Below are positions 1 to 64,000 of a DNA stretch of 64,000 nucleotides, in pieces. The notes beneath the pieces were generated by a model, which worked only from the letters and a program-made list of their open reading frames with translations, did not search any database and had not been told where the DNA came from. Location of the stretch: NCBI GenBank assembly GCA_030770535.1, contig JASVEC010000015.1, positions 806,001 to 870,000 of the forward strand. Direction: 5' to 3'. How positions within the stretch are numbered: position 1 is the stretch's first letter; the number at the start of each line of letters is the position of its first letter. This stretch comes from Batkoa obscura (lineage: Eukaryota). The position numbers were made by a program, and so were the translations under genes.

Positions 1-780
1 AGTTAATTTGATATTCTTTAGTGTTAAATGAGTTAATACCGAGTTTTTGACTAATTTGAATTGATGTAATAATTGATTATTATCATTGATTAACTCCAAG
101 GTATGAAGTTGATTTGTATTGATATAATAAACTAATTTGTTGTTATGATTAAAATTGAGATATAGCTTCCGAATAGTGTTGTTATCAACGGTAACCGTAT
201 TCATTTGATTATTCAACTTTCCATTTAAATTCAATACTTTTACATTCAAATTAAAACAATACGTCAACAAAGGTTGTTCAAATTGGAATAATCTAATAGA
301 CAACGAATTTAATTGCTTTACCTTAGTCAATAGATTCAACATAGAGTCCGATTGAAATAATGGGAGATCTAAATGTAAACAGTTCAAACTATTAAATAGA
401 AACAATTGGCTTTTTAGCCTATTACTACTTAATTTAAAACTTTTGATATGTTGAATTTCAATATTGAATTCCTTTTCAATTCTTAAATTACTAATATCGA
501 TTTCTAACTTTCTTAGTTTTGTACAATACTTTAACACTTGTTTGATGTGACATTCATTCACCTGTTCCATCTTTATATGTTTGATTAAGTGACCTTTAGA
601 TTTAATTACATTAATCCACAACTGATATTGTTTAATTCCTTTAATTTCCAGTTTATAAAGGATTTTATTTAAGATCAAGAGATACCATTCTTTGTATAAT
701 AAAGCACTATTTAACTTATCGTCAATTGGTAATAAGTCCATGACCGTTTCAAGCATCAAGTAAGGTAATTTAGTTATCAT
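1..780 (-). CDS. F-box/leucine-rich-repeat-like protein, 3' end runs off the window
   Basis: Not in the ORF track. ATG at 778-780 (minus) reads MITKLPYLMLETVMDLLPIDDKLNSALLYKEWYLLI (F-box pattern LP..L..L...D...AL..K.W), then LRR-like KYCTKLRKLEIDI. I translated only about the first 95 codons. Confidence 0.75.
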   Translation of the reverse strand, partial: MITKLPYLMLETVMDLLPIDDKLNSALLYKEWYLLILNKILYKLEIKGIKQYQLWINVIKSKGHLIKHIKMEQVNECHIKQVLKYCTKLRKLEIDISNLRIEKEFNIEIQHIKSFKLSSNRLKSQLFLFNSLNCLHLDLPLFQSDSMLNLLTKVKQLNSLSIRLFQFEQPLLTYCFNLNVKVLNLNGKLNNQMNTVTVDNNTIRKLYLNFNHNNKLVYYINTNQLHTLELINDNNQLLHQFKLVKNSVLTHLTLKNIKLT

Positions 781-1918
781 TTTTTTAAAGAGAATTAAAA
801 GTCTTTTGTTCTATAAAATGAGTATTTATTTCCTTTTTTCCTTCTCCACATTTTTATTTTTATTTTTCTCACATTCTAGTTTTGGACTGGATTAATATTA
901 TCATTCGTTAATTTTCAATTTCTTTTTTTAGATTTATAAAGTAATTTTTAAAAGTGGAGTTAAATTCTTATTTTACAATAAAATCAAATTCAAATTGATG
1001 ACTATAACTATATTTTAAATTAGTATACATATAACACCAACATAATAAAATAATAGTTGCCTCATATAAAACCTATCTTTACTGTTTTATTATTATTACT
1101 CTACTTTATATTTTATAGCTTCAAAAATACTTTTATCACATTCTATACAATACTCCAGTTAACCCGGTTCTAAAATCAAGATGTGACTGCTTTATCTATC
1201 CCTTAATGGCTAAGCTAAAGAATGATAGGTTCCCACCTGGCCATTGGTTTAAGATGACGTTGTAGAGCTTCAAATGATTTGTAGTTGATTCGATTTTAGA
1301 AAAGTACTTACCAAAGAGCTTCACTTGATTGGTTAGGTATTGGATCATAATTTGTTGATTTTAGGGGTGGGTAAATAAAAGCTAAATATTTTGGATGACT
1401 CTATTAGATTCTTGTATTTTAAATGGGCAAAAATTGCGTTACAATTTTGTTCAGATTTTAAACCTTGGAATAAACTTCCAAGCAAGTTGAAATCTTCAAA
1501 AGAAAAATTGGCATATTACACTTTTTCCAAAGTGTTTACTAAAAAATTTGATTGGCAATTTATCTTTTTTAACTTGAATGTATTGTAATATAGTGCAAAT
1601 GATCACTTTGTTGATCCAGAACTGAGTCAATTTAATTCTTTATAACTAGAAAACTTTACTGCAAGATTTTAAAATGAAAATCTGTAATTAATTTCTTCAA
1701 AAATAAAATAAGCCTTATTGAATTAAATGAATAGCTATTTAATTAGCAATTAAACTTAAATAAATACTTTATAAAGTTTCTAAATTTATTTAAAATCATT
1801 AACTAATAATAAAATAAAATTAACTGGTGTATGTTAAATCAAGGTACAATCATAAATTAAAGTTAACAAACAAAACAGAATAAAATTTAATTTTTATAAT
1901 AATTCAACTTTAATAGAC

Positions 1919-2012
1919 GGAGGTGTATTTTTGTTTAAGAATTTACTAACAGTTTTTCTGCTCAAATAGTACTCAAAAGAGGAAAAGTAATGAAATCAAA
2001 AAAAACATCCCC
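1919..2012. mobile_element. ~97-bp MITE (Sola-type termini)
   Basis: GGAGGTGTATTTTT...AAAACATCCCC with the family core; flanks AGAC/AGAT. Confidence 0.8.
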
Positions 2013-2502
2013 AGATTTAAAAGTCTAAACAATTGTATATACTTTTTATACATATTTTTAATACAATTGTTTGTAAATAAAGGATAAGACAAGTTTATTT
2101 TAAATCATAGTAAAATTCTTGAATACAAAAATACATCCCTATATATTACATATTTATAATAAAAGATAATATAAAAAATTAAATAAAAATTAATGAAGAA
2201 AAATTATTTTGATATTTCGATATTTATATTTAATAGTTATAGTATAAAATTAAAATCAAGACTATGTTTTTTATATATGACATTTTAATATAGAGCGTAA
2301 AAAACTTTTTGGTATAATTTTTTTTAAAATCTTATTACATTTAATTAATTAAACTTATTTTTTAATATTATTTTTTATTACTTTTTGTGTAATTTACTAC
2401 TAATAAATTATTTTTTTATTTATAAATTTATTTTAGCTGTTAAAATTAAAATTAAAATTTTATTTATTATAAATAATTAATTGAAAAAACTTTTATAGCT
2501 TT

Positions 2503-2964
2503 TGTGAAATCTGGTACTCAGGGTTTGGAGTCAAGAACAAATATTGCTGGGTTGACTACACTATAAGTCGAAAGGTCTTAGTTTATGTGACTAAGATAAA
2601 CTTGAATTATAAAGAATAGCACGTAATAGGTTACAAGCTATATAAGACAAATAGAATAGACAATACTAATGTAAATCTATGTAAGATACTATTAAGAAAC
2701 CTTAGTGGCTTTATTAAATGTTCGAGATATCAAAGAATAATTAGTTAAAAAGCCTCGAACTACTATACTCTGTAAACTCTTTTATACTCTGAAAAGTATC
2801 AATATCAAAACGAGAAGATAATATTCTTTGGGATGGAGCTAGAAATCCTCATAGCAAATCAAACTAAGAACATGGGATTGATTGTCTCTAAACTCGAGAA
2901 CACAACAGCTTAGGCGATTGTTATGCTATAATTAACCATGGGACTGACAAAGCGATATTTCACA
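2503..2964 (-). mobile_element. solo-LTR-like element, subfamily I
   Basis: TGTGAAAT...ATTTCACA termini; 4-bp TSD CTTT/CTTT; near-identical to 14306-14767 and 41307-41765. Confidence 0.85.
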
Positions 2965-2996
2965 CTTTTTTCTTAAATATTAAATTTTGTATTTAG

Positions 2997-3413
2997 AGTG
3001 AAGTCTAGTACTCAGTGATTGGAGTCAAAAGGTCTTAGTCTATGTGACTAAGATAGACTTAAATGATGAAGAATAGCATGTAATAGGCTATAGACTATGT
3101 AAAATAAATAGAGCAGACAATACTACTATAAAATCTATGCAAAATACTACTAGAAGGATTTAGTTGCTTTATCAAATATACAAGATATCATGGAATAATT
3201 CAATTAAAAAGCCTTGAGTTGTTATGCTGAATACTCCAATAAGTATGGATATCAAAACGGGGAGGTAATATTCTTTGCAATGTGAAGTTAGGAATTCTCA
3301 CAGAAAATCAAACTAAAAGCATGGAATTGATTGTATCTGAGCACGAGAACACAACAACCCAAGTGACTGTTATGCTATACTGAATCATGGAGCTAACAAA
3401 GCGATATTTCATA
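2997..3413 (-). mobile_element. degenerate solo-LTR-like element, subfamily II-like, with an internal deletion
   Basis: AGTGAAGTCTAGTACTCAG...GCGATATTTCATA; lies 32 bp after the previous copy; lacks the segment between GTCAAAAG and GTCGAAAGG. Confidence 0.8.
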
Positions 3414-3570
3414 ATAAAAACATTAAATTACTACTATAATTAAACCAGGTGTTAAAGCTTTAAATTATATTTAATTAAGCTGTTATGTATATAATTATTT
3501 AAAAAAATTACTACTTTAGCTTTTTATTTTAAAATATTTAATTACTACAAACTATTTGAATACATTATAT

Positions 3571-3666
3571 GGGGATGTATTTTTTTGTTTAAGAATTGCA
3601 CTAACAATCTTTCCACTCAAATAGCGCTTAAAAATGGAAAAATAATGAAATTAAAAAAACAGCCCC
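3571..3666. mobile_element. ~97-bp MITE
   Basis: GGGGATGT...ACAGCCCC; ATAT on both sides. Confidence 0.9.
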
Positions 3667-4641
3667 ATATCTTTAACAAATAATTTTATTATAATTAATA
3701 TAAAAAAAGGATATTAATTATAACAATAGCTAAAATAGTAATATTTCAGATTATGTTTGTTTATAAATAAAGGCGTTTTTAGTTTTCTTTGTTCTTATTT
3801 TTCAAATGATATTTAAGTGGAAAAGCTATCAGTAAAATTAAAAAGTACATAAATTTTTTTTGATGTTCTAGGTTTTAATAAACTAACTGATTCTTGAGCA
3901 ATAAAAAATATATAAAATAAGCAAACAAATTGTGACTAAATTTGTTTTGGAAATAATTTCACAGTTTAATTTTAATAACTATATTTAAATGTTCCAAGAT
4001 TTCAGTAATTTAGATGTCCTACTTTTGTTTTTTAAAGCAATATCTTTATTAATAATGAATTCTTAACAATATAATTTTAATAATTAATGTATTGTATTAA
4101 AAAACAATCCCAATATCTAAAAGATGAAAAAATATAACTTAATGTTTTATAGTTTTAACTATAATTTTAATTATAATTTCAAAAAAACTGCAATCTTAAG
4201 AGATGATTTATTCGCCTTTAAAACTTATTAAAATCTGAAATATGATTATTGTTATTGAGTAGATGAAGAAGAACAATGATTTCATATTTGATATTCAATA
4301 CTTTTCATCTTTTATCATTAAAGCAAAGCATTAAAATTGTTTTACATTGAATATATCTAATATTGATTGAATTTACGATTTATTTTATTGCGTCTATTGT
4401 ACAAAGGTAGGGGCTATAGAAAAATAGATTTATAACATAATAAACATTTAAGCTATTCTTGAATATTGGAAGGATATGAATTTAAACCATACAAAATTAA
4501 CTGTTTATTAAATAAAGTAATTTTAATTACTAAATTCTATGCACAATTATCCAAGAATTAAAATCAAATATAACTGCGTAAATACCATTAATATTCTATA
4601 AAAATAACTCAAAAGCATTCTAAACTATTTGCTTGTTTAAA

Positions 4642-7600
4642 ATGTATACTGATTCCAAAAAGATATGTGCCACTTTGGGCGCATGGGTAAGTTAATAGCT
4701 TGTAAAAATAATTAAACTAATTTTATTAGCCATTAGGCGAATATGAATCATTTAACGAGTGTATTTCTATAATGTAAACTTTAATCTATTATAATTAAAT
4801 CTAATTTATTTTCAAGTCTTTTCAAATTAGGATTAATCCCAGCTTATATATTAGGATCATTAGTTGTGATAATATTTACCAACTTTTATCGCATAATTCA
4901 TAGGAATCATCAATATATAACTCTTGATTCAGATGAAACTAGAGCTTTAAACCAAGACAATTCAAACTATGGAACTTTAAGTTCTGGAAATCAATCAAAT
5001 AAAACAATGGAAGATTCAGAGCCAAAGTATTCAAGAACCTACATTAAAACACCACAAGCTCATAATAGCAAATTAATATGGATTTCTTTTATACACGTTA
5101 TTATTTTATCATTAAGAGCTACACTTACATTTATCTATGGTTATAACTCTGGATTTTCTTCAACGATTTATGAGAGTTTACTAACAACAGCTTTTTGGAG
5201 TTATGCCACTATATTAGCAGTATTGAATCAAAACTTTACGTTTTTAAATCATTTAAAAGGGTTTTATTTGATATCATTTTTAGTAGATTGCTTTTATTTA
5301 AGGACATTAATTTATTCAACTAATTTCTCAATTCCATCCAACATAAACTATATTTTACAAACACTAACCTGTGTAATAGAGTTATCTTTGGTTTTATACT
5401 CCTTTTTGATGAATATCAATTTGGCTGAATTTAATAAACTTGCATTAAAGAGTAAAATATATCCATCTCCTGAACCATATGAATCTTTACTCTCAATTGC
5501 AACCTTTTCTTGGGTTATTCCTTTTTTAAGATATGGTTATAATAGTTCTATTGAACCTAATGATGTATGGGATCTTAGACCAGATGAAAAAGCTGCAAGT
5601 TTATGTCAAAAATTTCTAGATTTTCCAAAGGAATGGTCCTTTATATTCAAAATATTTAGCAATTTTAAGCAAGAACTATTTATGCAAATGGTATTTAGCT
5701 TATTTACTATTTGTTTCAATTTTCTCAGTCCAATTCTCTTACATGAATTTTTACAATTAATGGAAAATACTGACAAAGAACTTCCTCTTGGTTTAAAATA
5801 TAAAGAGTATGGATTTTATGTTATTGTTTGTTTACTCGTTGTTGTTATGCTTAAATCAATAACTGATTCTCAATCGCTTTTCTATGGACGTAGGGTAGGA
5901 ATCCGTGTAAAATCAATCGTTATGGGGGAAGTTTATTCGAAAACTTTAAGAAGAAAAGATATTTCAAGCCAAAAAGAAGATTCAAAGGTTTCTAATGCAG
6001 GTAAAATAACTAACTTTATGTCTGTGGATGCACATGAAATTGCTGAAACATGTTGTTATTTAAACTTTTTATATTCTGTTCCTATACAAATTGGTGTTAC
6101 GTCATGGTACCTTTATCAAATTTTAGGGTGGTCAGCTTTAGTTGGTTTATTGCTTACATTTATTGTTATGCCAATTAATTATGTAGTATCAATGAAATGG
6201 GAAAAAATTCAAACTGAGCTTATGAAATGCAGTGATAAAAGGATGGATATAGTCAACGAATTACTTCAGGGAATAAGAATCATAAAGTTCTTTGCTTGGG
6301 AAGGTCAATTTCGAGGTCGTATTGATTCAGCTAGAACAGCCGAATTACAGGTACTTATTAAAAGAATGGCAATTTGGATTGTTGGAGCAACTGTATGGTT
6401 CTGCTTCCCTATGCTTATCACCATTGGTACATTCTATACCTATACAAAAATAGCCGGAAACGTTTTGACTCCTACAATTGCTTTTACATCATTACTAATC
6501 TTTAAGTTTCTTAGAGAGCCTGTAGATCAACTTCCAGATATTATTAATTATTTTTTACAAGCAAAAGTATCGTTAGGAAGGATAGATAAATTTTTAAAGG
6601 AGCCTGAAACTGAAAAATTTCAAATTTTAAAAGAACCAGAGAACCCAGACGACCCTATAATAGGATTTAAAAACGCTAAACTACAATGGGACTCAAGTGA
6701 AGAAGGGGACCAGTTTACTCTTTCTAACTTAAATTTGTCATTCCCACTAAACAAATTGAGTATTATTGTTGGACCTACTGGCTCTGGTAAAACTTCATTA
6801 CTTTCAGGATTACTTGGAGAAATGTCTATCCTTGAAGGATCTGTTTATCTACCAAGAAAATCAAATATAGAATCAACAACTTGTACCAAAGATTTTAGTT
6901 TAAATGGAGGTATAGCTTATGTAATACAATCAGCTTGGATACAACAAGATACAGTTAGAAACAATATTCTTTTTGGGGAGCCATACAATGAGGCTCGCTA
7001 TCAAGAGGTTATTAAAGTATGTGCACTTTTACCAGATTTCAATTCACTTGAAGATGGTGATCTTACTGAGGTTGGTGAAAAAGGAATTACTTTATCTGGC
7101 GGTCAAAAACAACGCCTTTCATTAGCTCGAGCTGTATACAGTAGAGCTAGCCATATCATTATGGATGATTGTTTATCAGCTTTAGATGCTCACACAGCTA
7201 AATTCATATTCCATAATTGTTTTATGGGAGATATAATGAAAAATAGGACTAGGATTCTTGTTACTCATAATATCAGTTTGACTTTTTATCATGCTGAGTA
7301 TGTAGTAGTCTTAAACAGTCAAGGTGAAGTGATAGCTAATGGATCTCGTAAAGATGTAGAATCGATTCCATCTATCAAAGCTGAGTTGAACATGTTCGAA
7401 GATCAATCTCATAAAGAATCTATAGTATCTGAATCGCACGGTGCTACATCACGTTTTGATACAGGGTCATATTTACCTCCAAACTTAGAAGTTACCAACC
7501 CCAAAAAACTAGTATTAGAAGAAGAGCGTGCAAAAGGCGCAGTGAAATTTGAAATATACAGTTCTTATTTTAAAGCATCTGGGGGTAATATTTATTGGTT

Positions 7601-9725
7601 TGGTTTCTTAGGAATATTTGTTATTTATCAAACACTACCTGCCGTCCTTGATTGGTGGATCAAAATTTGGGCAAATGCTGGGGATAAGATACCTGATACT
7701 AATGGATTACAATTAAATAGTTTTATATATATGTCATTTGATGCTTTACCCATCAAGCAACTTTACGAAGCCGTTACTCATCCCATTGTAGAATTTTATA
7801 CAAAATCTGTATTAACATTGAAATCAAACAATGACCTTGATTATTATATCAACATTTATATAATTATTTCCGCTATGAGCGTACTTACTGTTATACTCAG
7901 AGTTAGCTATCAATTTTGGGGATCAATTAAAGCATCACGTATACTTCATGATTCTTTATTAGATAATATTTTACATGCACCAATTCGATTCTTTGATACA
8001 ACTCCTGTTGGTAGACTTATTAACAGATTTTCAAAAGATTTACAATGTATTGATCAAGAACTTATGGCATCTTCAGGTGTATTTGTTTCTGAAATTTTTG
8101 CATCAATTATCATTTTATCTATGATTGCATTTATTCTTCCACAATTCCTTGTAGCAGCTTTAATAATTTTGATGATGTTTTATTATGTTATTCAATTTTA
8201 TATTGGTGGTTCTAGAGAAATTAAACGAATTGAGTCAGTATCTAGATCCCCTATTTATGCCCAATGTGGTGAAACTCTTCAAGGAGTAACAACTATTAGA
8301 GCATATGAACAAGTTACAAGGTTTAGAGATACAAACTATGAAAAAATAGATGATAATATTAGATGTTTCTTTTACCTTTGGACTGCTAACCGCTGGCTTT
8401 CAATTCGTTCTGATTTAGTTGGTGGAATAGTTACTTTTGCTACTGGTTCACTCCTTTTATTATTCAGTGAACAACTTAATTCAGCTTTGATTGGTTTAGC
8501 TTTATCATATGCTTTAAACTTCTCTTCGCACATTTTGGTACTTATTTATTCTTTTTTTATTTAATATATTAATTGTTTTTTTAGTGGATAGCACGCTTTT
8601 ATTCAATGATCGAAATGAACATGAATTCGATCGAGCGTATACAAGAATACCTTGATGTACCATCAGAGCCTCCTAGAAAAATACCTTCTAATTGCCCTCC
8701 ACCTAAGGTAAAATAATTATTCAAATGTGTATGCAAATTAATTATCGTCTTAATAGTGGCCTACAGAAGGAAAAATAGAAATAAACAATCTGATTTTAAG
8801 ATACGCTCCAGATCGTGATCCAGTCATTAAAGGAATATCATTGAGTATAAAAGGAGGGGAAAAAATAGGAATAGTTGGAAGAACAGGTAATATCGTTATT
8901 CTATTAACATATCAATAACTAATGATTTAAATAATTAATAGGAGCTGGAAAATCAACTTTAGCTTTAGCTTTCTTTAGATTTGTTGACCCAGAAAAAGGT
9001 TCAATTTATATCGATGATATTGATATTCATAAAATAGGTTTATTTGATCTTCGCTCAAATCTTACTATCATCCCTCAAGATGCTATATTATTTTCTGGGA
9101 CTATAAGATCTAATTTAGACCCATTCAATCAATATGAAGATCAACAGCTTTGGAATTCATTGAGAAGAGTACATTTGATTGATAACGAATCCCCCATATA
9201 TGACTTACCAGAAGAAACAAATACAGTTATAAAAAGTTTAGATCAAGTTGTCACAGAAAATGGGCAAAACTTTTCACAAGGACAACGTCAACTTTTATCC
9301 CTTGCTCGTGCTTTACTTAAACAATCAAAAGTTATTATTATGGATGAAGGTAATTGTAACTTTATTTGTCAACATACAATTGTATAATATTTATAATAGC
9401 TACTGCATCTGTTGATTACACTACTGGTGTTAAGATCCAAAAAACTATCCGTCAAGAACTTTCACAATCTACTTTGTTGTGTATTGCTCATCGATTAAGA
9501 TCGATTATTGATTATGATAAAGTTGTAGTTATGGGTAATATATTTTATAGTTATAATAGTATTGATACTAAAAAATTATTAGATCATGGTATTATCAAAG
9601 AATTCGATAGTCCAGCTAATCTAATTAAGCAAGAAGATAGCTTGTTCAGAGCAATGTGTAAAGAATCAGGAGATTTCGAAACTTTAGAGCAAATGGCACA
9701 GAATTCTTTTATAAATGACGCTTAA
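4642..9725 (+). CDS. ABCC/MRP-family ABC transporter (Ybt1/Bpt1/Ycf1-like), full length, 7 introns
   Basis: ATG 4642. GT-AG introns at 4687-4729, 4774-4816, 8538-8584, 8708-8756, 8887-8941, 9350-9399 and 9535-9582 join the ORF-track pieces. NBD1: GPTGSGKT, LSGGQKQR, IIMDD. NBD2: GRTGAGKS, FSQGQRQ, IIMDEATA. Confidence 0.93.
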
Positions 9726-9945
9726 ATTCAGTTATTTCCAAGTAATAATAAAGCTATTAAAACAATTTTAATTATTATAACCTGGTAATAAAATTCTATA
9801 ATATAGCCCTGATGATTTCAAAGCCTCTTATACTATAGTTATTTCCATACTGATAAACATTAAAGTAAAAAATTTTGTCAACAACTTTTCCATTCAAATA
9901 GTACTTAATAAATGGAAAAAGTGATGAAATCAAAAAAGCATCCTT

Positions 9946-10407
9946 TGCGAAATATCGCTTTGTTAGCTCCATAATTGATTATAATATAATAACCACTTGA
10001 GTTGTTGTGTTCTCAAGTTTAGAGACAATCAATCCCATGTTCTTAGTTTGATTTGCTATGAGGATTTCTAGCTCCATCCCAAAGAATATTATCTTCTCAT
10101 TTTGATATTTCTATTTTTCAGAGTATAAAAGAGTTTACAGAGTATAGTAGTTCGAGGCTTTTTAACTAATTATTCTTTGATATCTCGAACATTTAATAAA
10201 GCCACTAAGGTTTCTTAATAGTATCTTACATAGATTTACATTAGTATTGTCTATTCTATTTGTCTTATATAGCTTGTAACCTATTACGTGCTATTCTTTA
10301 TAATTCAAGTTTATCTTAGTCACATAAACTAAGACCTTTCGACTTATAGTGTAGTCAACCCAGCAATATTTGTTCTTGACTCCAAACCCTGAGTATCAGA
10401 TTTCATA
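9946..10407 (+). mobile_element. solo-LTR-like element, chimeric (subfamily II-like start, subfamily I body)
   Basis: TGCGAAATATC...AGATTTCATA; TATAAAAG near 10124 and AATAAA at 10195; no TSD; abuts a truncated MITE (~9865-9945). Confidence 0.85.
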
Positions 10408-10681
10408 GAATGATAAAAATTCCATTTTAAGCTAATCAATAAAAAAAAAGGTGTATAATATTTCAGTTTTGAAAATTTTAGTTGTTATGTAAAAAAATTA
10501 ACACCATGAAATAAAAGTCTATCACATTTTATTGATTGATAAAATAATTTTGGAATGAGCAAGCTTGTAACAATTCTATGAAATGCTTTTAAAAACAATT
10601 AAATTTATTCTAAGATTAATCAAAGGAATAAAGATCATCCTAAATTATAAATATAATATAATACCAGTAAGTGTCAACTAT

Positions 10682-12420
10682 TTAGAAGGCTCTTCCACTA
10701 GCTGGAGCTCCCATACTCCTTAAAAGAATGTGTTTTAAACAAAGAGAAGATATAAACGAAATAGAAAAGAAAGTAATTCCAGTTAAAACCATAGAATGGA
10801 AACCATCAACATAAGATTGAACTACTGCAGCTCTAAATTCTGGTTTCAAAGTTTGAATACAAGTTGATGATTGAAGTAAAGCTCCAACACTGACAGTTGG
10901 TACATTTTTGGCTAGGGAGGAGGTTAATACATCTTGATGTACAGCTCCTAGAACCGCTATTCCTATTACACCGCCTAAAGATTGTGAGAAACTAACCAAT
11001 GATGTTACAATAGCTGCATCTTTCATGATAACAGCTGGTTGTGATACAATTGTATTGATTTGAATACAAAGACCTACACCTAAACCAATTAACAATGAAA
11101 ATACAATCAACTCTAATCTTGAAATATTGACTCCCATTAAAGATCCCATAAGAGTAGTACCAATAATACTAATATCAGTACCAGCTATAGAAAGTTGGCG
11201 ATAGATACCAGTTTTAACCATAAAAACACCAGAACTAATTGACATCGAAACCATATCTAACATAGTAGCTAAAAGTTGTAAACCAGAATTAATAACTGAT
11301 GCTCGATGGACAATTTGATAATATAATGGTAAATAAATAATTGTTGCAGAAAATATACTTCCATTGAAAAAGGCAGTAATATTGGGGGAGATAATATTAC
11401 GAACCAAAACATAAGCTGGAATGATTAGTTCCTTAGATACTTTCCGTTGAAAGAAGATGAAAAGAAGTAAGAAAACAATACCTAAAAAAAGCGAAATAAT
11501 AACTGCTGGAGAATTCTAAGGATACTGTCGTCCGCCCCCAATTTAAGCCTAATGCTATAAGTGAAGTAAAGATAAGTAAGGTAATTGAACCTAAATAATC
11601 GACTTTGGTTAACCTTTCTTTCATGTTTTCTTTAGAAGTAGGTAAACGAAGGAAAAATCCAATAACAAGCATAGCTACTAAACAAATTAGGATATTAGTA
11701 TAGAAACACCACCTCCAACTAGCTTTTTCGGTAAGAGCACCATCTATTAATGGACCAACAGCCGAAGCAACAACAAAGTTAGCTCCAATCATACCCATAA
11801 ATATACCTCTTCTTCTTAATCAATCTATATCGGATATAATAATAACTGAAAGAGAGATAAGACCACCCCCACCGATACCAGCAATAGCACAACAAATAAT
11901 TAACATTTCAATAGTTTATGCAGCACCACATAGTACTGAATCAACTAAAAAGATACTAAGGGTAAATAACATAACAACACGTCGACCAAAAATGTCAGAA
12001 AATTTACCATATAGGGATGTATTTTTTTGTTTAAGAATTTTACTAACAAATTTTCCACTTAAATAGTGCTTAAAAGATGAAAAAATAACGAAGCCAAAAA
12101 AACATCCCCATATAAAGATTGAAATACAGTTGAGGGTAATAAATAAGAAGTAGCTACCTAAGTTGCTTCATCAAAAGCATTAAAATCGGAAGTAATGTTT
12201 GCTAAAGAAGTACCAATAATTGTATTATCTAAAGCAGCTACAAAAATGGATAAAACTAGACTAAGTATAATCAAACTGAATTTCGTTTTCGATAGGGCTA
12301 TTCTTGGTTCGTCAATGTTCGTTTGATTGACTGGAGCTTGATTTTCTATTCCTTTCTCATTATTCTGTATTGTAAATACTTCATTGACTTGAGTATCAGC
12401 AGATGACGTCTTTTTTAGGC
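10682..12420 (-). pseudogene. DHA2 (14-TMS) MFS drug:H+ antiporter pseudogene
   Basis: Motifs FVAALDNTII, LYGKFSDIFGRR, AIAGIGGGGL, VGPLIDG, WRWCFY. In-frame stops at 12158-12160 (W>TAG) and 11916-11918; frameshifts between ORF fragments; MITE insertion at 12013. Confidence 0.88.
12013..12109. mobile_element. ~97-bp MITE inserted in the MFS pseudogene
   Basis: ATAT duplicated; removing the MITE and one ATAT restores SLYGKFSDIFGRR. Confidence 0.95.
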
Positions 12421-13728
12421 TAAACTAGCAATTAAACTAACAAAACAAAAAGATAAAATTATTTGTTTTATATACTTTTAACTATTTCTAATTAAATTAA
12501 CTCGTTTTTGTATTGGAAATTATGGTTAATTTAGTCTGATAGTTAATAAATATTAAACAGATTTGGTTTTCTAAAAATAGAGGCATATTTATAAGTAATT
12601 CAATTTTTATATCACTTAACTTTTTATAAAGTAATAAATATTGAAAAACTATACTATAATCGTATATTTAATATTTAATTATACATATTACTATAGTTTT
12701 ATACCCATTTTATGTCATTTATCATTAAAAAACTAAATCAGTTTTATTAGCAATTAGACTGTGATTACATGATCAATATTAAAGAATTAGTAAATGAATG
12801 ACACTTAATCCAAATCTGCTTAAAAAGTCGAATTTACCAAAATTGTAAAAACTTAAGCTTACACTCATTTATGAATTTGCAGGAAAAATTAGTGAGCCAA
12901 AAGCATTCTTAAATAAGTTAAGTCTAGTGTCTAAACAAAAATCCAAATAAACTTTAATAAACGTTTAATTAAAGATAAATTAAATTAATAATACCATATG
13001 AATTAGTATATAAATATACCTTTAGAGTTGGATAATGACTTTGTTCCATCTTATCATAATAAAAATCATAATTCCTTTAAAATTTCAAATACCAAGCCCT
13101 GACTAAATTAGCTAGGCAGTGTCTAGTATTTTTAATGAACTTGTTTAAATATTATTGTTTTAGTTCATAAGCATTTTATACTGAAAATTATTAGAAGAAA
13201 GACCCATGCAAAAAATACCATTTAATATGAATTTAGGTTGGTATAGTTAAATTAAAGGTTATAAATAAACGTCAACAGGATCAACCACTATAGAATTGTG
13301 GTCTTAGCAGTAGCCCAATAGTTCAATTAAAAACCTATTCTTCTTATTGTTTATTTTTATTAGTAGAAATTAAGAGTCTCTTTTGATGATTCTTCTCACG
13401 TCTCCTTTAATTTTCTCTCATATAGTTCCTCTAACTCTATTACAACCTAAGAAAGTGTTTATTTGTGAATAATTTTTTGCTTAAATCGTATTCGAATTTA
13501 TAGATTAAGCATCAAAAAAACTAATCAAACAAAAATAAAATCCAAAATCACTGCAAACTAGTTGCAATAGAAGAATTATAGCACCTGCAATGTCCCCTTT
13601 AAATTTTTCATTTTTTATTTTTTATTGATTTGCTTAAGTTGTAAAACTCAATTTTATTGACATTCCAAATCTATTTTTAATAAACCTTAAATTAGTTGTC
13701 ACTCTATTTTTTGATCATATAAACATTT

Positions 13729-13824
13729 GGGGATGTATTTTTTCGTTTAAGAATTTTATTAACAACCTTTCCACTCAAATAGCACTTAGAAATCGAAAAA
13801 GCAACCAAGGCAAAAAGCATCCTC
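13729..13824. mobile_element. ~97-bp MITE
   Basis: GGGGATGT...GCATCCTC; flanks ATTT/ATAT. Confidence 0.85.
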
Positions 13825-14305
13825 ATATTGACTTTTTATTTTAAAAAAAGTTATTTTTACTTTGCTTTTACAATTTTTTAGCTTTTGTTATAGATTAATA
13901 TGCTTATGTTTTGAAAAAAACTCGTTTTGTAGTTTTTTATGTAATCTATAACTAATATATATGATTTTTCATAATATTTTATATAAGCTATTTATTATTG
14001 TATGTTATTTTTTCATCAAGCATTGAATTTTATAATAATCATCACTTAAATTTAGTTAACTTAAAATAATCATATTACTAAAATTAAATGTTTTGAAATT
14101 TTACACAACTAATTTAAAGTTTTCTTTATTGATATTTACTATAAGGATTTTTATTATTTAATTATAAAAAACACTATGTTTATATTCTAGCATTTATACT
14201 TTATAGCTATTATTATATTTTTTATGTACAGCCTTTTAATATAAAGTATAAAAAACTTTTTAATATGATAGATTTTTTTATATTTTATATAAACTATATA
14301 GTTAT

Positions 14306-14767
14306 TGTGAAATCTGGTACTCAGGGTTTGGAGTCAAGGACAGCTATTGCTGGGTTGACTACACTATAAGTCGAAAGGTCTTAGTTTATGTGACTAAGAT
14401 AAACTTGAATTATAAAGAATAGCACGTAATAGGTTACAAGCTATATAAGACAAATAGAATAGACAATACTAATGTAAATCTATGTAAGATACTATTAAGA
14501 AACCTTAGTGGCTTTATTAAATGTTCGAGATATCAAAGAATAATTAGTTAAAAAGCCTCGAACTACTATACTCTGTAAACTCTTTTATACTCTGAAAAGT
14601 ATCAATATCAAAATGAGAAGATAATATTCTTTTGGATGGAGCTAGAAATTCTCATAACAAATCAAACTAAGAACATGGGATTGATTTCCTCTGAGCTCGA
14701 GAACACAACAGCTTAGGCGATTGTTATGTTATAATTAACCATGGGACTGACAAAGCGATATTTCACA
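14306..14767 (-). mobile_element. solo-LTR-like element, subfamily I
   Basis: TGTGAAAT...ATTTCACA; 5-bp TSD GTTAT/GTTAT. Confidence 0.88.
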
Positions 14768-14774
14768 GTTATAT

Positions 14775-14873
14775 GGGAGTGTTTTTTTTTTACTTCATTA
14801 TTTTTCCATTTTTTAAGCGCTATTTGAGTAGAAAAATTGTTAGCAAAATTCTTAACCAAAAAAATACATCCCC
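14775..14873. mobile_element. ~97-bp MITE
   Basis: GGGAGTGT...ACATCCCC; ATAT/ATAT; 7 bp from the LTR end. Confidence 0.9.
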
Positions 14874-15116
14874 ATATGTTTTTTTAATTTATTCTTGTCA
14901 ACAAATAAGGACAAATTTAATAAATACAGTTTAATATAAATACATAGTAAAAAAACTTAAAATATTGTTGAAAAATAATTCAAAGTTAGCTATTTTGATG
15001 TAATCAATGTTTATTAAATTAGTTTATAAATAATCATAAATTTTTTATATCAAATTCCTTACTACTAATGTTTGATAGCATATTTACAAATGTTTAAAAT
15101 TTACCAAATAATAAAT

Positions 15117-15214
15117 GATGATGTTTTTTTTGATTTCGTTACCTTTTCCTTTTTTAAGTGCCATTCGAGCGAAAAGATTACTAATAAAATTCTTAAATGA
15201 AAAAATACATCCCG
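15117..15214. mobile_element. ~97-bp MITE
   Basis: Family core; TSD AAAT/AAAT. Confidence 0.8.
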
Positions 15215-15791
15215 AAATATTAATTCTAAAAAATAAAAATAAAATTTACAATTAGATATATAGCTTAAGTCCTGCAATATCAACTTTTAGCTTAAATAAA
15301 TCACAAAGCATGTGGAAATTTTGTATAAATAAAAAAGTTTACTTTATTTTATATAAAATCTCAAAATGTGTTATTATTTTCTTTAAAATTTACAGTTTCA
15401 ATAAAGCTTTCTGCTAAAATAACATAGATCTTATATGTTTTATTATTTTATAGCTAAGTAAGAATTATTATAGAAAAGCATAAATTGATTTTATATAATT
15501 ATTGTAATTAACTACAAAAAAGAAATAAAATATAATACTACTATTTAATTTGATAATATTAAATTAGGCTTGATAAATAAATTTTGAAAATCAATTAAAA
15601 AATATTTAAAAAATTATACAAAATTTTATTAGTATGTTATAAAATAATCATTAACATTAATTTCAGGTTAGTTTAAATTAACTTTTTATTATATGAGTTA
15701 ATTAAAATTTATCAAATTATTTTTATATCATTCTGAGCTTGTGTAAAAAAACTTTAAGCTTTAGCTTTGCTTTGATATTTTTAAATTATAT

Positions 15792-15885
15792 GGAGATGTG
15801 TTTTTTTGTTTAAGAATTTTACTATAATCTTTCCACTCAAATAGCGCTTAAAAAATGGAAAAATAATGAAACTAAAAACAACCCC
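15792..15885. mobile_element. ~97-bp MITE
   Basis: GGAGATGT...ACAACCCC; ATAT/ATAT. Confidence 0.88.
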
Positions 15886-16237
15886 ATATTTTTTTTAAAT
15901 AAAAGAAATTAAATAGAAATTTTGCATAAAACTATTTGATTAAAGATATTATAAATAAGAAAAATATCACTTAAAAGTATTGTTATTTTATAATGATCTT
16001 TTTTTTTTATAAATAAACTTCAATACCAAGTTTATTTTTATTTTATATATTATTTTGTTTAAACTTTATTGACATTTTGTAATATTATTTATAAATAAAA
16101 ATTTAATATGTTTTTAAGCTTATGAGTAATCGTAAAAAGTTAAGCCATAAAAATTTTTTAATTAATTGTTTTCAGTCCCTGGTTTTAATAGCTTTTTTCA
16201 AAACAATAATTAATATAAAAATCTTTTGTAATATTAT

Positions 16238-16333
16238 AGGGATGTATTTTTGTGTTTAAGAATTTTACTAACAATCCTTCCACTCAAATGGCACTCAAAA
16301 ATGGAAAAGATGATGAAATTAAAAAACATCCCC
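16238..16333. mobile_element. ~97-bp MITE
   Basis: AGGGATGT...ACATCCCC; flanks TTAT/ATAT. Confidence 0.88.
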
Positions 16334-16524
16334 ATATCTTTTTTTAACAAATGCTTTACTTGTATAAATCTGTTTTTCAATATTTTTTAATACTTATTTA
16401 ATATATCATTTATGTTTTTAAATTTTTTGATATTACTTTTAATCAATAAAAGCTAGTATAACAGTTTATTTATATTTTGTTTAAAGCTATCTATAATTAT
16501 ATTTATTAAATTTATTAAATTCAT

Positions 16525-16985
16525 TGTGAAATATCGTTTTATTAGCTCCATGGTTGATTATAACATTATAATCACTTAAGTTGTTGTGTTCTCGAGTTTA
16601 GAGATAACCAACCCGATGCTCTTATCTTGATTTGTTGTGAGAATTTATGTCATATGACTCCGAAGGATATTGTCTCCCTGTTTTGATACCCATACTTGTT
16701 GGAGTATAAAAGAGATTTTAGAACGTAGTAGCTCGAGATTTTTGAATTATTCTTTGGTATCTCATGTATTTAATAAAGCTACTAAATTTACTTAATAGTA
16801 TTTTACATGGATTTTACGTTAGTATTGTCTATTCTATTTGTCTTATATAATCTGTAGCATATTACTTATTATTATTCATAATCTAAGTCTATCTTAGTCG
16901 CATAAACTAAGACCTTTCGACTTACAGTATAGTTAATCAAGCAATGACTGCTTTTGACTCCAATCACTGAGTACCAAATTTCACA
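16525..16985 (+). mobile_element. solo-LTR-like element
   Basis: TGTGAAATAT...AATTTCACA; 4-bp TSD TCAT/TCAT; TATAAAAG followed by AATAAA. Confidence 0.88.
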
Positions 16986-18028
16986 TCATATATATTTTTA
17001 GTACATAAGTTATATATGGGTTTACTGAATTTTTAATTTGATTTTTATAAACTGTTTTAAATAAGCTAAAACAACTAATATTTAAAATCTAAAGTATATA
17101 AAAAGTAAAATGGTAAAAAACAGTAACTAATATTGTAGTATTATCATTTATTTAATTATTTTAAATACTGTAATAACTCAAATATTTGGCAATTTAAGCT
17201 TAATATACCAGCTAGTTAAATGAGACTCATTTATTATGACAAATAAATGTATTATTTTTTTAAATTAATTCTTTATTAAATTTTAATTTTATCAATAATA
17301 TTAAAAGCTGTTATTGTTTTTTAGCTAATGCATTATTAAATATAAACCTAGCTTTATTAAATCATATTTGATGATAACATTCTTTATATAATTAAAATAA
17401 ATTAAAATGATACTAAAATTTTTATCTTTAACTTTTTAATAATTATACTTTTTATCAAAGTAATATTAAATTTCAAATTGTTTTCTAATAAAGCTATCAA
17501 CTTACTTTTAGCTAATCAATAATACTTTTTTATTAAATAAAATTCAGTTAGTTATGTTTTTTATACAATAATGTTTAAAAAGTATATATTAAGCCTTTAA
17601 TTTAAGAACGTAGTTAGCAATCTTCTTTTAATCATTAACTTTTTTTCAGACATATAGTTGTATAAAATAATATGGCATAAAAAACTGTAAATGTATTAGC
17701 GGCTTTTTCGATATCTGATGTTTTACCATTTTAAAACATTTTCATCTTAAAAATTGTATTAGCTTTATATTATTTATTGTTTATTCTTAAAAATATTTAA
17801 TTAAAATAGCCTTTATATATTATAATTTTTAAATCTATAGCTTAATTTTTATAATTGCTTACAAGCTTAAAAATACTAGTAGTTTTTTAAGCTACTTTTA
17901 AACAAAAGATAGTAATTGGGTTTTATATAAGGAAATAGCAATGTAACAGAAAAAGCAAAATTTTACTGTAGAAAAGATTATAAAAGACTATTTAAAAAGG
18001 AGGCCATAGCCTAAAAAATACAATACAT

Positions 18029-18126
18029 AGGGATATGGCTTTGTGTTTAAGGATTTTATTCGAAAATTTTTCACTTAAATAGCACTTGAAAGATAGAAAA
18101 GTGATGAAGCCAAAAAAAACAGACCC
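18029..18126. mobile_element. ~97-bp MITE (diverged)
   Basis: Family core; flanks ACAT/ATAT. Confidence 0.8.
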
Positions 18127-18293
18127 ATATCAAATTTGGTCAATCGAACCCTGCCATTGTTCTTACAATTTGAGTTTGATCAGATTTCCTTCAGGCTTTT
18201 ATCAGGTTTTCTTTGGATTAGGCTACAAAATGACTATTTATTAAAAAAATTATTTGGCTTTTTACTCACCTTACTTTATCACAATCAGTACAT

Positions 18294-18391
18294 GAGAGTG
18301 TTTTTTTGACTTCATTATTTTTTCCATTTTTTAAGCGCTATTTAAGCGGAAAATTTGTTAGTAAAATTTTTAAACACAAAAATACATCCCC
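18294..18391. mobile_element. ~97-bp MITE, GAGAGTG subfamily
   Basis: Near-identical to 33505, 47718 and 48723 copies. Confidence 0.9.
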
Positions 18392-19242
18392 ATATAATTC
18401 TCAATAGTCAGAAAGATTATTAGCAGTGGAAACACTGAGAAATTAATTTTCAAATATTCAAAGGTTAACTATAAGTAAATTTATTAAAAGAATTAAAATA
18501 TTATTATAAAAAAGCTGAAAACATAATTAAACTTTAAATAATAAGGCTCAGTAAGTCAGCACCTGAGAGCTGGAATTCATTATGACGGTTAAGTGGTTGA
18601 CTGTTTGAGACCTTGACTTTTTGGACACCAAGTTCTTTTGAAAAAATTCTGACTCAGCTGAATTAGAGTTTTTTCAGGAAATTTTGATTATTGGGCTCTT
18701 TTACTCAACTAAAGCTATGTCAGACATGCCTAGCTCATCGTAACTTTACTTTCATAAAAATAAGTCAACTTTATTAGCAATATCGAGAAGATTAAATTAA
18801 TTCATATAATGACGATTTCTTATTCATTAGTTACCATTTTTATGCACATAAAATTAAAAAATTACTAATAAATATTGAGACAAAGAAACACCTTTCTTTC
18901 AAGAATTTCATAAAAAGTACATCCCCGTTTTAATTATAAGTAAAGCCTTAAATGTCTATAATTTAGTTTTAAAACAGCGTTCATGATTACTAATAAACTT
19001 AAAAGTAACATAGAATAAAGTTTAATAATCTCATTTTACGCTTAGTTTGATCATATACATTGGAAGAGTATTTTTAATTTTTTTTATTAAATAAAGTTTA
19101 ATAATAAAACCGGAACATTCTAAAAATAGTCTTCTAAGTTTAAGAACAAAATTTATGAAGATTATCTCTCTAAATGATTATCTTGATAAAAATTATATCA
19201 TTACTTCAAAACTTTTCCTTGAAATAACGAAATTAAATAAAT

Positions 19243-19272
19243 TCAATATCAATATCAATATCAATATCAATA
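19243..19272. repeat. (TCAATA)x5 tandem repeat upstream of the catalase
   Basis: Direct reading. Confidence 0.8.
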
Positions 19273-19530
19273 TATAATTTAAACCAAATAAAGGTAATAC
19301 ATGCATACTCTCTTTTTAACTACCTTTATAAAATATTTAAATTTAACCACTTTTTTATTTAATACATAATAATACCCAGCCTCTGTTTTTTATTTAATTA
19401 TATAACTTGGCTATAAAATGTAACGCGATCCAAAAGTAGAATCTATGAAGCATGATATCATACTAAAACAAGTTATCTCAAAATTAGAAAGGTATAAATT
19501 AAAGTAAAAAGTAATAAAATAAAAATAAAA

Positions 19531-21039
19531 ATGAACTATATATCTATTTTATATTATTATTTAACTTTATCTATAGTAAAAGGAGACTATGCTATAGAAT
19601 CTGGGGATAACTTTTTAACTACGAATGATGGACAACCGGTTGACAATAATCAAAACTTATTAACTATTGGTGAAGATGGTCCAGCTTTATTACAAGATTT
19701 TCAATTTGTTGAAAAAATGGCTCACTTTGATAGAGAACGTATCCCTGAAAGAGTTGTGCATGCTAAAGGATCGGGTGCCCATGGGTACTTTGAAGTCACC
19801 AAAGATATTACTAAATACACTATGGCTAATCTAATGAATAAAGTAGGAAAGCGTACTCCTGTATTTACAAGATTTTCAACAGTTGGACAAGAAAGTGGAT
19901 CAAGTGACACAGTAAGGGATCCCCGAGGCTTTGCAGTGAAGTTTTACACAGAGGAAGGAAACTGGGATTTAGTTGGAAACAATTTGCCTGTTTTTTTTAT
20001 TAGGGATGCTACCAAATTTCCTGACTTTGTTCATACTCAAAAAAGACACCCCCAAACTGGTGCCGGAGATGCTGATATGTTTTGGGATTTCTTATCTCTT
20101 AGTCCGGAATCAATTCATATGGTTACTTTCTTATTTGGAGACTTAGCTTTACCTGATGGTTACCCTCACATGAATGGGTTTGGTGTACATGCCTACAAAT
20201 TAGTTAAAGATAATGGGGATTGGAATTATGTAAAATGGCACTGGGTTACTGAGCAAGGAATTAAGAATTTAACAGTAGAAGATGCTGCAAAGTATGCTGG
20301 AAGCCAAAAAGATAGAGATCGCTTAGGATTATTTAATACTATCAAAGACGGTAAATTCCCAGCATGGAAATTAATGATGCAAGTAATGAGCCCTGAGCAA
20401 GCTAAAAAATTTGGTAAAAGCGCAGTGGATGCTACTAAAATCTGGCCAGAGGATCAATTTCCATTGCAGGAAGTAGGAAGGATGGTATTAAATCGAAATC
20501 CTGAAAATTTCTTTGCAGAAACTGAACAAGTAGCTTTTTGCCCAGCCCACATTGTACGAGGATTTGATTTCTCAGAAGATAAATTATTAATGGGTAGGAT
20601 ATTCTCATATACTGATACTCACCGCCATCGTCTTGGTACAAATTATTTACAATTACCTATCAATCGTCCAAACAGTACCGTATTAAATCATCAAAGGGAT
20701 GGCCAAATGGCTTTCCATAATTTTGGAAATAAACCAAACTATGAGCCAAATTCTTATAATTATGGACGTCAAACAAATAAACCAAATTATGCTAATGTTA
20801 AGTATGATGGTAAAATGGGAAGATACTTGAATAAAGTAACGATAGATGATTTCAAGCAAGCCAGAGATTTATATCAATCTCTTGATAAAGGTCAAAAGGA
20901 TAGATTAATTATGGCTATTTCAGATCATTTAAAAGATGCCAAAGCATTTATTAGAAGTCGCCAAATTGAGATCTTTAAGAAAGTTGATAAAGACTATGGA
21001 CAGAGAGTTGAAGAACAAATCAAGAAGTTATTGAACTAA
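19531..21039 (+). CDS. monofunctional small-subunit heme catalase with a predicted N-terminal signal peptide
   Basis: FDRERIPERVVHAKG (distal His), VGNN (Asn), RIFSYTDTH (proximal Tyr); N-terminus MNYISILYYYLTLSIVKG/D; no introns; no PTS1. Confidence 0.96.
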   Translation: MNYISILYYYLTLSIVKGDYAIESGDNFLTTNDGQPVDNNQNLLTIGEDGPALLQDFQFVEKMAHFDRERIPERVVHAKGSGAHGYFEVTKDITKYTMANLMNKVGKRTPVFTRFSTVGQESGSSDTVRDPRGFAVKFYTEEGNWDLVGNNLPVFFIRDATKFPDFVHTQKRHPQTGAGDADMFWDFLSLSPESIHMVTFLFGDLALPDGYPHMNGFGVHAYKLVKDNGDWNYVKWHWVTEQGIKNLTVEDAAKYAGSQKDRDRLGLFNTIKDGKFPAWKLMMQVMSPEQAKKFGKSAVDATKIWPEDQFPLQEVGRMVLNRNPENFFAETEQVAFCPAHIVRGFDFSEDKLLMGRIFSYTDTHRHRLGTNYLQLPINRPNSTVLNHQRDGQMAFHNFGNKPNYEPNSYNYGRQTNKPNYANVKYDGKMGRYLNKVTIDDFKQARDLYQSLDKGQKDRLIMAISDHLKDAKAFIRSRQIEIFKKVDKDYGQRVEEQIKKLLN

Positions 21040-21446
21040 ATTTATCCCTTAATATCATCATTTTATTATTTCATATTGACTAGAATAAATATATAAAGTT
21101 ATTATTTGACTTACTTTTAAATTTGAATTTAAATGCCTTTTTTGATAATTTTAGTATGTTAGCATATATGAAAAATAACAGATGTTCTAATAGAAACACC
21201 ACCATACTATGAAAGCATAGTTATAGCTCACCTCTGGATATCAGAGACAATATTGAATTTATTTCTACCCAATTTCGTCAGTGAAAATTAATCTAAACTC
21301 GAAATAGTGGTATATGCTTTAAGACTATTAATTGGAGACTAATGTTTACTACCAAAAATTCTTATGAATTTCATTGTACATATCTTTACGTCACCTAAAG
21401 TTATTATACAGGAATTTGGGCATCTCGGTGTAACTATATAATAAAT

Positions 21447-21546
21447 AGGACTGTTTTTTTTTGATTTTATTACTTTTTCCATCTTTTAAACCCTATTTAA
21501 GTGGAAAGATTGTTAGTAAAATTCTTAAATGAAAAAACACATCGCC
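21447..21546. mobile_element. ~97-bp MITE (diverged)
   Basis: Family core; TSD AAAT/AAAT. Confidence 0.8.
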
Positions 21547-22091
21547 AAATATTATTTTACATAATAATAGAACTAACACGTTTATCATTTTTTGAGTTTT
21601 CTAATTTGCCAATAATTTCATTTATACAAAATTCGGATTTTTTTATTTACCATACTTCTTTTATACCATTTACATTGACTCAGATTTCAATTAAATAACT
21701 CATTCAATTTTTCTTTTAACCACTTGAGTACCGTAAACGAACAACGTCTACTAAATTTTATCAATTAAAATTAAGTTATGATAAGTATTATTCCCATACG
21801 ATTTTAAATCAAAACTAAATCATGGCTAAAATTGCTCATCTTCACCCTTGGCTAAACAGAAACTATGATGTTCAATAATTAAAAGAGGGATCGAAAAATC
21901 TGATTCGGTCGAACAGAATTGTCTTAACATAGTACTCAAAGGGTTAATTTCTCTCAAATAATAGATGAACTAAATACAGATGACATCATCGAACAGTGAA
22001 GGCTACAAAAATAAAATAGACAAAACAAGGATAAAATAAAATAGAGAAAGTTAGAATAAAATAAGTTTAGAATTTACAAATTTTGATAACA

Positions 22092-24933
22092 ATGAGATAT
22101 TTAGAAGGCTTAACTGAGGAGCAAGCTTTAGCGGTTCACAGTAATAGCGTAAATTTATTTATATCAGCAGGACCAGGATCAGGTAATACATAGATTATGA
22201 GCTAACAAAGTATTCAAAATAGTAAATAGGTAAAACTCGTGTTTTGATTACAAGAGTTTTTGAAAAAGTGGTTCTCCCTATCATTAACGAAACCATTGTA
22301 AATGGCAAGGTGAGTGATAGGACAGTGATTATTACTTTCACTAATAAAGCAGCAATGGAATTAAAGCAAAGATTAAATGAGTTTATTAAGCAACATACTA
22401 ATAATACATTAGTTAGACCACTTAGCCAATACAAGTTTAAAAGTAGAATCTTTGTAGGGACATTTCATGCTTTTGGTTTTGAGCTGATACGAAAGCTTTC
22501 TCATTTGCTCCCATTTAAGGGAAGTGGGTTTTCAATTATAGACAATAATAATGCAAAGAAAACTTTGAGCCAAATTGCAACAAGGGTCAAAGCTAAAAAA
22601 ACACAAAGTAAAGAAGTGTATAAAGAATTTAAGGATAAACATTTTTTTGAAGTGTTTTATGAGCATAAACAATCAACACGATTATCAGGACCCAAGTTGA
22701 TAGATAATAAGTATATTTTTGATGTCAACCATTTTGCAAAAGTATTTTTAGATAAGAATTATAACATTGGCTACTCAGCAGATAGAAGCAAAGTTCTTGA
22801 ATTATATTGTGAAATTTATGAAGAATATTGTTCAGAACTCTATTTCACTAATAGCTTAGACTTTCACGACTTGTTACAATGGCCAATTTATATATATATG
22901 AAAGCTATGGCTAATCCAGAATTAAGTAAAGATTTAAATAGAATTGATAAGCTAGTAATAAACAATTTATATGTTGATGAGTACCAAGACTCGAATACTC
23001 TACAATTACATTTTTTACAAATAATAAAAGAATACTCAGATAAGGTAAAATCAAAAATGAACTCGACTGTGGTTGGAGATCCAGATCAATCAATTTTTGG
23101 TTGGCGTGATCACAAACCTCTTTACTTAAATGGCGAAGATAAAAATATTAAAAATAGGAGAAGCTTATTCGAATCTTCAATTTCAGATCAAAGAGAAGAA
23201 CGAGGTTGGGAAACCATATTTTTGTCAAAAAATTTTAGATCAACACCTGCAATTATAAACACGGCAAATAAGGTCATATTCAATGATGGAAGTCGTAAAT
23301 CAAGGAATAAGGATGTTGGTTTAACCAAAGATTTTGATCATAAAGGTAGTGATAAGGATCCAAAGCCAGTTTTGATTTGTTTTCCAAGTGAAAAAGAAGA
23401 AGCAAAACGCATCGTAAATAGTATTAAAAGTATAAAAGACAATGCAAATAGATTTAAAGTAGGGGTAAACTATAGGGATATTTCAATACTTGTAAGAGCA
23501 ACAAGAATTATATCCCCATTAGTAAAAGAATTTTTATATCATGGAATACCATATGAAGGAATAGGGAATTTTGGTTTATGGAATCGTAAAGCAGTTGTAG
23601 ATATATTGGCTCATTTAAACATCATAAACAACCCGTGTGATAAAATCTCACTAGCTAGAATATTCAAATTTCCTCCTAAAAAAATAACCCTAAAGATTCA
23701 AAAGGCTCTTTTGGAGCTGATAAATAGTGAGTTCACCTTTAAAGATTTTGTAAATTCCTTAAACCAGGATGAAGAGGACATAAACATGAAAAATTTTATT
23801 GAATGTGAAGGAGTGCAGAAATTGAGAAAGCAATTTAACCAAATATATGAACTTGTTGATAACAATGAAAAACAACCTACTTTAGACTTATTTATTAAAG
23901 AACTTATTGAGATTATAGAATATGACACTAATGATAAAGATGCAACGAAATTGGAGGATGGAGCTCCAGATCCATCATTTGATGGAGATGATCCTTTAGA
24001 AGGTGCAACACCATTAGAAGCCCTAATTAAGTTTTCTGAAACACTTAGTTATTCGTATGAGCCTGAAGAAGATGAAGAGTAAGTAGCATATAAATCAAAT
24101 GTAGCTTTATTAAGCAATTTTAATATTAGTCCTGACCAGAGAATCGAGAATATGGGCCTTAAAGATACACTTACTGCACTTCTTCAAGCTGCAGGATTAG
24201 GCTATAACAATGATGATGCTTTAACTGATAATGAAAAGAAAAAGGCATTTTTAAGTAGAGATACAGTCAAAATTGCGACTTTACATTCCTCTAAAGGTAA
24301 ATTATATATTAATGGTTTTAATTTTATTAATATCTATTAGGATTAGAATGGCCAATTGTGTATATAGTTGGCGTAGATAGTAACCTAATACCTCACTATT
24401 TTTCTACAATATCTGGACGTACTGATGAAGAAGCAAGATTGTTATATGTAGGAATTACTAGATGTAAATATCTTTTAGCAATGTCGTATTGTAGAAGAAG
24501 AGATTACTCTAGAGATGATTCATATGGTGAACCATCACCATTTTTGTCTAAACTAGATAGTAATGATTTTAATGAAAAGTTTCCAAGTTTTGATAAAAAG
24601 TTTTTTATGAATTTGGCTACATTTTTGAATCTTGAATATGATACTAAGTTTATGGATTCCCAATCTGTTAAGGTAATTCGCTCTAAAGGAAACGACGGAG
24701 AATTGAGCCCCATGGAGCTTGATCATACCTCATTCCTTCCTGGGTTTGCTAGTGCTTCCTCACTACTTGATAGCAATAAAAGGCCATTTAAAAAGGGTAA
24801 AACAGCCTTTTACAAGACTAGTTTTGACCAAGGATCAAGCAGCGGTGTAAAGCTCGAATCAGAAGATGGCTCTGCTCCTTCATCTAATAATGTAGAGGTG
24901 GTTGATCTTACTTATCTTCCATTTAAAAAATAA
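22092..24933 (+). CDS. SRS2: UvrD/Rep/PcrA-family SF1 DNA helicase, Srs2-like, 3 introns
   Basis: ATG 22092; introns 22183-22229, 24079-24129, 24297-24340. Motifs AGPGSGKT, TFTNKAA, GTFH, VDEYQD, VGDPDQSIFGWR, NFRST, HSSKGLEWP, EEARLLYVGITR. The symbol is by family, not proven orthology. Confidence 0.88.
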
Positions 24934-25402
24934 ATAGCTATAGCAAATCACATGCTTCCTATAGGGTTAGTTTAGACACAAGCCTTTTAGTATTTTATTC
25001 AAAATCTTATCATAATATCAATGTTTCGTATTTTTGATTTTATATACATTTAAAGTATATATTCAGAAATAATAATGGAATACCAATCAGCCTATAATAT
25101 TTTCACTGAAACATTTATAATGTTCCTAACACACTGACAAATACTTTTTGGGAAATTTGGATCTCAATGGGAGACATTTCGATTGGTTAAAAACAAAAAA
25201 TCTGCAAGTTTAGATAGGGAATTAACCACAATAAATAATAAGAAATATTGATATATATAATAAAATATCATGTTTTAAAAAAGTAGTGTTTTAAAGGATT
25301 TGCTTTTATAAAAAGTATTTTTCAACAATTTAAGATCTTATGGTTATAATTATATATACTTGTCTTTTTTATTTTAGTGATACTAAATCAACCTAAACAT
25401 AT

Positions 25403-25500
25403 GGGGATGTATTTTTTGGCTTTATCACTTTTTACATTTTTAAGTGCTATTTGAGTGGAAAGATTGTTAGTAAAATTCTTAAACACAAAAATACATTCCC
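25403..25500. mobile_element. ~97-bp MITE
   Basis: GGGGATGT...ACATTCCC; ATAT/ATAT. Confidence 0.9.
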
Positions 25501-25736
25501 ATATAAAGCTTTTTATTTTGTTTTTTTATTTTAGTATTTGATTTATTACTAGATGTTTTTACTTTTAAAATAAATAAAAGGATGATTATGAAGAGTAATC
25601 TATATTTTATTTAGACTAGTAATACAAGCTATTTTTTTAAACCCATATAAAATATTTTACATAAAAATAATTTTATTATTTTAAGAAAATTAATTTTATT
25701 ATTAAAAATTTAATTAATACATATGATGGTGTGTTT

Positions 25737-25833
25737 ATGGATATTTTTTTAGCTTCCATCCTTTTTCCGTTTTTCAAGCGCTATTTGAGGGGAAGATTAT
25801 TAATAAAATTCTTAAACAAAAAAATATATCCCC
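25737..25833. mobile_element. ~97-bp MITE (left end degenerate)
   Basis: Family core, ends ATATCCCC-ATAT. Confidence 0.8.
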
Positions 25834-25847
25834 ATATTATGTTATTA

Positions 25848-25849
<2 letters not shown>

Positions 25850-25894
<45 letters not shown>
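25850..25894. repeat. (TTA)n microsatellite, about 15 units
   Basis: Direct reading; lies between a MITE and an LTR. Confidence 0.9.
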
Positions 25895-25896
<2 letters not shown>

Positions 25897-25909
25897 TTCA
25901 TTTAGCTAA

Positions 25910-26370
25910 TGTCAAATCTGATACTCAGCAATTAGAGATAAAAGCAACTTTTGCTTGATTGACTAGTTGTAAGCCGAAAGGTCTTAGTTTATATAAATAA
26001 GACAGACTTGAATTATGAACAGTAGTATGTGATAGGCTACAGACTATGTAAGATAAACAGAATAGATAATATTACTGTAAAATCTACGTAAAATACTCTC
26101 AGGAAGGTTTAATAGTTTTACTAAAGGTACGACATCAAAGAATGATTCAATTAAAAAGCCTCAAATTATTATGAAGAACCTTTTTTATATTTCAACAAGT
26201 GTGGATATCAAAACGAGAAGATAGCATTCTTCGCAATGTGAAGTTAGAAATTCTTATACTAAATCAAAATAAGGGATTCTGAATTGTTCGTAAATGAACT
26301 TGAGAACACAACAACTTAAGTGATTGTTATGTTACAATCAATCATAGAGCTGACAAAGCGATATTTCATA
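25910..26370 (-). mobile_element. diverged solo-LTR-like element, subfamily II-like
   Basis: TGTCAAATCTGATACTCAG...GCGATATTTCATA; no clear TSD. Confidence 0.82.
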
Positions 26371-26422
26371 AAGCTTATATCTTATTTTTATTTTAATAAA
26401 AAATAAAGTCAAATAACTATAT

Positions 26423-26521
26423 GGGAATGTATTTTTGTATTCAAGAATTTTACTAATAATTTTTCCACTCAAATAGCACTTAGAAGATGGAAAAAGTGAT
26501 AAAGCCAAAAAAAGCATCCCC
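26423..26521. mobile_element. ~97-bp MITE
   Basis: GGGAATGT...GCATCCCC; ATAT/ATAT; near-identical to 33403-33500. Confidence 0.9.
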
Positions 26522-27615
26522 ATATATAAAAATTAAGTTAAAAATATTTATAGTTAACTTTTATACTGTAGTATTAATTATCAATTTTTAACTATATTAT
26601 TATTGAAATTCAATTTAATTTTTTGTATCAGCTAACAAAGCTATTTTTAATAAAAAAAAGTTATTTTAAATAAGTAATAACCTGTAATTTAAAATTCAGG
26701 ACTTTTTATAAAATTTTATAAATTCAACTCTATATAGTTAAATGCGTAACTTTAAATATTTTGTTATTTTTTAAAAACTAATGACATTTAACTTACAACA
26801 ATTACATTATAAAAAAATAAAACTGTAAATTTTTAACATTGATAGTTTTTGAAAATAAGCTAAATATATAATTTGATCAGATTAGGTATTCAGGCAAGTT
26901 TAACTAGGATATAATTGAAAAAAGTATATAATTGAATGAATAAATGGAATTAGTAATTGAAGTTTGAATTTCGATAGAATACTCCAATTAAATACCAGTT
27001 TATTTTGCTTACCAAATGTTATTACAAAATCTTAATATGTACTTTATTCAGGTTTCTATCATAATATGGCTATGATACTTAATAAATCCGAAACTATTAC
27101 TTGTTCTCTAGCCATTTTATTTTAATAAAGTGGAAAAATTATTCTTTAATTTTTTTAAAGTCTATTCTTCGAATTTATTTACAATTGAATTTTTGGGTAT
27201 TACAGTTACTGCAACTCTATTGCGATCTAGATGATTACATATTTAAGAACAACTTTTTGTCAGAATTCTATGAAAATATTGATTGGGCTCTTAAAAACTA
27301 GATCAGCAAATGTGTGGCTCTAAAAGCAACGCAAATTAAATCGCAATAGAGCTTCAGCGGTATAATCTAAGAGTATTTTGGTTATATTTATATTATTCGC
27401 TATAAGAGCTAGATGATTTCTATTTAAATGTAAATTTATACTAAAAAATTATTTTTGAAAACTATGATAAAGTAATTCTTATTAATTTCCATTTATTTTT
27501 TTTCAATTACTTATTTAAGATCAATAAAAACCTACTTGATCCAGAACATCAACATAAAAATCAATAGTAAATTTCATAAAACTGAATCTCAAAATATTAC
27601 TTTTTAATATATTCA

Positions 27616-28827
27616 ATGGTGGAAAACAATTTAGATAAGTTAGCCGATCATCAGCAAAGCTACCTTGAGAAATATCATAATTTTGATCCACGGCCTGATG
27701 CCAACAAAATAAAATGTATAGCTTCTGAGATTAAACTAACTGCCAAGGCAGTAAAAGCTTGGTTTGCAGCCAAAAACAAAGATAGTAAGCCGAGGAAAAA
27801 AGATAAAAAAGCAAGTAGTGAGACAAAAGATAGTAAATCAGCTACTGGACCGAACACCACTTTTAATAAAAATTTGATGAGATCACTTGGTATTAAGCAA
27901 GATCAATCAAATAGTAATATAGGTATCCCTACCCCACCTTCAAAGAATAACACTAACACTCCTACTCAACCTTCAACTAATAATATCAGTACTCCTATTT
28001 ATCCTTCAATTAACAATAATGTGTCAGTTCACTCACAATATTCAACATTAAATAGCGTAAATAATATCAGGCTACAAATACCAAATGATATGCAACATAG
28101 CAGTCATCCTATAAATGCAGTAAACCACTTTAGGGCACTTCACAATAATAACATAACAGGGCTCAATCTGGGACGAGAAAACGTATCCAATGGAAGTAAC
28201 ATAAATAAGCAACAACCATATCCAGTTCTAAATAATCCTCAACTAAATGAAAACCATAATTTCCAAGAGTCATATCATAGAAACATAAGTTCAAATCTTT
28301 CAGCTGTAAACTTTGTTCCTCAAAATACAAGGTTCGAGAATAATGCACAAATTAATGGGTTTCACGCTAATAGAGCAGCTGAAAAAACCTCATCTACTAA
28401 TCCTAATATAACAAACTCCTATATCCGTGAAGAAATGTTTAAAAATATAGGAATCAATCCACCAAAAGAAGAGCAATTAAATCATCAAGTTGAGCCGAAT
28501 GGTTCTAAACTTAGGGATATAAATAGTCAATTGCAGAATAAGATTTTAGGGGGTAATAAAATCTTGCTAGAAGATCAAGCACAAGAAAATCCAACAAAAA
28601 AGGAAGTTAAGGTTGAGAAATCATCATACCATTTTGGTGCTTCTAATTTCAATACCGGTTTCAAGTCAGTTGGTGAGGCATCTAGAGTTGAGATTGCATT
28701 TCATACGCTACTATCACCTAATCTAAATAAACAACAACTTATATTGCCTGACCTATCAACTATTAAGAGAGATACTAATTACAAGGGTTCCGATCCACAT
28801 TTATTTAAAATTACAAGGCCTTTATAA
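27616..28827 (+). CDS. protein with an atypical N-terminal homeodomain and an Asn/Gln/Pro-rich disordered region
   Basis: QQSYLEKYHNFDPRPDANKIKCIASEIKLTAKAVKAWF matches homeodomain spacing (Q...LE..F...P.P......IA....L....V..WF); intronless 403-aa ORF. Confidence 0.7.
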   Translation: MVENNLDKLADHQQSYLEKYHNFDPRPDANKIKCIASEIKLTAKAVKAWFAAKNKDSKPRKKDKKASSETKDSKSATGPNTTFNKNLMRSLGIKQDQSNSNIGIPTPPSKNNTNTPTQPSTNNISTPIYPSINNNVSVHSQYSTLNSVNNIRLQIPNDMQHSSHPINAVNHFRALHNNNITGLNLGRENVSNGSNINKQQPYPVLNNPQLNENHNFQESYHRNISSNLSAVNFVPQNTRFENNAQINGFHANRAAEKTSSTNPNITNSYIREEMFKNIGINPPKEEQLNHQVEPNGSKLRDINSQLQNKILGGNKILLEDQAQENPTKKEVKVEKSSYHFGASNFNTGFKSVGEASRVEIAFHTLLSPNLNKQQLILPDLSTIKRDTNYKGSDPHLFKITRPL

Positions 28828-30685
28828 ACTTTTAACTTTTAAAAAGTCATGTTATTGTATAAATTCTCTAAACTTATTTCTAAATGTGTTTCTTTCCAAA
28901 TCCTTTTTCTTTTTTTCTAAAATTATATTTTTGTTTTTTGAACCTTTTTTAATTAAGCCTATAGTTCTTGATCAAATTATTCCAGATTTAGAATTCATTT
29001 TATATTAAATTTATATTAAGAAATAAGGTACAATAAAACGATAGGATCTAAAAATAAACAGGGATTTTTCTATTTACTATCTTTATCTTTTTAGCTATAC
29101 TAATTAATTGGACATATTTCGTTAAAATTGTGTTGCCTTAATTAGCACTTTATAGCTTAGTTTATGAGAATATTAGTAACGTATCTTTAAAATAAGACTA
29201 TTGTTTATGCAAATTAGGCTTTATATATTGTTGTATTCAATCAAATTTATCAAAGCTTCAATTAAATTCAACTTTTACTGCTATCTTATTCCTTAGTTAA
29301 AAATAGTTCTAATAATAAAGTTAAAGTAAACGTAACCTTGTATTAAGTATGACTTTTATTCCAAAAGAATAAACAGCCATTTGGTTCAGTAGATATACTC
29401 AAGCTATTATAACAGTTGTAATTCATATATAAGTAACCTAGGTCGATAAATTCCAACATCAATCTATTTAATACAATATAAATAAAATATCAGATTTAGT
29501 AGAACCTAATTGTAATGGATAGAAGGAAACATTTAGTTTAACGTTTCAATTGTGGTTTTATGAACTATTTATTTGATGAAATAGATTAGATTTCTACTGA
29601 ATTCATACTTTAATTGAAATACAATGATAAATTGCTATAAATAAACCCGAGGTTACTTACCAACCATAGAACTTAACCACTATGCAAAGTTAACAAATAC
29701 TTATTATATTTCATTTATTATTTTTAGTAACTCTTTCAGGAATCTAATCTTGCTCAAAAAACATTTTATTCTGATTAATAGAACAAAATGTGCAATAATA
29801 TTAAATTTATTAACTTGTTTTTGTCTAAACTTCTATTTATAAATAGAAGTTTTTTAAATTATGCTATCCTTTTGTTCCAGTTATAAAAATGTTTACAAAC
29901 TTAGGCCAGACGATTATATTTTATCCTTTAATGTGATTGACTTTAATTAGCTAGTAGTAATAAACTCTTGGCTTCTTTACGTTATAATATTAAATAATAT
30001 AATGCATATAAATATAGTAAATTTACAGAAATATGCACTGTGTTGCTTCTATAATTTAATTACAACTATTTAAAACAGCTTTATAAAAAACTAAGCAAAT
30101 ATTGAAAAATATCAAAAGATGTTAATTTTCAAAATATAGTTACCATTCACCATACCGCTTTTTACATCTTTGGTCGTAATTCATGCACCTATTTTGATAC
30201 ATTTTTATTATTAGTTGCATTTTTTAGCATTGATTTATATTTTGTAACAAGATAGTATTATATTATAGAACTTGTCTAGATTTGAACATGTTTTTTATAA
30301 ATACACAGCTTGTTTTGTTTAAAATATGTATTTTTTTTTAAAAATATCCAGCTTTAATAAAACATGTAGCTTTAAATATAGTATTATAAAAGTTTAAAAC
30401 TGTTTAGTAGCTTTTTATAAATATATTAAAACTTTTACTAATAATTATTCTACTCAAATAGTACTTGAAAAATGGAAAAAATGATGAAAGCAAAGAAAAC
30501 ATCCTATATTTTAAGCAAAAAAAAACAATTAGCTAATTTTGATCTTTTTCTAAAATTTAACCTTAAACTTGGAATTTCAGCTTTTTAAGTAGGATTTAAT
30601 TAAATAGAAATAAATAAATAATATAAAATTCATATTTTAAAAACGTTAAAAATAATAATTAATAACTTGAATAAAATTAAATAAT

Positions 30686-30783
30686 AGAGATGTTTTTTTG
30701 GCTTCTTTACTCTTTCTATCCTTTAAGCGCTATTTGAGTGGAAAAACTATTAACAAAATTCTCAAACACAAAAATACATCCTC
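30686..30783. mobile_element. ~97-bp MITE
   Basis: AGAGATGT...ACATCCTC; TSD TAAT/TAAT. Confidence 0.85.
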
Positions 30784-30959
30784 TAATAGTAATTGTTCTA
30801 TTTTGAAGTATTTTATTAAGCTATTTTAAACATGTTATTTTTTAGAAAGTAAACTATATATTACTTAAATATGTTTATTTATTTCATATATTATTTTATA
30901 AAATTATAGCACACTAAAGTATAATTATTAAAAATTAAGCAAAAACAACAACAAAATAT

Positions 30960-33398
30960 GGGGTTGTCTGAATTAGTTTCATTATTTTATCCAATTTTTG
31001 AAAAATTTTGTATTTTAAAAACTTCGCTTAAAATTCTATAAAATCACATCTTTTATTAAAACAAAAGTACCCAAACACAGTTCTAAATCATTCTATTATA
31101 GCTCATACTGTAAGTTAGTTGAATTTCTACTAGATCTTAAATACATATTCTTATAAAGCTTAATTGAGAAATATTTATTATCAACCGCTTTATAACCAAC
31201 ATTGTAGATTTATTATCAAATAAATAAACTATTTTAATGTTATAATTACATTATTAATATATTGCCAAGTTAATAAATAGCTGCATGGGAGGGAGTGGTT
31301 AGCCCCAAAACTATAATTAACCATCCCTATATAGTACAAGTAATAATAGTTTTTACATATTATTACAGTTACTTGTTCTTTGACTATTTATTAACTTAGA
31401 TATTAATAACTTAAGTAATCCTAACATTTAACAATCTATTTCTATCATTCAACAAACTACTTACTTGCTTAGTAAATATCGAAAATTTTAAATTCTCTGT
31501 TATCTTCGTAAGGTAAGCTGGGATCGATCTTTTAATTTTTCTGTTTTCTATAGACTCTATAACTTTAATTGGGACTATATCGCTTTTTTTTGATGTATCA
31601 GATACTGGATAACAATGTAGTTTATTGTTATGTTTAATAAAGTGTAAATACTTCTTAATGCCCTGCATCTCTATTATTCTTTTTGTATTTTTGTTTCTTT
31701 TATACTTTTTAAAAATTATATCTGTTTTCCCATTATTAACAGTCGAGTTATTAATTTTATTATGCTCGCAAATAAAAGCCTCAAATCTTGAAATTAATTG
31801 ATCGATATCTTCTATTTTACCTAACGCTTCAAAACTACTTTTCCATTTTGAAAGGTTTCCAAAATGTCCATCAACTATACTTTTTCCATGATGCTCAGCA
31901 AAAAAATTAAGATTAACATTCAAACTACTATTTATTTTATGAATTTCTTTAAACATATAGTGTAGAAACTCTTGGGATCTAAAATGATTTCCTGTATCTG
32001 CCCATATATTAATTTTTGTAAACTTTTTAAATAGAAGCTCTGTAGAGATTAAATCGATTAAACAATCTCCTGCATATGCTGAATCATGATTCAATATTTC
32101 AGATAAATAATCAAAGTAAACTTTGCCTATTGTTTTATCATCTTTTAAATATAATACACCAAAACCTAATACTGATATAGCTTGTTTATTATAATGATCT
32201 AGATTTATTGAATCTGGTCTTGTCCCTATTTCCATATTTTGTTTGAAATCTAAAACTATTATACAACTTTTGTTATTTAATTTTTTGATAGTTTCATTAA
32301 ATGTGTTTTTTTGAGTATCAACACAGAATTTATGTAATTTGTATAATTTTTCTTCTTCGTTGAAAATTTCTTGTATCTCTGCTTTGTTTTTTGCTGTATT
32401 TATTTTATTTTCAAATAACTTTTTTCTAACTGTATACTGGGTACATATATTACATAGATCCGTTTTTCTTGCTGGATTTTTGAAATTAGTTGGTATATAT
32501 TTAAAGAACGTTGACCTAGCTACTGCTTTATCTCTTAGATCATTCAAATATTTACTATATATCATTCTTCTACTTTTATTTAATATATATATATTATCTG
32601 ATGAATATTTACTATCGTTACTTTTTTTATTAAATCTTGATGAAATAGTTGAATCATTTAGTAAATATTGTATGATAGTTTCAATTTGGTCATCTTTAAT
32701 TTTTTTTGTATTTTTAATAATAGGTTTTAATGTTGATATTTTATTATTATTACTTGTTTTTGAATAATCGTATTGATTTCTATTTATATTAAACCCAAAA
32801 CTCTTACATTCATCAAAAGAATATACTGAAGCTATAGTTGATAATAACGCTACTTGCTGACTTTTGTTTCCTGTTTCCCTTAAAGCACTAATTTTATACA
32901 TTACTTGATTAAGTTTATTATTATCGATAGTAAACTTTGATAATATATCTTTTCTTTGTTTTGTTTTATTATAAAATTCCATAAACCTTGGGTTGTTATA
33001 AGTAGCTCTTAAAATTGATGTAAATGAATTACAATGTTTATATTGTGTACTCCTCCCTATTGTATTGAAGTTTTCAAAAATTCCATTTCGAAGTTTAGTT
33101 ATGAAAGTTTGCATTTTATTTTTATTTCAACAAAAAATAAAGTCAAATAAGTGTATTTATATAATTATATAATCATATAGTTATATATTATATATCTGTT
33201 AAATATCTAACAGAACTAACATAAAATATATAGTTAGGAAAATTAGCTATTTAAGAAAAGGAAACAATTAAAATAAGTTTTAAATAGAGACATTTAATTT
33301 TAGGCTTTTTAGATTTAACCGTTATATTGAACACAAACTTGGAATTTTAAATTTGGATTAATTTCTAAGTAGATTCTGAAACCAATTAGGACAGCCCC
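30960..33398 (-). mobile_element. full-length, putatively autonomous Sola2-like DNA transposon (2439 bp)
   Basis: Left TIR GGGGTTGTCTGAATTAGTTTCA vs reverse complement of right end GGGGCTGTCCTAATTGGTTTCA (18/22); ATAT at 30956-30959 and 33399-33402; encloses an intact transposase ORF. Confidence 0.85.
31411..33114 (-). CDS. DDD transposase, Sola2-like
   Basis: Uninterrupted 567 aa; RSTFFKYIP, KTDLCNIC...H (CxxC-H); candidate catalytic motifs VLDFKQN, WADTGNHFRS, FFAEHHGKSIVDGHFG. Confidence 0.82.
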   Translation of the reverse strand: MQTFITKLRNGIFENFNTIGRSTQYKHCNSFTSILRATYNNPRFMEFYNKTKQRKDILSKFTIDNNKLNQVMYKISALRETGNKSQQVALLSTIASVYSFDECKSFGFNINRNQYDYSKTSNNNKISTLKPIIKNTKKIKDDQIETIIQYLLNDSTISSRFNKKSNDSKYSSDNIYILNKSRRMIYSKYLNDLRDKAVARSTFFKYIPTNFKNPARKTDLCNICTQYTVRKKLFENKINTAKNKAEIQEIFNEEEKLYKLHKFCVDTQKNTFNETIKKLNNKSCIIVLDFKQNMEIGTRPDSINLDHYNKQAISVLGFGVLYLKDDKTIGKVYFDYLSEILNHDSAYAGDCLIDLISTELLFKKFTKINIWADTGNHFRSQEFLHYMFKEIHKINSSLNVNLNFFAEHHGKSIVDGHFGNLSKWKSSFEALGKIEDIDQLISRFEAFICEHNKINNSTVNNGKTDIIFKKYKRNKNTKRIIEMQGIKKYLHFIKHNNKLHCYPVSDTSKKSDIVPIKVIESIENRKIKRSIPAYLTKITENLKFSIFTKQVSSLLNDRNRLLNVRIT

Positions 33399-33402
33399 AT
33401 AT

Positions 33403-33500
33403 GGGAATGTATTTTTATGTTTGAGAATTTCATTAATAATTTTTCCACTCAAATAGCACTTAGAAGATGGAAAAAGTGATAAAGCCAAAAAAATATCACC
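33403..33500. mobile_element. ~97-bp MITE abutting the Sola element
   Basis: Shares ATAT 33399-33402 with the transposon end and ATAT 33501-33504 with the next MITE. Confidence 0.9.
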
Positions 33501-33504
33501 ATAT

Positions 33505-33603
33505 GAGAGTGTCTTTTTTGACTTCATTATTTTTTCTATTTTTTAAGCGCCATTTAAGCGGAAAATTTGTTGGTAAAATTCTTAAACACAAAAATACATC
33601 CCC
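33505..33603. mobile_element. ~97-bp MITE, GAGAGTG subfamily
   Basis: GAGAGTGT...ACATCCCC; ATAT/ATAT. Confidence 0.9.
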
Positions 33604-33814
33604 ATATAACAAAACATAAAGCTATACTAATAATAGTAAAAATTATCTTAGAATAAAAAGCTGAAGATAAAAATAAAGTTTAAAATTTAATCATATAATA
33701 AAACATTATATTTTAAAATAAGGAGAACTATTATATACAGCATTATAGTCCTAAATGAAGCTAATATTTAATAAATTTTAAGTTATATAATTAAAATAAA
33801 CTTTAATTTATAAG

Positions 33815-34240
33815 TGTGAAAGTCAATGCCCAGTGGTTGGAGCTTGAAGCAGTTTTTGTTTATTCAGCTAACTATAAATTGAAAAGTTTTAATTTACATA
33901 ACTAATACAGACTTAGATTAATAAAAATTATATACAATAAACTACAAACTGTATAATATGAATAAAATAGAAAATACTCTTATAAAATTTATATAAAATA
34001 TATTAAGTAATATTCAATAACTATTAAAAAGTATAATATTAAGAAATAGCTTAAAAAGCTTTAAATTACTGTGTTAAAAAAAATTATGCTTTAATTAGGT
34101 AGGTATATATAAAAAACATGATGATAGTTATTTTTTATTATAATTGCTAAATATAAACACCAAAATGTAAAGATTCTCGTAGCAAATTTAAATAAAAAAC
34201 TCTAAATTATTTATAACTGAATTTGAAAACATGAAAACCC
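33815..34240 (-). mobile_element. highly decayed solo-LTR-like remnant
   Basis: TGTGAAAGTCAATGCCCAGTGGTTGGAGC start; recognisable ACAGACTTAGATT and GATTCTCGTAGCAAAT blocks; right end uncertain. Confidence 0.6.
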
Positions 34241-34699
34241 TCAATGAGGAAACTAGTCAAAGTTAATTAAATTTATTACATGAGGATGCGTTTTTGTGTT
34301 TAACAATTTTATCAACAATTTTTTCACTCAAGTAGCACTTAAAAGATGGAAAAAGTAATGAAGCCAAAAAAAATCTATAAAATAAATAGTAGTTTAAATT
34401 TAAATTTTTTTACTGAGTATTATAAAAAATATATACCAATAGACATTTTAAAATCTTTTATAATAAAAAAGTAGCTTTGAAACATTAAGTAAAATAAAAA
34501 ATACTAATTAATTTATTTCAAAATTTGATATTTTTATTACAAACATAATAATAAATTAGCAAAACTTAATATAATTCTAATTGAAATTATAGAGTTTATA
34601 AAAAACGAAAAAATTGAAAAACTAATCCCAGTTTACCTTATAAAAATAGCAGAAAATTTGAAAGTTTTGATATTTACTAAGTAGTTTATTAAATGATAA

Positions 34700-35192
34700 A
34701 GGCCAATTATTAATGGCTAAGTTAATGGATAGTTAAAAATCAAGTAGTTGTAATAGTAAACAGAAGTTATTATCATATTGCTTATATTATATAAGTATAG
34801 TTATTTATTAACTTAGTAGTATACCAATAATGTAATTATAACATTAGGATAGTTTATTTATTTAATAACAAATCTGCAATGTTGGTTATAAAGTAGCTAA
34901 TAATAAATATTTTTTCAATAGAATTTTATGAAAATATGTATTTACTTACATACTAAAACTTTGATTAATATCAATATATAGGTTATATTATTAAAAGCCT
35001 TGCTAACCCAAGAATTTCTACTAAGTTTAGTAGAAATTCTGCTGATTTATACAAATTATAATAAAATAATTTGAAACTGTGTCAGATACTTTTGCCTTTT
35101 AATAAAAAATTTCTTATAGAATTTTAAGCAAGTTTTTAAAGTATATAGAGTATTTAAAATGGACGAAAAATGAGATCAATTTGGACATCCCC
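34700..35192 (+). mobile_element. decayed 3'-terminal fragment of the Sola2-like element, inverted relative to the intact copy
   Basis: Reverse-complement similarity to 30960-31410; ends TGAGATCAATTTGGACATCCCC-ATAT. Confidence 0.8.
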
Positions 35193-35348
35193 ATATGCAA
35201 GTTGAAAGGTATAGTGGAATAGATTTACCCGGTTTGAGTTACGGAAAATTGTCATTTAATTTAATATATAAAAACAAACACCTATATTGAATTTGCTACT
35301 CTCTAAACAATAATAAAAAAGTAAATAAAATTGAACAATTACAATAAA

Positions 35349-36857
35349 TGATTAAACCGGATTTGAAGTATGTTTCAAATATATTAAGACAATCTGGGGT
35401 TTACTCTATAAATAATATTATGAACGAAGTTAATATTAAAATGAATTAATATACTATTTCTATATTTTAACAAAGTAAGTATTATTGATTGTCATCGAAA
35501 TAAGAGAGACATTCAATATTCTATTAAAAAACTTAATTGATAAAGGGAAAAGGTAAACCTCGTTTACGAATTAAGCTTTGATAAATATTAAGGCGTATAT
35601 AGTTTAAAGTAGTCAGATGTGTATAAAGATATTTTTAATTCTGGACTATTTTTTTCAAACTTTGTCTTGTCTTGAAATATATTATCTAGAGTCTTCCCCT
35701 TATATAAAAGATAAAAAGTGCGCAAATTTTTTATCCTGTACTATAATTGATTTCATTTGGCTTTGTAATAAGCTTGCAATATAAGCTTTCTATTCGAAGT
35801 TTTTGTTTTACGGGAAAGAAAGAATCGTAGAATAAGCTTCTCACACCACTTAAGCATGGGGTGATCAAAATAGGGGCTTAAATATAGTGAACTAAATAGT
35901 CACCTAAAGCTATTTAAAGCTTATATCATAGTTTGTATTGAAGAAATTTATTAATACCTTATAACGATGTGATCTTATTTATGCTTTCAACTGCTCAAAT
36001 TCTATATTCTTATATAATGGAGTTTATGACTTTAGATCTTTCTATTTATAAATTTACGGTAAGACGTGTCTTGACTCCTCACTCAATATTACAAATTAAT
36101 AGAAAAATTTCAAGGGATCGGGGAATCGATGTTAATCATTTAGCTGATTTGGTTGAAGGAATAAATATAGCTGCAGGAAATCTAAATGCTTTAGAAGCTT
36201 TAGATAATAAGCCTATTACATTACTACGTAAAGGGTATCATCCCAACGTCACATCCTGTAATTATATGTTATCAAATCGCTTGATTTTGGTTTTTAAGGT
36301 GACTTGTCGCTGCTATCTTTTTAGGCTTTGAGAATTTTAAGAGAAGATATTATACTTTTAATTTTTATTTCATTTTATTATAACCATTTTAGTCCTTCAA
36401 AGATATTAAAGAAATACTTTTACGGAGCTATTCATTGAAGTGGATTTCTAGCTGTATTAGTTCCAACATACCAGTTCATGATATGCAACACAAATGCTTT
36501 GTAAACCAAATATGATATAAATAATAATAATAATATCTATTACCTTGCAGGTATTATATCTGGACTGGTAGATATGTTAGTTAAAAAACCAAGCATAATA
36601 ATGGGATTAGCTCTATACACTACACCTAAGGCCTTAGGTTCTTTCTACCATATGCTTTATAAAAAACCGAATTTTTCATGTTCCTTATTTTGAACTTTTG
36701 TTTTTATGTTAGCATCTGGCACAACTATAGTACTTTTTTTTATAATTTCTTATAAAACCTATACCTTATTTTAGATATAGTCTAAAAAGGAGCCAGAAAC
36801 TACTTTATTATTATTAAAATGACTTTTAATCTATTTCATTGGTAAAAAGGCTAAATA
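35349..36857 (+). pseudogene. TMEM135-like membrane protein pseudogene
   Basis: ILFMLSTAQILYSYIM, YHPNVTSC and LVKKPSIIMGLALYTTPKALGSFY resemble TMEM135 family blocks; stops and frameshifts between them; ends approximate. Confidence 0.6.
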
Positions 36858-37410
36858 GACGTAATGCCTGATTGATTTTTATTTATTCTTTTGATATTTC
36901 TGACTTTTACCTTTGCACTATATTAAATAAACCATTTTCTTTATTTTATTTTTTGGCATTAGAATACTTTTTGCTTAAATGACAGTAATTGCTCCAAGCT
37001 GTTTTACAGAACTAAACAAAAAACGTAATTTGACTTTGATCATTCAAATATATTAGAAATGATTTGGTAATATGTTTTTACAACTAATATATAGCCTATT
37101 TAAAAAGCATGTGTACGACTCATCAAGATAGATTCTATTGATTAAAAGCATTAAATCTGCCTCATTTGATAATGAAGAGAGTGGCTGTTCCAACCCTTAA
37201 ACCACTTGACTTCGGAAATGTTGCTTCACACGATACGTTCTTCCACAACTCAGTCATAACCATACTTCTTTTTTTTATAATAAAATATCTGGAACTTTAT
37301 TATCTGCTCTACACCAGCCTTTTATTTTCTAATTGTTCATCTTAGACAAACTGGATTCAAAATTAGAATGAATTCATAGCCCATATTATCCGAATGCTTG
37401 ATAAGAATAT

Positions 37411-37506
37411 GGGGATGTATTTTTTTGTTTAAGAATTTTACTAACAATTTTCCGCTCAAGTAGCGCTTAAAAGATGGAAAAGTAATGAAACCAAAAAAAC
37501 ATCCCC
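37411..37506. mobile_element. ~97-bp MITE (perfect termini)
   Basis: ATAT-GGGGATGT...ACATCCCC-ATAT. Confidence 0.93.
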
Positions 37507-38147
37507 ATATATTTTTTATAAGATAAACTTGTTATGTTTGATCTTTACTTAAAGCTGAAATTTCTCATTTACGGGGTACTTTTATAACACAATAAAAAAG
37601 GTTAGATGATAGAAATTTTGTATAAAAAAATCAAAGCGTTATTTAAAAGCTAAAGTTTAATAGGAACTACAGGTTAGCATTTTCTTAATTAAAATACTCA
37701 TTATAGATAAAAGTATTTTTAAAGTAGAAGTTTTTGCTTTAAAAATAGTAAAATCAAATCAGAACCCTCTGAAAAAGCTTTATAAAAAAAGCCTCCAACT
37801 TTGGTTTTCCCAGTTTTTTACTCAATGTTCTTCAAGTGTGTTGGACTTTTGGCTAATTTTACTTGGAAAATTGGTTTTATTAGGTTTTGAAAGATTTCTA
37901 AAAATTGATTTATTCAAAAATTAATTTTTACTTATAAATCAAATCCGATTTTTTAAAAGAATAAACAAGGATTTAAAATGCTACTTCCTTTTATAAAAAA
38001 ACATGACTTTTGTGACAGCTTTATGTTTAGTATAGGATAAAATATTTTACCACTTTTTTTTTGAAGATTTGTTTTATGAACATTTGAATAGAATATTATT
38101 AAATGTAAATCAACAACTAATATTATATAAAGATTTATTGAAAAAAA

Positions 38148-39038
38148 CTATAACCAAGTTATATGAAGGGCTTCTTTGAATTTTGAAAATATCAACGGGT
38201 GCTTAAATAATACAACAAGGGCGTATGCTATACCACCAAAATAGATTAGAAAAACTTTAAGGTCTGCTATAACAGTTTTTGTAATATCAGAAACATAAGG
38301 TAAAGGCTCAATAGTTGCATCCACTATCAGTAATAAAACAACTGGGAGATTGATAAATATGTAAATAAACAAAATAAGCCAAACACTTGTAAAAGAATGA
38401 ATTGACGTAAAGCTTTTAAACCCTGTATTGGAATAATTAGCTTCTAAATTTTCAAATCGAAATGGCAGTGTAGAATGATTAGCCATTCGAAATATTAATG
38501 AATAACATATAATTGATACTAATCCACCAACCACAAAAGAGAATACTAAAAAATATAAGCAGCATGCTGACAATATAGAAGTGGAAGGATAGGCTTGTAC
38601 AAATATACTAGTCTCGTTTGCTATAAGTTCTCCTTTTAAAGCAGTAGCAATAAGCAATGAAAAGTAAATAGTTGAGAAGGTTATAGGAACTAATAGTAAC
38701 TTTTTTGGGTTTTTTAGCTTGCATACAGTACGATAACGTGTAGATGCTAAACAACTTGTAAATGTACAATTTAAAAAAGGCCATGCCATATTAAAAAACC
38801 CAATTGCTTGCTTGATACTTGGATCGTTTATTGGAGATTTGTCGTATGAATAGTACAATATGATATAGATTATTAATGCAACTATTGGTATCAAATCAAC
38901 TATTGATAGAAGGATAAGATAAACTATATCTCTGGTTCTTTTTTCTATTTTGGTTATCAAATATAAAGTAGCAGTACTTGTTATTGCCAAAATGATTGAC
39001 ATAACTAATAAAATTATTCCATCAACTGTAAAGCTCAT
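38148..39038 (-). CDS. rhodopsin-like (class A-like) 7TM receptor
   Basis: Seven hydrophobic segments; TM2 LSIVD, TM3 ASTRYRTVC (DRY-like), TM6 INLP; intronless. Confidence 0.72.
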   Translation of the reverse strand: MSFTVDGIILLVMSIILAITSTATLYLITKIEKRTRDIVYLILLSIVDLIPIVALIIYIILYYSYDKSPINDPSIKQAIGFFNMAWPFLNCTFTSCLASTRYRTVCKLKNPKKLLLVPITFSTIYFSLLIATALKGELIANETSIFVQAYPSTSILSACCLYFLVFSFVVGGLVSIICYSLIFRMANHSTLPFRFENLEANYSNTGFKSFTSIHSFTSVWLILFIYIFINLPVVLLLIVDATIEPLPYVSDITKTVIADLKVFLIYFGGIAYALVVLFKHPLIFSKFKEALHITWL

Positions 39039-39658
39039 ATTGACAAATTTATTAAAAGAAAGAAAGACAAAATTTAGACTATTGACTAATTTTTTCTTAG
39101 ATAGTTCTAATTTGGATTGCTATTACCATAAATAATCTTATATAATAACAGATGTCATTTAACTGGGATAATTTGAAAAACAGATAGGGATATCCGAATT
39201 GATTTCATTTTTTCCTAATTTTTAAATTTTTGATTAAAATTACATTATTAATATATTATTATAGCTACTTAGTTTATTATATTATTATTTCAAATATAAA
39301 ACACTAAATTTTAATACTAATGTAGCTTATCTATTGGAATAGTTTAAATTTATTAAATCTGACTTCAATTTTTATATTTTATTTAAAATTTAAAATTATA
39401 GCACATTTTTATCATTTGATTAAAATAAACTTGTAAAATATACATAATAGTTAAGCAAATTATATAAAAATTAATAATTAATATAATTAAAAAATAATTT
39501 AATTTAATTTAATTAAATATATCAAATTTAAAAATATGTTTAATTTTAATAATAAAATTACATAAATCTAAATTGAGTTTATTATAGAAACTATAATCAT
39601 ATTAATTGTAGAAATATAATAGTAATTATATCACAATTTAGATAATTATAAATTATAT

Positions 39659-39753
39659 AAGGGTGTTTTTTTGACTTCATTATTTCCACTTTTTAAGCGC
39701 TGTTTAAGCGGAAAAACTGTTAGTAAAATTCTTAAACACAAAAATATATTCCC
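39659..39753. mobile_element. ~97-bp MITE
   Basis: Family core; ATAT/ATAT. Confidence 0.85.
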
Positions 39754-39992
39754 ATATGTATTAAATTACATTGTTGATTTAAAAAACATAATATAGATTT
39801 AGTTATATATAATAGCCATATCCTTACATTTAATAAGCTATTAAGCTAATTTAAAATACCAATACAGTTGTTTATCTTTATTATTTAATAAACTATACAG
39901 ATTATTATTTGCAGGTATAATTAAATAAATTTTAAGCAGTTTATTAAGTTTGTTTTTATTTTAATACTTTTTATTAAGTTTATGTATTATAT

Positions 39993-40089
39993 GGGGATGT
40001 ATTTTTATGTTTAAGGATTTTACTAACGATCTTTTTGCTCAAATAGCACTAAAAGATGGAAAAAGTGATGAAGCCAAAAAAACGCCACC
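39993..40089. mobile_element. ~97-bp MITE
   Basis: GGGGATGT...ACGCCACC; flanks ATAT/ATGT. Confidence 0.85.
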
Positions 40090-40244
40090 ATGTTAGAGTT
40101 ATATAATTACAATTTCAAAGGTTATCTAGCTAGATATCTTTTAAAATTAATAATTAAATATAATTATCTTAAAGAAATATAATCAATAATAATAATAAAT
40201 TAAATATCATAAATATATAACTTAGATATTTTTATGATATAAAA

Positions 40245-40705
40245 TGTGAAATCTGGTACTCAGTGGTTAGAGTCAAAAGCAGTTTTTGGTTGATCAGCTA
40301 GTCGTAAGTCGAAAGGTCTTAGTTCATGTAACTAAGATAGACTTGAATTATGAATAATAACATGTAATAGACTATAGACTATGTAAGACAAATATAATAA
40401 ATAGTATTACTGTAAAATCTATGCAAAACACTATTATAAAGATTTAATAGCTTTATTAAAAGTATAATACTGGGGAATGATTCAACTAAAAAGCCTCAAG
40501 TTATTATGTTGAAGAAGATCTTTTATACTCTAAGTATGAATATCAAAATGGAGAGATAATATTCTTCATGATATGAAGTTAGGGATTCTCGTAGTAAACC
40601 AAAATAAAAGGTTCGGGACTGATTATATCTGAACTCAAGAATATAACGACTTAAGTGATTGTTATATTATAACCAATCATAGAGCTAACAAAGCAATATT
40701 TCACA
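40245..40705 (-). mobile_element. solo-LTR-like element, subfamily II
   Basis: TGTGAAAT...ATTTCACA; near-exact inverted copy of 42004-42463; no TSD. Confidence 0.88.
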
Positions 40706-40863
40706 AGTATATTTAAAAGGCTTTGTGATATTTTAGTTAGTTAAAACAGTTTTAAAAAATTATTGAACTTTTTTATTAGTTTCTTATATTTTTTATTTGC
40801 TAATAACCTAAGATTGAATTTATTGCTAAAAAGTATTTTACATTTGTAAATAGTTTATAATAT

Positions 40864-40962
40864 GGGTAATGTACTTTTGTGTTTTAAGGATTTTACTAAC
40901 AATTTCCTCTCAAACAACGCTTAAAAAACGAAAAAAGTGATAAAATCAAAAAAAACATTCAC
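40864..40962. mobile_element. ~97-bp MITE (diverged)
   Basis: Family core; ATAT/ATAT. Confidence 0.8.
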
Positions 40963-41306
40963 ATATTAATTTTATAATTTAAGTTATTATTATTATAAAC
41001 ATTAATTTATTTTTTAAATTATTAGATTTTTCAGATTATTTCTATTGATATTATTATATTTAAAATGATTAATTTGTTTATTGTTTCTAAAGAGCTGATT
41101 ATTACAATTTTTTTATAATAAAGTTTAAAAATGTCATTCTCAGATTTAAATTTAAAATATTAATAGGAATATAATTATATTCAATATAATTGATATAATA
41201 TTTTTTTACTTTGGTTCTATTTTTAAACTTTAAAAGTGGAGTTTAAGGGTTTTGATCATTCAAATAATATTATAAATATCATGGTATAGATTTATAAAAA
41301 AGCTAG

Positions 41307-41765
41307 TGTGAAATCTGGTACTCAGGGTTTGGAGTCAAGAACAAATATTGCTGGGTTGACTACACTACAAGTCGAAAGGTCTTAGTTTATGTGACTAAGA
41401 TAGACTTGGATTATAAAGAATAGCACGTAACAGGTTACAAGCTATATAAGACAAATAGAATAGACAATATAATGTAAATCTATGTAAAATACTATTAAGA
41501 AAACTTAGTGGTTTCATTAAATGTTCGAGATATCAGGGAATAATTCAGTTAAAAAGCCTCGAACTACTATACTCTATAAACTCTTTTATACTCTGAAAAG
41601 TATAAATATCAAAATGAGATAATATTCTTTGGGATGGAGCTAGAAATTCTCATAACAAATCAAAATAAGAATATGGGATTGATTTTCTCTGAACTCGAGA
41701 ACACAACAGCTTAGGCGATTGTTATGCTATAATTAACCATAGGACTGACAAAGCGATATTTCACA
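41307..41765 (-). mobile_element. solo-LTR-like element, subfamily I
   Basis: TGTGAAAT...ATTTCACA; 4-bp TSD CTAG/CTAG. Confidence 0.9.
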
Positions 41766-42003
41766 CTAGCAATAAAAATAAGCAAGTTTTATTAAAACTA
41801 GATGTAAGTTAATAATAAACAGTTTTTCATAAAATACAAAGGCATTAATATAATGCTTAATATTTTTGATAAAACTTTTGAGCTTATTTTTGTTATAATT
41901 AAAAACAAGCATACAACTTTTCTTGCTTTTATTTTAAAATAAAAATAATCAATAAAAGCACCTTTTAGAGTATTTTGATTAATTGTAGTATAGTTTAATA
42001 AAG

Positions 42004-42463
42004 TGCGAAATATTGCTTTGTTAGCTCTATGATTGGTTATAATATAACAATCACTTAAGTTGTTATATTCTTGAGTTCAGATACAATCAGTCCCGAACCT
42101 TTTATTTTGGTTTACTACGAGAATCCCTAACTTCATATCATGAAGAACATTATCTCCCATTTTGATATTCATACTTAGAGTATAAAAGATCTTCTTCAAC
42201 ATAATAACTTGAGGCTTTTTAGTTGAATCATTCCCCAGTACTATACTTTTAATAAAGCTATTAAATCTTTATAATAGTGTTTTACATAGATTTTACAGTA
42301 ATACTATTTATCATATTTGTCTTACATAGTCTATAGTCTATTACATGTTATTATTCATAATTCAAGTCTATCTTAGTTACATGAACTAAGACCTTTCGAC
42401 TTACGACTAGCTGATCAACCAAAAACTGCTTTTGACTCTAACCACTGAGTACCAGATTCCACA
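42004..42463 (+). mobile_element. solo-LTR-like element, subfamily II
   Basis: TGCGAAATAT...AGATTCCACA; no TSD. Confidence 0.88.
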
Positions 42464-42924
42464 TAGTCAAAATGTTTAAAACAAATTAAAACAACTTAAA
42501 AAATAAAACAATAATAAATTCAAGTTTTTAATTAACTAATTAAACTTAAAGTGAAGCTTTTTAATAAAAGGTAGTATAATATTATTTATTTCTTTATGTA
42601 GTTGTTTTTTAACTTAATTTCTATATAGCAAATATTTTTATTTAAATTTAATAAACTAACTATAACATATATATATTTCAGGATAGGAATCCAAATATAT
42701 CTTTGAATTTATAAAAAATAGTCAATAATAAATTTGAAAGTTGATTTATAAAATATTTAAAATAAGTCCTAGTAAAAAATTAGGACATGAAATTTTAAAA
42801 ATGAATGATGAAAAAATTCAAGTGATCTATTTTCTTATAACTGAGGATGCTTTAAAGGAGTAGTTCATTTTAACAAAAACTTAATGTTTAAAATTTTATT
42901 TAAAATTAACTCTTTTGTATATTT

Positions 42925-43015
42925 GTGGATGTATTTTGAAGAATTCTACTAACAATCTTTCCACTTAAATAACGCTTAAAAAATCGAAAAGTAATGAAAT
43001 CAATAAAAAATCCTC
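42925..43015. mobile_element. ~97-bp MITE (diverged, short)
   Basis: GTGGATGTATTTT...AATCCTC with the family core. Confidence 0.72.
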
Positions 43016-44196
43016 ACTTATAAAAAGTTTGCTGAAATAATTCATAAACTTCCATTTTCTCCTATTATTAGTTGTAATATAAAAGTGAATCTTTTTATTC
43101 ATTAAAACTATTTTTATTTAACTTTTAAAACCCATAGAAATTATAATGTAAATTAACGTACCTATATAAAGTCACTTAAGTTAATTCGTTGTCAGATAAA
43201 CCAGTATTATTTTAGTACCAGTAGCTGTACCAAAATCTATTATGTAACCTGATAGCAAAATGTTTAAATCAACTACTTTATTTTCAAAAAAAATAGGAAA
43301 AAACGATCTCATAATATGAATGAAAACAATCTCACTTTACTAAAAATAGAGTTTGTTGAATTTGTTTTATGACTTCAACTTTATATTACTTAATCTGGCT
43401 AAATTTTAAGAATTTACTCTACTTTTTTTGATAGCCAATTATATATATTGAACCTACATTGGGGCAAAAATAAGCTTGCATCTCTAAAATAATAAGGGCT
43501 TATCTATACTGTTGGATTATTAACATTAATGGTATTGTAATTAATATTGTTAATAATGTTTTATCTTAAATATTATGTTCAATCTATTTATAATTTCAGT
43601 TTAAGTAAATATTTTATATTAATTAAATTATATCATTTAAAAGGTCAATATAATACGTGATTGTTTTGAACTTTGTACTTTTACATTAAGTTTAAATTTA
43701 TTATCAAAATTATTAAACAGATTAAAAATAACTTTATTTTTAAAGTAAAATTGTATATATAAATTTATATAGTATTATTTTTGAATCATTATTGCACTAT
43801 TTTGAAACTGTAGGCTGCTCTCTAATTTTGACAGCATTCCTATTTATAATATAAATAATTATATTCTTTTCTACTAAGTATAAAATAAATACAGGGGTTT
43901 GTCTTAAATTAAACCATAGTAAATTTAATTGGAAACAGCTACCTGATGCTCACTTGTGTTTTTTTATAAAACAAATTCAATATTTATATCTTTCAACTGA
44001 AATCATATAGCTTGTAGTGTGAAAACGATGATATTTTAAGGAGCTCTTTATTAAAAATAAGGATAGATACGAAATTCCTGAATTTTGATTTTTCCGTTAA
44101 CTAGCCAATAAAATGGAATGATTCCATATTCAACATGAAGTATAAAGAACAACTAAATTGAACTTTTTACTACTCAGGATCTTTCTTTCTTTTGAA

Positions 44197-45828
44197 ATGG
44201 TAGACAATTTACAAATAACAAGGACGTCTAACCGATGTGATCAATGTGCTACAAAAAACATAGGATGTGATCGAACGCTCCCAAGCTGTAAAAAATGTAT
44301 CAAAAGTAACTTAAAATGTACGTTTACCCGAGAACTAAAGAAGAAAAATAAGCTTTATTTTATGGATAAAGGGATCATTAAGTTTAAACAAACAGATAAG
44401 AAAGTGGAAGATAAAAAAACAAATCGGTATGCAATAGTTAAAGAAATAAGAACTATTAATAATCCAATAAATAGTTTATTTAATGTAAAAGATTTTTACG
44501 CTTTACATAATATTTTAACTATCTTGCAATACCCCGATGCCAGAAGTAATAACAATAGTACCAACTTGATTATTAAGTTTTCAGAAATGGTTTCAAGTGG
44601 TGTAATTCGTCCAAAACTAAGTTTACTACCAAAGCCAAACATAAACTACAATGTATTTGAAACTATTTTATCAGATGCAGTAACTTATTTTTTAAATAAT
44701 CAAAAATATTGTATGTTGTTTCAAAAAGAAAATTTTGATATACATAATAAAAGCGAAATACTGAAGTTAGCAATATGGTGCAGTGGAATTATACATAAAA
44801 AAGATACAGCAAGTATAAGGACTGTAGAGTATTTTGAAAGCGAATTGAAGTCATTATGCTATAGTTTAATTAATTTGGCACCAACTCTACAGAACTTACA
44901 GGCGTTGCTAATCATTATTTATAATCTACATGAGTTTAAATGGGTCACTAACTTATTGTTTAAAATTATTCACTGGTGTTTAAATACAGCAAAATTAATT
45001 GGATTACCATTTAGTTTTAAAGGTGTCAGTAAGGAACTTCAATTACAACGCCAATTGGCTTACTGCCAATTATTGTTTATTGGCTGCGTCACCTCCCTTG
45101 TAAGCTTTGGGTTTATTCCAATTCCAGCCAAATTAACAACAAGCAATTTACAAATTTATTTGACTTTGAAAAAGGCTACTTTAACTCAAATTATTACTGA
45201 TTATCACGATCATGATTTAATCTTTGTCTCAAGTCTTATCTTCTCGGATTTTTTGGCAGGTTTCAATAATACGGTATACTGCTTACATCAACTCAAAAAC
45301 CAGCCTATCTCCCTTCGATTTCAAGATTTAGTTGGGATCACTCATAAGCTTATTCTTAAACAAGAACAGTTGTACACTCTTGCAATAACTAAACTGGAGT
45401 ACTTGTATGAAGTTCACAAGGATTCAGAAAGTCAAGAACATATAAAAAACATTCAATTATTAGTCCAGGTTTGTAATAATTTCATTAAATATTTCATCAA
45501 TTCTTTGTTTTTTTATCATTCCAAAACACCCTTGAACTCCCTTACCTATCCCATTATGGTCAACATCGTGTCTTATTGCAAGCTGCTGATAATTTCTTTT
45601 GATGCTATACATCCAACTTACTTACCACAATTTGTTTATGCATTCTTTTCACAACCTATTGTATTTTTACTGAGAAACCAATATCTTTTGGACGATAAAT
45701 CTATCGTTGAAACTATTTACCAAACCTGTTTAAAAAGATTTGATGCTTTAAATGCCTCCCAGTTGGCTTCTATTCATTCCAAAGCAAATGCCGGTTTAAT
45801 TAAAGAAATTAAATCATCTATACTTTAG
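44197..45828 (+). CDS. Zn(II)2Cys6 binuclear-cluster transcription factor
   Basis: CDQCATKNIGCDRTLPSCKKCIKSNLKCTF (C-x2-C-x6-C-x6-C-x2-C-x6-C); first ATG at 44197 (the ORF-track start is TTG). Confidence 0.9.
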   Translation: MVDNLQITRTSNRCDQCATKNIGCDRTLPSCKKCIKSNLKCTFTRELKKKNKLYFMDKGIIKFKQTDKKVEDKKTNRYAIVKEIRTINNPINSLFNVKDFYALHNILTILQYPDARSNNNSTNLIIKFSEMVSSGVIRPKLSLLPKPNINYNVFETILSDAVTYFLNNQKYCMLFQKENFDIHNKSEILKLAIWCSGIIHKKDTASIRTVEYFESELKSLCYSLINLAPTLQNLQALLIIIYNLHEFKWVTNLLFKIIHWCLNTAKLIGLPFSFKGVSKELQLQRQLAYCQLLFIGCVTSLVSFGFIPIPAKLTTSNLQIYLTLKKATLTQIITDYHDHDLIFVSSLIFSDFLAGFNNTVYCLHQLKNQPISLRFQDLVGITHKLILKQEQLYTLAITKLEYLYEVHKDSESQEHIKNIQLLVQVCNNFIKYFINSLFFYHSKTPLNSLTYPIMVNIVSYCKLLIISFDAIHPTYLPQFVYAFFSQPIVFLLRNQYLLDDKSIVETIYQTCLKRFDALNASQLASIHSKANAGLIKEIKSSIL

Positions 45829-46963
45829 TTGACATACATTTTGTTCGCGCTATGCAAAGTATATTGTTATTGTGAGTTTCTAAGCAAAACAACATTGATG
45901 TCCGTGTTTTTATTAAATGGTATTATATATTCTTATTCTTAGGAACTATTGAAAGTAGAATTTGGATTTAATTAGATAAATAAAGTTAGCTTTTTTAAAC
46001 ATACTAAGCCAATAAAAACAAGGCAGTGATTTATTTCAAGAAAGTCAATATTTAGAAAAAGTTTAAATTGTATCCCGCCCTATAGGCGCCACGAAAGAGA
46101 CAAAGACTATATGACCATTTAGCGCCTTTTTTAGATCTAGACGCAAGCGTGAGTATATGTCTATATTACCTAAAAAATAAAGTTTTCTATTGGAATATTA
46201 AAGTAGACACTGAGAGTGGAGAGTCAATAGCTTCGAAATTTACATCATAGAAGTTCTATAAAGAATTCAAGTTGTAAAATCCGAGAACAATGAAAAGAAA
46301 TCAGATACTTCGGATAGTAAACTACAAATCAAGTTGAAAATAAAATTGATTGCCGGGATTGAGTAGAGGACCAATTCAGAAGATAGATCCATACGCAATC
46401 CAAAAAACTGTTGTATAGGCAATCCACAAATCTACATGATAGAAAGCCATCTCTATGCCTACAACCAAAAAGACAAGTGTTATTAGATAAGGCTTCGGAG
46501 TGGCAGATTTAGGGTATTGTGGTATAGCTACTTAGCGAAGCATATCATAGTGCTAAGGTTGATTTAGGTGCTAGTCTCTTATCCATTACTATTGTAATTC
46601 CTTTCTTTAATGATTTGTTAGATGAACAAAATAAAAAATAACTCTCCTTTGTTAAATAAATAGTATTTTTAATTTTTAGTTTTAAAATTTTATCTATATG
46701 TCTCATCCAGAGTTTTATTAGGATTTTTTTGGTAAGTTGTTTGATTTTTAAATATTCAAGTTGGATGATCAGACATATATGTGTAAAATATCAGAATATT
46801 AAAAAAGGTATATGGATTTCAGAATATTTAAAAAAACTAAAATAGCAGATATTTTTCAAAGCTTAAGTCTGGAAAATAGTCTTAAGACACACTTATTCAA
46901 AATAAATTTATGATTAACTTTTTAAAAAATACAACTTTAAAATGTTTAATATTATTATCCTGG

Positions 46964-47423
46964 TGTGAAATATCGCTTTGTCAGTCCTATGGTTAATTAT
47001 AGCATAACAATCGCCCAAGCTGTTGTGTTCTTGAGTTCAGATACAATCAGTCCCGAACCTTTTATTTTGGTTTACTACGAGAATCCCTAACTTCATATCA
47101 TGAAGAACATTATCTCCCCATTTTGATATTCATACTTAGAGTATAAAAGATCTTCTTCAACATAATAACTTGAGGCTTTTTAGTTGAATCATTCCCCAGT
47201 ACTATACTTTTAATAAAGCTATTAAATCTTTATAATAGTGTTTTACATAGATTTTACAGTAATACTATTTATCATATTTGTCTTACATAGTCTATAGTCT
47301 ATTACATGTTATTATTCATAATTCAAGTCTATCTTAGTTACATGAACTAAGACCTTTCGACTTACGACTAGCTGATCAACCAAAAACTGCTTTTGACTCT
47401 AACCACTGAGTACCAGATTCACA
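46964..47423 (+). mobile_element. solo-LTR-like element, chimeric (subfamily I start, subfamily II body)
   Basis: First ~65 bp match the 41307-type end; remainder near-identical to 42004-42463; no TSD. Confidence 0.88.
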
Positions 47424-47717
47424 TAGTCAAAATGTCTAAAACAAATAAAATAGATAGTATTATTATAAAGTTTGTATAAAAGACTATGATTATTGTATTA
47501 AAAAAATCATATCTTAATTAAGTAGTTATATATAAGGAATACAATAATAATAATTTTTTATTATAATTACCAAATATAGTCATTAAAACAAAAAAATAAC
47601 ATTTTTATAACTAACATAAATCTTTATAGCAAATTTAAATAAAAAGCTTATATGAATTATAATAAACCGATTCCAAAACTTTAATTAGTTTTTTAAGTAA
47701 TTTAATAGTTATTATAT

Positions 47718-47816
47718 GAGAGTGTTTTTTTTGACTTCATTATTTTTTCCATTTTTTAAGCGCCATTTAAGCGGAAAATTTGTTAGTCAAATTCTTAAAC
47801 ACAAAAATACATCCCC
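47718..47816. mobile_element. ~97-bp MITE, GAGAGTG subfamily
   Basis: ATAT/ATAT. Confidence 0.9.
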
Positions 47817-48465
47817 ATATTATGAATAATTATAAAGCTGGTAGAACGATCTTTTTTAATAATAAAGTATTTGGTACAAGGTTACATTTTAATAATGTTA
47901 AATATAATTATAATGTATGGTGATGTCCAAATTGATTTTAGAATTTAGTTAAAGATTAATCCAAATTTTAAGTTTTTAAATTTATGAGCCCTTAATATAT
48001 GACTGTAAGTTTGAGAAGCTTAAAATCATATATTTTCTACTTAAAAAATTTATTCCAATTGTTTTGTTTTTTTATACGATTAAAAAAAATAACCATATGG
48101 CTTATACTACTTTTATTAAATATTTGATAGATATATAATATATTTATATATAGTTATTTGACTTTATTTTTTATTGAAATTAAGACGAAACCCAAACTTT
48201 TATAGTTAAACTTCGAAATGGAATTTTTAAAAATTTTAATATAATAGGGAAAAGCACATTATATAAGCGTTATAATTTATTTGTATCAATTTTAACAACT
48301 ATTTAAAATAACCCAGAGTTTATGAGGTTTCCTAATAAAAAAAGTATAATTAAAGTTTATTATTATCAATAATAAACTTAATCAAGCAATGTATAAAATT
48401 AGTGTTTTAAGGGAAATAAAAAATAAAAAGAGTTAGCATTATTATTAACTATAGCTTCAGTATAT

Positions 48466-48564
48466 GGGGGTGTTTTTTTTGGCTTCATCATTTTTTCCAT
48501 CTTTTAAGCGCCATTTGAGCGGAAAAATTATTAGCAAAATTCTTAAATACAGAAATACATCCCC
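48466..48564. mobile_element. ~97-bp MITE inserted in transposase remnant
   Basis: The intact element's empty site reads GCTTCAGTATATTCTTTTG; here ATAT is duplicated around the MITE. Confidence 0.95.
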
Positions 48565-48722
48565 ATATTCTTTTGGTGAATGTAAAAGCTTTAGATTTAA
48601 TATAAGTAAAAATCAATATGATTATTCAAAAATAAGTAATAATGGTAATAAAATATTAACGTTACAACCTATCATTAAAAATACAAAAAAAACTAAAGAT
48701 GAACAAATTGAAACTATTATAC

Positions 48723-48821
48723 GAGAGTGTTTTTTTTGACTTCGTTATTTTTTCCATTTTTTAAGCGCTGTTTAAGCGGAAAATTTGTTAGTAAAATTCT
48801 TAAACACAAAAATACATCCCC
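48723..48821. mobile_element. ~97-bp MITE, GAGAGTG subfamily, at the deletion breakpoint
   Basis: Flanks differ (ATAC/ATAA). Confidence 0.9.
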
Positions 48822-49376
48822 ATAAGATAATGATAAAATAATTTAAAGCTGTGTCAGGTACTTTTGCTTTTTAATAGAGAATTTATTTTTATAGAATTTT
48901 AATCAAAGTTTTAAAGTATAAAATTTTTCAAAATTAATGGAAATGAAACTAATTCGGACACCTCCATATTTAAAAAGTAAACTAATTTTTATAAAAACTT
49001 TTTTTAAAAAACAATAACAAAAAATATTAGTTTCTATTAGCTGATAAAAAATATAAAAAAATTAGAAATTAGATATAAAAGTTTTATTAATATAATATTA
49101 TAACTTATAATAAACTATTAATAGATTCTTATCAGCTTTTGATCAATTATATTAAATTATAATAATAATAATATAAGGATATTTTTTTGATTTCATCACT
49201 TCCATTTTTTAAGTGTATAAACTTTTTACAATTTAATTTGAAACAAAAAAGCTATCTGTTCATTTTTTTTAGTATTTTTAAAATTTTTGGTTAGCTCTAT
49301 ATATAGTAAGGTTTGAGATTGAAGCATTGATCTAAAAACACTAGTTTATTTATTGGTAACAGAATAGCTCTTAATC

Positions 49377-50951
49377 TTAAGAAGTGCCATTAGGGTTAGG
49401 TGTAGTAATGACATCTTTAAAGCATTCTTCAACTAAGTTGAAAGGCTTGCTTGTAATAGATTCTTCTAAGTAAGCTTCAAAACCACCAATAAGATTCAAT
49501 TTCTTATCTAAAAAGTTCAAGAAGCTAGTAAGTTTACAGGTACCATTACACCAAGAAGTTATTAATGGGTTTCCATTATAAAAAGCTCTCAAATGGAATT
49601 GGTCTAAATCTTTAGAAGTGCAATCCTTCTTCCACAACTCAAATTGCATGTTGGAAGAGTATGGTGGCCAGCGCATATCGGTGGCATTGATAGCACCTAA
49701 CAATGGAATGATGGAGGTATCATGGGCGGAGTAATAGTACAATTTCTTTAATTCACCCATTTGTTTGATGCTACTATGATTATAATCAACAAGTTTCTTA
49801 CTATCAATGTTCTTAGCAACGTGGGATAATAGAGTACGCTTCATTTCTAATAAAAAGGCACCCATTCTTAATTTAGCTAAGCTTGGGAATTGGTGTTCAT
49901 TATCACGGAACAATAAACGATATTGAGTATTTCCAGCAACCATAGTGTTATCAATAATCTCTTGGGTAACGCATTTGGAGCCATCTTTAAGGTTACAGAT
50001 AGCTGGCATTTTATGGCAGGTTCTAGCCTGTAAGATATCAGTGAAATAAGCAAAATCATAGGCTTTAGCGTATTCTACACGCTTGGTAGTATTGCTATCA
50101 ACTACAATTGATAAAAAGTTTTTTCTATCAACTAAAGTCTGATTTAATAACTTTTGCATTGGGACGGATTCACGTACTTTTAACTCCAAGTTTGCTAAGT
50201 TAGGACAATTCTTTGGGTTAGGTAAAATGTATTCAGTTTCAGTTGGTAAAGAATAGATAGGTAATTCGTACTTTTTGAACTGTTGAGGAGTAAATTGTTG
50301 GTTATAATTATATGGGAACATACCCGACATTAAAGAGATAGCAGATTGATGTGTACGCCATACATCAGTAGCTCTAACAAACACATCCTTCTTGGCTGAG
50401 TGCCAGTCTTTGTTTAAGAATTTCAGTTGTTCAATGTAGATTTTATTTAAGTTTTGGCCCAACTTAAATTGATAAGCCATACCCTTAGGTGTCAATTGGC
50501 CGGTGGAACAGCTACCTGGCCAGTATAGGCTGGAGTAAGGGTTTAAACTACAGTAGTTAAATGGGGAATCGGCAGGATTACAACTGTTCTTAAAATATTT
50601 AGTACTTTGAACAAAGGTTACGTTGTGGACATGGGTTTGTTCTAAAGCACAATTCCAGGCATCTTTCTCATGACCTTGTGGTAAATAATTGATAGGAGTA
50701 CGATCACCATGACGTCCCATCCATATGGTAGTGATTAATTTACCATCTTTAAACTAAAGTATAAAAATCAATTAATTTATGTTACTTTTGTTACTATTTA
50801 ATTGAATTACCAAAGGTTTGTAAGTTTCAGGGTTTGGTAAACCAGCTTCACAGTAAGTGTATCCACCTGTAAGTTGATCAGATGCAGGTGCATCAAACTC
50901 AGCGTTAACTAATACTAAACTAGTTAAAATTAAAAGGTTGTTAACCAACAT
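49377..50951 (-). CDS. secreted histidine acid phosphatase (branch 2), 1 intron
   Basis: ATG 50949-50951, signal peptide MLVNNLLILTSLVLVNA; intron 50754-50810; RHGDRTP and SAHDT motifs. Confidence 0.92.
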
Positions 50952-51741
50952 TTTGCAAAAGTAATAAAGATTTTTGACGTATTTACGTTTCTTTTTATAT
51001 TAGTTATTATAAAAACTATTTTTATATCTTCTCTATAAAATATTTTCAACTCGAACTTTGAATCCTTGAAGAATAGAATTGAATTAGCATGACCTTTATT
51101 ATATTGACTTTTTTGCTTTAATTCTCAATAAATCACTTTATTTCCCTTTTTATAAAGGGAAGTTATCTTAAATTATTAAGTGAAATTATTAATTTTTGAA
51201 ACGAAATCACTTTATATAGTAGATAACTTGATATTATTCATGTTGATCAATTTAAAAATTGGTTTATTTTATTAAATTAATATTTTTTAGTTCAATTTTA
51301 GTCTCGTAGTATTTATAATAATAATGATCTATTATTATGATATGTAAAAAAGAATTGAAAGCCCAATTGTAACAACTCTTATTAGTATGCTAAAAATCAG
51401 AGGTAATATAGAGGCACTTATTTTAAAATGCTGAAAAAATAATTCTTACTAATGAATAAAAATTCAATAATATTCTAATAATATTCACTATTCAAAATCA
51501 GGTGCTATACTTTTAATAATAGTATAAATAAAATATTTATTCTTAAGTGAAACTTCAAAAAATGTGGGGTAAATTTACCGAAATTAATACAATTCAAATA
51601 TTAAAGAATAAACAATATGAAAAATGAACTGTCAAGGTGTTTTTAGAACTTATAGCACCTTAACTTTAAATGTTATAAAGTATAAATGTGTAAAAATATA
51701 CCAAGAATTCTTTGTTTTTATTCAATTAGAAAAAACACACC

Positions 51742-53316
51742 ATGTTAAATTTACTTTTACTATTAGCTGTTGGCGTAGTAACCAGCAACTACCCAGGTTA
51801 TGAGAATGACAAACTTGATGGCTACAACTATTGTGAAGCTGGACTACCTAATCCAGACACTTATCAGCCAATGGTAAACTTTGATTAGCAACTTAAAAGT
51901 ATAAAATCTAATTTTAGTTAGTTTAAGAACGGTAAGTTACTTACATCGATATGGATGAATCGTCATGGTGATCGTACGCCTTACAATATGCTCCCAGAAG
52001 GGTATGAAAATGAGCCATGGAGCTGTGCTTTGGAACAATCCCATGTTGATAACTTAACATTCAAACCAAGCACCAAATACTATCAAAACAGCTGTGACCC
52101 TAATGTCTCTCCATTCAATTATTGTAGTTTGAACCCATACTCCAGTTTATTCTGGCCTGGAAATTGTTCCGCTGGTCAATTAACTCCAAAAGGAATGGCC
52201 TACCAAGTTAAATTAGGACAAAACTTAAAAAAGATTTATCATGAAAAGACAGGTTTAATTCAAGAAAATTGGTTAGGAAATCAAAAAGATATCTTAGTTC
52301 GTGCTAGTGACGTTTGGCGTACCCATCAATCCGCTATCTCTTTAATGTCAGGTATGTTTCCATTCAATTATAACACTCAATTTGATTCAGCTCAATTCCG
52401 AAATTTGGAATTACCTATCTTTACCTTACCAGCTGAGATTGAATATATGGTTCCTAACCCAAAGAATTGTCCAAATATTGCTATTTTGGAGAAAAAAATT
52501 ACACAGTCAAAAGCAATGAAAGAGTTATTGAATTTCACTTTACCTGATCGTAAACAGTTCTTAGATATGGTGTACGACTCAAACAGTACCAGAAAGTTTG
52601 AGTATAACAGAGCTTTTGATTTCTTTTATTTTACTGATATTTTCCAAGTTCGTAAATGTCATAACAAGAAAAACATCTGTTCAAAGAGAGATCCTACTAA
52701 CTGCGTTACCCCAGCTATGGTTGATAATACCATGATTGCCTCCAATGGACAATACCGTATCATGTATCGTGACAATGAGGCTCAATTCCCATTATTAGCT
52801 AAGTTAAGAATGGGTCCCTTTTTATTAGAAATGAAACGTAAGTTTTTGGCTCATATTGCCAATCTCGAGAAAAGTGATAAAATCATTGACTTCAACCATC
52901 CTGCTTATTCAATGATGGGTCAATTAAAGAAGATCTATTACTATTCTGGCCATGATACCTCAGTTACTCCATTACTAGGTGCCTTGAACTCTACTGAAAT
53001 GCGCTGGCCACCTTATTCTTCAAACATTCAATTTGAATTATGGAAAAAGGATAGCAAGAAGTGCAAGAGCAAAAATAGCATCTTGAATCAATATTTTATT
53101 CGCATGTTTTATAATGGCAAATCTTTAGTTACTTCTTGGTGCCCAGAGTCCGGCTGTTCCATCCATAAATTTTTAGGCTATTTAGATAATGACTTGGGAC
53201 TTATTGGTGGGTTTGAAGCTTACTTGCCAGAATCAGTTAGAAATAAGCCTTTCAATTTGGTTGAAGAATGCTTTAAAGATGTCATTACTACACCTAATCC
53301 TAATGGTACTTCTTAA
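51742..53316 (+). CDS. secreted histidine acid phosphatase (branch 2), 1 intron, paralog of the adjacent gene
   Basis: ATG 51742, signal peptide MLNLLLLLAVGVVTS; intron 51874-51921 at the same position and phase as in the paralog; RHGDRTP and SGHDT motifs. Confidence 0.92.
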
Positions 53317-53752
53317 TAAAAATTCATACTTAAATTAAAAACTTGATGGGAAAACATATATTTGGTGTTTTAATATTTTAACATATAACTATCTAATTCT
53401 AACCCAATTAAATTAATAATCAAAGTGGAATTGACTGCTTTTAATTGGATTCAAACAAGGATAATAAATACAGTTACTAAAACTTAAGATGACATTTTAA
53501 AATTTCTCAGCATTAATCAGCAAATATTTTGCACTAAATCGACACTGAGAATTTATATAAGATTTTTTGTTAAATTCAAACAAAAATTTAGTTTATGAAA
53601 TTTGTCATTGGCTTGCTCAAACTTTGAATAACCTTAAATTGTTATCTAGTAAATTGATGATGCTATTTCTACCCAATATGTATTTCAATAAGAGAATATC
53701 AGTTATTTACTTTCCTTTTACCATGTTCTTATTTTTTAATTATAAAAGATAT

Positions 53753-53941
53753 GGGACGTTTTTAGTTTCATTACTTTTCCATCTTTTAAGCACTGTTTGA
53801 GTGGAAAAATTGTTAGTAAAATTCTTAAATACAAAAATATATGGGGATGTATTTTTGTATTTAAGAATTTTACTAACAATTTTTCCACTCAAACAGTGCT
53901 TAAAAGATGGAAAAAATAATGAAGTCAAAAAAAACATCCCC
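53753..53941. mobile_element. head-to-head MITE pair (53753-~53838 truncated, plus 53843-53941)
   Basis: Two near-identical copies in inverted orientation separated by ATAT. Confidence 0.88.
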
Positions 53942-54041
53942 AAATATTATTTAATTATTTATTAAATCTAATACTGCCTAGACTTTAACTTTTATTATGT
54001 TTTATAGTAGTACTATAAATAAAAAGTAGACTTATCAAAGT

Positions 54042-54512
54042 TGTGAAATATTGCTTTGACAGCTCTATGATTGATTATAACATAACAATAACTTAAGCTG
54101 TTGTGTTCTCAAGTTCAGTGACAATCAATTCAGAGTCCCTTATTTTTATTTTTTCCGAGAATTTCCAACTTCACATCACTAAGAATACTACTCTCTCGTT
54201 TTCATCCTCTCGTTTTGATATCCATACTTGTTGGAGTATGAAAGAGATTCAACATAATAACTCGAGGCTTTTTAATTAATTATTCGTTGATATTGTACCT
54301 TTAAAGCCAATAAATCTCTCTGATAATATTTTACATAGATTTTGCAATAGTGTCATCTATTCTATTTGTCCTACATAGCCCATAGCCTGTTATATGCTAT
54401 TGTTCATAATTCAAGTCTATCTTAGTTACATAAACTAAGACCTTTCGACTTACGACTAATTAATCAACCAAAAACTGCTTTTGACTCTAACCACTAAGTG
54501 CCAGATTTTATA
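54042..54512 (+). mobile_element. diverged solo-LTR-like element, subfamily II
   Basis: TGTGAAATAT...CCAGATTTTATA; 4-bp TSD AAGT/AAGT. Confidence 0.85.
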
Positions 54513-54877
54513 AAGTCCTAATATATATAAAAAATAAGCTTAGAGAATTTTACCTATTTTATCTATTTTATCTATTTTATCTATTTAAAGCTGATATTTT
54601 TTATAAGCTAGCAGCTAATGATAAAATTATTGTTTCAAAATTGCTTGTTTTATTTATGTTACTATTTACTAAATAGTTTTATTAATACAGATGCTTATAA
54701 ATAAATGAAAATGTTAATTATTATGAATTAATTTTTTTTTTACCATTTATAAAACATTTAAAATTGTTATACATAAGTTTACTTAATTTCCTGGTTTTTA
54801 TGATGTTATTAGTTAATTTGAACCTGCTTTTTTAGTTAATTTAATCATAAAAATAGAAACTCTCATTATTTAAATAT

Positions 54878-54967
54878 GGGGATGTATTTTTGTGTTTAAG
54901 AATTTTACTAACAATTTTTCTGCCCAAATAGCCCTTAAAAGATAGAAAATAATGAAGCCAAAAAAAA
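54878..54967. mobile_element. MITE, right end truncated
   Basis: ATAT-GGGGATGT plus family core. Confidence 0.8.
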
Positions 54968-56164
54968 GTAAAAGTTAAATTTAATAATATTGATTATAAT
55001 ACTAACTTAACTAAACCTTTTTTATCAAAACCCTTGATTTTTCATTTTTATTAAGTTTAGATTAATCTTTATTCAAAAGTGTTTTTTTGGTTATATAGTA
55101 AATTTTATATAAATTTTATAAATTATATTTTTATTTATTCATGACAAAAAATCTTTATAATTTATATTGTAATATAAATAAAGTCTATATAGAATAATTA
55201 TAAAAAGTAACAAAATTAGCTTTAAAAACACTAATTTTTTTAATTCTTGCTTGTTATGAGCAGTGCTTTATCAAAATAAAAGAACTAAAGGAAAAGAAGA
55301 AGCTACAAAACAAATCATCAAGGCAAGGGATGAAGAAAAAAGGAACATAGGAATTTAAAAAATAATAGGAAGGTCATGGAGGAAAAATGACGTGTTGTTC
55401 CACAACTTCACTCTAGGGCCAAACAAAATACTGGAAAATAATTTCTCACTTTATAAGAGATTAAAAATCTCTCAAAGGTTAACAATACTTATAAATGAGA
55501 GTCTGTTATTTTTTTGCTACAACTATAGAGAATAAAGAGCTCGAGGATTTATAGTTGAGCTTATTAAAATGTTTATAGATAATTCATGGTATTGGATTAG
55601 TAATAAAAGGTAAGGTTTTGGATGAGACTAGAGGAAATAATTATTTAACAAGAAAAATGAAAGTGAAAAACCTTACCTTTAATTGTTAAAATAGTTAATA
55701 TACTGATACAAAAGATACTCTTATATTTAGTTAACCTCTTCTATTACAAATTAATTTCATATTTTACTTCATAAAGCCAATCAATTAGTTGATTAGTCTA
55801 TTTTTTTCGTCTTTATTGGTTGAAATTTTCGTAATATCATCGAATCAATTTCATTTTTTTAGTATACACAGCTAGAGATATAGTAACTATCTAAATTGTT
55901 TGGTCTAATTTATAAAAAATTACATAATAACTAAAATTAGCCAATAATTTAATTAATATATGATGATAGCCTTTACCCATCCAAATAAGTGAACAGGTTA
56001 ATACATAAAGCAAAAAGTAAACAAAATTAATTATAGTTTATTAAATATATCCATATTTTTATTGATAGATATGAAAAATAAAATAATGAGAGTGTTAATA
56101 TTATATAAATAAAACTTATATTTTAAAGTACTTGTATGGGCATTTCAGCTTGAAGCCCATCAAT

Positions 56165-57175
56165 TTATCCTCTCCTAAAGATATCATCAAATAAAAACCC
56201 AATTCCTTCTGCTATCTTTCGGTTAGCTCGAATAATAACAAAAGGTGTAATAAAGCAGCTTATGGAATATAATAATGTGTAAATGCATTGGATCCAAACT
56301 GGTGCTTCATTCTGAGTTATGTTTTCATATAACACAAAGCAGATAAAAGGTACGTGAGTGCAAGTATATACAATAGTAGCTGGTAGAAATTTCCTTAAAA
56401 TAGCTTTTTCAGAGGCACTTGCTACTCTTTGTGGGCGCGACTTATTGATCCAATGTACTTTTGATTTGCTTGACTCCACATCTGATAGTTGTATTGGCTC
56501 TGTTTGCTCAACTGTGCGTTTGTTTGAAGTGTTAGGAGTTATAGAATCTGAAGTTGATTTTAGTAAATCACTAAACTTAAGAAGGATCATAAATGCGAAA
56601 AAAGCGTGTGTTATACCTCCAAGTACCATGATGCAAAGGAATATTATGGTTATTGTCAGAGATAGTGGGTCATGAGAAGTATAGGGGACAGTCACTATCA
56701 AAGCACTTGAATGTGGGGAAAATACATTTAAAATACCAACTGATATTAGTAATACTATACATGTAGCCCAATAAACAATTAATGTGACAAACCAGTATAT
56801 AGGTTTTATTTTCCTTTCTAAAGCGACTAACCAGAAGTAGTAGGAATATCTCATGCCAACTGAAAAAGGGAAGGTCAGTAACGCCAAATTAAATAAAAAG
56901 CCAAGTAATTGGTATAACCATATTGGAAGTTGACCATGATCATTTACAAGCCATGATATTGATAAAGTAATGGTTGATATTGAATACATCAAAACAGGCA
57001 GTATCATATGAGCAATTAGTGTATTTCCAACTCGATCCCTTGAAAACATACGATCCCTTAACAAAACAACACTAATCAACATCATTGGAAAAAGGCTCAA
57101 TGTGCAAAAGACAATATTTATTATATGGAATACATGAAGCAGTATATGTTCGGTATCATATTCTCCCATGGGCAT
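56165..57175 (-). CDS. rhodopsin-like (class A-like) 7TM receptor
   Basis: Seven hydrophobic segments, long third intracellular loop; GMRY (DRY-like), TM6 THVPF, TM7 ITPFVI followed by NRKI; intronless. Confidence 0.72.
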   Translation of the reverse strand: MPMGEYDTEHILLHVFHIINIVFCTLSLFPMMLISVVLLRDRMFSRDRVGNTLIAHMILPVLMYSISTITLSISWLVNDHGQLPIWLYQLLGFLFNLALLTFPFSVGMRYSYYFWLVALERKIKPIYWFVTLIVYWATCIVLLISVGILNVFSPHSSALIVTVPYTSHDPLSLTITIIFLCIMVLGGITHAFFAFMILLKFSDLLKSTSDSITPNTSNKRTVEQTEPIQLSDVESSKSKVHWINKSRPQRVASASEKAILRKFLPATIVYTCTHVPFICFVLYENITQNEAPVWIQCIYTLLYSISCFITPFVIIRANRKIAEGIGFLFDDIFRRG

Positions 57176-59630
57176 CTTGGATTCAAAAAGAGTAAAAGTT
57201 TAAGTTAAACTTAATTTTTCATTACTTAAATTCCCGTAAGCCACATTTACTATTTATATATTATTTTCAAACTCATCCCTAGCTATTATTTTATTTTTGA
57301 AACCTCTCTTATTCTAAATCATAAAGTAACTTGTATTAAATCTATACTTAAATTGATTGGCCATACAGTAAAACTTTATTCTTAAGCTAATAAAAATGAG
57401 TAATGGTTCAAAGTTGATAATAAACAGTTCGTTCTTTGTAACCTGTTTAATGAGCTAAATATACTATCATAAATAGTATTTATAGTAGCTTTAACTATTT
57501 TATATTTATAATCCAATAGAGCCTAGAATTATATAATATTATAGTTATCTTTGAATATCAAAGTTGCTTTATAAAATTAGCTACTTTATGGGTGAACTTA
57601 ATTCATAAAATTCTTAACTAAGGCTTTGAATTGAAAAGATGTAATGCCGGATACACACTGTTATTAAGCATATCAAATTTGGCTTAGATTGGAAAGGATA
57701 TTTTTATTTACCAAATTTAGCCAAGGTTTTAGTTTTCAAGTAAAATCTAGTTCATTAGCTATATAGTTATTTAAATTCAAACGTCTGCTATATAATGTAG
57801 ATCTTTATAACCAATAAAGTATTATTATATTAATTTAACACGCAATGCTTAATTTTTTTATTTTAAATGACCAGTTAACAAGTACTAATTTGAACTTAAT
57901 CGATTGCAAAATTATCTAAGCGGATTCCACTATTATTTTTATTATTATTACAATTCTATTAACATCACCATCAATTATTGTGTTAAAATAGGTTATTTTA
58001 ATATAATCTAAGCTTTAATAAGGACCTGATCCACTTATTTAATGTGTTTTAAGATCATAGTAAAGCGGTGAGGGAAAAAAGCTACCGACCTTTTAGTTTC
58101 TGGTACCTTAACGCTTTAATCAAGGTATATTTAATAAAGTATATGTATTATGCTACTTATATTTAAATCAAAAAGAATAAATTGGGATTTTGAGACATTT
58201 ATTAATTAAAACTAACGGAAATTTTAATTTATTAGTTTTAACCAAAGTAATAATACAAAAATAAAAATAATACAATATGCAATAATTTCATTCAAAATTT
58301 AACTATATTAATATAAAATATATATGGATGATACCAGACATAAATTAAAATTTACTTATAGATATTACATAATTTCTACTTTAAATGAGTAGTTAAGATA
58401 TAAAATTATTTTGATGTGTATTTCATTTTTCTTAAAGTAGAAATCTCACCATCGCACCCCTCTGTTCTCGGTATTTTATCGAGCCATCGAAATAAAGAGT
58501 TCCTTCATAGTTTATAGCCGTATTAGACACCAAATCCTCTCAATTTTTTTAGTTAAGATCGAGTGCGGCAAACTAAAATTTATCCATTTTGTTTCAATGT
58601 TTCAATAATAAGCTGCTTAAATATAGAAAATAATAAGTTTAGTATCCTAATCGAATGTTAAATTCATTTGAACATTATATAATATATAGTAAGATTACAT
58701 TACTTTTCTCAGGATGTGTTGTAAAATCTCTGATAATTAATTATATAGCTTCTCCGGTGTTTAAAGCTATATTATAGTTCAATATAACAGCCATTGATTG
58801 AAGCTTAATTAGACTATTTTTAACAACCTACTATGATATCTAAATGCCTTAAATTACCGAGATTAAATTACCCGTTGAATTCAAAGATATTTGCTTCCAA
58901 GATTAGATAACCATAAGCAAATGTAATTCAAAATAACTCAGTTAATGACTCTTGAATTTATTGTATAACTTCGGCATTTCAAAGGTTTTACAAAGTTAAA
59001 ACTAATTTTTTAGTATGAGTTGATAGTTATGCTTGGGATAGATTTATATAAATCCATTCCAAGCATAAAACTACTGGTTTGTATGATTTATTACTATTTT
59101 AGCTTTTAACCTTTATTGTACTTACTAATGTTGAATTACGGGGTTATCTTTTTTTGTAATAATAAAGTTTTAATGCAACTTAATACTAGTTTAATCTATT
59201 ATTATTTAATTATTATAATTGGTACTGGCATATATAACGTATCAACCTTAAAATTTTATAATTAGCTGCTAAGATTTATTTTTATCTCATATTAGGTTAT
59301 TTAAGTTCTTGACTATTTCTCATAATAAATAACAGATAGTATTGAAATTTTAATATTCAATCATGCTTTAGCTAGATATAGTTTTGATTATTTTATCTTT
59401 AAAACTAAATATAGATTGTTGGGTACTCCTGCTTAAATAATATACTATAATTAAACTTGGAAATCTATTATAAATGCTAGCTTAAAAAAAGTTATAAATG
59501 TTTATAATATATAATGGCTATCAAAATTGTTTTAAAAATTGAAAGACTAAACTTTGGATGTTCATTTCAACAAATGGAAATTAAAAAACAGTTATTTTTT
59601 TTCAAATATATTTAGTATACATATTAATAT

Positions 59631-59727
59631 GGTGATGTTTTTTTCGCTTCATCATTTTTCCATCTTTTAAGTGTTGTTTAAGTGGGAAAATTGTTAATAA
59701 AGTTGTTAAACACAAAAATACGTCCAC
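59631..59727. mobile_element. ~97-bp MITE
   Basis: GGTGATGT...ACGTCCAC; ATAT/ATAT. Confidence 0.85.
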
Positions 59728-59895
59728 ATATAGTATTACTGAATATAACAAAAAAACTAGTACTTTTTAATTATTGTTTATTAAGAAATAAACGTTCAAA
59801 GGGGTACTTTAGCTATTGGGCTAATTTTTATAAGTATTATATAATTTACAAAGAAAACCATTTTTTTAAACCACTTCAATCAACTTTTATCATAT

Positions 59896-59993
59896 GGGGG
59901 TGTGTTTTTTTGTTTGAGAATTTTACTAATAATCTTTCTGCTCAAATAACCCTTAAAAAATGGATAAAGCGATGAAGTAAAAAAAACATCCCC
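59896..59993. mobile_element. ~97-bp MITE
   Basis: GGGGGTGT...ACATCCCC; ATAT/ATAT. Confidence 0.88.
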
Positions 59994-60164
59994 ATATTAA
60001 AATTATTATTGTATTAAAACTAATTCTTTTAGCAGCTATTGTTAAAACATATAATTCATCCCTTTAAAAACATAAGTATTCAAAATTTAATATAAAAAAA
60101 TTAAGAATATTTTTTATTATAAAAAAAACAATAATAATTAAACACTTCCCTTCTCCCTACATAC

Positions 60165-62307
60165 CTACTCTTCTGTAATCCTTTTCGCTAACTCTAAAAA
60201 GCTCTGTCTATCAACACCTATGATTTTCCCAAAATTAAAGGCTGCTCTTAATAATTCTTTAAGATGGCTACTTAAGCCTGTAGTGGGTCTTAAATTTTCA
60301 ATAGAACTAACAGGTGATAATATATTATTGGCTAAATTCGGTGTAGTTTCTGTGGATGGAGTTGGCTCGATTTCTGTTTCTTTTAATTCTTGACTAATTA
60401 CTATATTACATAATTCTACTTTTTTATCAATTGCTTCTGAAGTTGAAACTTTTTGATTTTCATTTATAAAATCTACCTCATCTTCATTATCTAAATCAAT
60501 TGAAAACATTGATGTAGTATCATAAAAGCCTTCGGATTCTTCATCTTCAGATGATAATCTCTTATCTTTAGATTCTTTATCTTCACCTTCATTTTCATTT
60601 GAACTATTATCCTCATTTTCGATTGGTTCTTCTGTAAAGTCAGAATTTTCTTCTGGTATAGATTGATCATCATTATAACTATTATGGTTAGATACGTCAT
60701 GGTCACTTATATCATTTTTATCTACATTTTCATTATCACTAAAATTAGAACTATTCTCATCTTCATTAGGATTATAATGGGCCTCACTTCCGTCATCCTC
60801 GTTATTACGATTGTCCTCACTATTATCCTTGTCATTATTAATAGATTGTTCATTATCATTAACTTCATAATAATAAAATTCATCACTTTTATCTCCTTTA
60901 TCATTATTACTATTATTATGAAACATAGACTGAGTTTTGTTTTTAACATAACTAATATTACTATCCTCAGTAACAATAAAGTTGCTATAATCATAGATAA
61001 TATTACCATCTCCAATATAAGAGTTAATATCACGAACACGTAACATAGTTGCATAATGCTCTTCATAATTTTTGATTGCTGTACCATTTGAATGATCATA
61101 TTGAATAGGTTTAAGATCATTTGATAATGTATCAGTTCTAATTCGATGTGGTAACTTCATAAATTTAATTGGGCTTTGAGATGATGCAAATGGATTTGGA
61201 CTATTTTGATGTGATGGATTAGATGTTGCCCCTTCTGTTGAGTTATACGAGCTTTGTCTTCTTTCCATATCACCTTGTATGTTATTACCTTCTATAGCAT
61301 TATCCTTATTATTCTTATTGTTTAAAGGTAATGTATTGTCACTTAGATTGTTCTTAATTTTCATCCCCTTTTTAATACTAATAATATTAGTAAATGTAGA
61401 ATTAGATAATTCACTATCCTCATCTAATATTATATTATTATTACTTGATACTCTGACTTCCAATTCACTATCAATATTATCCACTTCAGACAATTCAAAA
61501 TTCGATGTTACGTCTTTTAAATATTCTTCTAATGAAGAATTCGTACCACAATCAGATGCTTCATATACTCGATATTTCATCGGCCCTGGTAAAGGTAATT
61601 CAATGTTAAACTCATCTATTGAACCTTCATCATCCGTAATTTCACTATCTTCACCCCAAAATAAATTCACTGAAAATGGGTCATTTTCATCATCACTATC
61701 AGCTAATTTATAACCCTTTATATTAATATTAACTCAAATAATACAATGAAAATTTTAATAAATAATAAAATAAACTTACTTTTCCTTTATTTTTTAAATT
61801 ATAAAGTACTACTGCTTGAGTTATTGTTGCTCTAAAACCAAATTGAACTAAATATATCTCTTCTTCAATAGTATTATTAGGTAATTGAACTGTAAATAAA
61901 TTATTAAATTTACACATATTATCTTCCCAAATTAATTGAATCACTGGTTTCACGACACTACCAACTTCTTCCATTAAAAAGAGGGGTTGATTAATAATAA
62001 AATAACAATACCGATTAGATGTATTAGGAAAAAAATACCAAATAATATTTTGTTTATAATCATCGTACATTCGACTAGAATTCCATGATTCGTCAATATA
62101 ACTTAAAAGTTCAATTTTATCAATAGGATAGTCAAACGGATGGGCATTAGTATTGTGAATAAAATGGGTTCTATCTAAAGTTTCATCCAAACCCACTTGT
62201 TCATCTATCAATGCTTGAATGTGTTTAGAAGATAATTGATAAATACTTTCTGGTTCATTATTATAAAAATGAGATATTAGACTATAAAATATCGCTTCTA
62301 TTCGCAT
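60165..62307 (-). CDS. hypothetical protein: globular N-terminus plus long Asp/Glu/Asn-rich disordered region, probably one spliced gene
   Basis: ORFs 61729-62307 and 60165-61670 join in frame through a GTAAGT...AAG intron at 61716-61779; no family motif recognised. Confidence 0.62.
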
Positions 62308-63269
62308 TTTTAAAGTTTAAAAATTTGATATAGAAACTTAATAAAAAGTAAGGTTTAAATTATAGCTTCAGGCTTTTTTAAGTCTACTGCGGTAAAGGAA
62401 GTTACTATTCAAGTTGGAAATTATGTGCACATTATAAAAATCAGTGGTTGTAATTTAGCGTTAAGTTGTAAATACAAGCTATAGGATTTAGTCAATTTAT
62501 AGACCTTCGTTACTTTATTTGTCAAAACGCTAGCAAAAAGGTTTCATTATTGTTTTGCTAAATAGAGCAACAATTTAATAAATCAGTTTAGTTGTAAGAT
62601 AATGCTCAATTAGGACTTTATTCGAAATTAGCAATTTCCTCAGTTAAAGACTGAGAATTGGTTTGCAAATAGTTGTTTTTTTAGAATGGAACTGAAACTT
62701 GAAAAATTCATCAAATTCGAAAGATGTTGATAAGAATCTAAAAAAGTTTAATTTCCTTAATCTTTTTATAAGCAATTAATTTTAATTTGTTTTATCATAT
62801 TATTAACTTATTATATAATACCCTTGGCTTAATATCTTGGAATATATAGTTACAGATGCTGATATGTACGGATAATAGTTTTAAAATAGCAATTTAGTGA
62901 GTTAAAATTTAAGTTACTATTTTAAATTATAATAATTTATTTCAATGTTACTTTATTATATATTAATTACTTATATTGCTTACTGTTATTTTTATACTAT
63001 TAAGACAAGATTAATAATATTAAACTTTGATTAAATAAAAACTGATTCAGAAACTAATTAGAATCAATACTTTAACCTTTTTAGTATAATATCTTTTAAA
63101 ATAAAAATTAAGTTTGTTTTTAAAAAACAAACTTTATAGTAAAAAAGCTATAATTAAAAAAACCTACAACTAAAATTTAATAATTTGCTTAAAAGTATAT
63201 TTCCAAAAGAATTACTTAAATTCAAACAACCATGCTATTAAAATTAAATATGTTTAAATTTATATATAT

Positions 63270-63367
63270 CGTGATGTTTTTTTTGGCTTCATCACTTTTT
63301 CTGTCTTTTAAGCACTATTTGAGTGGAAAAATTGTTAGTAAAATTTTAAATATAAAAATACATCCCC
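63270..63367. mobile_element. ~97-bp MITE
   Basis: CGTGATGT...ACATCCCC; ATAT/ATAT. Confidence 0.85.
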
Positions 63368-64000
63368 ATATTGTGTTTTAGTGCAAAGTATAAAAAAACC
63401 TTTTAATATAATATTTTTTTTAGACTATTTTAAGATTATTTTTTAATAAAATTATCAAGTCTTTTTATAAATATCTTATAAAAATATATAGTAATATCTT
63501 TTATTTTATCTTATGTAATTTATAGTTTATTATATAAAAGTAAATAAATAATTTTTTTAATTAATAAGCTCTAATAACATAATCATAGCTAAAATAGATT
63601 CAAATTATAAAAAATAACATAACTAAAAAGTACTATTAAAAATATTTTTTCAAAAAAGCAGTTATAATTTAAAAGAATAGTAATATTAATATTAAATTCC
63701 CTTAACAAGTGCAAAATCTTTTACACCTTTTAAAATTTAATCTTATTTTGAAAAGAGCTATTACCAAGCTAATTTTTAAAAACAAGGTTATTTTGAACAA
63801 AATTTATTAGTAAAACTAAATTCGGAAAAAATCATGACAGGGTATCCTATATCCTGTCCTTGACGCCAAAAAGACTGGACAATATTATAAAAAAGCACAT
63901 TACCTAAAAGTTCCTAACCCTTTATATGTTAATAACTCTCAATACTTTCCATAAAAATACATAGCTCAACTATTTGATACTATGTAAATTTCTACAACTA

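Follow-up and report, generated by a model that had tools for sequence, protein, structure and literature searches.

This locus raises two questions: whether a 2,439-bp unit in the genome of Batkoa obscura is an intact DNA transposon of the Sola2 group, and whether it drove the spread of the MITEs found beside it. The window, as the term is used here, is the whole stretch of 64,000 nucleotides that was analysed. We are confident that the unit is an intact, multi-copy Sola2-group transposon with a predicted DDD cut-and-paste transposase and ATAT as its insertion site; its lineage likely mobilised the 99-bp MITEs. The limits of the element were set as follows:

30956..30959, no strand: left target-site duplication, ATAT, beyond which other copies diverge
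30960..33398, minus strand: full Sola2-type DNA transposon, 2,439 bp, delimited by its ORF, its ends, other copies and homology
30960..30981, plus strand: 3' TIR, downstream of the transposase, beginning GGGG
33377..33398, minus strand: 5' TIR, upstream of the transposase, beginning GGGG on the minus strand and assigned by end pairing
33399..33402, no strand: right target-site duplication, ATAT, common to the element and the adjoining MITE

The two TIRs paired at 18 of 22 positions (20/26 and 21/30 when the compared windows were extended), enclosing 284 bp upstream and 451 bp downstream of the transposase ORF, and the length, the imperfect TIRs starting with GGGG and the flanking ATAT given in the original prediction were all re-found. 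A chance test for pairs of ends starting with GG, matching at 18/22 or better, flanked by identical 4-mers and lying 2-3 kb apart retrieved three pairs in the real window, namely the Sola2-type element and two MITE-MITE pairs, and none in all 30 Markov shuffles of it. Sola2 termini follow the rule 5'-GRG, and GGG was found at both ends of the element and also in a metagenome relative described below. The ATAT duplication has the 4-bp length of Sola target sites and the AT-rich AWWT form of those of Sola2. TIRs of 22 bp and a size of 2.4 kb lie within the ranges of 11-1,124 bp and 2-9 kb given for Sola elements, along with a DDD transposase of RNase H fold, in PMC10741241. The suggestion that these TIRs are unusually short was therefore dropped, since published Sola2 elements also have short ones: PMC3627910 (2013) describes social-amoeba Sola2 elements with TIRs of 12-13 or 21 bp and with AWWT or ATAT/AAAT/ATTT duplications.

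The coding capacity of the element is confined to one protein, whose features are listed here with the residues discussed below:

31411..33114, minus strand: transposase ORF, 567 aa, intronless, with an N-terminal helical region, a CxxC...H motif and an RNase H-fold core at residues 273-467
32332..32454, minus strand: C221-x2-C224 ... H261 motif, predicted zinc site, at least 90% conserved in 86 aligned proteins
32248..32250, minus strand: D289, predicted first catalytic Asp, in strand 283-296 of the model's secondary structure; invariant in 86/86
31996..31998, minus strand: D373, predicted second catalytic Asp, at the end of strand 367-372 of the model; invariant in 86/86
31870..31872, minus strand: D415, predicted third catalytic Asp, within HGK-x3-D and at the start of helix 413-431 of the model; at least 90% conserved

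The frame runs from 33114 to 31411 without a stop and needs no intron, in agreement with the uninterrupted 567-aa ORF predicted originally, and the motifs quoted for it lie at residues 221 (CNIC), 289 (DFKQN), 371 (WADTGNHF) and 408 (HHGKSIVDGHFG). No second long ORF was found within the TIRs, save an antisense frame overlapping the transposase. A Pfam search with the 567-aa protein gave no match, and searching a representative protein library gave 1,103 clusters at E <=0.001, 150 of them listed. The query and 85 library relatives were aligned (86 proteins), revealing that D289, K291 and D373 are invariant and that C221, C224, H261, H377, F378, H409, G410, K411 and D415 are conserved in at least 90%. 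The Pfam family DUF7869, also the nearest named Atlas family, weakly matched 13 of the 86 aligned proteins. One homolog from outside the window (P0002) weakly matched the Pfam family Intein_splicing (E 3e-4), probably by chance.

No solved structure was matched by a sequence profile of the transposase, and its fold was examined in a predicted structure (mean pLDDT 89). In the model the first core strand carries D289, while D373 closes a later strand and D415 opens a helix, which is the usual arrangement in RNase H-type enzymes. Foldseek returned IstA as the best match (E 2.8e-5), and the best VIA-align superpositions were on SIV integrase (142 residues at rmsd 2.8, Z 11.3) and on Mos1 (168 residues at rmsd 3.5, Z 10.9), a comparison that bears on the RNase H core and barely covers the N-terminal half. 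The transposase is thus predicted to fold as an RNase H domain of the integrase/mariner type, and the model and the conserved residues together correspond to the DDD transposase with RNase H fold of the Sola superfamily. The CxxC...H residues would bind zinc, and the N-terminal helical region is likely the DNA-binding part.

Placement within Sola2 was approached through homology and motifs. The transposase aligned by BLASTP with a library protein, P0107 (29% over 372 columns, E 5e-32), whose core, compared by eye, matches that of DFa-2, a published Sola2 transposase, and through it the element is linked to a transposase classed as Sola2. The closest Sola2 elements are DFa-1/2/3 of Dictyostelium fasciculatum and PPa-1/4/5 of Polysphondylium pallidum (Bao & Jurka 2013, PMC3627910), and they share with the fungal element a DFKE-type first Asp, HC/HD-S, W-x-D-x3-HF[RK], HGK-x3-D and CxxC...H, together with short imperfect TIRs and an AT-rich 4-bp duplication that may be ATAT. 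They differ in being several kb long and carrying Fanzor1, whereas the fungal element, at 2.4 kb, has the transposase alone, without the Fanzor1 cargo gene of the Sola2-Fanzor composites, and has a MITE family. In one outside example, a metagenome relative (L001) 30% identical to the query, the element measures 2,814 bp, its 18-bp perfect TIR starts with GGG and ATAT lies on both sides; it was the only one with clear TIRs among the 17 metagenome loci examined of 27. Because this example and the published elements share them, the ends and the ATAT target look like traits of the branch. Further copies of L001's own TIR flank it (L001:1-62 and 2841-2904) and share ATAT with it, a stacking like that seen in the window.

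The second comparison group is animal Sola2 (Sola2_HM, _AAe, _SP and _BM in the supplement of PMC3627910, and the profile in PMC5751038), which has in common with the transposase a DF[AS]ENY register, an HD/HN middle motif and an F..SHGK...D third Asp. The Sola profiles of PMC5751038 were compared by consensus letters, covering Sola2 from its start to the lead-in of the third Asp, two stretches of Sola3 and the last 16 rows of Sola1. The region of the first Asp (gDfae...qdevqs.hw) and the Ffatsh lead-in to HGK followed Sola2 in register. By contrast, the glycine-rich loop after the first Asp differs, and the second-Asp motif carries HF[RK] where animal Sola2 has QYK, one residue nearer to the second Asp; the animal-type SDG-x3-QYK is absent from the query and Q[YF]K occurred in 1 of 130 cores. 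Sola3, Sola1 and DUF7869 belong to the same DDD RNase H class, and Sola3 has the same shorter spacing at the second Asp. However, the first-Asp motif of Sola3, d.aqkvlP in the profile of PMC5751038, is replaced by DFKQN or DFKEN, and instead of the kfle.pGHs through which Sola1 reaches its third Asp in the same profiles (GHS/T, last 16 rows), the query has FFAEHHGK. Retroviral integrases, Mos1, IstA and Sleeping Beauty resemble the transposase in the RNase H catalytic fold (Z 8-11, predicted structure) and differ in sequence, with only 8-14% identity. Solved DDE/D enzymes have different duplication lengths.

These deviations allow the reading that the branch marked by DFKEN, WSDxGxHFR and EyHGK is a Sola subgroup of its own, standing beside animal Sola2 as its sister and not within it. 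The second-Asp motif departs from the Sola2 consensus sDgcaaqykn and its spacing recalls Sola3 (rsd..GcYhs), the 1,103 clusters make for a large branch, and a 2017 profile survey (PMC5751038) reported one fungal Sola2 although it included Conidiobolus coronatus, which carries a relative. We nonetheless hold a separate subgroup to be rather unlikely, because the describers of Sola placed DFa-2 and PPa-1 in one alignment with animal Sola2 and named both Sola2 (PMC3627910), and because register with Sola2 is kept around the first Asp and ahead of HGK. Judging from one BLASTP alignment to a by-eye match and from the motifs, the element is a Sola2 in the sense in which its describers used the name, in a short-TIR branch. 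The Sola2-type DDD transposon originally proposed thus gained support from the homology, the motifs and the predicted fold.

The closest relatives of the transposase were broken gene models of Neoconidiobolus thromboides (63-90%), a species that also holds a more distant subfamily (P0025, 60%). Thirty homologs were looked up, and those named came from N. thromboides (4), Smittium angustum, C. coronatus, Ramicandelaber brevisporus, Monocercomonoides exilis and the plant Thalictrum; the last (P0015), on a 1.9-kb contig, groups with fungal-side proteins, and contamination or transfer is possible. Motif scans for animal-type Sola2 and Sola3 references in viral contigs found none, and the transposase tree was consequently built without an outgroup. 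In this tree, a quick search of the 130 of 168 proteins containing both core motifs, one group of 38 rows (support 91, long branches) united Neoconidiobolus, Conidiobolus and Smittium proteins, and Ramicandelaber and P0107 fell elsewhere. Pattern-limited searches confirmed no relative among 131 candidates in viral contigs or among 37 in prokaryote genomes. The catalase gene of the window (19531-21036) had its best named matches in Massospora (71%) and Entomophthora (70%); together with the N. thromboides relatives of the transposase, this marks the host as an entomophthoralean fungus.

The statement that Sola elements are little described in fungi agrees with the literature found. PMC5751038, the 2017 survey of 1,730 fungal assemblies, reports a single fungal Sola2, in Aspergillus flavus, and none in Conidiobolus, Smittium or Ramicandelaber, where relatives were now found; PMC11075540 places Sola-2 also in Rhizophagus irregularis. 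The word 'Sola' is absent from the main text of PMC10515909, on entomophthoralean repeats, and beyond PMC5751038 we found nothing on Sola transposases in Zoopagomycota. A fungal branch of Sola2 thus appears to have been overlooked so far. The novelty lies in the host range among fungi and in having a compact, intact, high-copy element together with its MITEs, the Sola2 branch itself having already been described.

Copy number and state were assessed in public sequencing runs. The element stretch or part of it was contained in 20 of the 24 runs listed, 13 of them with half its words or more, and seven (X1, X2, X3, X5, X6, X8 and X15) were compared in detail. Three runs from three studies contain the host flanks, at depths of about 459 (X2), 47 (X6) and 20-36 (X8). 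Summed depth over the element was 300 to 1,200 times that of the host flanks, a value inflated by overlap between short contigs; a more cautious minimum comes from a 97-nt contig of X6, whose depth is 114 times that of the single-copy flank and from which we infer a family of about 100 or more copies. Loose ends just beyond the left ATAT were found in 10, 10 and 9 contigs of X2, X6 and X8, X8 gave 5 such contigs just beyond the right ATAT, and contigs in X1 and X5 begin exactly at 30956. Other copies thus part from the window sequence exactly outside ATAT, whereas limits other than these TIRs and their 4-bp duplication would have told against the original prediction; together with the element's own flanks, these copies support the preference for ATAT that it proposed. 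A single-copy left contig of X2 matches 30726-30955 and its last 30 letters depart from the element's start, the neighbouring contigs matching to their ends, which gives just a hint of an empty site with the flank running into the MITE at 33403; X6 and X8 had no cover at 30820. Deletion derivatives were also seen, such as a 34-bp loss at 31551-31586 in X2, at roughly 11-fold single-copy depth, and, in three runs, a join of 32978 to 33376.

X3 and X15, which may be RNA runs, carry host genes, and their cover of the element could stem from trace DNA of a multi-copy element; X1 and X5 hold element and MITE pieces at low depth and no long host pieces. Horizontal transfer into the many organisms under which the runs are labelled was rejected on these seven runs, low-level presence of the fungus accounting for X1 and X5. 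Among the runs listed with the element, none is on record as RNA.

Between the copy in the window and the majority of copies there are a few dozen differences at most. Among those listed (at least 15), 7 are silent, 5 replace an amino acid and 3 are non-coding, and it could be argued from the five amino acids altered among the 12 listed coding differences, and from the broken state of the copies in N. thromboides, that this copy is an intact-looking relic, dead or silenced, or a domesticated transposase gene. Such a reading seems to us improbable. All the residues conserved in the family are kept, none of the five replacements falling on one; 7 of the 9 listed transitions are silent against an expected fraction of 0.33 (p 0.008, among the differences listed); the TIRs and the duplication are intact; and domestication is countered by the many near-identical copies.

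The relation of this intact transposon to the MITEs was examined with the related pieces of the window:

33403..33603, no strand: stack of two 99-bp MITEs at about 33403-33501 and 33506-33603, with ATAT at the junction
34367..35192, plus strand: decayed remnant of an older related subfamily, with the 3' end GGGGATGTCC, an ATAT flank and a partial MITE inside; 68-75% identity to the element
39234..39421, minus strand: small decayed transposase fragment, 72% over 163 nt
47919..48965, plus strand: internally deleted older copy with both ends and two MITEs (48466-48564 and 48723-48821); 72-88% identity

A profile of the MITE family, about 99 bp long, gave 36 matches covering about 5% of the window. 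After two short partial matches were dropped, 54 of 68 MITE ends were recognisable, with ATAT at 36 and a sequence one base off at 11 (background 1.5%). In 13 copies, compared without the outer 8 nt and including three copies with no end-B signal, MITE end A resembled the 5' end of the element (mean z 2.73) and end B its 3' end (2.65), the crossed comparisons giving 0.22 and 0.26. This end-by-end resemblance points to descent of the MITEs from the element's lineage. The same 13 copies had a mean identity of 83% (range 71-96%), and, the MITEs being more diverged than the element family, most of their spread would predate its last expansion. Moreover, positions 9-15 of the MITE TIR are a T-run, where all five transposon ends compared have a motif containing AATT. 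Divergence and the mid-TIR difference together make the lineage, rather than this copy, the likely driver. The idea of a MITE burst driven by this element accordingly fits its lineage, with which the MITEs have ATAT and end-specific homology in common, better than this particular copy.

Which member of the lineage moved the MITEs was then weighed. Their spread may be the work of an older or a sister Sola2 subfamily alone, the element family having target and ancestry in common with the MITEs without moving them; their divergence exceeds that of the young family, their start, GGGGATGT, is identical to the terminus of the older remnant (at 35192) and not to GGGGTTGT or GGGGCTGT as in the element, they lie inside the older copy at 47919-48965, and a subfamily of 60% identity exists. 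The more distant N. thromboides subfamilies (P0025) could indeed be the true partners. Against an exclusive role of such a subfamily, MITE ends also join the interior of element copies at least 94% alike, with exact ATAT at 5 of 10 places (6 of 10 with the majority allele), indicating that MITEs were still moved while or after the element family spread, and the inner end motifs are common to MITEs and element, end by end. We regard the exclusive role as possible though doubtful, and lean slightly towards the young element family itself moving MITEs.

Direct observation covers the termini with their 4-bp duplication, the uninterrupted frame, the residue conservation, other copies that end at ATAT, and MITE ends that match the 5' and the 3' end of the element each in its own right, and a mechanism can be proposed by analogy with DDE/D chemistry. 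The helical N-terminal part would bind the short TIR and the inner motifs GTTT.AGAAT (5' end) and GTTTCATTA (3' end), and the three Asp residues would hold two metal ions. Judging from the fold class, the enzyme would cut the ends and join them to ATAT in a reaction staggered by 4 nt, repair then duplicating ATAT. The MITE likely arose long ago from a sister subfamily, by a deletion that kept both ends, and would have been moved in trans by transposases of the element family over a long period. The stacking of the element and two MITEs at 30960-33603 would follow from the fresh ATAT sites that every insertion leaves at its flanks.

A broader claim, namely that the DFKEN branch, with its short TIRs and ATAT target, forms a large and distinct subgroup of Sola in Zoopagomycota and protists that profile surveys missed, with a member still transposing, variable between strains and moving MITEs, is speculative and probably too strong as a whole; if true, a compact intronless member that still transposes would be a ready test case for the chemistry of Sola transposition. 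Members of the branch occur in four or more zoopagomycete genera, and, since no Pfam model exists for it, fungal repeat libraries likely leave it and its MITE family unclassified. A limited literature search, which is weak evidence, found no transposition assay for Sola; a 2.4-kb intronless element with 22-bp TIRs and a strong 4-bp target preference offers an easy substrate for such an assay and for structural work.

Another repeat family, some 460 bp long and with ends TGTGAAAT...ATTTCACA, was found at 2503-2964, 9946-10410, 14306-14767, 16525-16985, 40245-40705, 41307-41765, 42004-42463, 46964-47423 and 54042-54508, plus weaker copies. Some pairs are 95-99% alike and several copies have 4-5 bp duplications of varied sequence (CTTT, GTTAT, TCAT, CTAG); they look like solo LTRs or an unrelated MITE, with no tie to Sola seen. 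Finally, the window holds a divergent pair of paralogous genes at 49377-50753 (minus strand) and 51922-53316 (plus strand), 73-77% alike in stretches and carrying an RHGxRxP motif, which we take to be likely histidine acid phosphatases.
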